A DNA stretch of 64,000 nt from Roseibacillus sp. (GCA_965242925.1 CBDEUM010000014.1:352001-416000), one strand, 5' to 3'. Counted from the stretch's first letter, positions 1 through 64,000 are shown. Notes: generated by a model from the letters alone, not told the origin. A program made the numbers and translations.

Positions 1-1183
1 TCCGCAGCGGCATCCCGGTAGATTCCGGTGAGCAGTTCCAGGTTTTTTTCCCGGCTGTAATGATCACGGTATTCTGCCAGAGCGCGCTCACCCATGCGAC
101 GCCGTTCACGGGAGGGAAGCTCGAAGAACTCCCTCACTCCGGTTGCAATCTCCCCGGCATCTCCGCGGTTGACCAGAAATCCGGTCTCTCCCTCCCTGAC
201 GAGATCCCCGGGTGCCGTTCCCCGTGAGGAGAGCACCGCAGTGCCCATGGCGTAGGCTTCCAGCACCGTACGCCCGAAGGTCTCGTACCACTGTGTCGGC
301 AGGAGCAGGAGCTCGGATCGGCCAATCGCCCGGCAGGCCTCCTCCACCGGGAGGCGACCGGAAAAACTGATCGTGGGCGTGCCCCGGGCTTTTTCCCGGA
401 GCTTCGCTTCGAGGGGCCCGGAACCCACGATCTCCAACGGAACTTCAAGCCCATGGCGAACCCAGGCCTCCACCATGAGTTCAACGCCCTTGTCTGCCGA
501 CAACCGTCCCACGTAGATGGCCCGTCGCTCCCGCTTTTCCTCTCCTCCCTCGGGAAGGAGAGGCACCACGTTCGGCTTCAGGCAAATACGTTCCTCCGGG
601 AAACCCCCCTCCATGAATTTCCGGCGCACCAGTTCCGAGGCCACAATGAACCTGTCCACTTCCCGGAGGTAGGTGGCCCGCATGTTGTGCCAGGCATTCA
701 TGGCTACCAGCACGGCGGACCCGGGAAGGCTCCCCCGATAACATTTGTGCCGCACTCCCGCCCAGCCCACTCCGCGCCCCAGGCACTTTTCACAGATTTC
801 GCCCTCCCGCATGAGCAGTCCGCTGGCACAGAGCGGCCGATAGTTGCGCAGGGTCTGGACCACGGCCACTCCCGCAGCCCGACCAGCCCCGTAGATCGCC
901 GGAGAAATCAGGGGAAAGGAATTCTGCACGTGCATGACGTCAAAGTTTCCCTTTTCGAGGAGTGCGGACACCTCACGCCGACTGCGCCCTGACCAGATCG
1001 TGTCCGCCGCGGTCCTGAGCCGACCCCGGGACGCGATTTCCTCGTTGTCGCGAACGTAGGTCTCCACTTCATGTCCCCCGGCCCTCAGCAATTCGGTCTC
1101 GGCCGCAAATGACTCATCTTCCCCACCCCTGACGAGGTAGTGATTGTGAACCATGAGAACCCGCAGGGGGTGCTCGTCTTCAA
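1..1183 (-). CDS. Glycosyltransferase family 4 (3' end runs off the window)
   Basis: Not in the ORF track. Manual translation gives (M)KTSTPLRVLMVHNHYLVRGGEDESFAAETELLRAGGHEV...DVMHVQNSFPLISP, a typical GT4 N-terminus. The TTG start overlaps the upstream stop (TTGA). Confidence 0.85.
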
Positions 1184-2265
1184 CCAAGGAGTTCACGGTA
1201 ACAGTCCAGATGGCCTTCCATGGTTCGTTCCCAACTGTAGGCCCTGCTGTGCTCCAGGCCCCTTTCCACGAGCTCATCGGACCGGGAGAGGGCCTCGAGA
1301 ATAGCGGCCGCCCCTCCGGCAGGATCAACCGGATCGAAATAGAGCGCGGCATCCTTTCCGACCTCGGGCAGACTTGTTGCATTGCTGCACACCACGGGTG
1401 TTCCGGCAGACATCGCCTCAATCACCGGCAGACCAAACCCTTCATAAAGTGAGGGAAAGAAGAACACGGCCGCGTGCTGATAGGCCGGAACCAGAACCTC
1501 ATCGGAGACACGCCCCAGTTCAATCAACCGCTCCGAACCACATCGCCGACAGAATTCCTCCCGCAGCTCGTCGGGAAGGGCCGCGCCCGCACGAACGAGA
1601 ACCAGTTCGGGTTCCCGGGCGAAGACTTCCGCAAAGACCTCGGGGAAGATCTGCAGGTTCTTGCGGGCGAACGCGCTGCTTACACTGAAGACGTAGGGTC
1701 GACCGGCGAGGTGATCGAGGGCGGGAGGGAAATCTGCAGGAGTCCGGAAGACCTCCTGATCGATTCCATTCTGCACCACACGAATCCGTTCCCGCGGGAT
1801 TCCGGTGAGCTCTACCACCTCGCCTGCAGTAAACTCGGAAACCGAGGTGAGGAGATCAAAGTTCGTGAGCCGGTCCGCCTGTTTGCGGACACGGGCCACC
1901 TGAGTCTCGCTCAGTTCCCCCGGGAAACGAAGTGGAATGAGATCATGAACGGTCGCCATGGTCCGGGGAGAGCCCTGCAAATGCGGAAGCAGGTGCCCCA
2001 ATCCCTGTGACAGGCCATGGACCAGGTCGTAACGACCTGCCCTGTTCACTCTCCACCGGTAGAAGAACCACTTGTCGAAGCCCCTCACAATCCGGGAGGG
2101 AGAACCCGCCATCAACCCCTCGTAAGCAACCAAGGGCGAGATGCTGAATTCCTCGAGGCCCTCCACTCCTGCTCTCCGAACCACGTCGTGGAGAACGCCG
2201 AAATACCGCTGCATGCTCACGCTCCCGAAAGACGGAGGCGTCGGAATCCAAAGGACCGAGGACAT
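1180..2265 (-). CDS. Glycosyltransferase family 4
   Basis: TVHDLIP and FPSLYEGFGLPVIEAMSAGTPVV motifs. Start trimmed to MSSVLW to avoid overlap with the upstream gene. Confidence 0.9.
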   Translation of the reverse strand: MSSVLWIPTPPSFGSVSMQRYFGVLHDVVRRAGVEGLEEFSISPLVAYEGLMAGSPSRIVRGFDKWFFYRWRVNRAGRYDLVHGLSQGLGHLLPHLQGSPRTMATVHDLIPLRFPGELSETQVARVRKQADRLTNFDLLTSVSEFTAGEVVELTGIPRERIRVVQNGIDQEVFRTPADFPPALDHLAGRPYVFSVSSAFARKNLQIFPEVFAEVFAREPELVLVRAGAALPDELREEFCRRCGSERLIELGRVSDEVLVPAYQHAAVFFFPSLYEGFGLPVIEAMSAGTPVVCSNATSLPEVGKDAALYFDPVDPAGGAAAILEALSRSDELVERGLEHSRAYSWERTMEGHLDCYRELLG

Positions 2266-2330
2266 TCGATAAAAACTGGACAGGCAACTGGACCGCGCAC
2301 TCCGCTCCAGCCCGATGGGCTCGCGGTCCC

Positions 2331-3869
2331 CTACTGGCTGGCCTGACGGATGCCTCCCGGGACAGGAGGCTCCTCCGCTTCCGGTTCGGCGATGATGGCG
2401 ATTTCCTCCCGGCTTTGCCGCTCGCGGGTGAGGCCCGCGGCCATCACGCCCAGGAACACTCCGAAAAAGAAGGGATTGGGGTAGGCCTCCAGCGAGAGGA
2501 CCCCGAGAATGGATGCCCCCAGAACGGAAAAGGCAAGTGAAGCCATCAGCCTCAGGAGGAAGACATCGAAAGACTTGCCCTTGGACATCCTGATCAGGCG
2601 GCGATGCAGGAAAAACACGCTCGGCACCAGGATGGCACATATGGTGCCAACGGGGACATACCCGTACTGCATGACAAAGCGCACCAGCAGGGCGTGCGCC
2701 CTGTAGCCGCCCTCTCCCTGCGCAATCTCGGCCCCAAAAGGAGTCCAGTTGTTCGCGTCCGCCAGCATGTGGAAGTCCATCAAACGCACGTGGAAGGTCC
2801 GCACGCGCAGGAGGTCGGCCTTTGCACCGGATGTCCCGAACAGATCGTAAAGCCAGTTCTGCCACGAAGCCAACTCGTAGGCAATATCTTCACCGCTCAC
2901 CACCAGGACCACGAGGATGGTCGTGGCAATCCCGTAAGTGGCAATCGTGAGAAGTCCGCTGCGCAGAACCACCAACCCGAACATGACGCCCGGAATGACA
3001 AGCAGCGGTCCGCGCTTGAGCGAGAGAACCGCCGTGGTGGCAAACAACGCGAAGAGCAGAAGCATGACCACAGGGGGAAAGATCCGGTATTCCCTCGGCA
3101 TCTGTCCGCGGAAGAACCACGGCGAGAGGCAGATGGCCGCGCAAATCGCCATCGATGTGGAAAGCGGCCCCTGCGCCGAGAAAGGACCAAAAATCCCCTC
3201 CCCCCAGAGGAGGTATTTCAGGTTGATGGAGAAGCCCGATTCCATGTATTTATGCTCAAAATCAAAGAGCCCGAACCAAAAGTGCCACAGGGCATGGAGG
3301 GCGGCCGGGATCATGATGATAAGCGCAAACCGGAAGAACTTCTGCACGTCCACCACCCCCGGAAGAGCGAGCGGAAGGACGAAGATCAGCCCGTAATAAG
3401 CCGAGGTGTTGGCCAGAGGCTTGAGCGCCGCCATCCCAAAGCCCCCCTTGACCAATGCGATCATCGCAGTCGTCGTCACCAGGAGGGAGGCGATGACGAA
3501 GAGGATCGTATCGCGTTTCGTCATCTGGCGGACCCGCAGGGCGAAACAGGCGAGATAGTGGGTCACCATCCCGAGCAGCATGATCGGTGGCACGGCCAGG
3601 ATGAAATAGACGTCCCGGAAATCCATATGCAGCACGTTGGCGGTCACGAGGAACTTCTTGGGAATGTCGAGAAAGGTCGCAAATATGAGCAACACGTACA
3701 TCGAGGCCCGGGGAGCGACGCATCCCAGGAGCAGGGCCGGAACCCAGATGAAGCGGTAGGTCGCCCCAATCACGTTTCCTGTTCCGGTGAGGATCGTCAT
3801 CACCACGAAGAGGCCAAGGGCCATCATGGAGATCATCAGAACGATCGGTCCTATTCGAATAGTTCCCAT
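2331..3869 (-). CDS. Polytopic membrane protein, probable Wzy polymerase / O-antigen ligase family
   Basis: About 11-12 hydrophobic segments, 'SLKRGPLL' and 'AHALLVRFVMQYGYV' (ligase/polymerase-like His-Gly region), located in a polysaccharide locus. Confidence 0.65.
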   Translation of the reverse strand: MGTIRIGPIVLMISMMALGLFVVMTILTGTGNVIGATYRFIWVPALLLGCVAPRASMYVLLIFATFLDIPKKFLVTANVLHMDFRDVYFILAVPPIMLLGMVTHYLACFALRVRQMTKRDTILFVIASLLVTTTAMIALVKGGFGMAALKPLANTSAYYGLIFVLPLALPGVVDVQKFFRFALIIMIPAALHALWHFWFGLFDFEHKYMESGFSINLKYLLWGEGIFGPFSAQGPLSTSMAICAAICLSPWFFRGQMPREYRIFPPVVMLLLFALFATTAVLSLKRGPLLVIPGVMFGLVVLRSGLLTIATYGIATTILVVLVVSGEDIAYELASWQNWLYDLFGTSGAKADLLRVRTFHVRLMDFHMLADANNWTPFGAEIAQGEGGYRAHALLVRFVMQYGYVPVGTICAILVPSVFFLHRRLIRMSKGKSFDVFLLRLMASLAFSVLGASILGVLSLEAYPNPFFFGVFLGVMAAGLTRERQSREEIAIIAEPEAEEPPVPGGIRQASQ

Positions 3870-3985
3870 GAAGAAGTTTTCAATTGATCATGACCCCTGC
3901 GACTGATCTTCAGGTTTCCGTTTGTGGCCTTCCCCTCCCCCGGATAAGTGGCGGAGGGCCATCCTCCGTCGCCATCCGGAACGAG

Positions 3986-4705
3986 TCAATCCCCGAGCGA
4001 TCGGTGCGTCAGCCGTAGGAAAATCGCTTCTGCAGCCTTGCGACGCGGCTCGGAAGCTGACCTCAGATAGGCCTCTTCCATTTCGCGCTTTTCCGCCGCC
4101 CGCTGTTGTCGTTCTCCCTCACTCTGGCGCAGACGGGGCTCGAATTCCGCCATCCGTTCCGCGGGCAGACTCGTCCCGAAGGAGGTGCCGAACTTCTGGT
4201 TCAAGGCCGCCACAACAGTCGGAAATTCACTCGTGGTCGTGCCAAAATCGCTCAGCACCATACGGTCCAGATGCGGTTCCGCCGCCTCATAGAACATCAC
4301 GTACCACCGCAGGGCGGACTCGAAGGAAACGAAGGGCCACCGCCGGACCATGGAGTTCACCGAATCGATGGGACGGCGCAGGGTGAGGAGAACCGGTACC
4401 CCGAGGCGGGTGGCGCGGATCGTCTCGGCCGGGCTATGGTAGTGATTGCCAACGGGAACCCTCTCCTTCTGCATGGCTCGGAACGCCCGGGTCGCAAAGG
4501 AATTCGCCGAGCCTGGAAAGCCGTCAATCACGAGGGCCAGCCCGCGGTGCACCCGGCCTTCTTCCGGCACGGACTCACTGCGAGCCCGAAACCTCCGCGT
4601 GCGGGACCAGCTGAAGGGGGCCATCAGCGGCCAGAGCGATTCGCGGCAACTGATCTGGAAGCGCAGTTCAAGGGACGCGGCCCGCAGTCGCAATTTGAGA
4701 CTCAT
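3986..4705 (-). CDS. Sulfotransferase-fold protein
   Basis: 5'-PSB-like LVIDGFPGSANSF and 3'-PB-like LTLRRPIDSVNS motifs. Confidence 0.55.
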   Translation of the reverse strand: MSLKLRLRAASLELRFQISCRESLWPLMAPFSWSRTRRFRARSESVPEEGRVHRGLALVIDGFPGSANSFATRAFRAMQKERVPVGNHYHSPAETIRATRLGVPVLLTLRRPIDSVNSMVRRWPFVSFESALRWYVMFYEAAEPHLDRMVLSDFGTTTSEFPTVVAALNQKFGTSFGTSLPAERMAEFEPRLRQSEGERQQRAAEKREMEEAYLRSASEPRRKAAEAIFLRLTHRSLGD

Positions 4706-5538
4706 GATGCAGACAGGAAGGAACCGGCGCGGTCGACAGGGACGAACAGGTAGTTGGTGAGCGCGATGTCACTGTGCACTTCGATCTCCTCAAGACGCTC
4801 ACGGCTCCCATCAAGGTGGAGACGAATGATGCCATAACCCAGGTCGTGCAGGATCCCCGTCAGGGCGTCCTGACGCTCCTTGCGGAAGTTTCCCTGTTCG
4901 GTCGTGGTATCGTAGATGGGCAGCAGCTCTGTGATGATGAGGGGCTGGTGCTTTCTGAGAACGGGCCTCATGGCCCGGAAGACATCCAGTTCCCCCCCCT
5001 CCACGTCGACCTTGAGAACTCCCACCTTGTGTTCCAGCAACTCACCGGGCAGGACTTCGGCTCCCAGGATAGGGACCTTGATCCGTCGTTTGTAGTCGGA
5101 CTCGGAACGGAACCCGGCCACGATGCTGCCCTCCCCGCCCGTCAGCGAATTCAGGCGCAGATCCATCGCTCCGGTGGTCTCCCCAATCCCGAAGGGGAAG
5201 ATGGTGCATCCTTCCAGCGTGTTCAGCTTAACCAGGTTCATGGTGTAGAACACGCAGTAGGGATTCGGCTCGAATCCGATATAGTCCCAATCAGACCGGA
5301 TGGACTTCACCGCCAGCAGCGTCTGCCCGAGATTGACCCCCACATCAACGAAGCACCCATCGGCCTCTTTTTCGATCTGGATGAGATTCTCAAGCATCCA
5401 AGGCTCGTGGTGCCGCCGCATGGCCCCGCCCAGTCCTCCCAGCATGGGGATGCGGAAACGCCTCCCGTTGAGCGTTTTCCCCAGGGTGAAATTAAGCCGG
5501 CGCGCCACCGCCCGTTTCAGTGCTCGTATCATAGCCAT
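4702..5538 (-). CDS. FkbM-family methyltransferase
   Basis: FVDVGVNLG, FEPNP and LKVDVEGGE motifs. Confidence 0.9.
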   Translation of the reverse strand: MAMIRALKRAVARRLNFTLGKTLNGRRFRIPMLGGLGGAMRRHHEPWMLENLIQIEKEADGCFVDVGVNLGQTLLAVKSIRSDWDYIGFEPNPYCVFYTMNLVKLNTLEGCTIFPFGIGETTGAMDLRLNSLTGGEGSIVAGFRSESDYKRRIKVPILGAEVLPGELLEHKVGVLKVDVEGGELDVFRAMRPVLRKHQPLIITELLPIYDTTTEQGNFRKERQDALTGILHDLGYGIIRLHLDGSRERLEEIEVHSDIALTNYLFVPVDRAGSFLSAS

Positions 5539-5539
5539 C

Positions 5540-6679
5540 TCATCGGAAATCCGGTCCCGCACCCTTCCGGGTCCGCACCGCACGCAACACCTCGACCACT
5601 TCGCGGGCCCGCGCCTCCCAGGTGTGCCCCTCCCGGGCCCGCAGGACCCGTCTCCGCACCCTCTGCAACTCCCCGGGGTTCTCTGCCAGGCGACCCAGGA
5701 GATTCCTGAATTCTGCAGGGCTGCTCACCACCCAGCCCAACTGTTCCCGCTCCACCAGTTCCGCCACCACCCTGAGCCCGCCCGAAACGATCAGGGGCAC
5801 TCCAAAGGAGAGGGCCTCAAAGATCTTCACCGGCATGCAGCAGGCGAGGTAGTCGTTGTCATTGCGAACCGCGAGGGCCAGGTCGGCCCGGCGGTAACAG
5901 GGATTCAACCCCTCCCCATGGGTATGCACCACCGAGACATTCCGGTAGTCCCCAAATCGATACAGATCCCCATGATGCCTGAGAGCGCGTTCACGGGTAA
6001 CCACCTCAAGTTTCGCGCAGGATACGGCTTCCACCGCCTCAATATAGGGACGAAGATCGTAGTGCGGCGGAGCGATGTTCCCGACATAGAGCAGGTTCAG
6101 GCACCCGCCCTCTCCCACGGAGTCCCGCTCGACGCCGGGGTCGGGGTCCCGTTGTTCGCCACCGGGCGGCAGGGTCCTCATCTCGGTATTCGAAAAAGGA
6201 AAAGGCACATATTGACCCATGTTCCTGTGCGGCAGAAAGAGGACATCGAGAGACTTCTCATAGTGGCGCAGTTCCCGCCGCGCAAAAGCGGGTGTCAGAC
6301 GCTTCTTCACGAACGATTTCAGGTTGATGGCTCTGGTCTCTTCGTACATCCAGTAGATGTCGCGGTAGAATAACCCGGTGGGTACTCCGCGCCGATGCAG
6401 GTCCCGGATCAGGTGATAGTCGAAGTTCATGCGCCAGGGCCGCCGCCGCGCCCACGTCAGACCCGGAGGAACATTAACCGACTCCGAATAGAACACGGTG
6501 TCACTCTCCAGGGTCCTGTCCAGCGCGGCCGCCTTCCCCACCCGGGCCAGCCCCCTTCCGCTGATCTCGATGACCTCCTCGCCGAGAGATCTGAAGGCTT
6601 CCAGCATTCGAAGTGGACGCAAGGCGGACCCCACCGCTGCTTCCGGATCGAGTTTCCCGGGATAATGATAAATGATCAT
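5540..6679 (-). CDS. Glycosyltransferase (GT4-like)
   Basis: LLYVGNI and MPVKIFEALSFGVPLI motifs; C-terminal HTWEARA. Confidence 0.85.
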   Translation of the reverse strand: MIIYHYPGKLDPEAAVGSALRPLRMLEAFRSLGEEVIEISGRGLARVGKAAALDRTLESDTVFYSESVNVPPGLTWARRRPWRMNFDYHLIRDLHRRGVPTGLFYRDIYWMYEETRAINLKSFVKKRLTPAFARRELRHYEKSLDVLFLPHRNMGQYVPFPFSNTEMRTLPPGGEQRDPDPGVERDSVGEGGCLNLLYVGNIAPPHYDLRPYIEAVEAVSCAKLEVVTRERALRHHGDLYRFGDYRNVSVVHTHGEGLNPCYRRADLALAVRNDNDYLACCMPVKIFEALSFGVPLIVSGGLRVVAELVEREQLGWVVSSPAEFRNLLGRLAENPGELQRVRRRVLRAREGHTWEARAREVVEVLRAVRTRKGAGPDFR

Positions 6680-7744
6680 TCAGATTGAAAGGGCCGCCAC
6701 GATCCTGCCCGCCGCATTCCCGTCCCCGTAGAGGGGCTCCCATGAAGCGGGGGGCTCGGACTCTGCTACCAGGTTGGCCAACGATTCCACCTCCTCACCC
6801 AGAACCACGTTCCAGCCAGCCTCCACTGTTTCCACCCACTCGGTTTCCGTCCGAAGGGTCAGGCAGGGGGTTTTCCCCCAGTAGGCTTCCTTCTGCAAAC
6901 CTCCTGAATCGGTGAGAACCAACCGGGCCTGATCCAGGAGCAGAACCATCTCCAGATAGCCGACCGGGTCTATTGTGACAATGTGATCGCCCAACGACAA
7001 TTCCTCCCGCAAAAGAGCCTTCCGCGTGCGGGGATGAACCGGGAACACCACTTGGATATTCAGGCTGTTGAGCTGTTCCACCAGAGCCCGGAACCGCACG
7101 GGATCATCGGTGTTCTCGGCCCGGTGAAGCGTTAAGAGAGCAAACTCATCCGCCAGCATGTCCGGATTGGCAGCCTTCCAGAACTCTGCCGAGCGCCCGG
7201 CCACCACCTCCTGCGCCAGCTTGTTGGTATCTGCCATCACGTCTCCCACCATCTCCACCCCCGCCGTGATTCCTTCCCGCCGCAGGTTCTCCACCGCCAG
7301 TTCACTGGAGCAGAAAAGACGGTTGGAGACGTGATCCGTGAGCACCCGGTTGATCTCTTCCGGCATGCGGCGGTTCCACGAACGCAGGCCGGACTCAACA
7401 TGACAGACAGGAATGTGCAGCTTGGCGGCCGCCAGGGCCCCAGCCAGGGTGGAATTGGTATCCCCATACACCAGCACCCAGTCCGGCCGATCCTCTGACA
7501 GGATCTTCTCGATTCCCTCCAGCATCCGCCCCGTCATCGCCCCATGAGTGCCGCCTCCCAGTCCCAGGCTGTGCCGTGGAGGAGGAATCTCCAGCTCCTG
7601 GAAGAAAACCTCGGACATTTCAAAGTCATAGTGCTGGCCCGTATGCACCAGCACTTGTTCGATCCCCGCCGCTGCGAAGGCCCGACTGACGGGTGCGGCC
7701 TTGATGAACTGGGGGCGCGCCCCGATGACGGTAAGACATTTCAT
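6680..7744 (-). CDS. wecB: Non-hydrolysing UDP-GlcNAc 2-epimerase, WbpI-like
   Basis: GARPQFIK, HTGQHYD, GDTNST, MPEEINR and TDSGGLQKEA motifs. Confidence 0.95.
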   Translation of the reverse strand: MKCLTVIGARPQFIKAAPVSRAFAAAGIEQVLVHTGQHYDFEMSEVFFQELEIPPPRHSLGLGGGTHGAMTGRMLEGIEKILSEDRPDWVLVYGDTNSTLAGALAAAKLHIPVCHVESGLRSWNRRMPEEINRVLTDHVSNRLFCSSELAVENLRREGITAGVEMVGDVMADTNKLAQEVVAGRSAEFWKAANPDMLADEFALLTLHRAENTDDPVRFRALVEQLNSLNIQVVFPVHPRTRKALLREELSLGDHIVTIDPVGYLEMVLLLDQARLVLTDSGGLQKEAYWGKTPCLTLRTETEWVETVEAGWNVVLGEEVESLANLVAESEPPASWEPLYGDGNAAGRIVAALSI

Positions 7745-7783
7745 GGCTCAAAATCAGATTCTGCTCTGCCGTTCATCCCTGCC

Positions 7784-9283
7784 CTAGGAGGCCATGCCAT
7801 CGCCACGCCCCCCCAGCCGATGCCGGACGGTGTCCCAGTATCCCTTCAGGTCTTTTCGATAGAGGAGGAAGAATGGCGGACCAAGGAACACCAGGAACAT
7901 GGCGGTGGTCGTCATGGCGACCACCAGGGCGTTTTCGAAGGGCAGCAACTGCTGCAACGCCGTTGCGACAACCCCGGCCACTATCATCATGAGGATCATC
8001 AGACCAACCTGGCGATAGGGCATCAGTTGAAACCATTTTACCTCAAGCAACCGGCTGCAGTATCCGATGCAGTAGGGAACGACGTAACCCCAGAATACTA
8101 TCACCGTTCCCCAGGCTGCTCCTTCGATCCCGAAGTAGTAAATCAGGGGGTAACTCACCAGGGTGTTCAGGACCAGGGTCCCGATCGCGCGCTTCAGGAT
8201 CAAGTCCGTGCGACCCGCTGCCTGGAAGATCGCTCCAAAAAATATCAGGCGGGCCGGAAGCAGGAGCAGGTAGATGCGCAGGGGCCGGGAACTCTCGATA
8301 TACTCGCTGGAATAGAGCACGGCCATCAGTTCCGGCGCAATCACGAAGAGGACTCCTCCGATAGGCAGCAGAACCACCGAAACCTTGCGGGCAGCTTTGC
8401 GCCACAGTTCGAGCGCCTCGCCCTTCTGCTTGTTCTTGTAAAAGGCCACCAGTTCGGGAAGCACCACCGCGGTGGCAGGCACCGTGATCATCCGGATGAA
8501 CGGAATCTCCATCGCCCCGTTGACGAAAACCGCGAATTCCCGGGGACTGCAGAGTGCCGAGACGAGAACCTGGTCGATCCCCATCGCGAGTTTCTCCAGC
8601 ATGAGGGCGAGCCCGATCGGCACCGCGTACTTCAGCTGCGATGACATCCCTCTGAGGGTCGGCCGCGACACCTCGCTGCGTGGCACCGCGCGCAACATGA
8701 GGTAGATTCCCGAAGCAAACACAATCCCTCCCGAGACGGTCATCGCACCCACCGCTCCGAGTGGTCCGGCCGCACACAGCCACACCACCCCAAGGACCAG
8801 GAACAACCGGGAGAGACGGGTGGCCACCGTATGCAGGAAAAGCCATTGAACCTTTTCCTGCACCACCAGCACTGCGCTCACTGCCGTGGTGGGGAGGAAG
8901 AGGACGGGGTAGAGCGCGAAAACCAGCAGGGTCTCTTCGAGCTCCGGATTGGAGAACTGCTCGGCGATGAAGACATTGCCCCCGAGGACCAGAAACAGCG
9001 AAAAACTTCCCCCCAGGGCTCCCAGCAGAATCAGGTTCTCCAACAGCACTGCGCGGATCCGGCTCGTCTCGCCCGGCAGGAAATAGAACAGCGCCGCCGG
9101 AAGGCCCAGCGCGAGAAGAGGTCCGGAAAACTGGTAGATCAGAAGAGTCTGCCGGTAGGTCGCATAATCGACCTTGTCGAAGACCCGGGAAAGCACGGCC
9201 GCAATCACCAGGGTCACCACCGCTGTCGCTGCGTTGCTCGAGGCAAAAATCAATGCCTTGAATGTCCGTGACCTGGTCACCAT
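7784..9283 (-). CDS. Oligosaccharide flippase (Wzx, MOP superfamily)
   Basis: 499 aa with about 12-14 TM segments, 'YFGIEGAAWGT' MOP motif, polysaccharide-locus context. Confidence 0.85.
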   Translation of the reverse strand: MVTRSRTFKALIFASSNAATAVVTLVIAAVLSRVFDKVDYATYRQTLLIYQFSGPLLALGLPAALFYFLPGETSRIRAVLLENLILLGALGGSFSLFLVLGGNVFIAEQFSNPELEETLLVFALYPVLFLPTTAVSAVLVVQEKVQWLFLHTVATRLSRLFLVLGVVWLCAAGPLGAVGAMTVSGGIVFASGIYLMLRAVPRSEVSRPTLRGMSSQLKYAVPIGLALMLEKLAMGIDQVLVSALCSPREFAVFVNGAMEIPFIRMITVPATAVVLPELVAFYKNKQKGEALELWRKAARKVSVVLLPIGGVLFVIAPELMAVLYSSEYIESSRPLRIYLLLLPARLIFFGAIFQAAGRTDLILKRAIGTLVLNTLVSYPLIYYFGIEGAAWGTVIVFWGYVVPYCIGYCSRLLEVKWFQLMPYRQVGLMILMMIVAGVVATALQQLLPFENALVVAMTTTAMFLVFLGPPFFLLYRKDLKGYWDTVRHRLGGRGDGMAS

Positions 9284-9448
9284 TCAGTTTGCCGGCCATG
9301 GGTCCAATCCAACCATCTCTGAAGTTTCAACTGACATCGGGGGGCAAATCCTCTCCATCCTGACAAACGGGACTTCCGAGGCGCCGCGGAAGTCATGGGC
9401 CGGGATCAGCCTCCCCGAGGCTCCCGACAAGGAGAACACTCCCGGCCG

Positions 9449-10405
9449 CTATGACCCGTAAGCCTCGATTTCCACCACGTGGAAATTGCGGTTCTCGGTA
9501 TTACTGAGTCCGTGCACCCTGATAAACTGGAGTTTCGTGTCTTCCAGTCCGATCTCCTGCCATCCACCACGGGCTCTTGGATTTGAGCGGACCTGGTTCC
9601 ATGAGGCTCCATCCTCCGAGACGAAAATCCGGTAGCCATATCTCCGGTTGTCGAGATCGTAGAGGAAGAGACGAATCCTGTTAATGGTATGAACCGCCCC
9701 CAGATTCACCATGAAGCTGCACGGATTTGTGGCGAAGGCCCATCCCTTGTGCTTATCGTGCTTTGTCTTCCCGTCGATCATCAGATCCGCATCCTTGCCG
9801 CCCGACGCCTTGGCTCCCCTTGAAGCCAGAGCAAGGTCCTGCAGATCCTCATCGACTGGTTGACCAGGCTCGGGGGTAATGACCAGGGCTTTCACCTCCG
9901 GAAGATCCCCGACCCGCTTTTCTTCCTCCTCGATGACCAGAGCGTCCTTGATTTCACCCGCTCGCGTCAGCCGCCGTTTCTCGGTATCAAGGGCCTTCAG
10001 ATACAGTTCCACTGTTATCTTCAGTTTCTTGCTGCGGGCAGAACGGATCTCCGCCAATCCCCTCTCCCATTTCTCGCGAACCCGTTTGAAACGAAAGTCG
10101 GCATCGGCAGGAAGCTCCTTGGATTCCTCCCCGTCTTCGATCATCTCGATCTCTGCCAGAACCTGGGTGGCACCCTTGAGATTCTCGGCCCGCCCCAGCT
10201 CCCCCTTGAGCTTCTTCAGTGCTTCAAGGTAGTTGAGTCGCAGATCCCGGGCCGCCTTCCCATGTTCGTCCAGTTCGGCGTTCATCCGCTTCTCAAACGA
10301 AGTGCGGTACTTTTCCACGGTCTCCGCAACATCCGCCAGCACCGGCACGGTCATGCTGAAAGCCAGGACAACAGCCAGAAGGCGACCGCGAAGAATTCTT
10401 TTCAT
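9449..10405 (-). CDS. Secreted protein with helical N-terminus and C-terminal discoidin/F5-8 type C domain
   Basis: Signal peptide; 'DLALASRGA...MIDG...VNLG...YRIFVSEDGASW...HVVEIEAY'. Confidence 0.75.
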   Translation of the reverse strand: MKRILRGRLLAVVLAFSMTVPVLADVAETVEKYRTSFEKRMNAELDEHGKAARDLRLNYLEALKKLKGELGRAENLKGATQVLAEIEMIEDGEESKELPADADFRFKRVREKWERGLAEIRSARSKKLKITVELYLKALDTEKRRLTRAGEIKDALVIEEEEKRVGDLPEVKALVITPEPGQPVDEDLQDLALASRGAKASGGKDADLMIDGKTKHDKHKGWAFATNPCSFMVNLGAVHTINRIRLFLYDLDNRRYGYRIFVSEDGASWNQVRSNPRARGGWQEIGLEDTKLQFIRVHGLSNTENRNFHVVEIEAYGS

Positions 10406-10468
10406 GCTGGTGAGGGAAGTCCCTTTAGTTTCGTTGCCAACGATGCCCGGATCAAGCGAATTGCTCCC

Positions 10469-10867
10469 TTAATCCTGACGGTCATGAAACCTCGACCGCT
10501 GTTCCTCGGTGGGGAGCAGGCAGCTTTCCCCGCCCCGCAACCGATACCGGTTGCGGGCCACCAGGCCGTAGCACCAATCCCGCAGGAAGCGAGGCACCCA
10601 AAGCCCAAGGGCGGCCAGGAGCCCATATCGGGGCAACCGCGTTCCGATGCGCAGGGCGGCCGTGCTCCGCTCGGAGAGGTGTCCGTCCTCGAGCAGGTAC
10701 ATGGTGTCCAGTCCCGGTTCGTCCACCCCGTGATCGCGCAACAGCCGTCGCCCTGCCTTTGACTGGATCGAAGCAAAGTGGAAGAGCCCCTGGCGATCCC
10801 GCTTCAGGATGAACTGAATGGCGGCCGTGCAGAAACCGCACTCTCCATCGTAGAGAATCACCCTCAT
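10469..10867 (-). CDS. DCC1-like (DUF393) thiol-disulfide oxidoreductase
   Basis: ILYDGECGFC motif and 'RDWCYGLVARNRYR'. Confidence 0.9.
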   Translation of the reverse strand: MRVILYDGECGFCTAAIQFILKRDRQGLFHFASIQSKAGRRLLRDHGVDEPGLDTMYLLEDGHLSERSTAALRIGTRLPRYGLLAALGLWVPRFLRDWCYGLVARNRYRLRGGESCLLPTEEQRSRFHDRQD

Positions 10868-10879
10868 GTCTTTGTCCGC

Positions 10880-12067
10880 TTAATCCCCTCCCGGGAACTC
10901 TGCAAGGACCGTTACCACATGATCCTGCATCTCCCGCGTAAGCTCGGGATAAATCGGCAGGCTCAGCGCTTCTGTTGCCAGCAGGTGAGCTGTTTCGTTC
11001 CCCGTCCGGCTCCTCTCTGGAAGGTTGGTGAAGCACTCCTGCTGGTCCATCGTGAGCGGATAATAGATCTCACATCCTATCCCGTGGGTGGCCAGATGTT
11101 TCCTGAGGGCGTCGCGCCGGCCCTCCCCGCGCACCCGCAGGGTAAACTGATTCCAGATATGCTCGTTGTGTTCGCAGCAGGCAGGCAGGACGACCCGGGC
11201 CTCACCCGGGGATTCTTCCCGATCGTCGCCGCAGCAGCAGCGCGCCGGGGCCACCACCATCCCTGGGAGGGCGGACAACTTTCCCGTGTAGTAGGCGGCA
11301 TTCTCCTGCCGGGCCCTGGTGTAGTCGCCGTAACGGCGCAGCTTGACCCTGAGGAGGGCGGCCTGCAGCGGATCGAGGCGGAAATTCCCCCCCACTTCCC
11401 GGTGGAAATATTTCGGCTTGGACCCGTGCATGCGTAAGATCCGGGCCCGCTCCGCGAGGTCGTCGTCGTTGCACACCACCATCCCGCCATCACCGAACCC
11501 GCCCAGGTTCTTGGAGGGGAAAAAGCTGTAGGTCCCGAAGTCCCCCATCGCGCCACAGCCGCGCCCCCTGTAGCGTGCCCCGATGGCCTGCGCTCCATCC
11601 TCGATGACGTGGAGATTGTGTTCCCGGGCCAGCGTCATGACGGCATCCATTTCCGCGGATTGACCGAAGAGGTGGACCGGGATGATGGCCTTGGTGCGCT
11701 GTGTCACCTTGCGGGCCGCATCATCGGGGTCCAGGTTGAAGCACCCCGGACAGGCATCCACGAAGACCGGGGTTGCCCCCGTCCGGGAAATGCACCCGGC
11801 CGTCGCAAAGAAGGTGAAGGCGGGACAGAGCACCTCATCACCCGGACCAATATCAAGCGCCATGAGAGCCACCAGGATGGCGTCCGTCCCGGACGTCACT
11901 CCAATCCCGTGCCGGGCTCCCACGAACTCGGCCACCTCTGCTTCCAGGGCTTCCACCTCGGGGCCCATGATGAAACGGCCCGAATGGAGCACCCGGGTGA
12001 AGGCCGCCGTCAGTTCTTCTTCCAGGGGAAGATTCTGCGCGTTGACGTCGAGGAGAGGAACTTTCAT
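10880..12067 (-). CDS. DegT/DnrJ/EryC1/StrS aminotransferase, WbpE-like
   Basis: VIEDGAQAIG, SFFPSKNLGGFGDGG and NFRLDPLQAA motifs. Confidence 0.95.
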   Translation of the reverse strand: MKVPLLDVNAQNLPLEEELTAAFTRVLHSGRFIMGPEVEALEAEVAEFVGARHGIGVTSGTDAILVALMALDIGPGDEVLCPAFTFFATAGCISRTGATPVFVDACPGCFNLDPDDAARKVTQRTKAIIPVHLFGQSAEMDAVMTLAREHNLHVIEDGAQAIGARYRGRGCGAMGDFGTYSFFPSKNLGGFGDGGMVVCNDDDLAERARILRMHGSKPKYFHREVGGNFRLDPLQAALLRVKLRRYGDYTRARQENAAYYTGKLSALPGMVVAPARCCCGDDREESPGEARVVLPACCEHNEHIWNQFTLRVRGEGRRDALRKHLATHGIGCEIYYPLTMDQQECFTNLPERSRTGNETAHLLATEALSLPIYPELTREMQDHVVTVLAEFPGGD

Positions 12068-12166
12068 GGAAGTCGTTTCAAGGATTCATTAAAGATCGAG
12101 CACAGGAGGCATTGGAACCGCCCTTGATAAACGTGCTCCCGCGGAGTAGCTCAGCGGGACTGTCGG

Positions 12167-12892
12167 TCAGTCATTCGTCCGGCGTTCCAGGTAGGCCGGC
12201 AGGAGTTCCACAATCTCCGCTTCCCGTTCGGCCGGCATCTTCCTGTTGTATGCAGTGGACTCGTAGTTGATCTCCTCCCACTCCCCCGTCCGGGCCCGCT
12301 CAATCGCGGTCACGAGCATGTCCATCTGGGTCTCATAAAGGCGCTCGGACAAGTCGAAGATCGTATCATCCCTGAACAGGGCAATTTCCCGCCGCTCCAG
12401 AAGGCGGCCGGCATCCACCCGATGGTCGATAAGGTGTGAGGTCACCCCCGGCGGCACATCCTTACGAATGGACCAGAAGAGGGCATCCAACCCCCGCACC
12501 TCGGGAATCAGGCCGGGGTGAAAATTGATGATGCCGGTCGAGAACCGGTCGATCACCGGACGCTTCAGAATGCGTGCGCCCGAAATCACTCCAATGGTGG
12601 GCTTGATCGCATCGAGGAGATCGTTGATCTGATTCCCCTGATGAGGAACCACATGGTAATGGGCCCCAATCGCCTTCGCCACCTTTGCGGGTTCGATCAG
12701 GGCCCCGTGGCGCAGCTTCGAACGGATTGAACTTGGTGCAACGTTAAGCTTCACCGGATCAGCCGCCAGCACATGCCCCACAGAGACCCCTTCCGCGAAA
12801 AGACGGAAGAGGAAATCCTGCGTCTTCCGGTGGGGAAAGTTATAGGCCAGGACTACCACTGAATCCGTCATTGCAGGAGCCTCCTTTCTCAT
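12167..12892 (-). CDS. Formyltransferase family protein (probable sugar N-formyltransferase)
   Basis: IINFHPGLIPEVRG and GVTSHLIDHRVDAG catalytic N-x-H/D motifs. The start may be 12871. Confidence 0.85.
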   Translation of the reverse strand: MRKEAPAMTDSVVVLAYNFPHRKTQDFLFRLFAEGVSVGHVLAADPVKLNVAPSSIRSKLRHGALIEPAKVAKAIGAHYHVVPHQGNQINDLLDAIKPTIGVISGARILKRPVIDRFSTGIINFHPGLIPEVRGLDALFWSIRKDVPPGVTSHLIDHRVDAGRLLERREIALFRDDTIFDLSERLYETQMDMLVTAIERARTGEWEEINYESTAYNRKMPAEREAEIVELLPAYLERRTND

Positions 12893-12932
12893 CGGCTCGC
12901 GGCCGGGGGTGCCAAGTAATCACTCATTCCGC

Positions 12933-13862
12933 TCAATGCATCTGGATGCGTTCCAGCACCGTTACAACCGCCAGACCGTTTCGTCCGTCCGAGATCGGCA
13001 CCTTCCTGGTCTTGATGCAGTCAATGAAATGTTCAAGTTCGATACGCAGGGGCGGTCCGCTACCCTCGAAGACCACCTCACTTCCCTCGTCAACGCTTTC
13101 GAGATCGTCATTGATCCGCTTGCGGTGCAGGGTGACCGTGGCGGCGGCCTCATCGTAGACCACCATTCCCTTCTCGCCGATGATGGTGAGTTGTCGGCGG
13201 TTGGCTGGCCAGAGCCATGAGTTGTGCAGGTGAGCCTTGATCCCATCGAGGAATTCCATATGCACGTAGACATCGTCCTCCACCTTCTCCTGGAGCCCGC
13301 AATGGCCCGAGGCGAAGACGTGGCGCGGTTGACTGCCGACCAGATAGAGGAGCACCGCGATATCATGCACCCCGAGACTCCAGGTGACATTCTCAATATA
13401 GCGGGCCCTCCCCAGCTTCTTCCGCTCCTGGTGGAGATGGTAGATCTTCCCGATCTTCCCTTCACCGAGGAACCGCTTGATAAACTGAATCGGCGGCTGA
13501 TAGAGCAGGAGATGACCCACCATCAGGATGCGCTCGTGGGTCTCCGCCAGATTCACCAACTCTTCGGCTTCGCCCGAGGTAAGCGTCATCGGCTTCTCGA
13601 CGAAGACGTCCTTCCCCGCCCGCAGGCTGGCGGCCACCAGTTCGAAGTGGGTCGGCACTGGCGTCGCGATCGCGACCGCATTGCAGTCTCCTGCGATGAG
13701 GTCGCGGCCGCTTGAAAATATTTTCGCGGAGGGCGCGATGTCCCGGACCGCCTGCCGGTTGGCTTCGACTGGATCCGCAACCTCACTGAGGACCCCCATC
13801 TCCAGAAAGTTTCTCACCAGGTTTTTCCCCCAGTGTCCGGCTCCAATGACTCCTACTTTCAT
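12933..13862 (-). CDS. Gfo/Idh/MocA oxidoreductase, WbpB/WlbA-like 3-dehydrogenase
   Basis: VIGAGHWGKNL, VFVEKPM and WSLGVHD motifs; sits between a nucleotide-sugar dehydrogenase and an aminotransferase. Confidence 0.85.
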   Translation of the reverse strand: MKVGVIGAGHWGKNLVRNFLEMGVLSEVADPVEANRQAVRDIAPSAKIFSSGRDLIAGDCNAVAIATPVPTHFELVAASLRAGKDVFVEKPMTLTSGEAEELVNLAETHERILMVGHLLLYQPPIQFIKRFLGEGKIGKIYHLHQERKKLGRARYIENVTWSLGVHDIAVLLYLVGSQPRHVFASGHCGLQEKVEDDVYVHMEFLDGIKAHLHNSWLWPANRRQLTIIGEKGMVVYDEAAATVTLHRKRINDDLESVDEGSEVVFEGSGPPLRIELEHFIDCIKTRKVPISDGRNGLAVVTVLERIQMH

Positions 13863-13888
13863 GGTTCTTTTCCTGCCTGGCAGCAGAC

Positions 13889-14839
13889 TCAGGATCCCAG
13901 CACGTCATGCATGCGCACCACGCCCTGCAGCCGCCCTTCTTCATCCGTCACGGGAACCGCATACACCTTACGCTGCGGATTTTCCATGACGTCGAGCACG
14001 CGGGACAAGCGTTCGTCCGCCCTGATCGTCACCGGAGCGGTGGTCATCATGGCATCGGCCCGGGCTTCGTAGCGCTTCTCCATGACCGCCCGTCGCACAT
14101 CCCCGTCCGTGATCACACCCAGGATCCTGTCTTCCGCGTCGAGGACACACACCAGGCCCAGGGGAAACCTGGTGAGGGCCGTCACGATCTCATCCAGGCT
14201 CGCCCTTTCTCCAAGGACCGCCACGTCAGGACGGGGTTGCATGACGTCCCCGGCGCTCAGGAGGAGGCGGCGGCCGAGGACCCCCCCGGGATGGAGAACC
14301 GCGAATTCCTCCTCTCCGAAACCGCGCTCCGCCTGCAGGGTGGCGGCCAGAGTGTCCCCCGCCACCAGCGCGACGGCCGTGCTGCACATGGGCGCCAGAT
14401 TGAGGGAATCCCCCTCTTCCCCGATCTCAATCGGAATGACAAGGTCCAGGTGGCGGGCCAGGGAGCTGGCCGGCTTGCCCAGCAAGCCAATGGTCTGCAC
14501 TCCGATGGTCCGCAGGCTGGGCATCATGCGCAGGAGTTCCTCCGTCTCCCCGCTGTTTGAAACAAGGAGCACCACATCTCCTCCGCACACCACACCCATG
14601 TCCCCGTGCAGGGCCTCCGCCGCATTGAGGAACACCGCAGGGGTCCCGGTGGAGGCGAGGGTGGCCGCGGTCTTGTGTCCGATGATGCCCGATTTACCCA
14701 CCCCGGTGACGACAACCTTGCCCTCGCTCCGGAGAATGAGATCAGCCGCCTGACGCACCCTTTCCCCGGCTGCGCCCTGAAAGCGCTCAAGGGCATCTGT
14801 CACCGCATTAATCAGCTTGTGAAACGGCTCGTTCTTCAT
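13889..14839 (-). CDS. kpsF: KpsF/GutQ arabinose-5-phosphate isomerase (SIS + CBS)
   Basis: GVGKSG, EALHGDMG, SNSGETEE and HPGGVLG motifs; C-terminal CBS pair. Confidence 0.9.
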   Translation of the reverse strand: MKNEPFHKLINAVTDALERFQGAAGERVRQAADLILRSEGKVVVTGVGKSGIIGHKTAATLASTGTPAVFLNAAEALHGDMGVVCGGDVVLLVSNSGETEELLRMMPSLRTIGVQTIGLLGKPASSLARHLDLVIPIEIGEEGDSLNLAPMCSTAVALVAGDTLAATLQAERGFGEEEFAVLHPGGVLGRRLLLSAGDVMQPRPDVAVLGERASLDEIVTALTRFPLGLVCVLDAEDRILGVITDGDVRRAVMEKRYEARADAMMTTAPVTIRADERLSRVLDVMENPQRKVYAVPVTDEEGRLQGVVRMHDVLGS

Positions 14840-14889
14840 GGGATCACTCTGCTTTTCAGGTCTTCCTTCCAGCCCTTCCTGCCCCCTGG

Positions 14890-16224
14890 CTAGGCCTTCA
14901 CCACCTGGCCCTCGCGTGGCGTCAGGCCAGCCCGGGCAATGGCGTTGCGGGTGTCGATCACGAGATCCGCAGATTCAAGGAGACCTGCCAGGTCAAAGAC
15001 CCGGTGATTGGTGGCAATCAGGACGCAGTCGAAACCCGCGATGATTTCCGGCGTCCCCTCCACCGACCTGGCACCCGTCCAGCGCGCATGCTCACGGGTC
15101 GGGATGATTTCCGGGATGTGAGGATCGTAGTAGGCAACCTCCGCCCCCAGATCGGCCAATTCGTCCATCAGGGCAAAGGTCGGCGATTCCCGCATGTCGT
15201 CAACGTTCTCCTTGTAGGCCAGTCCCATGAGGAGGATGCGGCTGCCCTTCACCGACTTGGAACGCTGGTTGAGGGCCTCCATCGTGCGCTGCACCACCCA
15301 GTGCGGCATACTGGTGTTGATTTCTCCCGCCAATTCGATGAAGCGCGTGTGCACGCCATACTCCCGCGCCTTCCAGGTCAGGTAATAGGGATCGATGGGG
15401 ATGCAGTGCCCGCCCAGGCCCGGTCCGGGGTAGAACGGCGTGAACCCGAAAGGCTTGGTCGCAGCCGCCTCAATCACTTCCCAGATGTCAATGCCCATCC
15501 GATCGGCGGCCACCTTCAATTCGTTCACCAATCCGATGTTCACGGCCCGGTAGATATTCTCCAGCAGCTTGGCGAACTCGGCCACCTGGGTGGAACGCAC
15601 CGGAACCACCTCCGAAACCACCGCCTGATAGAGGGCCTGCCCCACCCGGGCACAGTCCTCGGTGATTCCCCCGACCACCTTGGGAATACTGGTGGCCGAG
15701 AAGTCGGGATTGCCGGGATCCTCCCGCTCCGGGGAGTAAACCAGGAAGATGTCCGTGCCGACCACCAGTCCCCGCTTCTCGATGAGGGGTCGCAGTTCCT
15801 CGTCCGTGGTCCCGGGATAGGTTGTGCTTTCCAGGCTCACCACCTGCCCGGGTCGCAAATGCGGCACGAGACTCTCCATGGTGCTGAGGACAAAGCTGAG
15901 ATCGGGCTCAAAATGTTCGTCAAGGGGCGTGGGCACACACATGATGAGCGCGTCCGCGCGACTGGCCTCCGAGAAATCCGTGGTGACTTCCAGCTTCCCG
16001 CTCTCGACGGCCTCCGCAATAGACCCGCTCGGAATGTGCTCAATGTAACTCTCCCCTGCCCGGAGGGAATCGATCTTTTTCCGGTCGATGTCTATCCCCA
16101 TCACCTGGAAGCCCCGGCTCACGAAGCCGAGGATCAGGGGGAGCCCGACGTAACCCAGGCCCACCACCCCGATCACAGCGGAACCATTCTCTATCTTTTC
16201 CAGGGTCTTGTCTGTTAGTTTCAT
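14890..16224 (-). CDS. UDP-GlcNAc 6-dehydrogenase, WbpA-like
   Basis: [25 protein letters not shown] and [14 protein letters not shown] motifs. Confidence 0.92.
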
Positions 16225-16235
16225 CTCTTCTCTGG

Positions 16236-17480
16236 CTACAGGATCATCCCGGCTCCCACCGTCTCGTTGGTGCCGGGATCAATCAGGATGAATGATCCCG
16301 TCTGCCGGTTACGACGATAGGCATCGTGCAGGAGAGGGACCGCCGTGCGCAGCCGGATGCGCCCGATCTCGTTCAATTGGAAAGACTCCACCTCTTCGAT
16401 CTTATGGAGGGTGTCGATATCGACCTGATAACGGATCTCCTCCACCACCGCCTTTGTTTCCCGGGTGGTGTGCCGCAGGACATATTTGCCCCGGGAACGC
16501 ATCGGCGTCTGCGAAAACCAGCAGATCATGGCATCGATATCCTGATCGATCTTGGGCTGGTTGTTGGGCTTGGCGATCATGTCTCCCCGGGAGAGATCGA
16601 TCTCATCCTCCAGAGTAAGGCAGACCGACTGGGGTGAATAGGCCTCGCTCTTCTCCCCGTCCGCGGCATGAATCCCCTTCACCCGGGTGGTGAAGCCCGA
16701 CGGCAGGACCGCCACTTCATCACCCGGCTTGAAGACACCCCCGGCGACCCTCCCCGCGTAGCCCCGGAAATCGTGCCACTGGTCGCTCTGCGGCCGGATC
16801 ACCCACTGGACCGGAAAGCGCGCATCCACATGATTCTCCTCCCCGCCGATGTAGACGTTTTCAAGATGGTAGAGCAGGGACGGTCCCTCATACCAGGGCG
16901 TCCTCTCCGAACGATCCACCACGTTATCCCCCTCCAGGGCCGAGATCGGGAGGGACTGGATCCCGATGATGCCATCAAGGCGGGAGGCAAAGGATTCATA
17001 CTCCCCCACGATGTTCTCGTAGACTTCCTGCGAGTAGTCCACCAGGTCCATCTTGTTGACCGCCACCACCAGGTGCTGGATACGCAACAGACTGGCGATG
17101 AAGGAATGACGCTTGGTCTGCTCGATCACGCCCTTGCGCGCATCGATAAGGATGATGGCCAGGTTGGCGGTGGATGCACCGGTCACCATGTTGCGGGTGT
17201 ACTGGATATGCCCCGGGGTATCCGCGATGATGAACTTGCGCTTTGGAGTCGCAAAATAGCGGTAGGCTACGTCAATCGTGATCCCCTGCTCCCGCTCCGC
17301 CCGCAACCCGTCGGTCAGCAACGCCAGATTGACATGCTCGTCGCCCCGCTTCCGTGAGCTTTCCTCGATCGCCTCAAGCTGATCTTCGAAAATCGACTTG
17401 GAGTCGTAGAGAAGCCGTCCAATCAGGGTCGATTTCCCATCGTCAACCGAGCCAGCGGTGGTGAATCTGAGTAAGTCCAT
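16236..17480 (-). CDS. cysN: Sulfate adenylyltransferase subunit 1
   Basis: [30 protein letters not shown] and [12 protein letters not shown] motifs. Confidence 0.97.
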
Positions 17481-17572
17481 TCCGTATGTGTTGAGTTGCA
17501 GGCCTTCGTTCCGCCTCCCGACTGCATTCATGTCCAGGCCATGAACTGCGGGCGACGGCTGAAATCGCCCCG

Positions 17573-18478
17573 TTAAAAGTATCCTTCCTTCTTCCTGTCC
17601 TCCATCGCCGTTTCCGAGCGCTTGTCGTCAGCCCGGTTGCCGCGCTCGGTCTGCCGGGCGGCCGCAACCTCCTCGATGATCCGGTCCATGGTGTCGGCGC
17701 CCGATTCCACCGCGCCGGTGATGGTGGCATCCCCCATCGTCCGGAAGCGGATCAACTTCTTCTCAACGGTCTCCCCCTCGCGCGGCTGCACGAACTCCGA
17801 CACCGCCAGAATGGTGCCGTCGCGGGTGACCGTTTCGCGTTCGTGGGCATAGTAGAGGCTGGGCAGCTCGATGCCTTCCTGTTGCATGTACATCCACACG
17901 TCCATCTCAGTAAAATTGGAGAGCGGAAAGATGCGGAAATGCTCGCCCTCATGCTTCCTCCCGTTGAAGACATTCCAGAGTTCAGGTCTTTGGTTCTTGG
18001 GATCCCACTGCCCGAAATCATCCCGGTGCGAAAAGAAGCGCTCCTTGGCCCGGGCCTTCTCCTCGTCACGTCGGCCACCTCCCAGCGCGGCATCGAAGCC
18101 GTGCTCCTCGATGGTGTCCAGAAGAGTAGTGATCTGCAGGCTGTTGCGCGAGGCATTGGCTCCCTTCTCCTCCTGCACGCGCCCTTCATCGATGGCCTTC
18201 TGGACCGACCCGACAACCAGACGCGCCCCCATCTTTTCGGCAAAGGCATCGCGGTAGTCGATGGTTTCCCTGAAGTTGTGGCCGGTGTCAATGTGCACCA
18301 GCGGAAAGGGAAGGCGGGCCGGCCAGAAGGCCTTGCAGGCCAGGTGAGCCATCACGATGGAATCCTTCCCGCCCGAGAAGAGCAGGGCCGGATTCTCAAA
18401 TTGGGCCGCCGTTTCCCGCAGCAGAAAGATGGCTTCGGCTTCGAGTTGCTCGAGGTGACTGAGGTGGTAGTCAGGCAT
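17573..18478 (-). CDS. cysD: Sulfate adenylyltransferase subunit 2
   Basis: SGGKDS, GGGRRDEEKARAKER and WDPKNQRPELW motifs. Confidence 0.97.
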   Translation of the reverse strand: MPDYHLSHLEQLEAEAIFLLRETAAQFENPALLFSGGKDSIVMAHLACKAFWPARLPFPLVHIDTGHNFRETIDYRDAFAEKMGARLVVGSVQKAIDEGRVQEEKGANASRNSLQITTLLDTIEEHGFDAALGGGRRDEEKARAKERFFSHRDDFGQWDPKNQRPELWNVFNGRKHEGEHFRIFPLSNFTEMDVWMYMQQEGIELPSLYYAHERETVTRDGTILAVSEFVQPREGETVEKKLIRFRTMGDATITGAVESGADTMDRIIEEVAAARQTERGNRADDKRSETAMEDRKKEGYF

Positions 18479-18508
18479 GTCGCTCTTTGGTGAAAGGAAT
18501 CGGCCCGT

Positions 18509-19108
18509 TCAGCTCCCTGAAGGGCCGGAGAGATGGTCGAGGAGGATCCGGGCACACTCCTCCGCGCCGTGGGTGTCGGTATCGAGCACCAGTTCGGCTT
18601 CGTCTCCGGGTTCTTCAAATTCGCTGTCCCTGCCCGTGAACTGCTCGATCTGTCCGGCCTCCGCCCTGGCGTAAAGTCCCTTCGGATCACGTTCGGCACA
18701 GGTCGCATACCCGGCCTTGACGAAGACTTCCCGGAAGTCCTCTCCGATGATTCCCCGGGCCAGGGCCCGCAGGTCCCGGCGGGGCGTGATGACCGAAACG
18801 AAGGTGATGATTCCCTGCTCCGCAAAGAGCCTGGCCACCTCTGCATTACGCCGGATGTTCTCCGCCCGGTCGTCATCCGAGAATCCCAGGTTCCGGTTGA
18901 GCCCGGAGCGCAGGTTGTCGCCGTCCAGGATGGTCGTGAAACGTCCCTCCTGGGACAACGCACGCTCCGCGAGGTTCGCGATGGTCGACTTCCCGGATCC
19001 GGAAAGGCCATAGAGCCAGAGCACCGCACCCTGCTGGTCCAGAAGCCGTTCCTTGTCCTCCCGTCCCAGGAAGCGATGAAATTCAGGGTGTATGTTGGTT
19101 GCGGCCAT
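18509..19108 (-). CDS. cysC: Adenylyl-sulfate kinase
   Basis: GLSGSGKST, LDGDNLR and RDPKGLY motifs. Confidence 0.97.
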   Translation of the reverse strand: MAATNIHPEFHRFLGREDKERLLDQQGAVLWLYGLSGSGKSTIANLAERALSQEGRFTTILDGDNLRSGLNRNLGFSDDDRAENIRRNAEVARLFAEQGIITFVSVITPRRDLRALARGIIGEDFREVFVKAGYATCAERDPKGLYARAEAGQIEQFTGRDSEFEEPGDEAELVLDTDTHGAEECARILLDHLSGPSGS

Positions 19109-19126
19109 GAAGTCGGTGGGCACGGT

Positions 19127-19372
19127 TCACGAGCGGCTGGCGGCCTCGCGAATCATCCCGCGGGGCACAATCTGCCACAGTCGTTCGTGAAGATAGTAGA
19201 CGAGGAACTTGGCGAAAAACTCGATTCCCCCAATGGCGAGGGCAGGCCTGATATCGCGGTAGACCAGCCAGGCGATCAGGATGGTGGTAATGGTCGCGAT
19301 CACCCGCCAGCTCAGCGCCTTCAGCAGGCTCCGCACGTTGGACTCCTTCTGCATCTCACTTTCCATCGTCAT
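19127..19372 (-). CDS. DUF2061 small membrane protein
   Basis: 'RSLLKALSWR...YYLHERLW'; ATGA overlap with the upstream gene. Confidence 0.85.
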   Translation of the reverse strand: MTMESEMQKESNVRSLLKALSWRVIATITTILIAWLVYRDIRPALAIGGIEFFAKFLVYYLHERLWQIVPRGMIREAASRS

Positions 19373-20184
19373 TTCTCCAGGGGATATTTCTTGAAATCCA
19401 TCAACTGGGGGAGGATCGCGAAGATGAATCCAGCATTGTTGATCGAGTAGCGGCGCCAGAGGCGACGGGGTTCCTGACACAGGCGGAAGAGCCATTCGAG
19501 GCCCCTGCGCTGCATCCAGCGGGGAGCCTGGTTCACCCTGCCGGTGTGAAAGTCAAAAGCCGCCCCCACGCCGAGCATCATCAGGCCATGGTCCCACCCG
19601 GCACAGAGATCCGGGTGACGGGCCAGGAAGCCGTGCATGAAACGTTCCTGCTTGGGAGTGCTCAGGCCCACCCAGAAAAAGTGGGGTCGGTTTTCCTGCA
19701 GCTGTTCCACGAGGTCCCGTTCCTCCCGGTCTGTCAACTCCCGGAACGGGGGGCACTCGACCCCGACCACCCGGGTGCCCGGAAACCGCTTCTGCATGCG
19801 TCCGCCCAGTTCGGCGGCCACTCCCTGATTGCCTCCCCAGAAGAAATGCCCGCGACCACTTCCGGCGCTGGCGCGCACCACATCAATCATCAGATCGGGG
19901 CCGTAGACGCGACCCACGGAATCGTGTCCGTTCCAGTGGGCCATCCAGACCATGGGCATCCCGTCCGGGGTTGATAGGTAGGAGCGATTGTGGATGCGCT
20001 TGAGTTCCACGTCGCGCTGCGACTCCATCACTCCGTGCACTCCTGTCACCGTGACGTAACCGCTGAATCCCTTCCGGTCCGCACCCTCAAGCACCTCCTT
20101 TACTGCACGCGGCATGTTCAGGGTGCTGATCCCCACCCCGAGCACATTGATCCGCTCGATTCCCCTGGAAGTGTCCCTGCTCAT
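19369..20184 (-). CDS. WecB/TagA/CpsF (GT26) glycosyltransferase
   Basis: PDGMP, RVYGPDL, GLSTPKQE, GVGAAFDF and EPRRLWRRY motifs. Confidence 0.95.
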   Translation of the reverse strand: MSRDTSRGIERINVLGVGISTLNMPRAVKEVLEGADRKGFSGYVTVTGVHGVMESQRDVELKRIHNRSYLSTPDGMPMVWMAHWNGHDSVGRVYGPDLMIDVVRASAGSGRGHFFWGGNQGVAAELGGRMQKRFPGTRVVGVECPPFRELTDREERDLVEQLQENRPHFFWVGLSTPKQERFMHGFLARHPDLCAGWDHGLMMLGVGAAFDFHTGRVNQAPRWMQRRGLEWLFRLCQEPRRLWRRYSINNAGFIFAILPQLMDFKKYPLEK

Positions 20185-20206
20185 GCTGATTCGTCGCCGT
20201 CGAATC

Positions 20207-21208
20207 TCAGTCAACCACGACCTCGCCACGCTTGCGGCGTTCGTATTGCTCCTTGATCCAGTGATAGGTCTTCTCCAGCCCGGTGGCCAGATTGACCTCC
20301 GGTTCCCAGCCAAGGGTTTCCCGGATGAGGGTGTTGTCCGAGTTGCGCCCACGAACCCCCTGCGGCTTGCTCAAGTCGTAGTTCCGGTTGAGTTTGATCC
20401 CGGCAATCCCCTCGATGATCTCAAGCAGGCCGTTGATGCTCACCAGTTCGGCCCGTCCGAGGTTGAGCGGCTCGGAGTGGCCGGATTCCATCAGACGCGC
20501 CATTCCGCCCACGCAATCATTGATGTACATGAAGGATCTCGTCTGCTCGCCATCTCCCCAGATCTCTATCTCGTGATTCCCCGTGTCGGCCGCCTCGATG
20601 ACCTTGCGGCAGAGAGCAGCAGGCGCCTTCTCGCGCCCTCCGACCCAGGTCCCGAAGGGGCCGTAGACGTTATGAAAGCGGAAGACCCGCACGTTGAGGC
20701 CAAAGTCCTCGTGAAAATTCCGGCACATGCGCTCCGAGAAGAGTTTCTCCCACCCATACCCATCTTCCGGTTGCGCGGGATAGGCGTCCGACTCCTTGAG
20801 GGCCATCACGTCGGCGTCGTCCTGCCGGTAGTCCGGGTAAACGCAGGCACTACTGGCGTAAAAGAAGCCCTTCACGCCCAGGTCCCGGGCCCCCATCAGA
20901 AGATGGGTATTGATCAGCACGCTGATCATGCAGAGAGCGCGGTTGAACTCGATAAAGCCCATCCCTCCCATGTTGCAGGCCAGATTATAGACTTCGTCAC
21001 ATCCCTCCATCACCTCGTAGCAGGCCTGTTTTTCCTCCAGGTTGAGAACGTGATTCTCCGCTTCCCCGTGCACCTGGTACCATTGGTCGAGACGTTTGAT
21101 ATCGGCAACCACCACCTGATGGCCCTTTGCCAGCAGCGCCCCCGCCAGGTGTCCCCCGATAAAGCCCCCGCCTCCGGCGATCAGGATTCGTTTATGTTGC
21201 TGGGTCAT
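20207..21208 (-). CDS. GDP-mannose 3,5-epimerase-like extended SDR
   Basis: MGGMGFI, ASSACVYP, YGWEK, GGREKAPAALCRK and GVRGRNSDN, as in GME enzymes. Confidence 0.88.
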   Translation of the reverse strand: MTQQHKRILIAGGGGFIGGHLAGALLAKGHQVVVADIKRLDQWYQVHGEAENHVLNLEEKQACYEVMEGCDEVYNLACNMGGMGFIEFNRALCMISVLINTHLLMGARDLGVKGFFYASSACVYPDYRQDDADVMALKESDAYPAQPEDGYGWEKLFSERMCRNFHEDFGLNVRVFRFHNVYGPFGTWVGGREKAPAALCRKVIEAADTGNHEIEIWGDGEQTRSFMYINDCVGGMARLMESGHSEPLNLGRAELVSINGLLEIIEGIAGIKLNRNYDLSKPQGVRGRNSDNTLIRETLGWEPEVNLATGLEKTYHWIKEQYERRKRGEVVVD

Positions 21209-21215
21209 GGGTGTT

Positions 21216-22016
21216 TCAATCGTTGTGCTTGATGGTGTCCCTCAGCCAGTAACGGATGAAGAGGCAGTTGCTGACGAGGTAACGCTTGAAGAGGCGGCGG
21301 GGCTCCTTCAGCAGGCGGTAAAACCACTCCATGCCAATCCGCTGCATCCAGGCCGGCGCCTGTTTCACTTCCCCGGCATGAAAGGCAAAGGCCGCCCCCA
21401 CTCCGAGATAGACCCCGGGGGGCAACTTGTCCTTGTGGCTGCCGATCCATTTTTCCTGCTTGGGGCATCCCAGTCCCACCCAGATCATGTTGGCCCGGCT
21501 GCTCCGGATCTTATCGGCGATCCGGTCAAACTCGTCCTCCGGCCACTCCCCGAAGGGGGGAGCGTAGCTGCCGACGATCCGCGCCCGGGGACAGTCGTCC
21601 CCGAAGCGTCGCTCCAGTTTTTCCAGGGTACTTTCCCTGCCCCCGAGAAAAAAGTGCCGGATCCCGGTGTCGGCGGAAGATTCCAGCGAGCACAACATGA
21701 GACTCGGTCCGTACACCCGGCCCTTCAGGCGATCCTCCTCCGGAACGCGGTGGTTTACCGCCCACACCAGCGGCATGCCGTCGGGACAGATGAGATCAAA
21801 GCGGTCGATCGCCTTCCGGAATTCCGGTTCATGCTGCGAGAGGGAGACCACGTGCGCGTTGGCCGCCTCCACCGCATAGGCGGCGTCCCCCGCCTCGGCC
21901 CAGCGATGGATCAGCTCAACCGCGAGGCCATAGTCGAGCAGGGCCACCGGTAACCCGCAAAAGGGAACCGTTTTGATGCCGGCCCTGGCGGCCGCGTCTG
22001 ACTGGTCTGCACCCAC
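21216..22016 (-). CDS. WecB/TagA/CpsF (GT26) glycosyltransferase
   Basis: PDGMP, GLGCPKQE, GVGAAF and EPRRLFKRY motifs. Confidence 0.93.
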   Translation of the reverse strand: MGADQSDAAARAGIKTVPFCGLPVALLDYGLAVELIHRWAEAGDAAYAVEAANAHVVSLSQHEPEFRKAIDRFDLICPDGMPLVWAVNHRVPEEDRLKGRVYGPSLMLCSLESSADTGIRHFFLGGRESTLEKLERRFGDDCPRARIVGSYAPPFGEWPEDEFDRIADKIRSSRANMIWVGLGCPKQEKWIGSHKDKLPPGVYLGVGAAFAFHAGEVKQAPAWMQRIGMEWFYRLLKEPRRLFKRYLVSNCLFIRYWLRDTIKHND

Positions 22017-23030
22017 TTAGCCGGTAGCTTCCGCAATCTTTTTCTCCCGTTCCGCAAGTTCCAGGTCCGCATCCACCATGATCCGCACCAGGTCCTTGAA
22101 CTTGACCTTCGGTTCCCATCCCAGCTGGGCCTTGGCCTTGGAGGCATCCCCAACGAGCATGTCAACCTCGGCCGGACGCTCGTAGCGGGCGTCGTAGTCA
22201 ACCACGGCCTCCCAGTCGAGAGAGAGATAACCGAAGACTTCCTCCACGAACTCGCGGACCGAATGGGTCTCCCCGGTGGCCACCACATAGTCATCCGGGG
22301 TCTCCTGCTGCAGCATGAGCCACATCATTTCGACGTACTCCTTCGCATAACCCCAGTCCCGCTTGGCATCGAGGTTCCCGAGGTAGAGCTTGTCCTGCAG
22401 GCCTGTCTTGATCCGGGTGGCGGCCCGGGTGATCTTGCGGGTGACGAACGTCTCCCCCCGACGCGGAGACTCATGGTTGAACAGAATCCCGCTACTTGCA
22501 TGCATGCCATAGGACTCGCGGTAGTTCACGGTAAGCCAGTGCCCGTAAACCTTCGCGCAGGCGTAGGGAGAGCGCGGCCAGAAGGGCGTCCCCTCGGATT
22601 GGGGGATGGCCTGCACCTTCCCGTACATTTCCGATGAGGAGGCCTGATAGTAGCGCACCTTGTCGATGAGACCGGTCTGGCGAATGGTCTCCAGGAGCCG
22701 CTGGGTTCCCAGGCCCACCACGTCCCCGGTATATTCCGGCTGGTCAAAGCTCACCCGCACGTGGCTCTGCGCCCCGAGGTTGTAGATTTCATCCGGCCGG
22801 GTCTCGTTCAGGAGGCGAGCCAGGTTCGTTCCATCTGCCAGATCGCCGTGGTGGAGAATGAGGCGAGCATCTTCCTCCTGCCGCTCCCGGTAGAGATGGT
22901 CAATGCGCTCGGTGTTGAAACTGGAAGACCGGCGGATGATCCCGTGAACTTCGTAGCCTTTTTCCAAGAGGAGCTCGGCGAGGTAGGAGCCGTCCTGCCC
23001 CGTGATTCCGGTGATTAACGCTTTTTTCAT
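22017..23030 (-). CDS. gmd: GDP-mannose 4,6-dehydratase
   Basis: [21 protein letters not shown] and [17 protein letters not shown] motifs. Confidence 0.98.
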
Positions 23031-23052
23031 AAAATCTGGCTGGGTCTGCAAT

Positions 23053-23991
23053 TCACCCTGTCCGCACCGACCCCGCTGCGCGTTCGGCCAGGAAACAGTC
23101 GTAGGTGATCCGGAGCCCCTCCTCCAGGGAGACGGTCGGTTCCCATCCGGTCTTCTTCATCCGGGAGACATCCATGAGCTTGCGAGGCGTCCCATCCGGC
23201 TTGGAAGGATCGGTGAGAATATCGCCCTTGAATCCCACGGTCCGCCCAATCGCGGTGGCAAGGTCAAGAATGCTCACCTCGCTCCCCGAGCCGACATTGA
23301 CCCAGTCCGGCGGATCCTCCTCGTCGAGGAGGTGAAAGCAGGCCCGGGCGAGGTCGTCGACATGCAGAAACTCCCGCCGCGGCGTGCCCGTGCCCCAGAT
23401 GACCACCTCCCTGGCATTCTCCTCCTTGGCCTCGTGGAAACGGCGGAGCAGGGCCGGGATCACATGCGAGTTCTCCGGGTGATAATTGTCGCCCGGCCCA
23501 TAGAGATTGGTCGGCATGGCGGAATGATAGAGCACCCCATACTGGGCCCGGTAGTGCTGGCACAGTTTCAGCCCGGCAATCTTCGCCACTGCATACGCTT
23601 CATTGGTAGGTTCCAGGGGACCACTGAGCAGACAGGATTCCGGCATGGGCTGGGGCGCCTGCTTCGGGTAGATGCACGAACTCCCCAGGAAGAGCACCCG
23701 CCTCACTCCCGCCTGGTAGGAGCCGTGGATCAGGTTGGCGGCAATGGTGAGGTTCTGGTAGACGAACTCCGCAGGGTAGGTGCTGTTAGCGACAATCCCA
23801 CCAACCTTCGCGGCTGCGATGATGACCTGGTCCGGTCGTTCCCTCCCGAGAAACTCAAAGACCGCCTGCTGGTCACAGAGGTCGAGTTCGGCCCGGGACC
23901 GGAGCAGGAGTTCGACCTCCCCCACCGCCGGAGTGGCCCGGACCAGCGCCGCCCCCACCATGCCCCGGTGACCAGTAATAAAGAGCTTCAC
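23053..23991 (-). CDS. fcl: GDP-L-fucose synthase
   Basis: [30 protein letters not shown] and KPDGTPRK motifs. GTG start inferred. Confidence 0.96.
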
Positions 23992-24041
23992 CTTCTCTCT
24001 GAATAAGTTGTGGATAAGTTTGGGGTGGCCCACCGGCTCAT

Positions 24042-24054
24042 CACGCTGCCGCCC
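24042..24054 (-). promoter_or_regulatory. ops-like antitermination element
   Basis: Minus strand reads GGGCGGCAGCGTG, one mismatch from enterobacterial ops GGCGGTAGCGTG; 50 nt upstream of fcl and downstream of a NusG paralog gene. Confidence 0.6.
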
Positions 24055-24167
24055 TTGGTCGTTTGGACTCCAGCGAAGTCAAGACCTTCAAGAGATGCCT
24101 GAAGCGGTGTGAATAAGTTGGCCACCTGCCGCACGTTGCAGGGGAAAGACACCCAATGGGGCAATCA

Positions 24168-24205
24168 GTTCAAGAAAATATGAACGAATTCAGAAAAAAA
24201 TGAAC
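24168..24205. promoter_or_regulatory. Two tandem TTCA-N8-TGAA palindromes (candidate operators)
   Basis: GTTCA-AGAAAATA-TGAAC (24168-24185) and TTCA-GAAAAAAA-TGAAC (24189-24205). Confidence 0.65.
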
Positions 24206-24218
24206 TCTTCGGGGCCCC

Positions 24219-24788
24219 CTAATCGATTTCTTCCTGCTGTGGGAGGGGCTTTCGCGGCAAAAGCAGCGAAAAAAGGTCCACCTCGACCGGCTGGCTCTGC
24301 CCGAGGAATTCGACAAAAATCCGCACTCTCTCTTCCGCTGGACGAACCTCGATCACCGTCCCGGTCATGCCTTTCAGGGGGCCATCCACCAGTTCCACTT
24401 CGTCGCCCGGTTCTGCCACCGGCTGCAGGGTGATGAGCTCCTTTCGCTCCCCGTCCCGGACCAATTCGGCCCTGAGATCTTCAACGAAGCGGGCGGGCAC
24501 GGTGGGGATGTGCTCACCAAACCGCAGGATCCGGCTCACTCCTTTGGCATAGCTGACAGCTCGTTCCTGTTCCCCCAGCACGAAACGGGCAAGCAGATAG
24601 CCTGGGAAGAGAGGCTCAATCCACCAGACCTTCCCACGCCGGGTTGCTTTCTTATAACGAAGCCGGGGGCAAACCACCTCAATCTGCCCCAACTCCCTCA
24701 AGGATGCAGCGGCAATATGCTCACGCTTGATCTGCGTCCTGAGACAGTACCACGCCGCTTCCTCTCGTTGTTCCCCGGCCATCGTCAT
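24219..24788 (-). CDS. NusG-paralog transcription antiterminator (RfaH/UpxY-like)
   Basis: WYCLRT, EPLFPGYLLA and KOW motif PGDEVELVDGPLKG. Confidence 0.92.
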   Translation of the reverse strand: MTMAGEQREEAAWYCLRTQIKREHIAAASLRELGQIEVVCPRLRYKKATRRGKVWWIEPLFPGYLLARFVLGEQERAVSYAKGVSRILRFGEHIPTVPARFVEDLRAELVRDGERKELITLQPVAEPGDEVELVDGPLKGMTGTVIEVRPAEERVRIFVEFLGQSQPVEVDLFSLLLPRKPLPQQEEID

Positions 24789-25294
24789 TCTCCCAACACC
24801 CGCTGGACCAACGGCATGAGGAGCTTGGCCTGCTTCAGCCAGCGCTCCAGTTTCTTGACCCGCTCCTCATAGAAGGCCTGCTGGGCGGCATCGCCTTCCT
24901 TCATTACTTCGGTCTCAAGGACCTTGATGCGCTCCTTCCCGCTGTCGAGGTGCGGACGCAGTTGCTCACGAATGAAACCTCCCACCAGTTTCTTCAATTT
25001 GATGTCCGCTTCAAAATACGTCCGCCGCGCATCCGGACCGGCAACTTCCCGAAAGGCCCCCAGCGTCCGCAGGAATTTGAGGCCCTGGCTCGCAGACCCC
25101 TTGGAAATCCCAAGACGCTTTACCAGATCATCAAGGGAGAGAGGCTCCCGGGAAATAAACAGGAGCCCGTAGATCTCGCCGATGGAACGGGGCAACCCGG
25201 CCACCCGGACTCCATCCGCAAAAAGCGAAACCACCTGCTTCTCGATCTCCACGAGGCTCTTGGACTCATCGTCAGGCACGGCATTATCCTGCAC
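24785..25294 (-). CDS. GbsR/MarR-family transcriptional regulator
   Basis: GLPRSIGEIYGLLF...LSLDDL...ISKGSASQGL...RRTYF. GTG start at 25294 preferred over 25315; ATGA coupling to the antiterminator. Confidence 0.85.
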   Translation of the reverse strand: MQDNAVPDDESKSLVEIEKQVVSLFADGVRVAGLPRSIGEIYGLLFISREPLSLDDLVKRLGISKGSASQGLKFLRTLGAFREVAGPDARRTYFEADIKLKKLVGGFIREQLRPHLDSGKERIKVLETEVMKEGDAAQQAFYEERVKKLERWLKQAKLLMPLVQRVLGE

Positions 25295-25308
25295 ACAGGT
25301 CGACCTAT

Positions 25309-25328
25309 AGTTCAATTTTTTTTGAACT
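25309..25328. promoter_or_regulatory. Perfect palindrome AGTTCAA-TTTTTT-TTGAACT (candidate autoregulatory operator)
   Basis: Same TTCA-N8-TGAA core as at 24168-24205, directly upstream of the regulator gene. Confidence 0.65.
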
Positions 25329-25494
25329 CGATGGAAGACCTAACGGTTATGCCGGGATCAATCCCAGTGAAGGTGCGAATCCCCGGTATCAGGCAAGGGA
25401 AGGTGTCATCAGGGCGGGGTAGAACAGCGCCGCCGGGAACGAAAGACCCAGGATTATCACCCTTCCGGGTGAGCCCCCGGGAGATCGCTATGGT

Positions 25495-25520
25495 TTATAC
25501 ATATTTATTATAATATTTTG
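25495..25520. promoter_or_regulatory. AT-rich divergent promoter region
   Basis: Palindromic ATTATAAT (25507-25514) gives TATAAT on both strands between divergent genes. Confidence 0.45.
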
Positions 25521-25601
25521 TAGACATTCCGGATTTTTTTGCAAAATTTCAGGACCCCTCTTTCCATAATCGCGAACTGGGCCTTTCCCCCCCTCATCCC
25601 C

Positions 25602-28600
25602 ATGTTCCCCCCCAAAAGATCCATCTGCACCATCCTCTCCCTTGGTCTCCTGTCCTCTGTCGCGGCAGGGACTGACTTTCACGTGGCTCCCCCTCCCCTC
25701 GGCGACAATGCCAACCCGGGCACCCTGGCTCAGCCATTCGCCACGATTACCCATGCCGAACTACAGACGGCGGCGGGAGACACCGTCCACCTGCACGAGG
25801 GCATCTATCGTGAATTTGTTCTTTTCCGGAGTGCGGGGACTCCTGCCGCCCCCATCACCTACCAACCTTACAACGACGGCTCGGGACCGGACAAGGTAAC
25901 CGTTTCCGGCTTCGATCCCATCACGCCCGGCAGTAACGGGGCCGGTCATTGGCAAGTCCACGACGGCTCCATCTACAAGATCCAGCTCAGCCCAAGCTAT
26001 GGTTTGATCCCCGGCGCATCCACAATCCTCATTGACGGGATTGTCCAGAAACTCGCCCGCTGGCCCAATGCTCCTTCCCCTTATGATTTCCACTGGAACA
26101 ACATGGCTTCTCCCCAGGGAGCAGCTCACGACCCTTCTTCAGAAGGCCCCGAGCCTCCGTATTCAGGAACCTTCTTCACTGCCACCTACACGGACGCCGA
26201 GCTTCCCGGGGAGGGGCCAAACGAGTGGCTGGGAGCTCGGATTGACACCAGCCCGGGGACGGGAGTCTTTCGAGATACCGGGCTTGTGATTGGCTCCGAG
26301 GCCGGGGGGCTCACCTTCCGTTACCGGCCCTACCTCCAATCGACCGCATTCGTTTCTGAAGCGGATCCCTATTTTCTCTGGAATCACCTGAGGGCCCTGG
26401 ATCAGGAAGGGGAGTACTTCTACGACATCGAGGGAGTAAGCGGCCCCCCTCACACTCTCTATCTCCACGCACCCGGCGGGACTTCTCCCGCCGGGCACCG
26501 AGTCGAAATCAAGAGCCGCCAATACTCCTTCGATCTGAACTGGTCCCGTAACGTTCACATCAGGGAACTCGAGTTCCTGGGGGGAGGGATCAGGTGCCCT
26601 GTCTCCAGTTCCCATATCTCCATGGATGACCTCGTTCTCCGCTATTGTGGATCGGGGCTGAACTCCCTGTGGACGGGCCGGGCGGCGATCTGGATCAAGG
26701 GAGACGGGCACAAGGTCCTCAACAGCTGCATCGATTCTTCATACGGAGGAGGCCTGATCACCCTGGGAACCAATACGGAACTTAAGAACAACGTTATCCG
26801 GGATTGCCTGCTTTACGGGATTGCCTCCTGGGAAAGTTCCAATGCCACCGTGCACCACAACACCACCTTCGGAATCGGCAGTGAAAACATCCACATGTAT
26901 TCCCCCGCCGGGACGTTCAACTACAACCATTGCTACCATGGCGGCAAGCGGGTGACGGACTCCGCGAGCATGAACTCAAATTACAACGGTGACCTGCAGG
27001 GGATGGAAGTCGCCTACAACTGGGTGCACACAAACGTGGCCCGCCGCAATGACGATCATCAATGGGGCGGGGGACGGGGAATCCGGATGGATACCAGCCC
27101 CTCCAACGTCTTCATCCATCATAATCTGATCTGGGGAATCTCCGCCCCCACTCTCAGCCTCATGCTCTGGGCCCTTGATTCCAACCAGGTCAACTACCAG
27201 AACAGCATGCAACGGGTTTACAACAATACCATCGACGGCCAGATCCACATCGCCGGGAACGGGAGTATTGGCGGGATCGATGTGAGGAACAACATCTGCA
27301 CTGAAATCAGGGAATTCGGGACCGACCCCGACCCCCATATCGTCCGGAACAACTTCCTCACCATTGGAAAATTCGAAGACCGCTGGCCCGGAAACACCAT
27401 CGACAGCTCCCTGTTTGTCTCGGCTCCCACCGGGAATTTCGAACTACTGGAGGACTCCAGAGCCATCGATGCCGGCGAAAACATCCCGGGAGTTACTTAC
27501 GGAACGGTTCATGGCATCGCCCCTGACATTGGAGCTCTCGAATACGATGGGGACTCGAATCCTCATTGGAGTGCCGGCGCCATTCTCCGTCCCGGAGATG
27601 CTCGAAACCTCATGTTTTCCCTGCTCAAAAAACCCAATGGCGATCATTACCTTGTCGCTTCAGGCATGCCTGAAGGAAGAATCCCCCCCAGGGAATTCAC
27701 GGTCCGGCTGGGGGGCGTCGTGACCCTTGCCGACCACCGGTTGATCTACTCCACGCAGTCTCACACCGGCGAAGCCTACTTCAGGATCGAAGAGGACAAT
27801 CTCTCGGGAGTGATACCCGTAGAATTCTCCCTCGATGGAGTTACATACCAGAATCACGGTGATACCGTTGAATTCAGCGGTCCCTCCCTTTCGATCGATT
27901 CTATCGACGTTACATCCTCCACTTCCTCGGGTGGATCTCTCCATACCATTTCGGGACAGGGTTTCGGATCGACACGCTGGACCGTCCCGCTACGGATGGA
28001 GAATATCGTTGGAGATGACCTGAGCCGTGCCCCCGTGCCCATCGTTTTCAACACCAGAGAGCACATCGAAAAGAATCGCATGAACCCCGATTGTTCTGAT
28101 CTGCGGGTCGTGCACTGGGAAACCGGCAGGGAACTGAGTTACTGGGTGGAATCAGGAGCAAATTCCGAGAACACCCTGCTCTGGGTAAAGTTCGGGGAAG
28201 ATTCCGCCCTGTCCGACAGATTCAGTCACATCGATGAATCGGGCTACTATCTCTCCTTCGGGGATCCTGACCGCCAATCCGCATCCGATCCGTCAATCAT
28301 CTACAATTACTTCCCGGAATTCCTCGACGGCGAACTACGGGTGTGGGCCTCCGCCAACCGCCTGGCTGAACAACTCAACCACGGTGACGCCATCGCTTCC
28401 TGGGGCTGCAGTGATCAAGCCACCACGCTTACTCAACCCGACCCCAATTCCCGGCCATTCCTGAAACTTGATCAACTCAACGGTCTGCCTGCCGCCTGTT
28501 TCAACGGCGCCGACTATCTTCACATCAACGACTTCCCCGCCACGGTGCGGGGGGGATTGACCGTCTTCGCGGTGACCAAGGCTCATCCTTCTCATGATCC

Positions 28601-29492
28601 CCAGGGACGACTTCTCAGTATCGGAGACGGAATCAGGGAAACCAACAACGTCAGGCAGATCCGGAATTCCAGATGGAGCGTCTATGGCGTGAAGCGGGCC
28701 TACGACGGCAATATCACCGCTATCGGCACGGGTCGCCGGTTTGAGGGATCCTTCCATTACATGACCGCAGATATAGCCGAATTGATAGTCTTCTCCAATC
28801 TTCAGAGCAACTCGACCGGAGTGGGCATGGACCGGATCCGGAATTATTTGGAGCGAAAATACGCTATCGGCGACACGCCGCGCGGAGTGGTCGATGATGC
28901 CAATCTTCAGGAACCCACCAGATTCCATCTTGACGGACGGCTCATCGAATCGGTCACCATCCTGAACGAGCGAACCGCGACCTTTTCCGCGCCCGCCATC
29001 GACCTCCCCTCATCGGGGCCACTGTCTCTCCCCCTTTCTGTCAGTCGGGGCACGGAGAGCAGCTCCGCCCCGGAGAGATTCCGGTATTACCTTCCCGCCT
29101 ACGACCAATGGGCAACCCGCAATCTGCCTTCCGAAAGTCGGGGCGCACTTGAGGATCACGATCACGATGGCATTACGAATCTGTTGGAATTCGCGACTTC
29201 TTCCCTTCCGGTCGGGTCAACCGGAACTCCGCTTTTTCCCGTTTCCCATGAGGGGTCAACACTGCCTTCGATGCGGTTCTACCGCAATCCTGACGCAACT
29301 GATGTATTCCTCACCGTTGAGTATTCCCATGACCTGCGATCCTGGAGCGCACTTCCCGCGGATGATCCGGGGATATCCGTGGCGGATCCTGATCCCTTCG
29401 GGGACGGAAGCGCAATCCTGATGGAGGTGGGGGCCGCCCCCGACAATCCCCGAGTGTTCTACCGGCTACGGGCAGAAAGATTGGGTCTCTAA
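25602..29492 (+). CDS. Large secreted right-handed beta-helix protein with DUF2341 and LamG-like domains (putative polysaccharide-active enzyme)
   Basis: Signal peptide; GDNANPGT...PFATI...GDTVHLHEGIYRE; Asn-rich beta-helix repeats; PDIGALE; DCSDLRV...LSYWVE...LWVK; C-terminal DHDHDG...FYRL module. Confidence 0.8.
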   Translation: MFPPKRSICTILSLGLLSSVAAGTDFHVAPPPLGDNANPGTLAQPFATITHAELQTAAGDTVHLHEGIYREFVLFRSAGTPAAPITYQPYNDGSGPDKVTVSGFDPITPGSNGAGHWQVHDGSIYKIQLSPSYGLIPGASTILIDGIVQKLARWPNAPSPYDFHWNNMASPQGAAHDPSSEGPEPPYSGTFFTATYTDAELPGEGPNEWLGARIDTSPGTGVFRDTGLVIGSEAGGLTFRYRPYLQSTAFVSEADPYFLWNHLRALDQEGEYFYDIEGVSGPPHTLYLHAPGGTSPAGHRVEIKSRQYSFDLNWSRNVHIRELEFLGGGIRCPVSSSHISMDDLVLRYCGSGLNSLWTGRAAIWIKGDGHKVLNSCIDSSYGGGLITLGTNTELKNNVIRDCLLYGIASWESSNATVHHNTTFGIGSENIHMYSPAGTFNYNHCYHGGKRVTDSASMNSNYNGDLQGMEVAYNWVHTNVARRNDDHQWGGGRGIRMDTSPSNVFIHHNLIWGISAPTLSLMLWALDSNQVNYQNSMQRVYNNTIDGQIHIAGNGSIGGIDVRNNICTEIREFGTDPDPHIVRNNFLTIGKFEDRWPGNTIDSSLFVSAPTGNFELLEDSRAIDAGENIPGVTYGTVHGIAPDIGALEYDGDSNPHWSAGAILRPGDARNLMFSLLKKPNGDHYLVASGMPEGRIPPREFTVRLGGVVTLADHRLIYSTQSHTGEAYFRIEEDNLSGVIPVEFSLDGVTYQNHGDTVEFSGPSLSIDSIDVTSSTSSGGSLHTISGQGFGSTRWTVPLRMENIVGDDLSRAPVPIVFNTREHIEKNRMNPDCSDLRVVHWETGRELSYWVESGANSENTLLWVKFGEDSALSDRFSHIDESGYYLSFGDPDRQSASDPSIIYNYFPEFLDGELRVWASANRLAEQLNHGDAIASWGCSDQATTLTQPDPNSRPFLKLDQLNGLPAACFNGADYLHINDFPATVRGGLTVFAVTKAHPSHDPQGRLLSIGDGIRETNNVRQIRNSRWSVYGVKRAYDGNITAIGTGRRFEGSFHYMTADIAELIVFSNLQSNSTGVGMDRIRNYLERKYAIGDTPRGVVDDANLQEPTRFHLDGRLIESVTILNERTATFSAPAIDLPSSGPLSLPLSVSRGTESSSAPERFRYYLPAYDQWATRNLPSESRGALEDHDHDGITNLLEFATSSLPVGSTGTPLFPVSHEGSTLPSMRFYRNPDATDVFLTVEYSHDLRSWSALPADDPGISVADPDPFGDGSAILMEVGAAPDNPRVFYRLRAERLGL

Positions 29493-29499
29493 ACGGGCT

Positions 29500-31296
29500 C
29501 TAGGGCTCTATCACAAATCGGTAAAAAGCCTTTTCAGCGGCACTGGAATCATCCGTCCATTCGAGAAGGCCGGATCCTCCCAGCCCGGGGATACCCGGCA
29601 GGTCTTCCCACCCGGACAGATCGAAGGACCGCTGCAGGCGTAACGGGTAATCGTGTGAAGCATTGAACTCTCCGGGAATGACGGGCAACCCTGCGAGACT
29701 GATCCTGACACTCTCCGGGAACCTCTCGACAGACACCCCGCCATGCCGGAAGCGCTCCACTGCGTCACCGTCATTCAGGAAGGGACTGAACCCGAGTACT
29801 CTGAGATCCAGTTCCTGCTCATCGGACAGACCATCTTCATCACGATCCGCAGTGCCGAGGGCAGGCTTTTTCACATAGAAGACATCGTCCTGAAACGGTA
29901 TTCCGGACAGGGCCTCTTCCAGTTCCCCAAGCGCCCGCGGGTCGATCCCGTTCGGAAACGTCCCGAAATGCTCCCCCGGATCAGCGGCATGATCCATGAC
30001 TCTTCTGTAACTGCCGAAAAACGGGCCCTCGACCAGCTTCCACGTTCCCAGCTGGCCAATACGAAAGCGGGGTTTCGAATTTTTCGGATAGGTCGTACAG
30101 GACAAGGCCGGTGTATTCCACTCACGATCCGGATTCTCCTGCAGCGGGGCAAGAGACTGGCCATCGATGGGCTTGGGATAGGGCGAGACTCCTGCAAGGT
30201 CCAAGGCGGTGGGAAGAACATCGATCAATCCCACCTGGCGGTCACAGACCCGCCCTTCGGTAGCCATTCCCGGATGATGGATCATCATTGGCACGTGAAT
30301 GCTTTCCCTCGAATAATTCCGCTTGGAATAGAGGTGCAGGTGCTCCATCAGGCTGAAACCGTTGTCACTTGCAAAAACAATGACCGTGTTATCCCAGAGG
30401 TTGTTGGCGTCGGCGAAGTCCAGCACACGTCCCAGATTATGATCCATGAGGGTCACGGCACTGTAGTAGGCGTGAAAAAGCTCCCGCAGGTCTTCCTCGG
30501 GAAGCAACGGCCGTTCATCCGCAGCCTTTCCGTAGGGATAGGCATAAGGCGGCCAGTAGGCGTTATCATATGATTCCTCAATGTACTCCGGCAACGTGAA
30601 GGTCGCCGGATCATAGAGATCAGAGATCGCCTTCGGAACAATCCAGGGAGTGTGGGGCATGAAAAATCCGACCGCTACGAAGAACTTCTGGTCCGCTTCC
30701 AGACATTTTCCCATGGCGGCCATCGCCCCTGTTGCCGTCACTCCGTCCGCAAATTTCGCCGGATCTCCACCGTCGTATACAATGAAGCTCGTATCTCCGC
30801 TGATCCCCTTGTGGCCACTGAAATCACGCACCGAAGAAAACCTCCCATCAACAGAAAACGTCCGGGGAATCAACTCGTCCCACCGCTCGCTGCGCTCGTA
30901 GTGTTCCACCTTGCCATAGCTCCCGGCCCAATAACCCTCGGACCTGAAATACTGTGACATCCACATGCGATTCGGCACTACGTTTTCACCATTAGCGGTA
31001 GCTCCACCTGCAGCATGAATCCCAAGGTTCCAGGGAAAGAGCCCGGTGAGGAATGAACCTCTGGAGGGGGCGCAGAAAGGATACTGGCTCAGGCAGTTCC
31101 GGTAGTTCACGGTCCGTGCCGCCAGACGCGTCAGGTTCGGCGTGATCGCATCCACGTCCCCCAGCGGAGCAATCCGGCTGTTCAGGTCATCGGATATGAT
31201 CAGGAGCACATTATATGGCTCTTCCGTCCCGGCATGCACGTTACCAAGCAGAATACCTGCGAAGAAAAGTCTGATCGCCGTGCCCAGAGGTTTCAT
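29500..31296 (-). CDS. S1 sulfatase (iduronate-2-sulfatase-like), secreted
   Basis: NVLLIISDDL, CAPSRGSFLTG (C-x-P-x-R), GFFMPHTP motifs; signal peptide. Confidence 0.92.
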   Translation of the reverse strand: MKPLGTAIRLFFAGILLGNVHAGTEEPYNVLLIISDDLNSRIAPLGDVDAITPNLTRLAARTVNYRNCLSQYPFCAPSRGSFLTGLFPWNLGIHAAGGATANGENVVPNRMWMSQYFRSEGYWAGSYGKVEHYERSERWDELIPRTFSVDGRFSSVRDFSGHKGISGDTSFIVYDGGDPAKFADGVTATGAMAAMGKCLEADQKFFVAVGFFMPHTPWIVPKAISDLYDPATFTLPEYIEESYDNAYWPPYAYPYGKAADERPLLPEEDLRELFHAYYSAVTLMDHNLGRVLDFADANNLWDNTVIVFASDNGFSLMEHLHLYSKRNYSRESIHVPMMIHHPGMATEGRVCDRQVGLIDVLPTALDLAGVSPYPKPIDGQSLAPLQENPDREWNTPALSCTTYPKNSKPRFRIGQLGTWKLVEGPFFGSYRRVMDHAADPGEHFGTFPNGIDPRALGELEEALSGIPFQDDVFYVKKPALGTADRDEDGLSDEQELDLRVLGFSPFLNDGDAVERFRHGGVSVERFPESVRISLAGLPVIPGEFNASHDYPLRLQRSFDLSGWEDLPGIPGLGGSGLLEWTDDSSAAEKAFYRFVIEP

Positions 31297-31324
31297 GAAT
31301 TTCCTTAACATCCTGTCACTAACA

Positions 31325-34300
31325 TTAGTCCATCCAGCGACCAAGGGCCGCGGTGAGGGATTCTGACTTATGGACCCTGAACTGCTCCCCACATTCAATG
31401 GTGGCTCGCCTCCCGGTTCCGCTCTGCAGGTGGAGCAGAACAGGTGTTTCCCCGGGATGAGATGCCAGCACGCTCTGGATCTCCTCGAGATCCTCCGCCT
31501 TGCTGCGCGAGACCCAGAGTGAGAGCTCCAGCGGGCCGCCGCCATTCTGGCCGTTACGACCCTGACGAAGCTTCAGCTCCTTCAGACTGCTCCCCATGAT
31601 CTTGCGACTCTCCGTCCGGTCATCGATCGAAACCTCTCCCTTCAAGGCGATGACCCTGCCCTCTTCCAGGATACCAGCATCCCGCGCCGGGATGTAGGAC
31701 TCCCCCCAGCAAAGCACCTCCTGGCTGCCCGTGAAGTCCTCGATGACAAGAATCCCGAAGGGTTTGCCCTTCCTGGTCACGCGCTGCTCGATTTTCCGGA
31801 TCATTCCGGCGAATGGGAAGCGTGCCCGCCGGTCACTCAGATCAAGGTCATCCAGCAGGCCAAGCTTGCAGAACCGATCCGAGCTCAGCAGGACACGATA
31901 TTTGTCAAGGGGGTGACCCGTCACGTAGTAGCCCAGCAGTTCCTTCTCCTTTTCCAGGCGTTCGTCCTTGGGCCACTCCGGGATTTCATGTCGCGGGGCC
32001 GGGGCTGCCAGTTCCTCGTCGCCAAAAAGTGCTTCCTGCCCGCTCTCCCTGTCGCGCTGCGCTGCCCCGGCTGCGGCGCAGACTTCCTCCAGTCGGTCAC
32101 ACATCCCGGCCCGTGTTTCGCGCGTCCAATCCATCGCCCCCGCCAGGACCAGGTTTTCCAGGATGCGCTTGTTGACCACCTTGGAGTCCTGCCGGTTGGC
32201 AAAATCATCCATCGCCCGGAAGGCTCCATTCCCCTCACGCTCCGCGATCGCCTGCGCCATGGCCCCCTCCCCCACATTCTTGATGGCAGCCAGTCCATAG
32301 CGGATGGCCATCTTGCCGCTGCGGATCTCCTCCGGAGCGAAGCGAAGCTGAGAACGGTTCACGTCGGGCGGCAGGATCTCGATATCCATGCGGTGACACT
32401 CGGAAACGAAGACGCCAATCTTGTCCGTGTTGCTGAACTCGTTCGAGAGGAGCCCCGCCATGAACTCGACCGGAAAATTCGCCTTCAGGTAGGCCGTCCA
32501 GTAGGAAATGTGTGCGTAGCAGGCCGAGTGCGACTTGTTGAACCCGTAGCCCGCAAAGCTCGCAATCTTGTCGAAGATCCGGTTGGCCAGGCTTTTGTCG
32601 ATGTTGTTCTCAGACTTGCATCCCTCCACAAAGACCACGCGCTGTTTATCCATCTCGGACTGCTTCTTCTTCCCCATCGCGCGGCGCAGAATGTCGGCTC
32701 CTCCCAGCGTGTAGCCGGCCAGAAGCTTGGCCGCATTCTGCACCTGCTCCTGGTAGATCATCACCCCGTAGGTGTCTCCGCACACCTGTTCAAGAAGCGG
32801 ATGTTCATACTTCACCTCCTTGCGACCTTCCTTCACCTCGATCATCTCGTTGATGAACTGCATGGCGCCGGGACGGTAAAGCGCAAGAAGGTCGATGATG
32901 TCGTCGATTCGCCGGATGCCGTAGCGTCGGCAGGTCTCTGTCATCCCGCCTGACTCAAGCTGGAAAACCCCCATCGTCTCTCCGCGATTGAGCAGGTCGA
33001 ACGTGGGTTGGTCATCGAGGGGAACCTTGTGAATCTCGAAGTCGGGATCCTGCCCCCGGATGAAATCCGTGGCCTCCTGGATCACCGTCAGGTTCTTGAG
33101 TCCGAGAAAGTCCATCTTGAGGAGTCCCACTTCCGTGATGGCCCCCATGTCATACTGGGTTACCACCTCCCCTTCGTTGCCCCGGCTGAGAGGAACGTGC
33201 TGATCCAGTGGACGGTCTCCGATCACCACTCCGGCGGCATGCACCCCGGTGTTGCGGGTCAGGCCTTCCAGCTTGATCGCGTAGTCCCATAGCTCACGAT
33301 AGGTACTACTGCTCTCGATGGTCTCCCGCAGTTCGGGCTTGTCCTCGAATTCCTCCTTCAGCTTCACCCCGGGACGGGCCTCGATCATCTTGGCAATCCG
33401 ATCGGCCTCCCCGTAGCTCACGCCCATCACCCTGGCCACGTCGCGAATCACACTCTTGGCCCCCATGCTGCCGTAGGTGATGATGTGCGAGACGCAGCGC
33501 TCTCCGTATTTTTGCCGCACATAGTCGATCACCTCCGGACGGCGGGTCTGACAGAAGTCGATATCGACATCGGGCGGGCTCACCCGCTCGGGATTGAGGA
33601 AGCGCTCGAACAGAAGTCCAAAGCGCTTCGGACAGATGTCCGTAATCCCGAGGGTATAGGCCACCAGCGAACCGGCCGCCGACCCCCGGCCCGGGCCCAC
33701 CGGGATGCCGTGCTCCTTGGCCCAGTTAATGAAGTCCGCCGTGATCAGAAAGTAGCTGTTGAAGCCCAGGTCGTTGATGGTCTTGATCTCGTATTCCAGG
33801 CGCTCCCGCAGTTCCTGGTCACTTTCCGCCCTCTCCTTCCCATAACGCTCCTCGAGACCCTCAAAGCACTGCTGGCGGATGTAGGCCTCCCGGCACATCC
33901 CTCCCGGCGCTTCAAAGTTGGGATACTTCTCCGAGCTGGTCGCATCCAGACTGAGCGTCACATTGCAGCGCTCTGCGATCTCAAGGGTGTTGTCGCAGGC
34001 TTCCGGGATATCCTGAAAAACCTCCCGCATCTCCTCCGCACTCTTGAAGTAGACCTCCGCCGGGTAGCGCATCCGTTTCTCATCAAAGACGAGCTTGCCC
34101 GTCCCGATGCAGATCATCACGTCGTGAGCCTCATGATCGTCCCGTGACAAAAAATGCACATCGTTGGCTGCCACCAGCCTGAGATCGAGCTCCCGGGCGA
34201 GTTTGATCAACTGGGGTTTGACCTCGTGCTGCGCTTCCAGGCCGTGGTCGTGAATCTCCACGTAGAGATTGTCGCGCCCGAAGATCTCGCGCAGCTCCTC

Positions 34301-34786
34301 CAGCATCTCACGCGCCTTGTCGGACTGCCGCTGCAGGAGCCATTCGTTGACCGGTCCGGCGATGCAGCCGCTCAGGCAGATAATCCCCTCGGCATGCGCT
34401 CGCAGCTCCTGCCGATCCACCCGCGGTTTTCCGTAATAGCTCCCCTCCAGGTGGCCCTTGGTGACGAGCTGGACGAGGTTTTCCCAGCCCGTATTGTTCT
34501 CGGCGAGGAGAGTGAGATGGGTGGCGCGCCGACGGCCGGGAATCTCCTGCCTGTGCTCCATGGACTCCGGGGCAAGATAGATTTCGCACCCCAGGATCGG
34601 TTTTACCCCCTTCTCGCGTACCGCCTCGTAGAATTCGATCGCACCATAGAGATTCCCATGGTCCGTCATTGCCACCGCCGGCATTCCCAACTCCGCCGCC
34701 CTTGCCGCGACCTCCTTGCAGCGCACCGCGCCATCCAGCGTCGAATACTCGGTGTGCAGGTGAAGGTGGACAAACGACCCGGTCAT
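31325..34786 (-). CDS. dnaE: DNA polymerase III alpha subunit
   Basis: PHP HLHLHTEYS, GPGRGSAAGS, PDVDIDF and YGFNKSHS motifs. Confidence 0.99.
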   Translation of the reverse strand: MTGSFVHLHLHTEYSTLDGAVRCKEVAARAAELGMPAVAMTDHGNLYGAIEFYEAVREKGVKPILGCEIYLAPESMEHRQEIPGRRRATHLTLLAENNTGWENLVQLVTKGHLEGSYYGKPRVDRQELRAHAEGIICLSGCIAGPVNEWLLQRQSDKAREMLEELREIFGRDNLYVEIHDHGLEAQHEVKPQLIKLARELDLRLVAANDVHFLSRDDHEAHDVMICIGTGKLVFDEKRMRYPAEVYFKSAEEMREVFQDIPEACDNTLEIAERCNVTLSLDATSSEKYPNFEAPGGMCREAYIRQQCFEGLEERYGKERAESDQELRERLEYEIKTINDLGFNSYFLITADFINWAKEHGIPVGPGRGSAAGSLVAYTLGITDICPKRFGLLFERFLNPERVSPPDVDIDFCQTRRPEVIDYVRQKYGERCVSHIITYGSMGAKSVIRDVARVMGVSYGEADRIAKMIEARPGVKLKEEFEDKPELRETIESSSTYRELWDYAIKLEGLTRNTGVHAAGVVIGDRPLDQHVPLSRGNEGEVVTQYDMGAITEVGLLKMDFLGLKNLTVIQEATDFIRGQDPDFEIHKVPLDDQPTFDLLNRGETMGVFQLESGGMTETCRRYGIRRIDDIIDLLALYRPGAMQFINEMIEVKEGRKEVKYEHPLLEQVCGDTYGVMIYQEQVQNAAKLLAGYTLGGADILRRAMGKKKQSEMDKQRVVFVEGCKSENNIDKSLANRIFDKIASFAGYGFNKSHSACYAHISYWTAYLKANFPVEFMAGLLSNEFSNTDKIGVFVSECHRMDIEILPPDVNRSQLRFAPEEIRSGKMAIRYGLAAIKNVGEGAMAQAIAEREGNGAFRAMDDFANRQDSKVVNKRILENLVLAGAMDWTRETRAGMCDRLEEVCAAAGAAQRDRESGQEALFGDEELAAPAPRHEIPEWPKDERLEKEKELLGYYVTGHPLDKYRVLLSSDRFCKLGLLDDLDLSDRRARFPFAGMIRKIEQRVTRKGKPFGILVIEDFTGSQEVLCWGESYIPARDAGILEEGRVIALKGEVSIDDRTESRKIMGSSLKELKLRQGRNGQNGGGPLELSLWVSRSKAEDLEEIQSVLASHPGETPVLLHLQSGTGRRATIECGEQFRVHKSESLTAALGRWMD

Positions 34787-35036
34787 ATCATGCGCTCTTT
34801 CTCCAGCATAGCTCCACCCCCGACCCTCGCAATTCCGAAGCGTCCCGCCGGCGAAGATTTCATTTTAGAATTTCGCAGGAGGGTTTGCTTGGAATCCTTG
34901 AAAGTCATGGCATCGGATCCCCCCGATTGCGTTTATCATTCTGAAGAGCCTGTGCTACCAATGCTCAGTAGATCGGAGTCGTTTCCTCCGTATTATTAGC
35001 TGGCCCTCGCGCCGGGCAACCTCACCATCAGCGATC

Positions 35037-35801
35037 ATGCAGACCTCCTTCTTCCGCTTCCTGGCCGTCCTCCTGCTCCTTGCCTGGATGGCCCCGCCCG
35101 CCCCTGCCGACGACAAGGAGGAGGACGCCACAGAGGAGAAAAAAGGGGAGGCCACGGAAGAGAAGAGCGATCCCGCGGAGTTCCGCACCTTCACCTCCGC
35201 CCGGGGCGACAAGACTCTCAAGCTGAAGGTCGTCGCCCGCATCGACGACGAGACCTACAAGGTCGAGAACCCCGAGGGAAAGGTCTTCAACATCAAGACC
35301 GCCAACCTCAGTCGCTCCGACCAGCGATTCCTCGATTTCTGGGAGCCCGATGCCATCTTGAACCTCAAGACCGCCAAGCTGCCCAACGTTCTCGACCAGA
35401 TGGGATACAGCACCCTCGATCTCACAGTGGTGGAAAGCACCTTCTTCGTCAATGTGACTGTTGATGGGAAAAGCGGCAAATTCCTGCTCGATCCCAGCCG
35501 CGGCTGGTCCACTTTCGACCCTGCCGCTGCCAAGGATATCGGCATGACCCTCGGCGAGGGCCGCATCAACTTCACCGACAACACGGGGAAAACCAGCCGC
35601 TCCAAGCGTGGCGCAGTGAAAGAGTTCAAAGCTGGTCAGGTTACCGTCACGGCCCACGAGTTCGAGGTCATCGAAGTGGCCAAGATGTTCCGCGCTGTTC
35701 CGGCTAACACCATCGGCGCGATCGGAGGAGACCTCCTCAAGCGCCTCAACGCCCTGGTCGACTTCGGGGGCAAGCGTCTCTTCGTGAGGAAGGATCAGTA
35801 G
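35037..35801 (+). CDS. Secreted SHD1-like + retropepsin-fold protein
   Basis: Signal peptide; RTFTSARG...NLSRSDQ (SHD1-like); VNVTVDGKSGKFLLDPS...GAIGGDLL...VDF (aspartyl-protease fold). Confidence 0.65.
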   Translation: MQTSFFRFLAVLLLLAWMAPPAPADDKEEDATEEKKGEATEEKSDPAEFRTFTSARGDKTLKLKVVARIDDETYKVENPEGKVFNIKTANLSRSDQRFLDFWEPDAILNLKTAKLPNVLDQMGYSTLDLTVVESTFFVNVTVDGKSGKFLLDPSRGWSTFDPAAAKDIGMTLGEGRINFTDNTGKTSRSKRGAVKEFKAGQVTVTAHEFEVIEVAKMFRAVPANTIGAIGGDLLKRLNALVDFGGKRLFVRKDQ

Positions 35802-35985
35802 CTCGGGGGACCGCCTGCACCTGCCCCCCGGGTCACCATTCCCACGAGGCGGCCGCGCTGCGGTGTAACCGGCGGGCATGAAGGCACGTCGAACAAAGCA
35901 GCGGCCTTCCCAGTCCCACCCTGCGAGACGTTGCTCGCCTGAAGCGCCCTCCAAACCGCCTCCTGCACTCTTTTCCCGGTCCCCG

Positions 35986-39466
<3,481 letters not shown>

Positions 39467-39506
39467 CCACGGCTCCCCCCACTTCTGAACCGGTATTCTT
39501 CTGAGG

Positions 39507-39537
39507 GCCGGGCCTGCGTTCTGCGGGCCCGGCTTTT
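39507..39537 (+). terminator. Rho-independent terminator after glnB
   Basis: GCCGGGCCTGCG-TTC-TGCGGGCCCGGC followed by TTTT. Confidence 0.75.
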
Positions 39538-40040
39538 GCTTCGCTCCAGTCCAGGTTTCCCTCTCCTTCCCGCCGGGGGGAGCGGCGAACCCGATCGAGG
39601 CCCCCTTGGGCCTGAATCACCGAGTGGAGATTAATTCGCCCCTCGTGTTCAGGGTCGGAGGCTTTTTCCCCGTTTGCCTCGATCGTGATACCGGCTGGCT
39701 GCCCGGGCGCTGGCGATCAGGCCGGCAAAGGCGGCCGTGGCCAGAACGGGCCGCAGGACCCGGCTCAAGGAAGACCGGTCGTAGCGTTCATTTTCGTTTC
39801 AGGGTCAGTGGTTGTAATTCACGTCCGCGCCTCAGGCGGTCTTCTCTCTTTCAATCGGAGCGCCTGCTCCCGGTTTCCAGAATAGCGAAAGAAAGTCCCC
39901 ATTTGAGTTCCCTTGGAAAAGGGAACTCTTCCTGTTGGTCCTCGCCATGATAGAAGAATCCCTTTCGCTCCCTGGAATTCTTTTAGCCCTCTTTGACAAT
40001 CAGATTACAAAGAAATCATCAGCTCCCGGTTCACACAGGC

Positions 40041-41282
40041 ATGAAAATCATGAATATATCAATCCCCCTCAGCATCGTTCTGCTCACCACGCCCCTCCTG
40101 GGACAGCAAGTTCCCTTCGCGGCCAGGGCCAACAACGGATTTGGCCTCGATCTCTACCGTGAGATGGCGGCCAGGGAAGGCAATCTCTGTCTCTCCCCGT
40201 TCTCCATCGTGACTGCTCTTGGCATGACAGGCAACGGGGCCGCGGGTGACACGCTCACCGAGATGGAAAAGGCCCTCCATTGCCCGGGAAAATTGTCTCA
40301 ACTCAGCGCTTCCCTGTCCATTCTCCTCGAGGACTTCGGGAAACGGAAGGAACAGGCCGCGGCCTTGGCCGGAAAAACCCCGGCCAGAAAGAATGGAGAA
40401 CCTTCCTTTGACCTCACGGTCACAAACTCCCTCTTTGGACAGAAGGGCTATCCGTTCCGGAAGGAATTCCTCACCACCTTGGAAAAGCTCTACCGGGCTC
40501 CCCTCCAGTTCGCTGACTTCAGGAACGATGCTGCAAGGGAGAGAGCAAGGATCAACCAATGGGTCTCCGACCGGACAAACGATAAGATCCAGGAGCTCCT
40601 GCCGGAAGGATCGCTGGACAGTTCGACCGGTCTCGTCCTGGTCAACGCCCTCTACTTCAGGGCCGGATGGCGTTATGCCTTCCCGAAATCCGCCACCACC
40701 CCCGCTCTCTTCCACCTCGCCCCGGGCAGGGCCATCGAAACGCCAACCATGCACACCACCAAAAGGTTCGGATATTCCAAGGAAGACGGTTACACCGCAG
40801 TCAGCCTGCCCTACTCGCAGAACTTTGCCATGCTCGCCCTCCTTCCCGACGAGATTGACGGCTTGCCTGCTCTTGAGAAGACCCTAAGCGCCGAGAAGCT
40901 AACCGCTCTCAGCCGCCTGCCCTCGCGCATGGTCGCCCTTCATCTTCCGAAATTCCGGATCGAGGGTGCCCCCGTTGCGCTCAAGAATCCGCTCCGCAAA
41001 CTCGGCATGAACCTGGCCTTCACACGAGGCGCCAACTTCAGCCTGATGACTTCTGATCCCCGCGGACTCTCCATTGACGATATCTATCATAAGACCTTCA
41101 TCGCAGTAGACGAAAAGGGAACCGAGGCGGCCGCCGCTACCGCGGTCGTCATGACATTCCGCTCCCTGCCCCGTCCCGAAAAGCCCGTCGAGGTCCGTCT
41201 CGACCGACCCTTCCTCTACGCCATCGTGGACACCCGCACCCAGACCGCCCTGTTCCTCGGGCGGATTGTGGACCCTCGTTGA
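40041..41282 (+). CDS. Serpin, secreted
   Basis: NLCLSPFS, LVNALYF, VDEKGTEAAAAT hinge and DRPFLY...LFLGRIVDP motifs. Confidence 0.96.
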   Translation: MKIMNISIPLSIVLLTTPLLGQQVPFAARANNGFGLDLYREMAAREGNLCLSPFSIVTALGMTGNGAAGDTLTEMEKALHCPGKLSQLSASLSILLEDFGKRKEQAAALAGKTPARKNGEPSFDLTVTNSLFGQKGYPFRKEFLTTLEKLYRAPLQFADFRNDAARERARINQWVSDRTNDKIQELLPEGSLDSSTGLVLVNALYFRAGWRYAFPKSATTPALFHLAPGRAIETPTMHTTKRFGYSKEDGYTAVSLPYSQNFAMLALLPDEIDGLPALEKTLSAEKLTALSRLPSRMVALHLPKFRIEGAPVALKNPLRKLGMNLAFTRGANFSLMTSDPRGLSIDDIYHKTFIAVDEKGTEAAAATAVVMTFRSLPRPEKPVEVRLDRPFLYAIVDTRTQTALFLGRIVDPR

Positions 41283-41300
41283 ATCAAAAGCGGAGGCCCC

Positions 41301-42875
41301 TCACGGCACAATCACCACCCGGTCCCCGGGTTTGGTGATCTTCCAGAGCTCGGAGGCATTGCCACGAGGCACCCGGAGACAGCCGTGGGACGCCGGATAG
41401 TCCGGGCAGTAGCCTTCGTGAAATCCGATCGCACCGCAACTGAGTCGCTGGAAATAGGGCATCCGGATGCCCTTGTAGATGTTGGAGACATGATGACGGT
41501 TCTTGTTGGTGATAACAAACTCTCCCACCTCGGTGCGGTAGCCCTTCCTGCCGGTGGACACTCTCGTGGAAAACAATTCCTTGTTGTCCTTGTCGTAAAC
41601 CCAGGCCTTCTGCTCGGAAAGATCCACCTTGAGCCAGCGTTCCTCGTTCCCTGGGTCCACTCCCAGCAGCAGTTGCATCATCTTCACGTCATTACGGCGG
41701 GAAGCGAACCCAATCGGGTAGTAGGACTTGCCACTGGTCCAGATAAAGCGCTTGGCCCCATGCTCCATGAGAAGCTTGGCCAGTTCCAGGTTGCCGCAGT
41801 CCGCGGCCGCCATCAGGGGCGTCACCCGCGAATCGTATTTCAGGTGAGTCTTGAGATACCCCACCGGACGTACCCGCGCGAGGAAGTCGCCGGTTGCCGG
41901 ACGGGAGAAGGATGCATTTGGATCCGCCCCCGCTTCGAGGAGAAGCCTGCACAGATCCAACCGATTCATGGCCACCGCAAGATGCAGCGCACTCTGCCCC
42001 TCCCGTCCGCGCCTGCCCAGCCCTGCCGCCTGCATGGATCTTGATTGAAGAAGGTGCTCCACGAGTTCGACCTGCCCCTCACGCACCGCCGCCACCAGGA
42101 CAGGATCCTTCGACCCGGGCTCAGACCGAACTCCCTCTCCCACAAGAAAGCGGAAGACCTCGCGATCTCCTTCCACCACCGCATTGTAGAGCGCCGCCCC
42201 GGCCTTGCCTCCATGCCGCAGGAGAACCCCGGTTCGCTCAAAGTCGCGGGCCGCCAGCAGAACCTGAACCGCCGTCCGACCGTCGGGCCCTCTCTGGTTG
42301 GGATCGGCCCCGCCCTTGATGAGGAGTTCGAGCTCAGCGGGGGATGATTCCAGGGCCAGGGCGAGATCGAGGGACGTCCGTTCGCCCGCCCCCTTCACCC
42401 GGGGGTCCGCCCCGTGCGCCAACAAGATCTTCATCGCCCCCAGGTCGCCACGCTGCAGGGCCAGTTGCAGGGGATTCCAGCCACTGCCATGCCTCTCGGT
42501 GGGTGAGCCTCCTGCCGCCAGAAGTTTGGAAAGGATCTCGCTCCGGCCCTCCAAAATGGCTACGTGCAGGGCCGACTCACTTCGTCTCACGCGGGCAGGC
42601 CGATACAGCCATCCGCCGTGCAGGGACAACATCAGGGAGCGTGGCTCATTTTCCTCGTTGCTCCTGAGATTCGTTCCGGTCTGCAGGAGCAGGGAGCGGA
42701 TTTCCTCCGCTCCACCCCGCACCGCCTCCAGGAGGGTGGGAGACGCGACCGGAATGGCCTTCCGCGAGGAGCCGGATCCCGTGGACGTTCCCTCATCACG
42801 CCCAATACCGGGCAGGAAGGCCGTCGTGGAGACGGCCAGGACACATAAGACCAGATTGAGGGCCGCTTGACGCAT
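41301..42875 (-). CDS. Ankyrin-repeat L,D-transpeptidase (YkuD) fusion
   Basis: Multiple ankyrin repeats (SALHVA, NPLQLA, TPLMAA); C-terminal VDLSEQ...VSTGR...HEG...ASHGCLRV. Confidence 0.92.
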   Translation of the reverse strand: MRQAALNLVLCVLAVSTTAFLPGIGRDEGTSTGSGSSRKAIPVASPTLLEAVRGGAEEIRSLLLQTGTNLRSNEENEPRSLMLSLHGGWLYRPARVRRSESALHVAILEGRSEILSKLLAAGGSPTERHGSGWNPLQLALQRGDLGAMKILLAHGADPRVKGAGERTSLDLALALESSPAELELLIKGGADPNQRGPDGRTAVQVLLAARDFERTGVLLRHGGKAGAALYNAVVEGDREVFRFLVGEGVRSEPGSKDPVLVAAVREGQVELVEHLLQSRSMQAAGLGRRGREGQSALHLAVAMNRLDLCRLLLEAGADPNASFSRPATGDFLARVRPVGYLKTHLKYDSRVTPLMAAADCGNLELAKLLMEHGAKRFIWTSGKSYYPIGFASRRNDVKMMQLLLGVDPGNEERWLKVDLSEQKAWVYDKDNKELFSTRVSTGRKGYRTEVGEFVITNKNRHHVSNIYKGIRMPYFQRLSCGAIGFHEGYCPDYPASHGCLRVPRGNASELWKITKPGDRVVIVP

Positions 42876-43040
42876 TTAATTTACCCGGACGGGAGAAAGC
42901 CGTGCCTATCCTAAACCCTCGTTCCGCTCCCTGGCAACATCCCGCCTTTTCATTAACTTACCCTGGAAGGCAGGGCAGGTTTCATAAGACCCATAGACCA
43001 TGCCCAGGTCGCCCTCCAGTAACTCCCGGCGACACAACCG

Positions 43041-44273
43041 CTACCCAAGCACCTTCGCGACACGGGCGCAGACCTCCTCCACATTCTCCCGCGAGTTAAA
43101 GGCGGAAATTCGGAAGTAGCCCTCGCCCGCAGCCCCGAAACCAGCCCCCGGAGTCACCACCACCTGGGCGTCCTGTAGCATCCTGTCAAACATCCCCCAG
43201 CTGTCCATGCCCTCCGGACACCGCACCCAGACGTAAGGTGAGTGCTCTCCTCCGTACACTGCCAGGCCGCACTTCTCGCAGGCCTCCTTCAGTAACGCGG
43301 CGTTTCCCATGTAATGCTCCACCAGCTTCCTGATCTGGGTTTTGCCCTCCACTGAGAAAAGAGCCTCCGCTGCCCGCTGGATTGGGTAGCTCACCCCGTT
43401 GAACTTGGTCGAGTGCCGACGTGCCCACAATCCGTGCAACGTCACCCGCTCTCCATCTGCAGTCGAACCGGTGAGCTCCTTCGGGATCACGATGAAGGCG
43501 CAACGGGTCCCGGTAAACCCACCATTTTTGGAGAAGGAACGGAATTCGATCGCGCACTCGCGCGCTCCCTCGATCTCGTAAATCGAGCGCGGCAACCCGG
43601 CGTCCTGGATGTAGGCCTCGTAAGCCGCGTCATAAAGAATGACGGCATCGTTCGCGCGCGCATAGTCGACCCACTTCTGCAGCTGCTCCCCGGTCGCCAC
43701 CGTCCCCGTCGGGTTATTAGGATAGCACAGGTAGATGAGATCCACCTTTTCCTCCGGAAGGGCAGGGGTAAAATCATTCTCAGCCGTGCAGGGCAGGTAG
43801 ACCAGCCCTGCAAACTGTCCCCTTTCGTCGCCCTCCCCAGTGTTGCCTGCCATCACATTGGTATCCACGTAAACCGGGTAGACCGGATCGGTAATCGCAA
43901 TCTTCTGCCCACCTCCGAAGATATCGAGGATGTTGCCCGTGTCACATTTTGAGCCGTCCGAGACGAAAATCTCATCCGCATCAACTCCCAATCCTGCATA
44001 CGCATTCTCTGCCACGGCCTTCCGCAGGAACTCGTAGCCCTGCTCCGGCCCATATCCACGGAAGCTCTCCCGTTGACCCAGCTCATCCACCGCCTGCTTC
44101 ATGGCAGTGCGCGCCGCCAGAGGCAGCGGTTCGGTCACATCCCCGATTCCACAACGAATCAGACGCGTGGCCTTCTCCGGCTCCGCGTCCGAAAAGGCGT
44201 TCACCCGCCGGGCGATCTCCGGGAAGAGATAACCCGCCTTAAGTTTCAGAAAGTTTTCGTTGATTCGAGCCAT
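43041..44273 (-). CDS. dapL: LL-diaminopimelate aminotransferase
   Basis: [29 protein letters not shown] and [13 protein letters not shown] motifs. Confidence 0.97.
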
Positions 44274-44352
44274 GGCGGGCACCCTGTAGCGGGCTTCCCG
44301 CCAACTCGCAAGCGTTGGAGTTCCATCTCCACGTTTAACAGGGGAAAGCCAG

Positions 44353-44376
44353 CAGCCGGACCCGCAGGTCCGGCTG
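44353..44376 (-). terminator. Hairpin downstream of sod (possible terminator)
   Basis: CAGCCGGACC-CGCA-GGTCCGGCTG, a perfect 10-bp stem; weak U tract. Confidence 0.5.
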
Positions 44377-44405
44377 AGTCAAAACGGCTACCCCGGGAGC
44401 GGAGG

Positions 44406-45035
44406 CTATTCCGCAACCTTCTGCAAACTGGCCGCCACCGTGTCCCAGTTGATGATGTTGAAGAAGGCTGCCACGTAGTCGGGCCTGCGATTCTGGTAGT
44501 TCAGGTAGTAGGCGTGCTCCCAGACATCGAGCCCCAGAATGGGCGCACCGCAGCCGCAGCCGGAGATTTCGCCCATCATCGGGTTGTCCTGGTTGGCGGT
44601 CGAACACACACTGAGCTTCCCGCCTTTATCCGCGCAAAGCCAGGCCCACCCCGATCCGAACCGGGTCATGGCCGCCTTGGTAAAGGCCTCCTTGAACCCG
44701 TCCAGGGATCCGAAAGCGGCGTTGATCCCGTCCGCCACTTCACTCCCCGGCTCACTGGCGCCACCCGGCTTGATGCAGTTCCAGAAGTAGCTGTGATTGA
44801 AATGACCTCCCCCGTTGTTGCGCACCGCACCCCGGATGCCCTCCGGAACATCTCCCACCTGCATCACCAGCTCACAGATGGACTTGTCGGCAAAATCCGT
44901 TCCTTCAATTGCGGCGTTCAGATTAGTGACGTAGGCGTTGTGGTGTTTGCTGTGATGGATCTCCATCGTCCGCGCATCGATATGCGGTTCGAGTGCATCG
45001 TAAGCGTATCCAAGATCAGGAAGTTCGTAAGCCAT
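44406..45035 (-). CDS. sodA: Superoxide dismutase (Mn-type signature)
   Basis: [21 protein letters not shown] and DVWEHAYY motifs. Confidence 0.93.
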
Positions 45036-45166
45036 AGGAATAGTGTGTGGATAGATGTTAATATGTTTGCTTTGCGTGTTTGCGAGAGTTGCGGCTATAA
45101 GCAAGGGTTGGCAACTGCTTCCGTAGGAAACCAGCTTCAACCCAATCTGCAAGGGTAACCTTCACT

Positions 45167-46585
45167 ATGGACCTCGATCCTTGGCTCCCTCATCTCGTCG
45201 CTACCGCGGGCACTGCGATCGGTGCGGCCCTCGCCTGGTTCCTGTGCCGTAGCAAAGCGCACACCGTATGCGCGCGCTACGAGGAACGGGACAGGGCTGC
45301 CCGGAAATCCGTGGCCGACCTGGAAGCCGGTTGTGCCAACCTTGAGGCGGAATTACGCCAACTCCGTCACAGCGAGGCGGTGGCCCTCAAGCGTCAGTCT
45401 GAACTCGAGCTCCTGGCCCAGACACAGCAACGCGGTCTGGTTGAAAAACAACAGCTTCTCAAGGACGCCGAAACCCGGATGGCGCAGAACTTCAAGGCCA
45501 TGTCACTCGAGACCCTTCGCGACACCCAGCGCGAGTTCATCAAGTATGCTCACGACGCTCTCGATTCTCGACAGAAGGAAGCCACCAGTGAACTGGAGCA
45601 CCGCCGCATGGCGGTGGAAACCCTCGTCAAGCCGGTAGCCACCACCCTGAACAAGGTGGAGAGCCGCATCGAAGATCTCGAGCGGGCCCGGCGTGAAACA
45701 GAAACAGCTCTCGGCGAACACGTGCGCAAGATGACCAGCGCCCAGCTCAGTCTCCAGAAGGAAACCGCCCAGCTGGTCAAGGCCCTGCGCCAGCCTTCCG
45801 GACGCGGACGCTGGGGCGAACTCCAACTCCAGCGCGTAGTGGAACTCTCCGGCATGCAGAACTACTGCGACTTCTATACGCCCACCGAAGCGGAGCAGTC
45901 CGGTGCCGACGGCCTGCAACGTCCCAACCTCGTGGTAAATCTGCCGGGCAACCGGATCATTGCGGTGGACGCCCACGCCTCCCTTGAAGCCTATCTTGCC
46001 GCGGTGGAATCCACGGACGAGGAAACGCATCAGCGGGAAATGCGGCGGCATGCCGCCCTGGTCTCCCGACACCTCGACGCCCTCACCACGCCGCGCTACG
46101 CCGCCCAATTTAACGCGAAACCGGAATTCACCGTCCTCTTCCTGCCCGGCGAGGGCTTCCTCACCGCCGCCCTTGGCGAAGAACCGGATCTCCTCGAACG
46201 TGGAATCGAGCGGGGTATCATTCTGGCTACTCCCAGCACCCTCATTGCGCTCCTGCGTTCCGCCGCGGTGGGGTGGCGTCAGGAAGGTATCGCCGAAAAG
46301 GCGCGCACTGTCTCCGCGGCCGGACGTGAACTCTACGGCCACGTCAACCATCTGGCCAAGCACATCGTCAAGATCGGCCGGTCACTGGACGGCACCGTAC
46401 GGGACTACAACGCCGCCCTCGGCACGCTCGAGCAGGGGGTTCTTTCCAGCACGCGCAAGCTCAGCAACCTCGGCATTCCGGCCCACCCCTCCAAACTGCC
46501 TGCCGTCTCCCGCGCCAGGGTAACGGAGGAGGTGCTGACCCCGTCGACGGACGAGGAAAGCGAAAGCGTCAACGCCCCGGTGTGA
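45167..46585 (+). CDS. rmuC: DNA recombination protein RmuC family
   Basis: N-terminal TM plus coiled coil; RGRWGELQL and ILATPSTLIALL motifs. Confidence 0.9.
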   Translation: MDLDPWLPHLVATAGTAIGAALAWFLCRSKAHTVCARYEERDRAARKSVADLEAGCANLEAELRQLRHSEAVALKRQSELELLAQTQQRGLVEKQQLLKDAETRMAQNFKAMSLETLRDTQREFIKYAHDALDSRQKEATSELEHRRMAVETLVKPVATTLNKVESRIEDLERARRETETALGEHVRKMTSAQLSLQKETAQLVKALRQPSGRGRWGELQLQRVVELSGMQNYCDFYTPTEAEQSGADGLQRPNLVVNLPGNRIIAVDAHASLEAYLAAVESTDEETHQREMRRHAALVSRHLDALTTPRYAAQFNAKPEFTVLFLPGEGFLTAALGEEPDLLERGIERGIILATPSTLIALLRSAAVGWRQEGIAEKARTVSAAGRELYGHVNHLAKHIVKIGRSLDGTVRDYNAALGTLEQGVLSSTRKLSNLGIPAHPSKLPAVSRARVTEEVLTPSTDEESESVNAPV

Positions 46586-46598
46586 CCGCGCCACGGGG

Positions 46599-47897
46599 CT
46601 ACAGCTCCTTGACGAAGATATTCGCGAACTCAAGCGGATTGCCGTGGTGCTGGAATCCAAGCTTCCCGGTGGGTTTCACCCCGGGGAGCTGCGCTTCGTG
46701 CAGCACCACCTTCCCGTTGAGGACCACGGTGAGGCGGTCACCCTTCACCGTGATGACGTAACGGTTCCACTCCCCCACCTTGTTGTCGGCAGGGACCCGC
46801 GGGGTAAGCGCGGCCCGGATGGGAAGGGGCTGCCTGCTGTCGTTGCGGATCCCGTAAACCTCGCCGGAACCGACCGTCCAATTCCAGAGATTGACTTGGG
46901 TGTGAACTGCCCCGCGTAAAAGTACGCCACTGTCATACTCATCGATTTCGGAGGTCACCCCCTTCTTGTCAGGTCCGGTTTTCTGGAGGCCATTGAGAAG
47001 CAGGACCGGCTGGTTGCGTTTGCCCGAGTGCTCCCCGGTCCAGCGCCAGTCGGTCACCACCGTGAAGTCCTTGTAGTCCTTACTGGTCCAGAGATTGGTC
47101 CCCTTGCCATCGTAGTGCAGGATCCAGCCGTCCTTCACGGTCCAGTGTCCCTTGTTTTGCGGGTCCTCGGCAAAGTTCTTGAGAGATCCCCCCGCCATGA
47201 CCGGCGTGAATCCCTCGCCTGCCAGACGGTCATCAGCCTTCCCGGCCGGCTGGTACCAAGCCTCCGTCTTGTCCTCTTCAAAGGAAATTTCCGCGATCCG
47301 CATCTTGCGCACCCCGATGATTTCCCCGTGACCAGCAAAACAAACGTGTCCCTTGCGCCGCTTCACGCCCTGGTGCTTGGGGTTCTTCCTGCTCAGTTCG
47401 TCAAGATTGGCATCGGTGATGCAGACTCCGTTCAGTTCGACCGTGACACGTGGGCCACGCACCGTCACCCGCTGCCTGTTCCACTCTCCCACCGGGGCGA
47501 GGTGCCCCCGCAACGAGGCCTGCAGTGAGTAGACCGACCCGTGGAACTGCCATTCCTTCAGGTCCTTGTACTTGTCCGCGGTATTGTCAATGATCTGCAG
47601 TTCCATTCCGGTGTAGGCCGGGTTTCCGCTGCCCGGATAGTGGATCCCCAGGCCGTTGTTGGCACCGGGAGTAAGCTGGAATTCCAATTCGAGAATGTAG
47701 TCCGAATACTGCTTCTCGGTGCTCAGGTTCCCGCTCTGCCTGGACGACTCGATGATGCCATCCTTGACGAAGTAGCCGTTCTGTTCGGTCTTTCCAGACG
47801 CTCCGAAGTTAGTGAAGTCCTTTCCGTTGAAAAGCTCCACCCAGTCGGCGGAAGCAGGCAGGGAAAGGGCAAGGAAACAGGTGGCTAGGGCTTTCAT
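46599..47897 (-). CDS. Tandem DUF1080 (3-keto-disaccharide hydrolase family), secreted
   Basis: WVELFNGKD, ELQIID, GEWN...HG twice. Confidence 0.9.
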   Translation of the reverse strand: MKALATCFLALSLPASADWVELFNGKDFTNFGASGKTEQNGYFVKDGIIESSRQSGNLSTEKQYSDYILELEFQLTPGANNGLGIHYPGSGNPAYTGMELQIIDNTADKYKDLKEWQFHGSVYSLQASLRGHLAPVGEWNRQRVTVRGPRVTVELNGVCITDANLDELSRKNPKHQGVKRRKGHVCFAGHGEIIGVRKMRIAEISFEEDKTEAWYQPAGKADDRLAGEGFTPVMAGGSLKNFAEDPQNKGHWTVKDGWILHYDGKGTNLWTSKDYKDFTVVTDWRWTGEHSGKRNQPVLLLNGLQKTGPDKKGVTSEIDEYDSGVLLRGAVHTQVNLWNWTVGSGEVYGIRNDSRQPLPIRAALTPRVPADNKVGEWNRYVITVKGDRLTVVLNGKVVLHEAQLPGVKPTGKLGFQHHGNPLEFANIFVKEL

Positions 47898-47954
47898 GAT
47901 AGTCGTGTGGTTGGGTGTGAATCTTGTAACTTTGAACCTGGAGATTAAAAGCAG

Positions 47955-49031
47955 CTAAAGTTCGACCGTTTTCCCGGTCCGGTAGGATTCGTCGGCGCCC
48001 GCCACGATACGCATGGAATTCAGGGCGTCTTCCATATGCTCGCTGAGATCAAGGTCTTCCCTGATGGCCTTCAGGAAGTATTCCTGCTCGCGGAAACAGA
48101 GCTCGTCGTGATCCGGCTCGTCGGTCATGTCGATCCACTCGTCCTCTTTCGTGAACTCCCTGTTTCCGTCCACTTCACTGTGGTGAATGCGCAGCGACTC
48201 GGTCTTACTGTGGGCGTCCACATCCGCGGAAGACCCCTTGCCGCCGGCTTCCTTCGCTTCAATGGTAACGCACCCATTCGGGCCCACCACGTCCTTCACG
48301 AAGAAAGCCATCTCACTCATCATGGGGCCCCATCCCGCCTCGTACCACCCCACGCTTCCGTCCTCAAAGGCAACCTGCAGGTGTCCGTAGTTGATCTTGT
48401 CCTCGGGAATATCGTTGGTCAGGCGCGCGCCCAGTCCGGAAACTCGCACCGGCTTCGAACGCGTCATCTGGCACATCACGTCCACGTAGTGCACCCCACA
48501 GTCGACGATCGGGGAGATCGAGGAAATCAGATTGCGGTGCGTCTCCCAGGCCGACCCCGAACTCTGCTGGTTCAGATTCATGCGCATGACCAACGGCTTT
48601 CCCAGGGTCCGGGCGATCTCGATGAACCGGATCCAGCTCGGATGGACCCGGAGGATGTAGCCGATCACCAGCTTCTTCCCGCTTTCCTTCGCTCTCGCCA
48701 CGATGCTTTCCGCATCTGCCACCGTCTCCGCCAGCGGCTTCTCAATGAAGACATGCGCGCCGGCCTCGAAAGCGGCCTCGGCATAGGGCCCGTGGGTATC
48801 AGGATAAGTCGAGATGCTCACCGCGTCCGGCCTGGTCTCCGCCAGAGCCTCGTGGAAGTCGCCAAATTCCGCATAGCCGCCACCCAGTTCCTCGTTGAGC
48901 TTCCCACGCGATTCAGGCGAGCGGGTCACAATTCCCACGATCTCGAACGCGTCGAGCTTGTGGTAGGCCCGGGCATGCGAGCTTCCCATGTTACCGGCGC
49001 CGACACAGAGAATACGGATCTTGTCACTCAT
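47955..49031 (-). CDS. Gfo/Idh/MocA oxidoreductase (no signal peptide)
   Basis: VGAGNMG, FIEKPLA and DCGVHYVD motifs. Confidence 0.92.
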   Translation of the reverse strand: MSDKIRILCVGAGNMGSSHARAYHKLDAFEIVGIVTRSPESRGKLNEELGGGYAEFGDFHEALAETRPDAVSISTYPDTHGPYAEAAFEAGAHVFIEKPLAETVADAESIVARAKESGKKLVIGYILRVHPSWIRFIEIARTLGKPLVMRMNLNQQSSGSAWETHRNLISSISPIVDCGVHYVDVMCQMTRSKPVRVSGLGARLTNDIPEDKINYGHLQVAFEDGSVGWYEAGWGPMMSEMAFFVKDVVGPNGCVTIEAKEAGGKGSSADVDAHSKTESLRIHHSEVDGNREFTKEDEWIDMTDEPDHDELCFREQEYFLKAIREDLDLSEHMEDALNSMRIVAGADESYRTGKTVEL

Positions 49032-49114
49032 TGGGTTGCAGGGACGGTGGCATGACCATCCCGGTCATGTCCAGATGCGACCGGGAGGCCGCACCAATTC
49101 TGCCAGCAGCTTCC

Positions 49115-50401
49115 TTACACCTTCCAGGGACCGCGCATCCCCTGGTGCACGTACTTGTCGGCCTCCGGTTCATCGATCTTGAAGGTCTTGGGATCGTAGC
49201 GAAAACTCTTGTTGGAACGGTGGGCGATCGTTCCCAGGTTCACGATGGAGGCGGAACGGAAGGCCTTGGTTTCGTTCAGCGCGAAGGTCTTGCGCTCCCG
49301 CACCGCCTGGTGGAAATCGGTGATCTGCGGCTCGGGGTCCTTGAGCGACTTGAGCTTCTCGTTGAACCCTTTGACGTCGGACTTGAATCCGCGCGAGATG
49401 CTGCCGGCCGATCCCTGGATGTAGGGCGTGTCCTTCTCGCGGTTGTCGCCGTCGAGGATGAGCTTGGTCCCGTCGGCATACTTGTACTCGATGCGCCGCC
49501 AGCGGCCCACCGCATCGTGGTGCTGCTTGTCGGCATCGATAAAGACTTCCACCGGACTCTCCTCGTCCTTGCCCAGGATATACTGAACCGGATCGAGATA
49601 GTGCTGGCCCATGTCACCCAGGCCGCCGCCATCGTAGTCCCAGTAGCCGCGGAAGGATCCGTGGGTGCGATGCCGGGTGTACGGTTTTACCGGAGCCGGT
49701 CCGAGCCAGAAATTGTAGTCGAAGTGCGCCGGGATCTTTTCCTCGGGCTGGTCGATCCTGCCCGACCATCCGAACTTCCAGTTGAAGCCCTGGTTGCCGC
49801 CCACCGTCACAGTGAGCGGTCCGTCGCCCAGTAACCCGTGCATGACCGCCTTGCGAATGGGCGCGACCGGAATGCCCATTCCGTAGAAGCCGTCCTTGAA
49901 GCGGAACCAGGTGTTGATGCGGAAGATGGTCTTGTGCTCGCGCATGGCCTTCACCATCGCGATGCCCTCACCGATGGTCCGGCTCATGGGCTTTTCACAC
50001 CAGACGTCCTTGCCCTGCTTGGCAGCCTCGATGGCTTGCAGGGCGTGCCAGTGGGGCGGCGTGCAGATGTGGACCACATCAATGTCATCGCGCGCGCATA
50101 ATTCGCGGAAATCGTGATAACCCTTGGGATCGTGCCCGCGCTTCTTGGCGTCCGCGGTGCGCCCGGCGAGACGCTGCTTGTCGACATCGCAGAGCGCCAG
50201 GAGCGGTCCCTTCTGTCCAACGTGGGCGCCCGATCCCGAGATCCCTCCGCAACCGATGATTCCACGCGTGATCTGCTCGCTGGGAGGACGCTTTCCCCTG
50301 GCCCCGATGACGTGGCTGGGAACGATCTGGATCGTGGCGAGGGCCGCCAGTCCCTTGAGAGTCTTGCGGCGGGTAAACACTGGTTGCGATTGTTTGTTCA
50401 T
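49115..50401 (-). CDS. Gfo/Idh/MocA oxidoreductase, Tat-exported
   Basis: FTRRKTLK twin-arginine leader; TPPHWH, CEKP, WLGPAP and DMGQHYLD motifs. Confidence 0.92.
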   Translation of the reverse strand: MNKQSQPVFTRRKTLKGLAALATIQIVPSHVIGARGKRPPSEQITRGIIGCGGISGSGAHVGQKGPLLALCDVDKQRLAGRTADAKKRGHDPKGYHDFRELCARDDIDVVHICTPPHWHALQAIEAAKQGKDVWCEKPMSRTIGEGIAMVKAMREHKTIFRINTWFRFKDGFYGMGIPVAPIRKAVMHGLLGDGPLTVTVGGNQGFNWKFGWSGRIDQPEEKIPAHFDYNFWLGPAPVKPYTRHRTHGSFRGYWDYDGGGLGDMGQHYLDPVQYILGKDEESPVEVFIDADKQHHDAVGRWRRIEYKYADGTKLILDGDNREKDTPYIQGSAGSISRGFKSDVKGFNEKLKSLKDPEPQITDFHQAVRERKTFALNETKAFRSASIVNLGTIAHRSNKSFRYDPKTFKIDEPEADKYVHQGMRGPWKV

Positions 50402-50452
50402 CTTGAGTGATTTCTACGTTTTATGATTGAATGCTCTTCCATGGGATCCGGT

Positions 50453-51856
50453 CTACTCCCCAGCCTCGTCGTCCTCAGTCACCTTGACCTTGTCCCAGAA
50501 AGCGAGAAAGAAAATCACCGCAACGACGGCTGCCATGATGGCCGGGAACATCCAGAACGACTTCCACTGCGCCATGGTGCCGGAAAGCAGAGTTGCATCG
50601 ACGCCCTCCGGCATCTTCACTGAGAACATCTGCCCCAGTTGCTCAAGGAAACCCGGATCAGCATTTCCCCGCGCTGTCGAGATGGCTCCGTCGAGTTCCC
50701 CAAATTTCGTCACTCCATCCCCAAGTCCGCTAAAGTCCGTGTCGACCCAGAATAGTTTCGCCGGTCCTCCCTGGTAGAAGATTCCGAAGGTGATTGCGTA
50801 GCCGATATACATCCCGATTCCCTGCGTGAAGAAGACCAGCATGCTTTGCGCCTGGCTCCGGATCTTCTTGGGCGCCACCCGGTCCGTATACATGAATCCA
50901 GTTACGAAGAAGAAGTCGTAGCAGATTCCGTGAATCGCCACTCCCAGGAAGATCATCCACACCACTTGCTCGGGCGCCCCGAACGCAAAGAGAAGATAGC
51001 GCGCCACCCACGCCAGCATCCCGACCAGGATCATCCATTTTACGCCCAGTTTCCGGAAGAAGAAGGGGATGAGGAGCATGAAGAAGATCTCCAGCATCTG
51101 GCCGATCGTCATGGTGGAGGCAGGCTGGACAAAACCCGTATTGCCAAGGTAGTTGCTCATCGTCCCAAAATAGTAGGCCGCCGGAATGCAGATCAGCATC
51201 GAGCAAATCATGAAAACTGCGAAGGCGGGACGCTTGAAGAGCCCGAAGGCATCGACCATCAGGAGGGCGCGGAGATTGACCGGTTCGCCCTTGGCAGGAG
51301 CGGGAGTATGCGGGAGAAAGAAGGAATAAACCCCCAGCACCAGGGAGGCGGCACCAGCCAGATAGAACATGTCAAATTTCGCCGACCACCCGAAGATTCC
51401 CACCGCAAGTCCTGCCGCGATCCATCCGATCGTTCCCCAGACCCGCACCTTCGGAAAGGCCATCCGATCGAGATTGGCGAAGGCGATCGAGTTTCCAAGA
51501 CCAAGGGTCGGCATGTAGCAAACCATGTTCCCGATCATGATCCACACCATCAGTTTGCCCTTCTCCTCCCCTCCTTCAGCAACGCCGGGAATGAGCAGGA
51601 GAAGAACGCCTCCTATTAAGAAGAGGACGCCCATCACCTTTTGGGATGGGAAGAATCGGTCCGCAATCAGGCCCAGGAAGAGAGGCGCGATCATGGCGCC
51701 CAAGGGGGCCGACCCATAGGCTCCGCCAGCAAATCCAAGCAGGCCATTACTGCCCAAGCACAGCCCCAAGGTCGCGAACCAAGCCCCCCAGGTGAAGAAC
51801 TGGAGGAACATCATGATCGAGATCTTGTACGTGTTGGTGGAGCGGAGATCGGACAT
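50453..51856 (-). CDS. MFS transporter, NupG/nucleoside:H+ symporter-like
   Basis: MFLQFFTWGAW, RVWGTIGW and HGICYDFFFVTG motifs. Confidence 0.92.
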   Translation of the reverse strand: MSDLRSTNTYKISIMMFLQFFTWGAWFATLGLCLGSNGLLGFAGGAYGSAPLGAMIAPLFLGLIADRFFPSQKVMGVLFLIGGVLLLLIPGVAEGGEEKGKLMVWIMIGNMVCYMPTLGLGNSIAFANLDRMAFPKVRVWGTIGWIAAGLAVGIFGWSAKFDMFYLAGAASLVLGVYSFFLPHTPAPAKGEPVNLRALLMVDAFGLFKRPAFAVFMICSMLICIPAAYYFGTMSNYLGNTGFVQPASTMTIGQMLEIFFMLLIPFFFRKLGVKWMILVGMLAWVARYLLFAFGAPEQVVWMIFLGVAIHGICYDFFFVTGFMYTDRVAPKKIRSQAQSMLVFFTQGIGMYIGYAITFGIFYQGGPAKLFWVDTDFSGLGDGVTKFGELDGAISTARGNADPGFLEQLGQMFSVKMPEGVDATLLSGTMAQWKSFWMFPAIMAAVVAVIFFLAFWDKVKVTEDDEAGE

Positions 51857-52180
51857 TATAGGTTCGGTCGTGTTGTGAGCATCGCATTTGAGGGATTCGC
51901 TCTCCCCCCGGCAAGGCCGGAATCAGCGCGCCGTGGGCCCGTAGCACGTAGACGGAACTCCTCTCTTAACCCGTCTGGACTGAATAATGAACGCCCCTTC
52001 CCAACCTTCGCTCGGCAGGATTACCCGGAAATGCGCCCAAATTAGAGCCCCTCCACCCATCCTGCCCTTGAAAATCTGAAGTCCCCGCTTCGGATCGCTC
52101 CTCTTCCGGAGGTGGTCTAATATCTTGAAAGGAAAGACCGAAACCTTACCGTAACCGCCCATACGAACCGTGACCACCCC

Positions 52181-53497
52181 ATGAGCGACTCCACCAACTC
52201 CACCCGCCGCAACTTCGTAAAGACCACCACCGCCGCCACGACTGCCTCCGCCGTCGTTGGCTTCCCGCACATCGGCCGCGCCGAGATCGGCAGCAGCAAC
52301 ACCATCAAGGTGGGCCTGATCGGATGCGGCGGACGCGGAACGGGGGCCGCCACCCAGGCCCTGAAATCCGACGACAAGGTGAAACTCTGGGCCATGGCCG
52401 ACGCCTTCCCCGAGAAACTCGAGGGCCCGCTCAAGACCCTGGGAGCCGCCTTCGGCAAGGAGCGCGTGGAGGTCGCCAAGAACCGCCAGTTCACCGGTGT
52501 CAATGCCTTTGAGGAACTCGCCGCCTCCGACGTGGACGTGGTCCTCATGGCCACCCCCCCGGGATATCGTCCCATGATGCTGCGCAAGTGCATCGAGGCC
52601 GGCAAGCACGTCTTCGCCGAGAAGCCCATGGCCATCGACATGGCAGGGATTCATCACCTGATGGAGACCGCCAAGATCGCGGACGAGAAGAAGCTGGCCA
52701 TCCAGCACGGCTACTGCTGGCGCTACAGCCCGGCCAACCGGGTTGGCTTCGCCAAGGCCCACGGCGGTGAGATGGGCCGCATCACCAGCTTCGTGGGCAC
52801 CTACCTGGGCGGCACGGTACGCGCCCTCGCCCCCGACGCCACGAAGCCCGAGGGTATCAGCGATGTCGAGTGGCAACTGCGCCACTGGATCAACTTCGAG
52901 TGGCTCTCCGGCGGCCCGCTGATGGAGCAGTGCATCCACGCCGTCGACAAGATGGCCTGGGCCATGGGCGATGCCGCCCCGGTGGCCGCCTTCGGCAATG
53001 GCGGTCGGGGACAGCGCCGCGATGCCGGTAACGTCTACGACAACTACTCGATCACCTACGAGTATCCCGGCAACACTTTCTGCCAGATCCAGCAGCGACA
53101 GTACAACAACTCCTTCAACGAGAACGTGAGCCGCATCATCTGCGAAGACGGCACGGTGATTGGTCCCTGGAGAGTTTCCACCAAGGACTCCAAGGGGAAG
53201 ACCAACTGGAAATACCGGGCCGAGAAGGGCGTGGAGCAGAACATGTATCAGACCTGCCACAACGAATTCTTCGCCAACCTGCGGGCCGGCAAGATTATCA
53301 ATTCCTGCGAATTCATGGCCAGGTCCACCGCCCTCGGCATCCTCGGCCGCGAGGCCGCCCACACCGGCCAGCGAATCACCTGGGACGAGCTCTGGGCCAC
53401 CAGCGAGGACCAGGCTCCGGACAACCCGCCCCTGGACGGCAAGATGCCCATCCCGGCTCCCCCGGTCCCCGGGATTGACAAACTGGTGAAAGCCTAG
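52181..53497 (+). CDS. Gfo/Idh/MocA oxidoreductase, Tat-exported
   Basis: TRRNFVK leader; IGCGGRGTGAA, ATPPGYRP, EKPMAID and WLSGG..MEQCIH motifs. Confidence 0.93.
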   Translation: MSDSTNSTRRNFVKTTTAATTASAVVGFPHIGRAEIGSSNTIKVGLIGCGGRGTGAATQALKSDDKVKLWAMADAFPEKLEGPLKTLGAAFGKERVEVAKNRQFTGVNAFEELAASDVDVVLMATPPGYRPMMLRKCIEAGKHVFAEKPMAIDMAGIHHLMETAKIADEKKLAIQHGYCWRYSPANRVGFAKAHGGEMGRITSFVGTYLGGTVRALAPDATKPEGISDVEWQLRHWINFEWLSGGPLMEQCIHAVDKMAWAMGDAAPVAAFGNGGRGQRRDAGNVYDNYSITYEYPGNTFCQIQQRQYNNSFNENVSRIICEDGTVIGPWRVSTKDSKGKTNWKYRAEKGVEQNMYQTCHNEFFANLRAGKIINSCEFMARSTALGILGREAAHTGQRITWDELWATSEDQAPDNPPLDGKMPIPAPPVPGIDKLVKA

Positions 53498-53597
53498 CGG
53501 CTTTCCGGGAAAGACGGTATAGTGGGTAATGGAGTGGGGCGACAATCGCCCCACCCCCCTTGCCAAGAGATCCCTGCTTCCCCCTTCACAGATCCCC

Positions 53598-54857
53598 ATG
53601 AAACGACTCCACCAGATCCTCATGAGCGGCGTGGCCCCTTTTCTGGGAGCCCTCCCGTCCCTTGCCGAAGAACCCGCCGCTGAACAGCACCCGGTGGTCA
53701 AGGCCCCGGCCGAGTTCACCAGCTCCACCCCCACGCCCTCCCAGTGGAACCTGCCCTCCATGGACCGGATGTTCGTGAGCAAGAAGGTCCACGAGGTGGT
53801 CACCAAGAAGGGCGGACCCTCGGCGCTGGAAGCCATGAAGGACTATGAGGAGGTCGCTCCCCGGGCTGACAAGGCCAAGTACAAGATGATCGCCCTCAAA
53901 GGAGGGGAGTTCGTGATGGGCTCACCCGAGGGCGAGCACAAACTGCGCACCGAGGACGAAGGCCCGCAGAAGAAGATCAGGATCGAACCCTTCTGGATTG
54001 GACAGACGGAGATCCCCTGGGCCCTTTACAAACCGTTCTACGAAAACGGGGTCGCCCGCAACAAGGACGGCAGCCTCCTCGCAGAAGGCGCGAAGCAAAA
54101 TATCACGGTGAAAGGCAAACAACGCAAGAAGGCCATCCAGGACGCCCTCTTACGCGGGAACCGCAACAATGTCGTGGACGTGGTCTCCCAGCCCACTCCG
54201 CAGTATCACGACATGTTCGGCAGCGGCGAACACGCCTCGGACCTGAACTACCCCGCGATGTGCACCACCCAGCATGCGGCCTCCAAGTTCTGCCAGTGGC
54301 TCACCGCCCAGACCGGTCACTTTTACCGCCTCCCTACCGAAGCTGAGTGGGAGTATGCCTGCCGCGCCGGTTCCTCCACCGCCTTCTGTTTCGGCAACGA
54401 CATCGAGAAGCTCGATGACTACGCCTGGCACGGTTACAACTCCGAATACACCTACCACCCGGTGGCCACCAAGAAGCCCAACCCGTGGGGCCTCCACGAC
54501 ATGCACGGCAATGTCGCGGAGTGGGTCCTCGATGGCTTCAATGCCAGTTACCGGAAGAGCATCGTGGACGGCACGGTCAACCCTTGGAACATCGCCATCA
54601 CCCGCTACCCGCGTATCGTAAAGGGTGGCTCCTGGGACCAGGACCAGGACGAGTGCCGCAGCGGCGCCCGCCTGCATTCCGTCAACGACTGGAAGGATAC
54701 CGATCCGCAGGTGCCGAAGAGCATCTGGTACCATACCGATGGCCAGCACATCGGGTTCCGCATCGTGCGGCCGCTCAAGACCCCCGCCGCAGAGGAGATG
54801 CACCTCTACTGGAACACCGACTGGTTTGAACCCACCAGGAACGCAGAGGATCTCTAG
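53598..54857 (+). CDS. FGE/SUMF1-fold protein, secreted, lacking the FGE catalytic Cys pair
   Basis: FVMGSP, RLPTEAEWEYACRAG, PNPWGLHDMHGNVAEW and GFRIV motifs. Confidence 0.9.
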   Translation: MKRLHQILMSGVAPFLGALPSLAEEPAAEQHPVVKAPAEFTSSTPTPSQWNLPSMDRMFVSKKVHEVVTKKGGPSALEAMKDYEEVAPRADKAKYKMIALKGGEFVMGSPEGEHKLRTEDEGPQKKIRIEPFWIGQTEIPWALYKPFYENGVARNKDGSLLAEGAKQNITVKGKQRKKAIQDALLRGNRNNVVDVVSQPTPQYHDMFGSGEHASDLNYPAMCTTQHAASKFCQWLTAQTGHFYRLPTEAEWEYACRAGSSTAFCFGNDIEKLDDYAWHGYNSEYTYHPVATKKPNPWGLHDMHGNVAEWVLDGFNASYRKSIVDGTVNPWNIAITRYPRIVKGGSWDQDQDECRSGARLHSVNDWKDTDPQVPKSIWYHTDGQHIGFRIVRPLKTPAAEEMHLYWNTDWFEPTRNAEDL

Positions 54858-54889
54858 GGCTTTCCCTGTCGCAGGGAGAACAGATCAAC

Positions 54890-54914
54890 GGCGCAGCCCG
54901 GGCGGCGCCTTTTT
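54890..54914 (+). terminator. Rho-independent terminator
   Basis: GGCGCAGCC-CG-GGCGGCGCC followed by TTTTT. Confidence 0.6.
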
Positions 54915-54946
54915 CGTGCCCCTCGTTTGGGACGTGAAACCGGAAC

Positions 54947-55465
54947 CTACTTCAAGCCGTCCAGGGCCTTCAACAGGTCCTCGCCCTGCCCGCCGGTAGA
55001 CGCTTTCTCGTCCTTCCAGACCAGCTTGCCATCCTTGAAGAGGTAAGCCTGGCGGGAGGCAAATTTCCCCCGGTGAGGCACTCCAAAGGCCTTAACCACC
55101 GTGCCGTCAACGTCAGCCAGGAGATCAAAGGGCAGCTTCTGACTCTCCGCGAAAGTCTTCTGGGCAGCCACCTTGTCGAAGGACACCCCATAGATCTTCA
55201 CTCCCTTTTTCTGCAGTTTCTCGTTTGCGTCCCGCAAACTACACACCTGCTTCGTTCATCCCCCGGTAGAGGCCTTGGGATAGAAGAAGAAAAAGGCCAG
55301 TCCCTCGGCGGCCACCTCGTGAATCCTGATCACCTCCCCCTTGTGATTCGTGACCTCCGCCCGGGGAAGGGCTTTGCCAAGTTCAAGGGTTTCCCCCATC
55401 GTAGAGTCCGCGAGGGCGAAAATCGAACCAACCCCCGCCAGCAGTGCCGTAATCTTGCGCTTCAT
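54947..55465 (-). CDS. Peroxiredoxin (BCP/PrxQ-like), probable selenoprotein with in-frame UGA at 55256-55258
   Basis: Track ORFs 55256-55744 and 54947-55246 are in one frame: FFYPKASTGG*TKQVCSLRD...GVSFD...FDLLAD. The stop replaces the peroxidatic Cys. Confidence 0.85.
55223..55239 (-). promoter_or_regulatory. Bacterial SECIS-like hairpin
   Basis: GUUUGCG-GGA-CGCAAAC: a 7-bp stem whose G-first loop begins 23 nt after the UGA. Confidence 0.7.
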
Positions 55466-56537
55466 GACCCGACCCATATCCCGTCCCCGCAGGAATGCCA
55501 AAAGGTTTTTCCTGCTGCTGACAGTGCTTGCTCTCGGGAGCGGACTGCTGTGGGTCGTCCCCTGGTTCAAGAATCGCGTTGGGAGAGGGCAACGGAACAA
55601 CCCGCCCGAACTGACTGAGGTTGACTCCGGCGATCGCCCCCTCATGGGCACTACTGCACGCATCGTGGTCCATGTTGGGGACGTGGAAAAAGGACAGGCC
55701 GCCATCGAGGCCGCCTTCCAGCGGGCCGAGGAGATCAACGCCATCTGCAGTGACTATAACCCGGAGAGCGAGATCATGAGACTCTGCCGTGAGCCCATCA
55801 ACCGCCCCATTCCAGTCTCCGGGACCCTGGCTGCCGTCCTCGCCCACGCCCGGACCATCGCGGAGCTCACCGAGGGCTCCTTTGACCCCACCCTGGGGGG
55901 CTTCACCAAGCTCTGGCGCAGATCGAAGCGGAAGCAGGAACTTCCCGATCCCGTTCTCCTGAAGAGAGCGCGCCAGGCTGCGGGATGGGAAAAATTCGAG
56001 GTCGAGATTGAGAATCGCGTGGTCATCGTGAAGGACGAAAACCTCCTCTTTGATCTGGGCGGGATCGCCAAGGGATACGCCGCCGATGAAATGCTCAGCG
56101 TGATCACCGCCCGGGGGATTCCCTCCGCGATGGTGGCGGTGGCGGGCGATGTCCGACTGGGAGCCCCACCCCCCGGCCGGATCGGATGGGCGGTCGGCAT
56201 CAGGACCCTCGGGGCGGACATCGAGCAGATTATCCAAGTCTCCAATTGTGCTGTCTCCACCTCCGGAGATCTCGAGCGTTACGTGGAAATAGAGGGAACG
56301 CGCTACTCGCATATCATTGATCCCGGCACGGGCCTCGGCCTCACCCGCCGCATCGCCGCCACGGTGGTCGCACCCACCGCCGTGCAGAGTGACCCGCTGG
56401 CCACCTTCTGCTGCATCAGGCCCGAACTCGCCCGGAAAGTCTTCGCCGCCGGGGAAATCTCCTGCCGCATCGTCGGTCTGGGAGGCGGGCCCTACGATCA
56501 CAGGACCCAGCAGTTTCCCGCCTTCACCCTCCCCTAG
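55464..56537 (+). CDS. apbE: FAD:protein FMN transferase
   Basis: LMGT, FDPTLG, DLGGIAKGYAAD, STSGD and YSHIIDPGTG motifs; N-terminal TM anchor. Confidence 0.95.
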   Translation: MTRPISRPRRNAKRFFLLLTVLALGSGLLWVVPWFKNRVGRGQRNNPPELTEVDSGDRPLMGTTARIVVHVGDVEKGQAAIEAAFQRAEEINAICSDYNPESEIMRLCREPINRPIPVSGTLAAVLAHARTIAELTEGSFDPTLGGFTKLWRRSKRKQELPDPVLLKRARQAAGWEKFEVEIENRVVIVKDENLLFDLGGIAKGYAADEMLSVITARGIPSAMVAVAGDVRLGAPPPGRIGWAVGIRTLGADIEQIIQVSNCAVSTSGDLERYVEIEGTRYSHIIDPGTGLGLTRRIAATVVAPTAVQSDPLATFCCIRPELARKVFAAGEISCRIVGLGGGPYDHRTQQFPAFTLP

Positions 56538-56643
56538 TATTGCTGCCCCAACTGGTGGTAGTTCCTGCCGTGCCGCTGCCGACACCGGGCCGGACCCAGA
56601 AAATTCTCGCAAACTCCTCCCCACCACCTTTCATCTCCGCGCT

Positions 56644-57809
<1,166 letters not shown>

Positions 57810-57813
<4 letters not shown>

Positions 57814-58643
57814 AGAAAACCACATTCAACCAGATCGTTTTCAGCCTGGCCACCATCGCATGGGGGATCGTGCCGGTCTATTTCTACGCCTGGGGCCTCA
57901 TCGATAAATACCTCAACGAGTCCTTTCACCTGATCGCTCTCATCGGCGGACTGGCCATGATGGTCCTCGGCCTCTTCAACCTCATTCATGCCAGTCGCCA
58001 CCTGAGCTGTGGACACGATCACAGCCATGAGCACGGGAAGAAAGACGATCACGGACCGGCCCACGACCACCACGAGCAGAACCCCGTAGCCGCCCTTTGC
58101 CTCATGATTTTCCCGGTCATCCTCTGCACCGGCTTTACCAAGCACGAATATTCCAAGGAGGCCCTCCGCTGGAAAGGGCTCTATAAGCAGCGGACCCTGC
58201 GTTCGCTCTACTCCAACTACAATGCCGAGTTCACCCGAGAGCTTCTTGAGAAGCGAACCCCCAGGACCGGGGAGGGCAATTTCCTGCTTCAGTTCACCGA
58301 GCTCTACTGGTCGGCGGGCGATGAGAAGATCATGAAGATCTACGAGGGTTTGCCGGCCCAGCTTGAGGGACGACTCATCGAGGAGGACCCCGATCTCGAC
58401 CACGACGCCAACCGCAAGCGCCTCTACCGCGTGGTGATGACTTGCTGTGCCGCCGATGCCCAGGTGCTCGGGGTGCCCCTGCAATTTGGAGGTTCCCTTC
58501 CAACGCTGCCTGAGAAGAGCTGGGTGACGGCCAGGGGCAAGGTCGCTTTCGAGTTGATTGACGGGCAGTACTTCGCCTACCTCAAGGACTGTGAGGTGGA
58601 GGCCACTGAAGCTCCCGATCCCCGCGCACAGAGTCGCCGCTGA
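57810..58643 (+). CDS. DUF1980/YcgQ-type (TIGR03943-like) permease partner
   Basis: 3 TM segments, CGHDHSHEH loop, 'RVVMTCCAADAQ' motif; GTGA overlap with the permease. Confidence 0.88.
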
Positions 58644-58692
58644 CCACCTGCGGAGCGGGGGCCTTACAGGGCTGCCAGCTCATCTGATTCGC

Positions 58693-59682
58693 CTAGGGAG
58701 CATTCCCCGATTCCTCCCCGGACCCTGGCCCCTCCTCCGGAGCCTCCGACTCCCCAGCCGGCGGGGGCAGGGCAATCTGCCCCTTCACCGCCGCTTGGAA
58801 TTCTACAATCCAAGTCCCAATATCACGATGGGAGGGATAGGTTTCAAGGTGCTTCAGCATGCGCAGCGAGGCTCCCTTCTGGTCTCCCACCTGAAAGAGA
58901 TCCAATTCCTTCTGCCACTGAAGCTGCGGCCGGCGGACTTCGAGGAACTTCTCCATGGGGGCCGAGTGCTCTGGACGCCCCAGCCCCTTCCTCGGCTTGT
59001 TCCAGATCTCGATCATGGTCCCTTCGTGAAGAATGCGTCGTTCCCACGCCTGCTCAAGCTGACCCAGGGTCTTCACCTGGCGCAGGGAGGGCAGGACCAG
59101 TCCCTCGTAGACCGCATCCAGCTGCAACGGGGAGGTTGGCCAGTCGGTTATGTCAATGTTGTCGACCGAGTAGGCCTCGGCGAAAACGGTATCGAGCACG
59201 TTCTGGCGGAGCAGGTTCTGCGAGCCCTCAAGGTCCCTGGCATCCTTCAAGATAGTGTCGATATGATCGAGGGCCTTGGACCAGATCTGATCCCGTCCCT
59301 TTGGCTCCGAGGCGGTCTGGAGCGTAAGCAGCAGCCAGTTCAACTGGTGGCGCAGGGCGCGGCGGAAGGCCGGGGTGTCGGTCCGCTCCTTGTGGCGCCG
59401 CTTCCAGTCCCGGAAGTCACTGCCGCTCTTCTGCTTGTCCTCAAACTGCACCTTCTCTGTACAATTCAGGAAAAGAGCGTGCGCAGCAGCGTCACTTTGA
59501 ATGGCCGCCCGAAAGGCGGAGTGAGCAGTCGTATAACGGGCTCCGATGCGCTTCTGCGATCCCTCCCGCAGCTCCTTGATCTTGTCGAGCAGGAGTTGCA
59601 CATCGAGGGCACTCAGTTTCTCAGGTTCGCTCGATACGGGGAGCGTCAGCAGGGCCAGAAGGCAAAGGAACGTCGGCTTCAT
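58693..59682 (-). CDS. Hypothetical secreted helical protein
   Basis: 329-aa ORF with a signal peptide; no motif recognised. Confidence 0.7.
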   Translation of the reverse strand: MKPTFLCLLALLTLPVSSEPEKLSALDVQLLLDKIKELREGSQKRIGARYTTAHSAFRAAIQSDAAAHALFLNCTEKVQFEDKQKSGSDFRDWKRRHKERTDTPAFRRALRHQLNWLLLTLQTASEPKGRDQIWSKALDHIDTILKDARDLEGSQNLLRQNVLDTVFAEAYSVDNIDITDWPTSPLQLDAVYEGLVLPSLRQVKTLGQLEQAWERRILHEGTMIEIWNKPRKGLGRPEHSAPMEKFLEVRRPQLQWQKELDLFQVGDQKGASLRMLKHLETYPSHRDIGTWIVEFQAAVKGQIALPPPAGESEAPEEGPGSGEESGNAP

Positions 59683-59961
59683 CGTGAGGTAAACATTAGA
59701 GAACTCCCATTCTTTGCCAATTACTGCGGCGGATCAAAGGGATTTTTCAGTCCTTCGTTCACAACAGAAACTCACCGCCACTGGAAAAGTTGCAGGAAAA
59801 GAGGGATTACTCCCTCCGGCAGGGCTTACGATCCTCCGTCCTCAACTCTTGAAAGGAGGAAGCTCATGGTCTCGGTTGTCGGTTCCCCTACGAGGCGTGG
59901 CAGATTGCGGCATCCCCGCAGCTGCCGGAGAATCTCATCCCTCGGTGGAATGCGGGTAGCG

Positions 59962-60864
59962 TCAGAGCAGAGATTTCGCGGGCTTCCGGGTGCTCTGAAA
60001 TGAGTCCATGCGCTTTCCTCCAAGTCTCTCCAGGTGGCGCAGCACCCCTTCCACGCTCTCCTTGAGAGTGGACGTTCCCGCGGTGACCCCCACTACTCTG
60101 GCTCCGGAAAGCCATTGTTCCTGGATCTCTGTGGACCGGGTCACCCCTTCGGCCCGGCAACCCCGCCGGCGGGCCTTCTCAACGAGTTGTAAGGAATTGT
60201 TGGAATTGTGCCCGCCTACTACCAGGACAACCTCAGCCACGTCACAGAGTTGCTCGAGGGCCTTCTGGCGCTCCTTGGTGGGTTGGCAGACGGTGTCCTT
60301 GAATACCACCTCGGCAGCGGGATGACGCTGCCGGATCTTCTCGATCAGATCCTCCACCCGTTCGATCGGCTGCGTGGTCTGGGCCACTACCCCGAAGCGT
60401 TCGGAAAAAGGCAGGGCTTCTACTTCCGGATCGCTCAAAACCACGTGAGCTCCTGGGAAATCCCCCGTCAACCCCTCTACTTCCACGTGACCCTTCTTCC
60501 CTATCACGATCGGCGTATATCCCTCCAAAACCAGACGTGAAAGGGCCACATGCGCCTTGCGGACCAACGGACAGGTCGTGTCGGTCACTCGGTAGCCCGC
60601 ATCCTTCCAGCGCTTGCGATCCCGGTCCGCTGCTCCGTGGGCGGTCACGATGACATCCGTGGTGGCGGCCCCAGCCGCCTCAAGTTTTCCCTCCCGAGCC
60701 CCTAATGCGTTTAACCGCTGCCGTACCACTTCGTTATGCACCAGCTCCCCCAGGATCGTAGCCGGGCGCCGGGAGGACACCTTCTCAGTCGCCGCCAGGG
60801 CATCACGTACGCCAAAGCACATGCCGTAGTGCTGCGCCACCAAGATTCGAAATTGTGGTTTCAT
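59962..60864 (-). CDS. ispH: 4-hydroxy-3-methylbut-2-enyl diphosphate reductase
   Basis: GMCFGV, AHG, DTTCPLV, DTVCQPT, NSNNS and TAGTST motifs. Confidence 0.96.
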   Translation of the reverse strand: MKPQFRILVAQHYGMCFGVRDALAATEKVSSRRPATILGELVHNEVVRQRLNALGAREGKLEAAGAATTDVIVTAHGAADRDRKRWKDAGYRVTDTTCPLVRKAHVALSRLVLEGYTPIVIGKKGHVEVEGLTGDFPGAHVVLSDPEVEALPFSERFGVVAQTTQPIERVEDLIEKIRQRHPAAEVVFKDTVCQPTKERQKALEQLCDVAEVVLVVGGHNSNNSLQLVEKARRRGCRAEGVTRSTEIQEQWLSGARVVGVTAGTSTLKESVEGVLRHLERLGGKRMDSFQSTRKPAKSLL

Positions 60865-60885
60865 CCTTAAGCCGAAGTCACTCCT

Positions 60886-61440
60886 TTAAGGTTTTTTGTC
60901 TTGGTGCCGCTGTAAATCGGCGTGGTGGACATGGCCTTTCCCCGGGTGAACATGGCCAGTTTCTGGGCGTTCTTTTTCGAGTGCGTCAGGCTCTTCCTTT
61001 TTCTCTTTCGGGAACGAAATGGTCCCATCGTAGTGAATGACAACAAATTTCATTTCCATTGCCTTCAGCAACTTTTTCCTTTCTTCGATGGATTTTGCAG
61101 TTCTCAAGCCAGTTGGGAATTTAGTGACCATGACTCCCCAATCATCCGCAGCCCCTCCGCCTTTGACCATGGCAGCTAGAAAAAATTCGTCGTTTTGCTT
61201 CCACCCAAACCTCTTTTCGACCGCATCAAATGCTTTCTTCGGAATCCCCACTTGCCGGGCGATGGCGGAATAGAACTGGTCAGGATCCGGATACTCCTCG
61301 AGAGGCTTAACTCCTTCGATCCTGGTCTTATAAAGCTTCTCAAAGAACTCGACTTTCCTACGGTCCAGGGCCGCTTCGTCAGCGTAAGAAAACTGGGCCA
61401 GCAAAAGGCTCGTCCATATTGAGATAATACGTTTCTTCAT
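60886..61440 (-). CDS. Hypothetical secreted protein with His-rich tail
   Basis: Signal peptide; visibly more AT-rich than its neighbours. Confidence 0.65.
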   Translation of the reverse strand: MKKRIISIWTSLLLAQFSYADEAALDRRKVEFFEKLYKTRIEGVKPLEEYPDPDQFYSAIARQVGIPKKAFDAVEKRFGWKQNDEFFLAAMVKGGGAADDWGVMVTKFPTGLRTAKSIEERKKLLKAMEMKFVVIHYDGTISFPKEKKEEPDALEKERPETGHVHPGKGHVHHADLQRHQDKKP

Positions 61441-61442
61441 TT

Positions 61443-61880
61443 TCAGGGGTCCCCTTTTTTGACTTTGTAATGAATCCTGATGCCGTACCGGGATTCCACC
61501 TTGACTGCGTTGTTCTCTCTGTATTCGGGTGAATCATTCTCTTTGCAGGAGACCTCGAGGTTGTTGTCGTCGATCCAGCGCACCTCAATGTCCGTGAAGG
61601 CCTTCCAATCCTTGTGCTTGCCCATCAGGCCATCCAGTTGATCCAATTCCTCACCCGCTTTGCGCAGGTTGGCATTGAAATAGAAGTACCCTGCGGCCCC
61701 TCCTCCGGAGCAGGAGAAACTCGTGGCGACGTATTTTCCGTTGGGTGATTTCTTTTCACTGAGAATCTCCACCTCGTCATTCTCCCGGTCTCCGCCAACA
61801 TCTATACAACCAATCAGGAGCACGGGCAGGCAAAGCACCAACCCCAACAGGCACATCCTCTTTCTATGATACATTTTCAT
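61443..61880 (-). CDS. Hypothetical lipoprotein
   Basis: Lipobox-like LLIGC; SPNGKY...GGAA...VRWIDDNNLEV. Confidence 0.7.
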   Translation of the reverse strand: MKMYHRKRMCLLGLVLCLPVLLIGCIDVGGDRENDEVEILSEKKSPNGKYVATSFSCSGGGAAGYFYFNANLRKAGEELDQLDGLMGKHKDWKAFTDIEVRWIDDNNLEVSCKENDSPEYRENNAVKVESRYGIRIHYKVKKGDP

Positions 61881-61957
61881 CGGATCTTGAAATTGCCCGG
61901 AGCAAACAAGGCCCGGTCCGAGAACGCGGCGTCCAGTTGATCAGGGGCAATCACTCG

Positions 61958-62173
61958 CTAATTCTCAGGATGCGCTCTATCCTCGTGATCAATCCTGCGG
62001 CATGGCGCCCCATTCCGACAGGTTATGGCAAGGGCGATGAGCCCTGCTCCCTCCACTGTGACGAGGGGCCATAAAGCCTTGTTGAGCACCTCAGGTCCAA
62101 AGTCCTCGAGGGTTATGGCAGCCAGGCAGGCAAAGGCTCCCAAGGTTACAGCGGCAATAACGATTCGGTCCAT
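61958..62173 (-). CDS. Small hypothetical membrane protein
   Basis: Two hydrophobic segments starting at MDRIVIAAV. Confidence 0.4.
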   Translation of the reverse strand: MDRIVIAAVTLGAFACLAAITLEDFGPEVLNKALWPLVTVEGAGLIALAITCRNGAPCRRIDHEDRAHPEN

Positions 62174-62300
62174 TTTGATTCTCTGTTTTACTTTGCGCCA
62201 CAAAGTGAGACCGCCGGCGGCGAAAATCGTTCGACAAATGTGAGAATAAACGACCTCAGCCCGAAGATGCCGTGAAAGCCCCGCCCCTGCCCTGCGAAAA

Positions 62301-62600
62301 CTACTTCCCCAGGTCAACGATCTCCTCCAGGACCGAGAGGTAGGATTCAAAGGTCTTCCGTCCAGCGCTGGTCAGTTGATAGTGGGTCTGGGGACGTCCC
62401 CGCCCTCCCACTTTCCTGGAATCCACGTATCCGGCCTTCTCGAGGGTTCGGAGATGAGTGCTGAGATTCCCGTCACTCATCTGCAGTCCGGCCTTGAGGT
62501 CCTGGAAGGTCCAGGACTCTCCCCTCGAGGCCAGCAGGGTGACAATCCCGAGCCGGCCCTTCTCGTGGATGACCCGGTCGAGCTTGGAAAAATCAATCAT
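62301..62600 (-). CDS. Winged-helix transcriptional regulator (HTH_34-like)
   Basis: LDRVIHEKGRLGI...SDGNLSTHLRTLEKAGYV...TSAGRKTF. Confidence 0.92.
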   Translation of the reverse strand: MIDFSKLDRVIHEKGRLGIVTLLASRGESWTFQDLKAGLQMSDGNLSTHLRTLEKAGYVDSRKVGGRGRPQTHYQLTSAGRKTFESYLSVLEEIVDLGK

Positions 62601-62631
62601 GGCATTGCCAATTCGCCCCTGAGCGACCCTC

Positions 62632-63342
62632 TCAGGATTCCCCGCCTCCCGACTCTCCGTCTTCCTCCTTGCTGGCCTTCATCACAATCACCCCGTAAAC
62701 GAGGTGGAAGAATCCGAAGCAGAATCCCATGATCAGGCTGGCTTCCAGTATCAAACTCTCCATTCGATCCGGGGTTCCCAGGCCAGGCAGTCGATTTGCG
62801 CCATCACTCCACGAATAGAGGAAGGCGGCGAGGCCCGCGATAAGAAAGGCCAGCCCCAGACGTGGAATGGAAGCCGGGGCCAGTCCCCGCGTGGCAAGCA
62901 GGGCCAACCCATAACAGGTCACCCAGATCGAAGCACCGGACGCGGAATCCCCGTCCGCCTTCAACGTCAGCGCGATTCCAAGGACTCCGCCGACCAGCAT
63001 GGGCGGGATAAACGCCCGCAGCGCCATCTTGAGGCCCGGCGAGAAGAACGGTCGCCCTTCCCGTTTGGACTTTCGGGAGACCAGCATGACATTGAAAAGC
63101 GTGGTCAGAACAAGGGCAACCAACCAGCAGATGACCCACGAGCCTTCCGAGATCCCCTTTTCTCCCACCGTTCCCTCCAGGATGGCCGCCTGCTCCCTGA
63201 GAAAGAGGAGGGCCGCCAAGAGAACCGCCAGCGAGCCTCCAAACAAGGCTGTAGGCCATGAGATTGTGCGGTAGACCGTTGTCCGCTCCATCAATGACCG
63301 AATCACCTTGAGATGATTCGCGGCCTGCTCCCGCTCCGTCAT
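62632..63342 (-). CDS. Membrane protein (about 6 TM) paired with the wHTH regulator
   Basis: HLKVIRSLMER and FGFFHLVYG motifs; hydrophobic segments. Confidence 0.8.
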   Translation of the reverse strand: MTEREQAANHLKVIRSLMERTTVYRTISWPTALFGGSLAVLLAALLFLREQAAILEGTVGEKGISEGSWVICWLVALVLTTLFNVMLVSRKSKREGRPFFSPGLKMALRAFIPPMLVGGVLGIALTLKADGDSASGASIWVTCYGLALLATRGLAPASIPRLGLAFLIAGLAAFLYSWSDGANRLPGLGTPDRMESLILEASLIMGFCFGFFHLVYGVIVMKASKEEDGESGGGES

Positions 63343-63604
63343 GCCTTCAGTTTACAGGGTCTGGCAACTTGAATACAGACTGGAATCGGACCTCTTCAGC
63401 TCTTCCGCCCTCCCCCGGGACGATGCTGTCCGTCCCTCCCAAGGACTGTAAATTAAGGGAATATCCTTGCCAACTGTAACGCAATTGCCTAATTCCCCCG
63501 CCCCTTCCCCGCGCCGCCGAAAAACAACGGAGAGCCGAAGGAATCAATCCTGCGGCGGGCCCTCCACACAACAGAGCCTCTGTGAATCAACGGAGGACAT
63601 CAGA

Positions 63605-64000
63605 ATGATCAACGAACTCGTTAAGGAAATGGTGGAGGCGGGCGTCCATTACGGACACCAGACCCGCAAGTGGAATCCCGGGATGCGCCCCTACCTCATG
63701 AAGGACAAGGGAGGCATCCACATCATCAACCTCGAAGAGACCGTCCGCTGTCTCGACAAGGCCTCCGGCTTCATCGCCGAACTGGACGGTAAGAACCGCA
63801 AGATCCTCTTTGTCGGCTGCAAACAGCAGGCCCAGGAAGCGGTGCGCGAAGCGGCCGAAGCCTCCGGGCAATACTACGTCAACCACCGCTGGCTCGGGGG
63901 CACTCTCACCAATCTGGCCACCATCCGGCAATCCGTGGAACGCCTCAAGTACCTTGAGGGCATCGAAAAGGCTCCCGAGTACAAGGCCATGTCGAAAAAG
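63605..64000 (+). CDS. rpsB: 30S ribosomal protein S2 (partial)
   Basis: Manual translation MINELVKEMVEAGVHYGHQTRKWNPGM...HRWLGGTLTN; runs off the window. Confidence 0.97.
   Translation, partial: MINELVKEMVEAGVHYGHQTRKWNPGMRPYLMKDKGGIHIINLEETVRCLDKASGFIAELDGKNRKILFVGCKQQAQEAVREAAEASGQYYVNHRWLGGTLTNLATIRQSVERLKYLEGIEKAPEYKAMSKK

Follow-up and report, generated by a model that had tools for sequence, protein, structure and literature searches.

Exported dehydrogenases of the Gfo/Idh/MocA family abound in Planctomycetota, Verrucomicrobiota and Bacteroidota. To our knowledge the periplasm holds no NAD(P) pool, so that the reoxidation of these enzymes is a puzzle. The glucose-fructose oxidoreductase (GFOR) of Zymomonas, a Tat-exported periplasmic member of the family with tightly bound NADP, must recycle a non-dissociable nicotinamide cofactor and does so with a second sugar substrate, without any partner protein.

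ApbE is an FAD:protein FMN transferase whose canonical target motif is D-x-x-[S/T]-G-A-[S/T]. For the FMN_bind substrates (NqrC, RnfG, NosR, PceC, PplA), the gene of an extracytosolic ApbE neighbours that of its target, and the target combines the spacing D-x-x-[S/T]-x-x-[S/T], a hydroxyl residue in last position and a role in electron transfer (PMC8238504, PMC12052999). The motif is reported to tolerate change: the substitution of the aspartate by alanine has a minor effect, and Gly to Ala or Ala to Val gives about 50% flavinylation (PMC12052999). By gene-cluster mining, two further studies arrived at the ApbE substrates DUF2271 and DUF3570 (Meheust 2021) and at FMN_red and Flavodoxin_4 (2024 preprint), in each case on the strength of an orphan or extra apbE, a conserved neighbour and a motif-like sequence.

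The locus described here resembles these systems in layout and motif spacing. It differs from the FMN_bind substrates in that the proposed target has the (C-type-lectin-like) fold of the formylglycine-generating enzyme (FGE) with Q-P in place of G-A, and in that its partner is an NAD-type Gfo/Idh/MocA dehydrogenase instead of a membrane complex. The other four families likewise differ in carrying [S/T]GA[S/T]. In contrast with GFOR, a separate flavin carrier is proposed. Sulfatase, FGE and Gfo are absent from the main text of Meheust 2021 and of the 2024 preprint, and no paper linking the ApbE, FGE-fold and Gfo/Idh/MocA families was found in the literature searched.

Gene arrangement of the locus

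The window is a stretch of 64,000 nucleotides from a Roseibacillus sp. Pfam profile matches located all the genes that a preliminary description had named in positions 46599-56537, and both motifs it had reported, D-V-V-S-Q-P-T and the stretch equivalent to the active-FGE cysteine pair, lie where it had placed them. Its gene list stands except for one overlooked gene, which encodes a peroxiredoxin on the minus strand and is located between those of the FGE-fold protein and ApbE.

Four genes occupy the minus strand and run divergently from the Gfo-FGE pair. They code for a secreted tandem DUF1080 protein of the 3-keto-disaccharide hydrolase family (46599-47897; PF06439/3keto-disac_hyd in two stretches, with a visible signal peptide), a Gfo/Idh/MocA oxidoreductase devoid of signal peptide and presumably cytoplasmic (47955-49031; Pfam), a second Gfo/Idh/MocA protein of the GFO_IDH_MocA_C2 type, apparently Tat-exported and part of the neighbouring sugar cluster (49115-50401; PF19051, E 3e-113; leader TRRKTLKG), and a NupG-like MFS transporter (Nuc_H_symport; 50453-51856; PF03825, E 3.5e-88). 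Both oxidoreductase genes are syntenic in the genus. On the plus strand follow the genes of a third Gfo/Idh/MocA dehydrogenase, hereafter GfoC (52181-53497; leader TRRNFVKT), of the FGE-fold protein (53598-54857) and of ApbE (55464-56537, with an open reading frame from 55350). Twin-arginine leaders are thus found in two of the three Gfo proteins, the one at 47955-49031 lacking it. The reading frame of the FGE-fold protein may start at 53529, although 53598, where homologs begin, is the likely start; its leader MKRLHQILMSGVAPFLGALPSLA is of the Sec type. The N-terminus of ApbE, FFLLLTVLALGSGLLWVVPWF, looks like a membrane anchor. Genes for an ArsP-type permease and a DUF1980 protein lie downstream of apbE on the same strand.

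The FGE-fold gene and apbE do not form one operon here because the peroxiredoxin gene (54947-55465, minus strand) separates them, and this arrangement of the genus speaks against a functional unit. The gene codes for an exported AhpC/TSA protein, the Pfam AhpC-TSA match covering its C-terminal part. An in-frame TGA at 55256-55258 is kept in 14/14 same-genus loci, the hairpin downstream of it shows compensatory changes, and the genome encodes tRNA-Sec and SelB; the peroxiredoxin is a candidate selenoprotein. It is inserted at this place in this genus only, and a link to the surrounding genes is possible.

The candidate flavinylation motif and the predicted complex

An FGE fold is present in the protein encoded at 53598-54857 (PF03781, E 3e-38), and PF03781 is the only Pfam family found in it, with no FMN_bind (PF04205) match. 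Its AF2 model has a pLDDT of 91.9, and Foldseek returns PvdO as the top match and FGEs with E values of about 1e-14 to 1e-15. The sequence D-V-V-S-Q-P-T (54177-54197) lies inside this gene, the threonine codon at 54195-54197 being residue 200 counted from 53598 and 223 counted from 53529. The Asp, Ser and Thr of the canonical motif are correctly spaced (D194, S197, T200), whereas Q-P occupies the place of Gly-Ala. No tested ApbE substrate with Pro or Gln at positions 5-6 was found in the literature passages covered.

At least 7995 proteins matched the FGE-fold query at E<=0.001, and the motif was inspected in the best 120 of these. In 98 homologs the last position holds T (92) or S (6) exclusively, position 6 is P95/A3, position 5 Q79/R7/G6, position 4 S52/T26/C16 and position 1 D80/T13; the Q-P pair, the 13 threonines at position 1 and the 16 cysteines at position 4 count against flavinylation. 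The final T or S is also kept in 40/41 cross-phylum reading frames. At the same position, orthologs carry DGITGAT (L083), DAIVGAT (L090) and six D-x-x-[ST]-G-P-T forms, so that the motif grades into canonical D-x-x-T-G-A-T. G-A at positions 5-6 is restricted to L083 and L090 among the orthologs, and these two loci with the most canonical motifs have no apbE within 10 kb. D-V-V-S-Q-P-T may be a diverged form of D-x-x-[S/T]-G-A-[S/T]. As the preliminary description had noted, the neighbours have no canonical motif: [ST]GA[ST] is absent from the real reading frames of 46599-56537. The loose pattern D..[ST].[PA][ST] occurs in 174 of the 3476 open frames of at least 300 aa in this genome, which is not beyond chance, and the weight of the motif therefore rests on its conservation and synteny.

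GfoC has the N-terminal Rossmann domain with its GxGxxG sequence, an E-K-P motif and the C-terminal domain of the family (PF01408, PF22725); GFOR of Zymomonas is among its distant PDB matches. Across 31 orthologs G48, G50, G53, E147, K148 and P149 do not vary, nor do R9 and R10 of the leader. An RRx[FLIV] leader occurs in 40 of the 42 adjacent GfoC orthologs, the other two being a cut and a mis-started reading frame, and GfoC is probably Tat-exported judging from this leader.

The modelling of the complex proposed earlier gave an ipSAE of 0.82, 0.88 and 0.82 for the GfoC/FGE-fold pair against 0.00 for the best control. In a calibration, from which this job differs by its custom alignments and ligands, 116 of 157 solved complexes attained this ipSAE mark, as did 2 of 215 mismatched pairs. 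The runs have at least 72% of their contacts in common, with a partner pLDDT of at least 88. The predicted interface brings residues 201-205, 208-212, 214 and 370-373 of the FGE-fold protein against residues 51-58 and about 250 of GfoC, residues 201-214, right after the threonine, facing the NAD-binding loop. In the model the motif is not buried but lies at the surface beside this interface.

Linkage to ApbE and alternative readings

The ApbE of the window (PF02424, E 2e-63, covering 1-248 of the 266 profile positions) matches 13 PDB ApbE/Ftp sequences at E 1.5e-32 to 4e-22. The catalytic and FAD-binding blocks of the family (DxGGIAKG[YF]; TSG.YER; H-I-[IL]-D-P) are all present; its DLGGIAKGYA, TSGDLERY and YSHIIDP align with blocks of TM1553 and of T. 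pallidum Ftp, over a stretch reading TSGD..RY..RY.HIIDP. The histidine of the last block is the proposed general base according to a review.

ApbE is in the cluster at 17/20 related loci, and the GfoC gene adjoins the FGE-fold gene in 19 of these 20. Three other genera have the contiguous one-strand order GfoC-FGE-ApbE and one has ApbE-GfoC-FGE. An ortholog at E<1e-60 occurs in 46 genomes of the order; ApbE lies within 3 kb of it in 30 and is not adjacent in 16, a count obtained by matching two tables by hand. A species-wide contig scan located ApbE at 14 of its 39 closest loci, in the same cluster at 13 of them; ApbE is not adjacent at the other 25, some of which end at contig edges, and it was found at 0/39 more distant FGE-family loci. 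A GfoC-type gene is within 3 kb in 23/39 closest loci from other lineages. The closest loci with ApbE span Verrucomicrobiota, Planctomycetota, Bacteroidota, Acidobacteriota and Gemmatimonadota. The FGE-fold/ApbE/dehydrogenase arrangement is thus present in at least five bacterial phyla and was not found in the literature searched. PSCyt1 haem c fusions occur in 6/6 longer relatives tested, and at one locus (L047) cytochrome c proteins follow the Gfo-FGE pair in the place of ApbE. The earlier reading of the FGE-fold protein as an ApbE substrate and carrier gains support from motif conservation, exposure and apbE linkage alike.

The conservation of the loop could nevertheless stem from an interface role alone. 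The FGE-fold protein would then be a non-redox cap or subunit of GfoC, with D-x-x-S-x-P-T as an interface or NAD(P)-retaining element, while ApbE would serve another target or make free FMN by FAD hydrolysis like Treponema Ftp, whose FAD pyrophosphatase activity has been described (PMC4767422, PMC4436053). The predicted interface beside the motif, its non-canonical sequence and the many orthologous loci without ApbE all fit. This explanation is nonetheless unlikely, since ApbE and FGE-fold genes are paired also at loci without a neighbouring Gfo gene (L065, L072, L077), no other neighbour is conserved and the motif is found in 0/42 adjacent Gfo proteins. The hydroxyl residue invariably ending the motif, the canonical GAT of some orthologs, the haem c fusions, which point to electron transfer, and the dedicated ApbE clade described below also argue against it.

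The FGE-fold protein could itself be an enzyme, for instance an oxidase or lyase with the keto-sugar product as substrate, its threonine being catalytic or ligand-binding. Relatives with this fold include true enzymes (FGE and the sulfoxide synthases EgtB and OvoA), and numerous invariant residues set the subfamily apart, among them D369-P370-Q371 and W377, as do specific insertions, namely the motif loop and W-K-x-x-D-P-Q-x-P-K-S. An active formylglycine-generating enzyme was considered and rejected: the fold fits, but the catalytic, copper-binding cysteine pair, which we take to follow GGS[YW] in active FGE, is missing. The corresponding region, KGGSWDQDQDECR (54621-54659), reads GGSWDQDQDECR and has a single cysteine, C353, kept in 13/98 homologs, no Cys being conserved in residues 343-358. 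The lack of a conserved Cys pair bears out the earlier view that this is no sulfatase maturase. The best PDB matches, PvdO, Treponema denticola variable protein 1 and PorK/GldK, have the same fold and have lost the FGE Cys pair too; the titles of their entries mention neither a flavoprotein nor a dehydrogenase partner. With its closest solved relatives non-catalytic, and with the ApbE linkage and haem fusions left unexplained, an enzymatic role of its own appears quite improbable.

That apbE is unrelated to the upstream genes, its adjacency in the genus being accidental, is very improbable: it is divergent from the peroxiredoxin gene and followed by the permease and DUF1980 genes, with which it might work, and a classical target exists in the genome (the single PF04205 match, C14:74036-74266), but that target has its own adjoining ApbE, L049, L052 and L053 lack the permease and DUF1980 genes downstream of ApbE, the adjacency is seen again in further genera, families and phyla where the flanks differ, and 30 of 31 FGE-linked ApbEs, from five phyla and including that of the window, form one clade (SH-aLRT 95) that excludes the second ApbE of this genome, which adjoins the PepSY/FMN_bind pair.

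A proposed periplasmic redox module

The reading favoured here, with somewhat better than even confidence, is that GfoC, the FGE-fold protein and ApbE form a portable periplasmic redox module in which FMN on Thr200 reoxidises the NAD(P)H of GfoC. The FGE-fold protein probably receives a flavin from the neighbouring ApbE, sits on the exported dehydrogenase and takes its electrons. Judging from its leader and family, GfoC would fold around NAD(P) in the cytoplasm before Tat export, while the FGE-fold protein would be exported by Sec. The putatively membrane-anchored ApbE would then move FMN from FAD onto the Thr200 hydroxyl, although we know of no flavin site in the FGE fold. The flavinylated protein is predicted to dock onto GfoC across its cofactor cleft, with the loop after Thr200 and the conserved D-P-Q-x-P loop against the GxGxxG loop. 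Once a sugar or glycoside has been oxidised, the tethered FMN could reoxidise the trapped NAD(P)H and hand the electrons on, the likely acceptor in relatives being the fused haem c domain. The neighbouring DUF1080, Gfo and MFS genes suggest 3-keto-glycoside or sugar breakdown as the substrate context.

Whether these loci represent a widespread undescribed class, in which Tat-exported, NAD(P)-loaded Gfo/Idh/MocA enzymes are wired to the respiratory chain via an FMN-bearing FGE-fold subunit, with FMN phosphoester-linked by a specialised ApbE clade at D-x-x-[S/T]-x-P-[T/S], is evenly balanced. If true, a new fold and a relaxed motif, which searches based on [S/T]GA[S/T] would miss, would join the ApbE substrates, which would broaden the known recognition code of ApbE and extend the range of functions of the FGE fold. 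A large set of genes annotated "formylglycine-generating enzyme family" would thereby acquire a function, and there would be an explanation of how the many exported Gfo/Idh/MocA enzymes found in Planctomycetota, Verrucomicrobiota and Bacteroidota can turn over in the absence of free NAD(P).

Gene content of the window

The window, whose G+C content is about 60%, was mapped by Pfam scans and ORF reading; the names borne by its close homologs point to Verrucomicrobiota, and within them to Akkermansiaceae or Roseibacillus-like bacteria. The minus strand carries a secreted tandem DUF1080 protein (46599-47897), a Gfo/Idh/MocA protein without a leader (47955-49031), a second one with a GFO_IDH_MocA_C2 domain and the leader TRRKTLKG (49115-50401) and a NupG-like MFS protein (50453-51856). 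The structures nearest to the second of these Gfo proteins, a Tat-leader form, are PDB 8TDF and 8TDH, for which a literature search turned up no relevant paper. On the plus strand follow GfoC, a Gfo/Idh/MocA protein with the leader TRRNFVKT (52181-53497), the FGE-sulfatase-fold protein with a Sec-type leader (53598-54857), ApbE (55464-56537) and, from 56317, an ArsP-type permease and then a DUF1980 protein. The FGE-fold frame is open from 53529 and its homologs begin at the second Met (53598). The genes named in the preliminary description are all present where it placed them, as are its two sequence stretches, D-V-V-S-Q-P-T at 54177-54197 and KGGSWDQDQDECR at 54621-54659, the latter in what we take to be the place of FGE's catalytic Cys pair; its gene list left unmentioned an opposite-strand peroxiredoxin between the FGE-fold gene and apbE.

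This exported AhpC/TSA peroxiredoxin (54947-55465, minus strand) has an in-frame TGA (55256-55258) exactly at the expected peroxidatic Cys (FYPKASTGG-TGA-TKQVC), kept in 14/14 same-genus loci. A 7-bp hairpin lies about 20 nt downstream of the TGA, with A:T for G:C in five loci and G.T in one. The genome encodes a tRNA-Sec (C30:304340-304433) and a SelB-like ORF; no SelA was found in this assembly, which is 89.9% complete. The peroxiredoxin is likely a selenoprotein, and it may be no accident that a periplasmic peroxidase is encoded next to a candidate flavoprotein. Its predicted ATG (55465) and that of apbE (55464) overlap back to back at 55463-55466, leaving no intergenic promoter space, an arrangement kept in the genus, where the tblastn matches overlap by about 4 bases. 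The permease (56317-57813, plus strand) has a loop of about 30 Asp-His repeats and the DUF1980 protein (57810-58643, plus strand) a His-rich segment; the pair stays downstream of apbE within the genus and looks like a metal-transport system.

The flavinylation-like motif

Of the 3476 open frames of at least 300 aa in the genome, 174 match the loose pattern D..[ST].[PA][ST], and D-V-V-S-Q-P-T by itself is not beyond chance. The case for the motif is made by conservation and gene neighbourhood, not by the pattern alone. Its columns were counted in an alignment of 98 homologs with identities down to about 35%, giving D80, T13 and five others at position 194 (D in the window), S52, T26, C16, A3 and V1 at 197 (S), Q79, R7, G6, A3, S2 and V1 at 198 (Q), P95 and A3 at 199 (P), and T92 and S6 at 200 (T). 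The last position, Thr200 when numbered from 53598, is thus T or S in 98/98 homologs and accepts only a hydroxyl residue, which bears out the motif conservation that the preliminary description proposed to check.

The motif was also read in 41 ORFs taken from 39 loci in other lineages. In 40 of these it ends in T or S; the one left over is a truncated ORF that fails to align. The corresponding seven residues are the fully canonical DGITGAT in a Draconibacterium MAG (locus L083), DAIVGAT in another locus (L090), D-x-x-[ST]-G-P-T in six (L072, L086-L089, L091) and D-A-[VI]-[ST]-[RQH]-P-[TS] in most of the remainder. Since the ortholog forms are graded up to the canonical one, the window motif is one end of a series reaching the textbook ApbE site. 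The canonical motif is D-x-x-[S/T]-G-A-[S/T], and the review that gives it reports that replacement of its D by A has little effect, G to A or A to V leaves about half of flavinylation, and loss of the last Thr abolishes it (PMC12052999). By computation, the three-gene module of GfoC, FGE-fold protein and ApbE is conserved, and its hydroxyl-ended motif is both conserved and homologous to canonical sites.

Other candidate sites were considered. The Gfo proteins were ruled out as ApbE targets, a flavinylation-like motif being present in 0/42 adjacent Gfo proteins; their G-T-G-A-A stretch is the Rossmann glycine loop. The stricter pattern D..[STA]GA[ST] has one match inside the window, D-S-A-S-G-A-S in a loop of a multi-pass membrane protein (62632-63342, minus strand) that adjoins a small winged-helix regulator and has a sub-threshold YtcA match. 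This protein is without a supporting family, and the match is probably due to chance because the whole genome, with 17931 open frames, has 27 matches to the pattern. Should ApbE have its target within the cluster, the candidate is the FGE-fold protein.

The proposal of the preliminary description, that the neighbouring ApbE flavinylates the FGE-fold protein, is on balance favoured. The arrangement would work in the same way as ApbE with FMN_bind, DUF2271, DUF3570, FMN_red or Flavodoxin_4 substrates (PMC8238504; a 2024 preprint). The FGE-fold protein differs from known substrates in departing at two canonical motif positions and in its fold, and is therefore not a member of a known substrate family. 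Full-text searches of openly accessible papers, with the 2021 study covered in its main text, found none that ties FGE-fold or Gfo/Idh/MocA proteins to ApbE or to flavinylation.

Predicted structure and partnership with GfoC

In the AF2 model of the FGE-fold protein (pLDDT 91.9, pTM 0.90), the motif opens a long loop and is preceded by a short helix (192-195). Complexes of GfoC residues 36-438 with FGE-fold residues 45-419, NAD and FMN included, scored 0.82, 0.88 and 0.82, against 0.00 for the best control, with at least 72% of contacts in common between runs and a partner pLDDT of at least 88. The calibration behind this mark, which 116 of 157 solved complexes attained along with 2 of 215 mismatched pairs, applies roughly here, as the alignments were custom-made and ligands were present. 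On the FGE-fold side the predicted interface comprises 201-205, 208-212 and 214, directly after Thr200, together with 370-373, the invariant D-P-Q-x-P loop of the subfamily; on the GfoC side it comprises 51-58 (the GxGxxG loop), 82-91, 207-214, 250 and 309-357. The model confidently predicts a heterodimer in which the motif lies at the cofactor cleft. The modelling supports binding of GfoC to the FGE-fold protein, an association that would be somewhat more probable than flavinylation itself, and the exposure of Thr200 would follow from the predicted interface list only. The nearest solved relatives of GfoC are inositol dehydrogenases, the C-glycoside 3-oxidase DgpA and GFOR, all distant (E 1e-13 or weaker).

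With predicted contacts starting next to Thr200, the loop could be an interface only, ApbE serving another target or supplying free FMN; set beside the invariably hydroxyl last residue, this reading is rather unlikely. The best structural matches of the model are PvdO, a T. denticola variable protein and true FGEs; no Cys is conserved at the FGE catalytic-pair site and C353 is present in 13/98 homologs, and it is quite improbable that the FGE-fold protein itself acts as an enzyme.

Linkage, ApbE clade and haem c fusions

The linkage of apbE to these genes was borne out elsewhere. Among 20 loci fetched around orthologs in related genomes, 19 have GfoC next to the FGE-fold gene and 17 contain ApbE; the peroxiredoxin separates the FGE-fold gene from apbE in all 13 same-genus loci. 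Three other genera have GfoC-FGE-ApbE on one strand without an intervening gene, and a fourth has the order ApbE-GfoC-FGE. Three loci are without ApbE: in L050 a paralog adjoins a sulfatase, L051 shows neither this arrangement nor the cytochrome genes, and in L047 (G033:C76) a Gfo gene and two FGE-fold genes are followed, in place of ApbE, by two cytochrome c proteins (PSCyt1/DUF1549/DUF1553 and PSCyt1/WD40). Divergently oriented upstream genes in L049 (G031:C52) encode a xylose-isomerase-like TIM barrel and a DUF1552 protein.

For the 46 genomes of the order whose ortholog reaches E<1e-60, tables matched by hand place ApbE within 3 kb in 30: 17 belong to the genus, 7 to other genera of its family and 6 to further families. 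These genomes are related and so not independent samples. Of the 39 closest loci in a species-wide contig scan, 14 contain ApbE (in the same cluster in 13, 9 kb away in one), these 14 spanning Verrucomicrobiota, Planctomycetota, Bacteroidota, Acidobacteriota and Gemmatimonadota, and 23 have a Tat-Gfo ortholog within 3 kb; these counts are lower bounds because several close loci end at contig edges. In 39 more distant FGE-family loci of the scan, neither ApbE nor GfoC was found. In L065, L072 and L077, ApbE and FGE-fold genes are paired with no Gfo gene adjoining them. An accidental adjacency of apbE, seen against these counts, is very hard to credit.

The window ApbE retains the family's conserved blocks and belongs to a distinct clade. 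A quick IQ-TREE tree was built from 53 sequences, 31 of them FGE-linked and the other 22 taken from the same genomes. One group of 34 rows (SH-aLRT 95), spanning five phyla, contains 30 of the linked ApbEs; the only linked one outside it is from Pedobacter. The four unlinked rows in the group (L078, G026, G033, G049) come from genomes that all have an FGE-fold ortholog elsewhere. The linked label changes 5 times on the tree versus 17.2 in shuffles, none of 500 being as low, a figure inflated by near-copies. The second of the genome's two ApbE genes (C14:72330-73082, within C14:70830-74582, L003) encodes 312 aa with a lipoprotein-like leader; its neighbours are a PepSY-like membrane protein and the sole FMN_bind protein of the genome (171 aa), whose site, N-N-I-A-G-A-T, has Asn for the 'strictly conserved' Asp and Ala for the first S/T.

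N-terminal PSCyt1 haem c domains were found in 6/6 tested relatives of the subfamily: three same-order ORFs, two representatives from a library profile search (P0320, P0334) and one long homolog (P0192). These fusions keep the site, e.g. D-A-V-S-M-P-T or D-A-V-S-S-P-T, and ApbE adjoins five cytochrome-fused forms in the order. The library search was rejected as a subfamily sample, its best 150 matches being nearly all giant multi-FGE-repeat proteins; the search for longer homologs likewise gave mostly multi-repeat proteins, P0192 being its one PSCyt1 fusion. In a group of relatives about 740-790 aa long (P0206-P0242), the FGE-fold domain, with the site D-A-V-T-R-P-S, is preceded by some 400 aa of N-terminal extension that shows weak FG-GAP-like signals and no haem motif.

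The preliminary description had the flavinylated protein reoxidise the exported Gfo dehydrogenases. ApbE would attach FMN to Thr200, and the tethered flavin would accept a hydride from the NAD(P)H trapped inside the exported dehydrogenase before the electrons move on to cytochrome c or a different acceptor.
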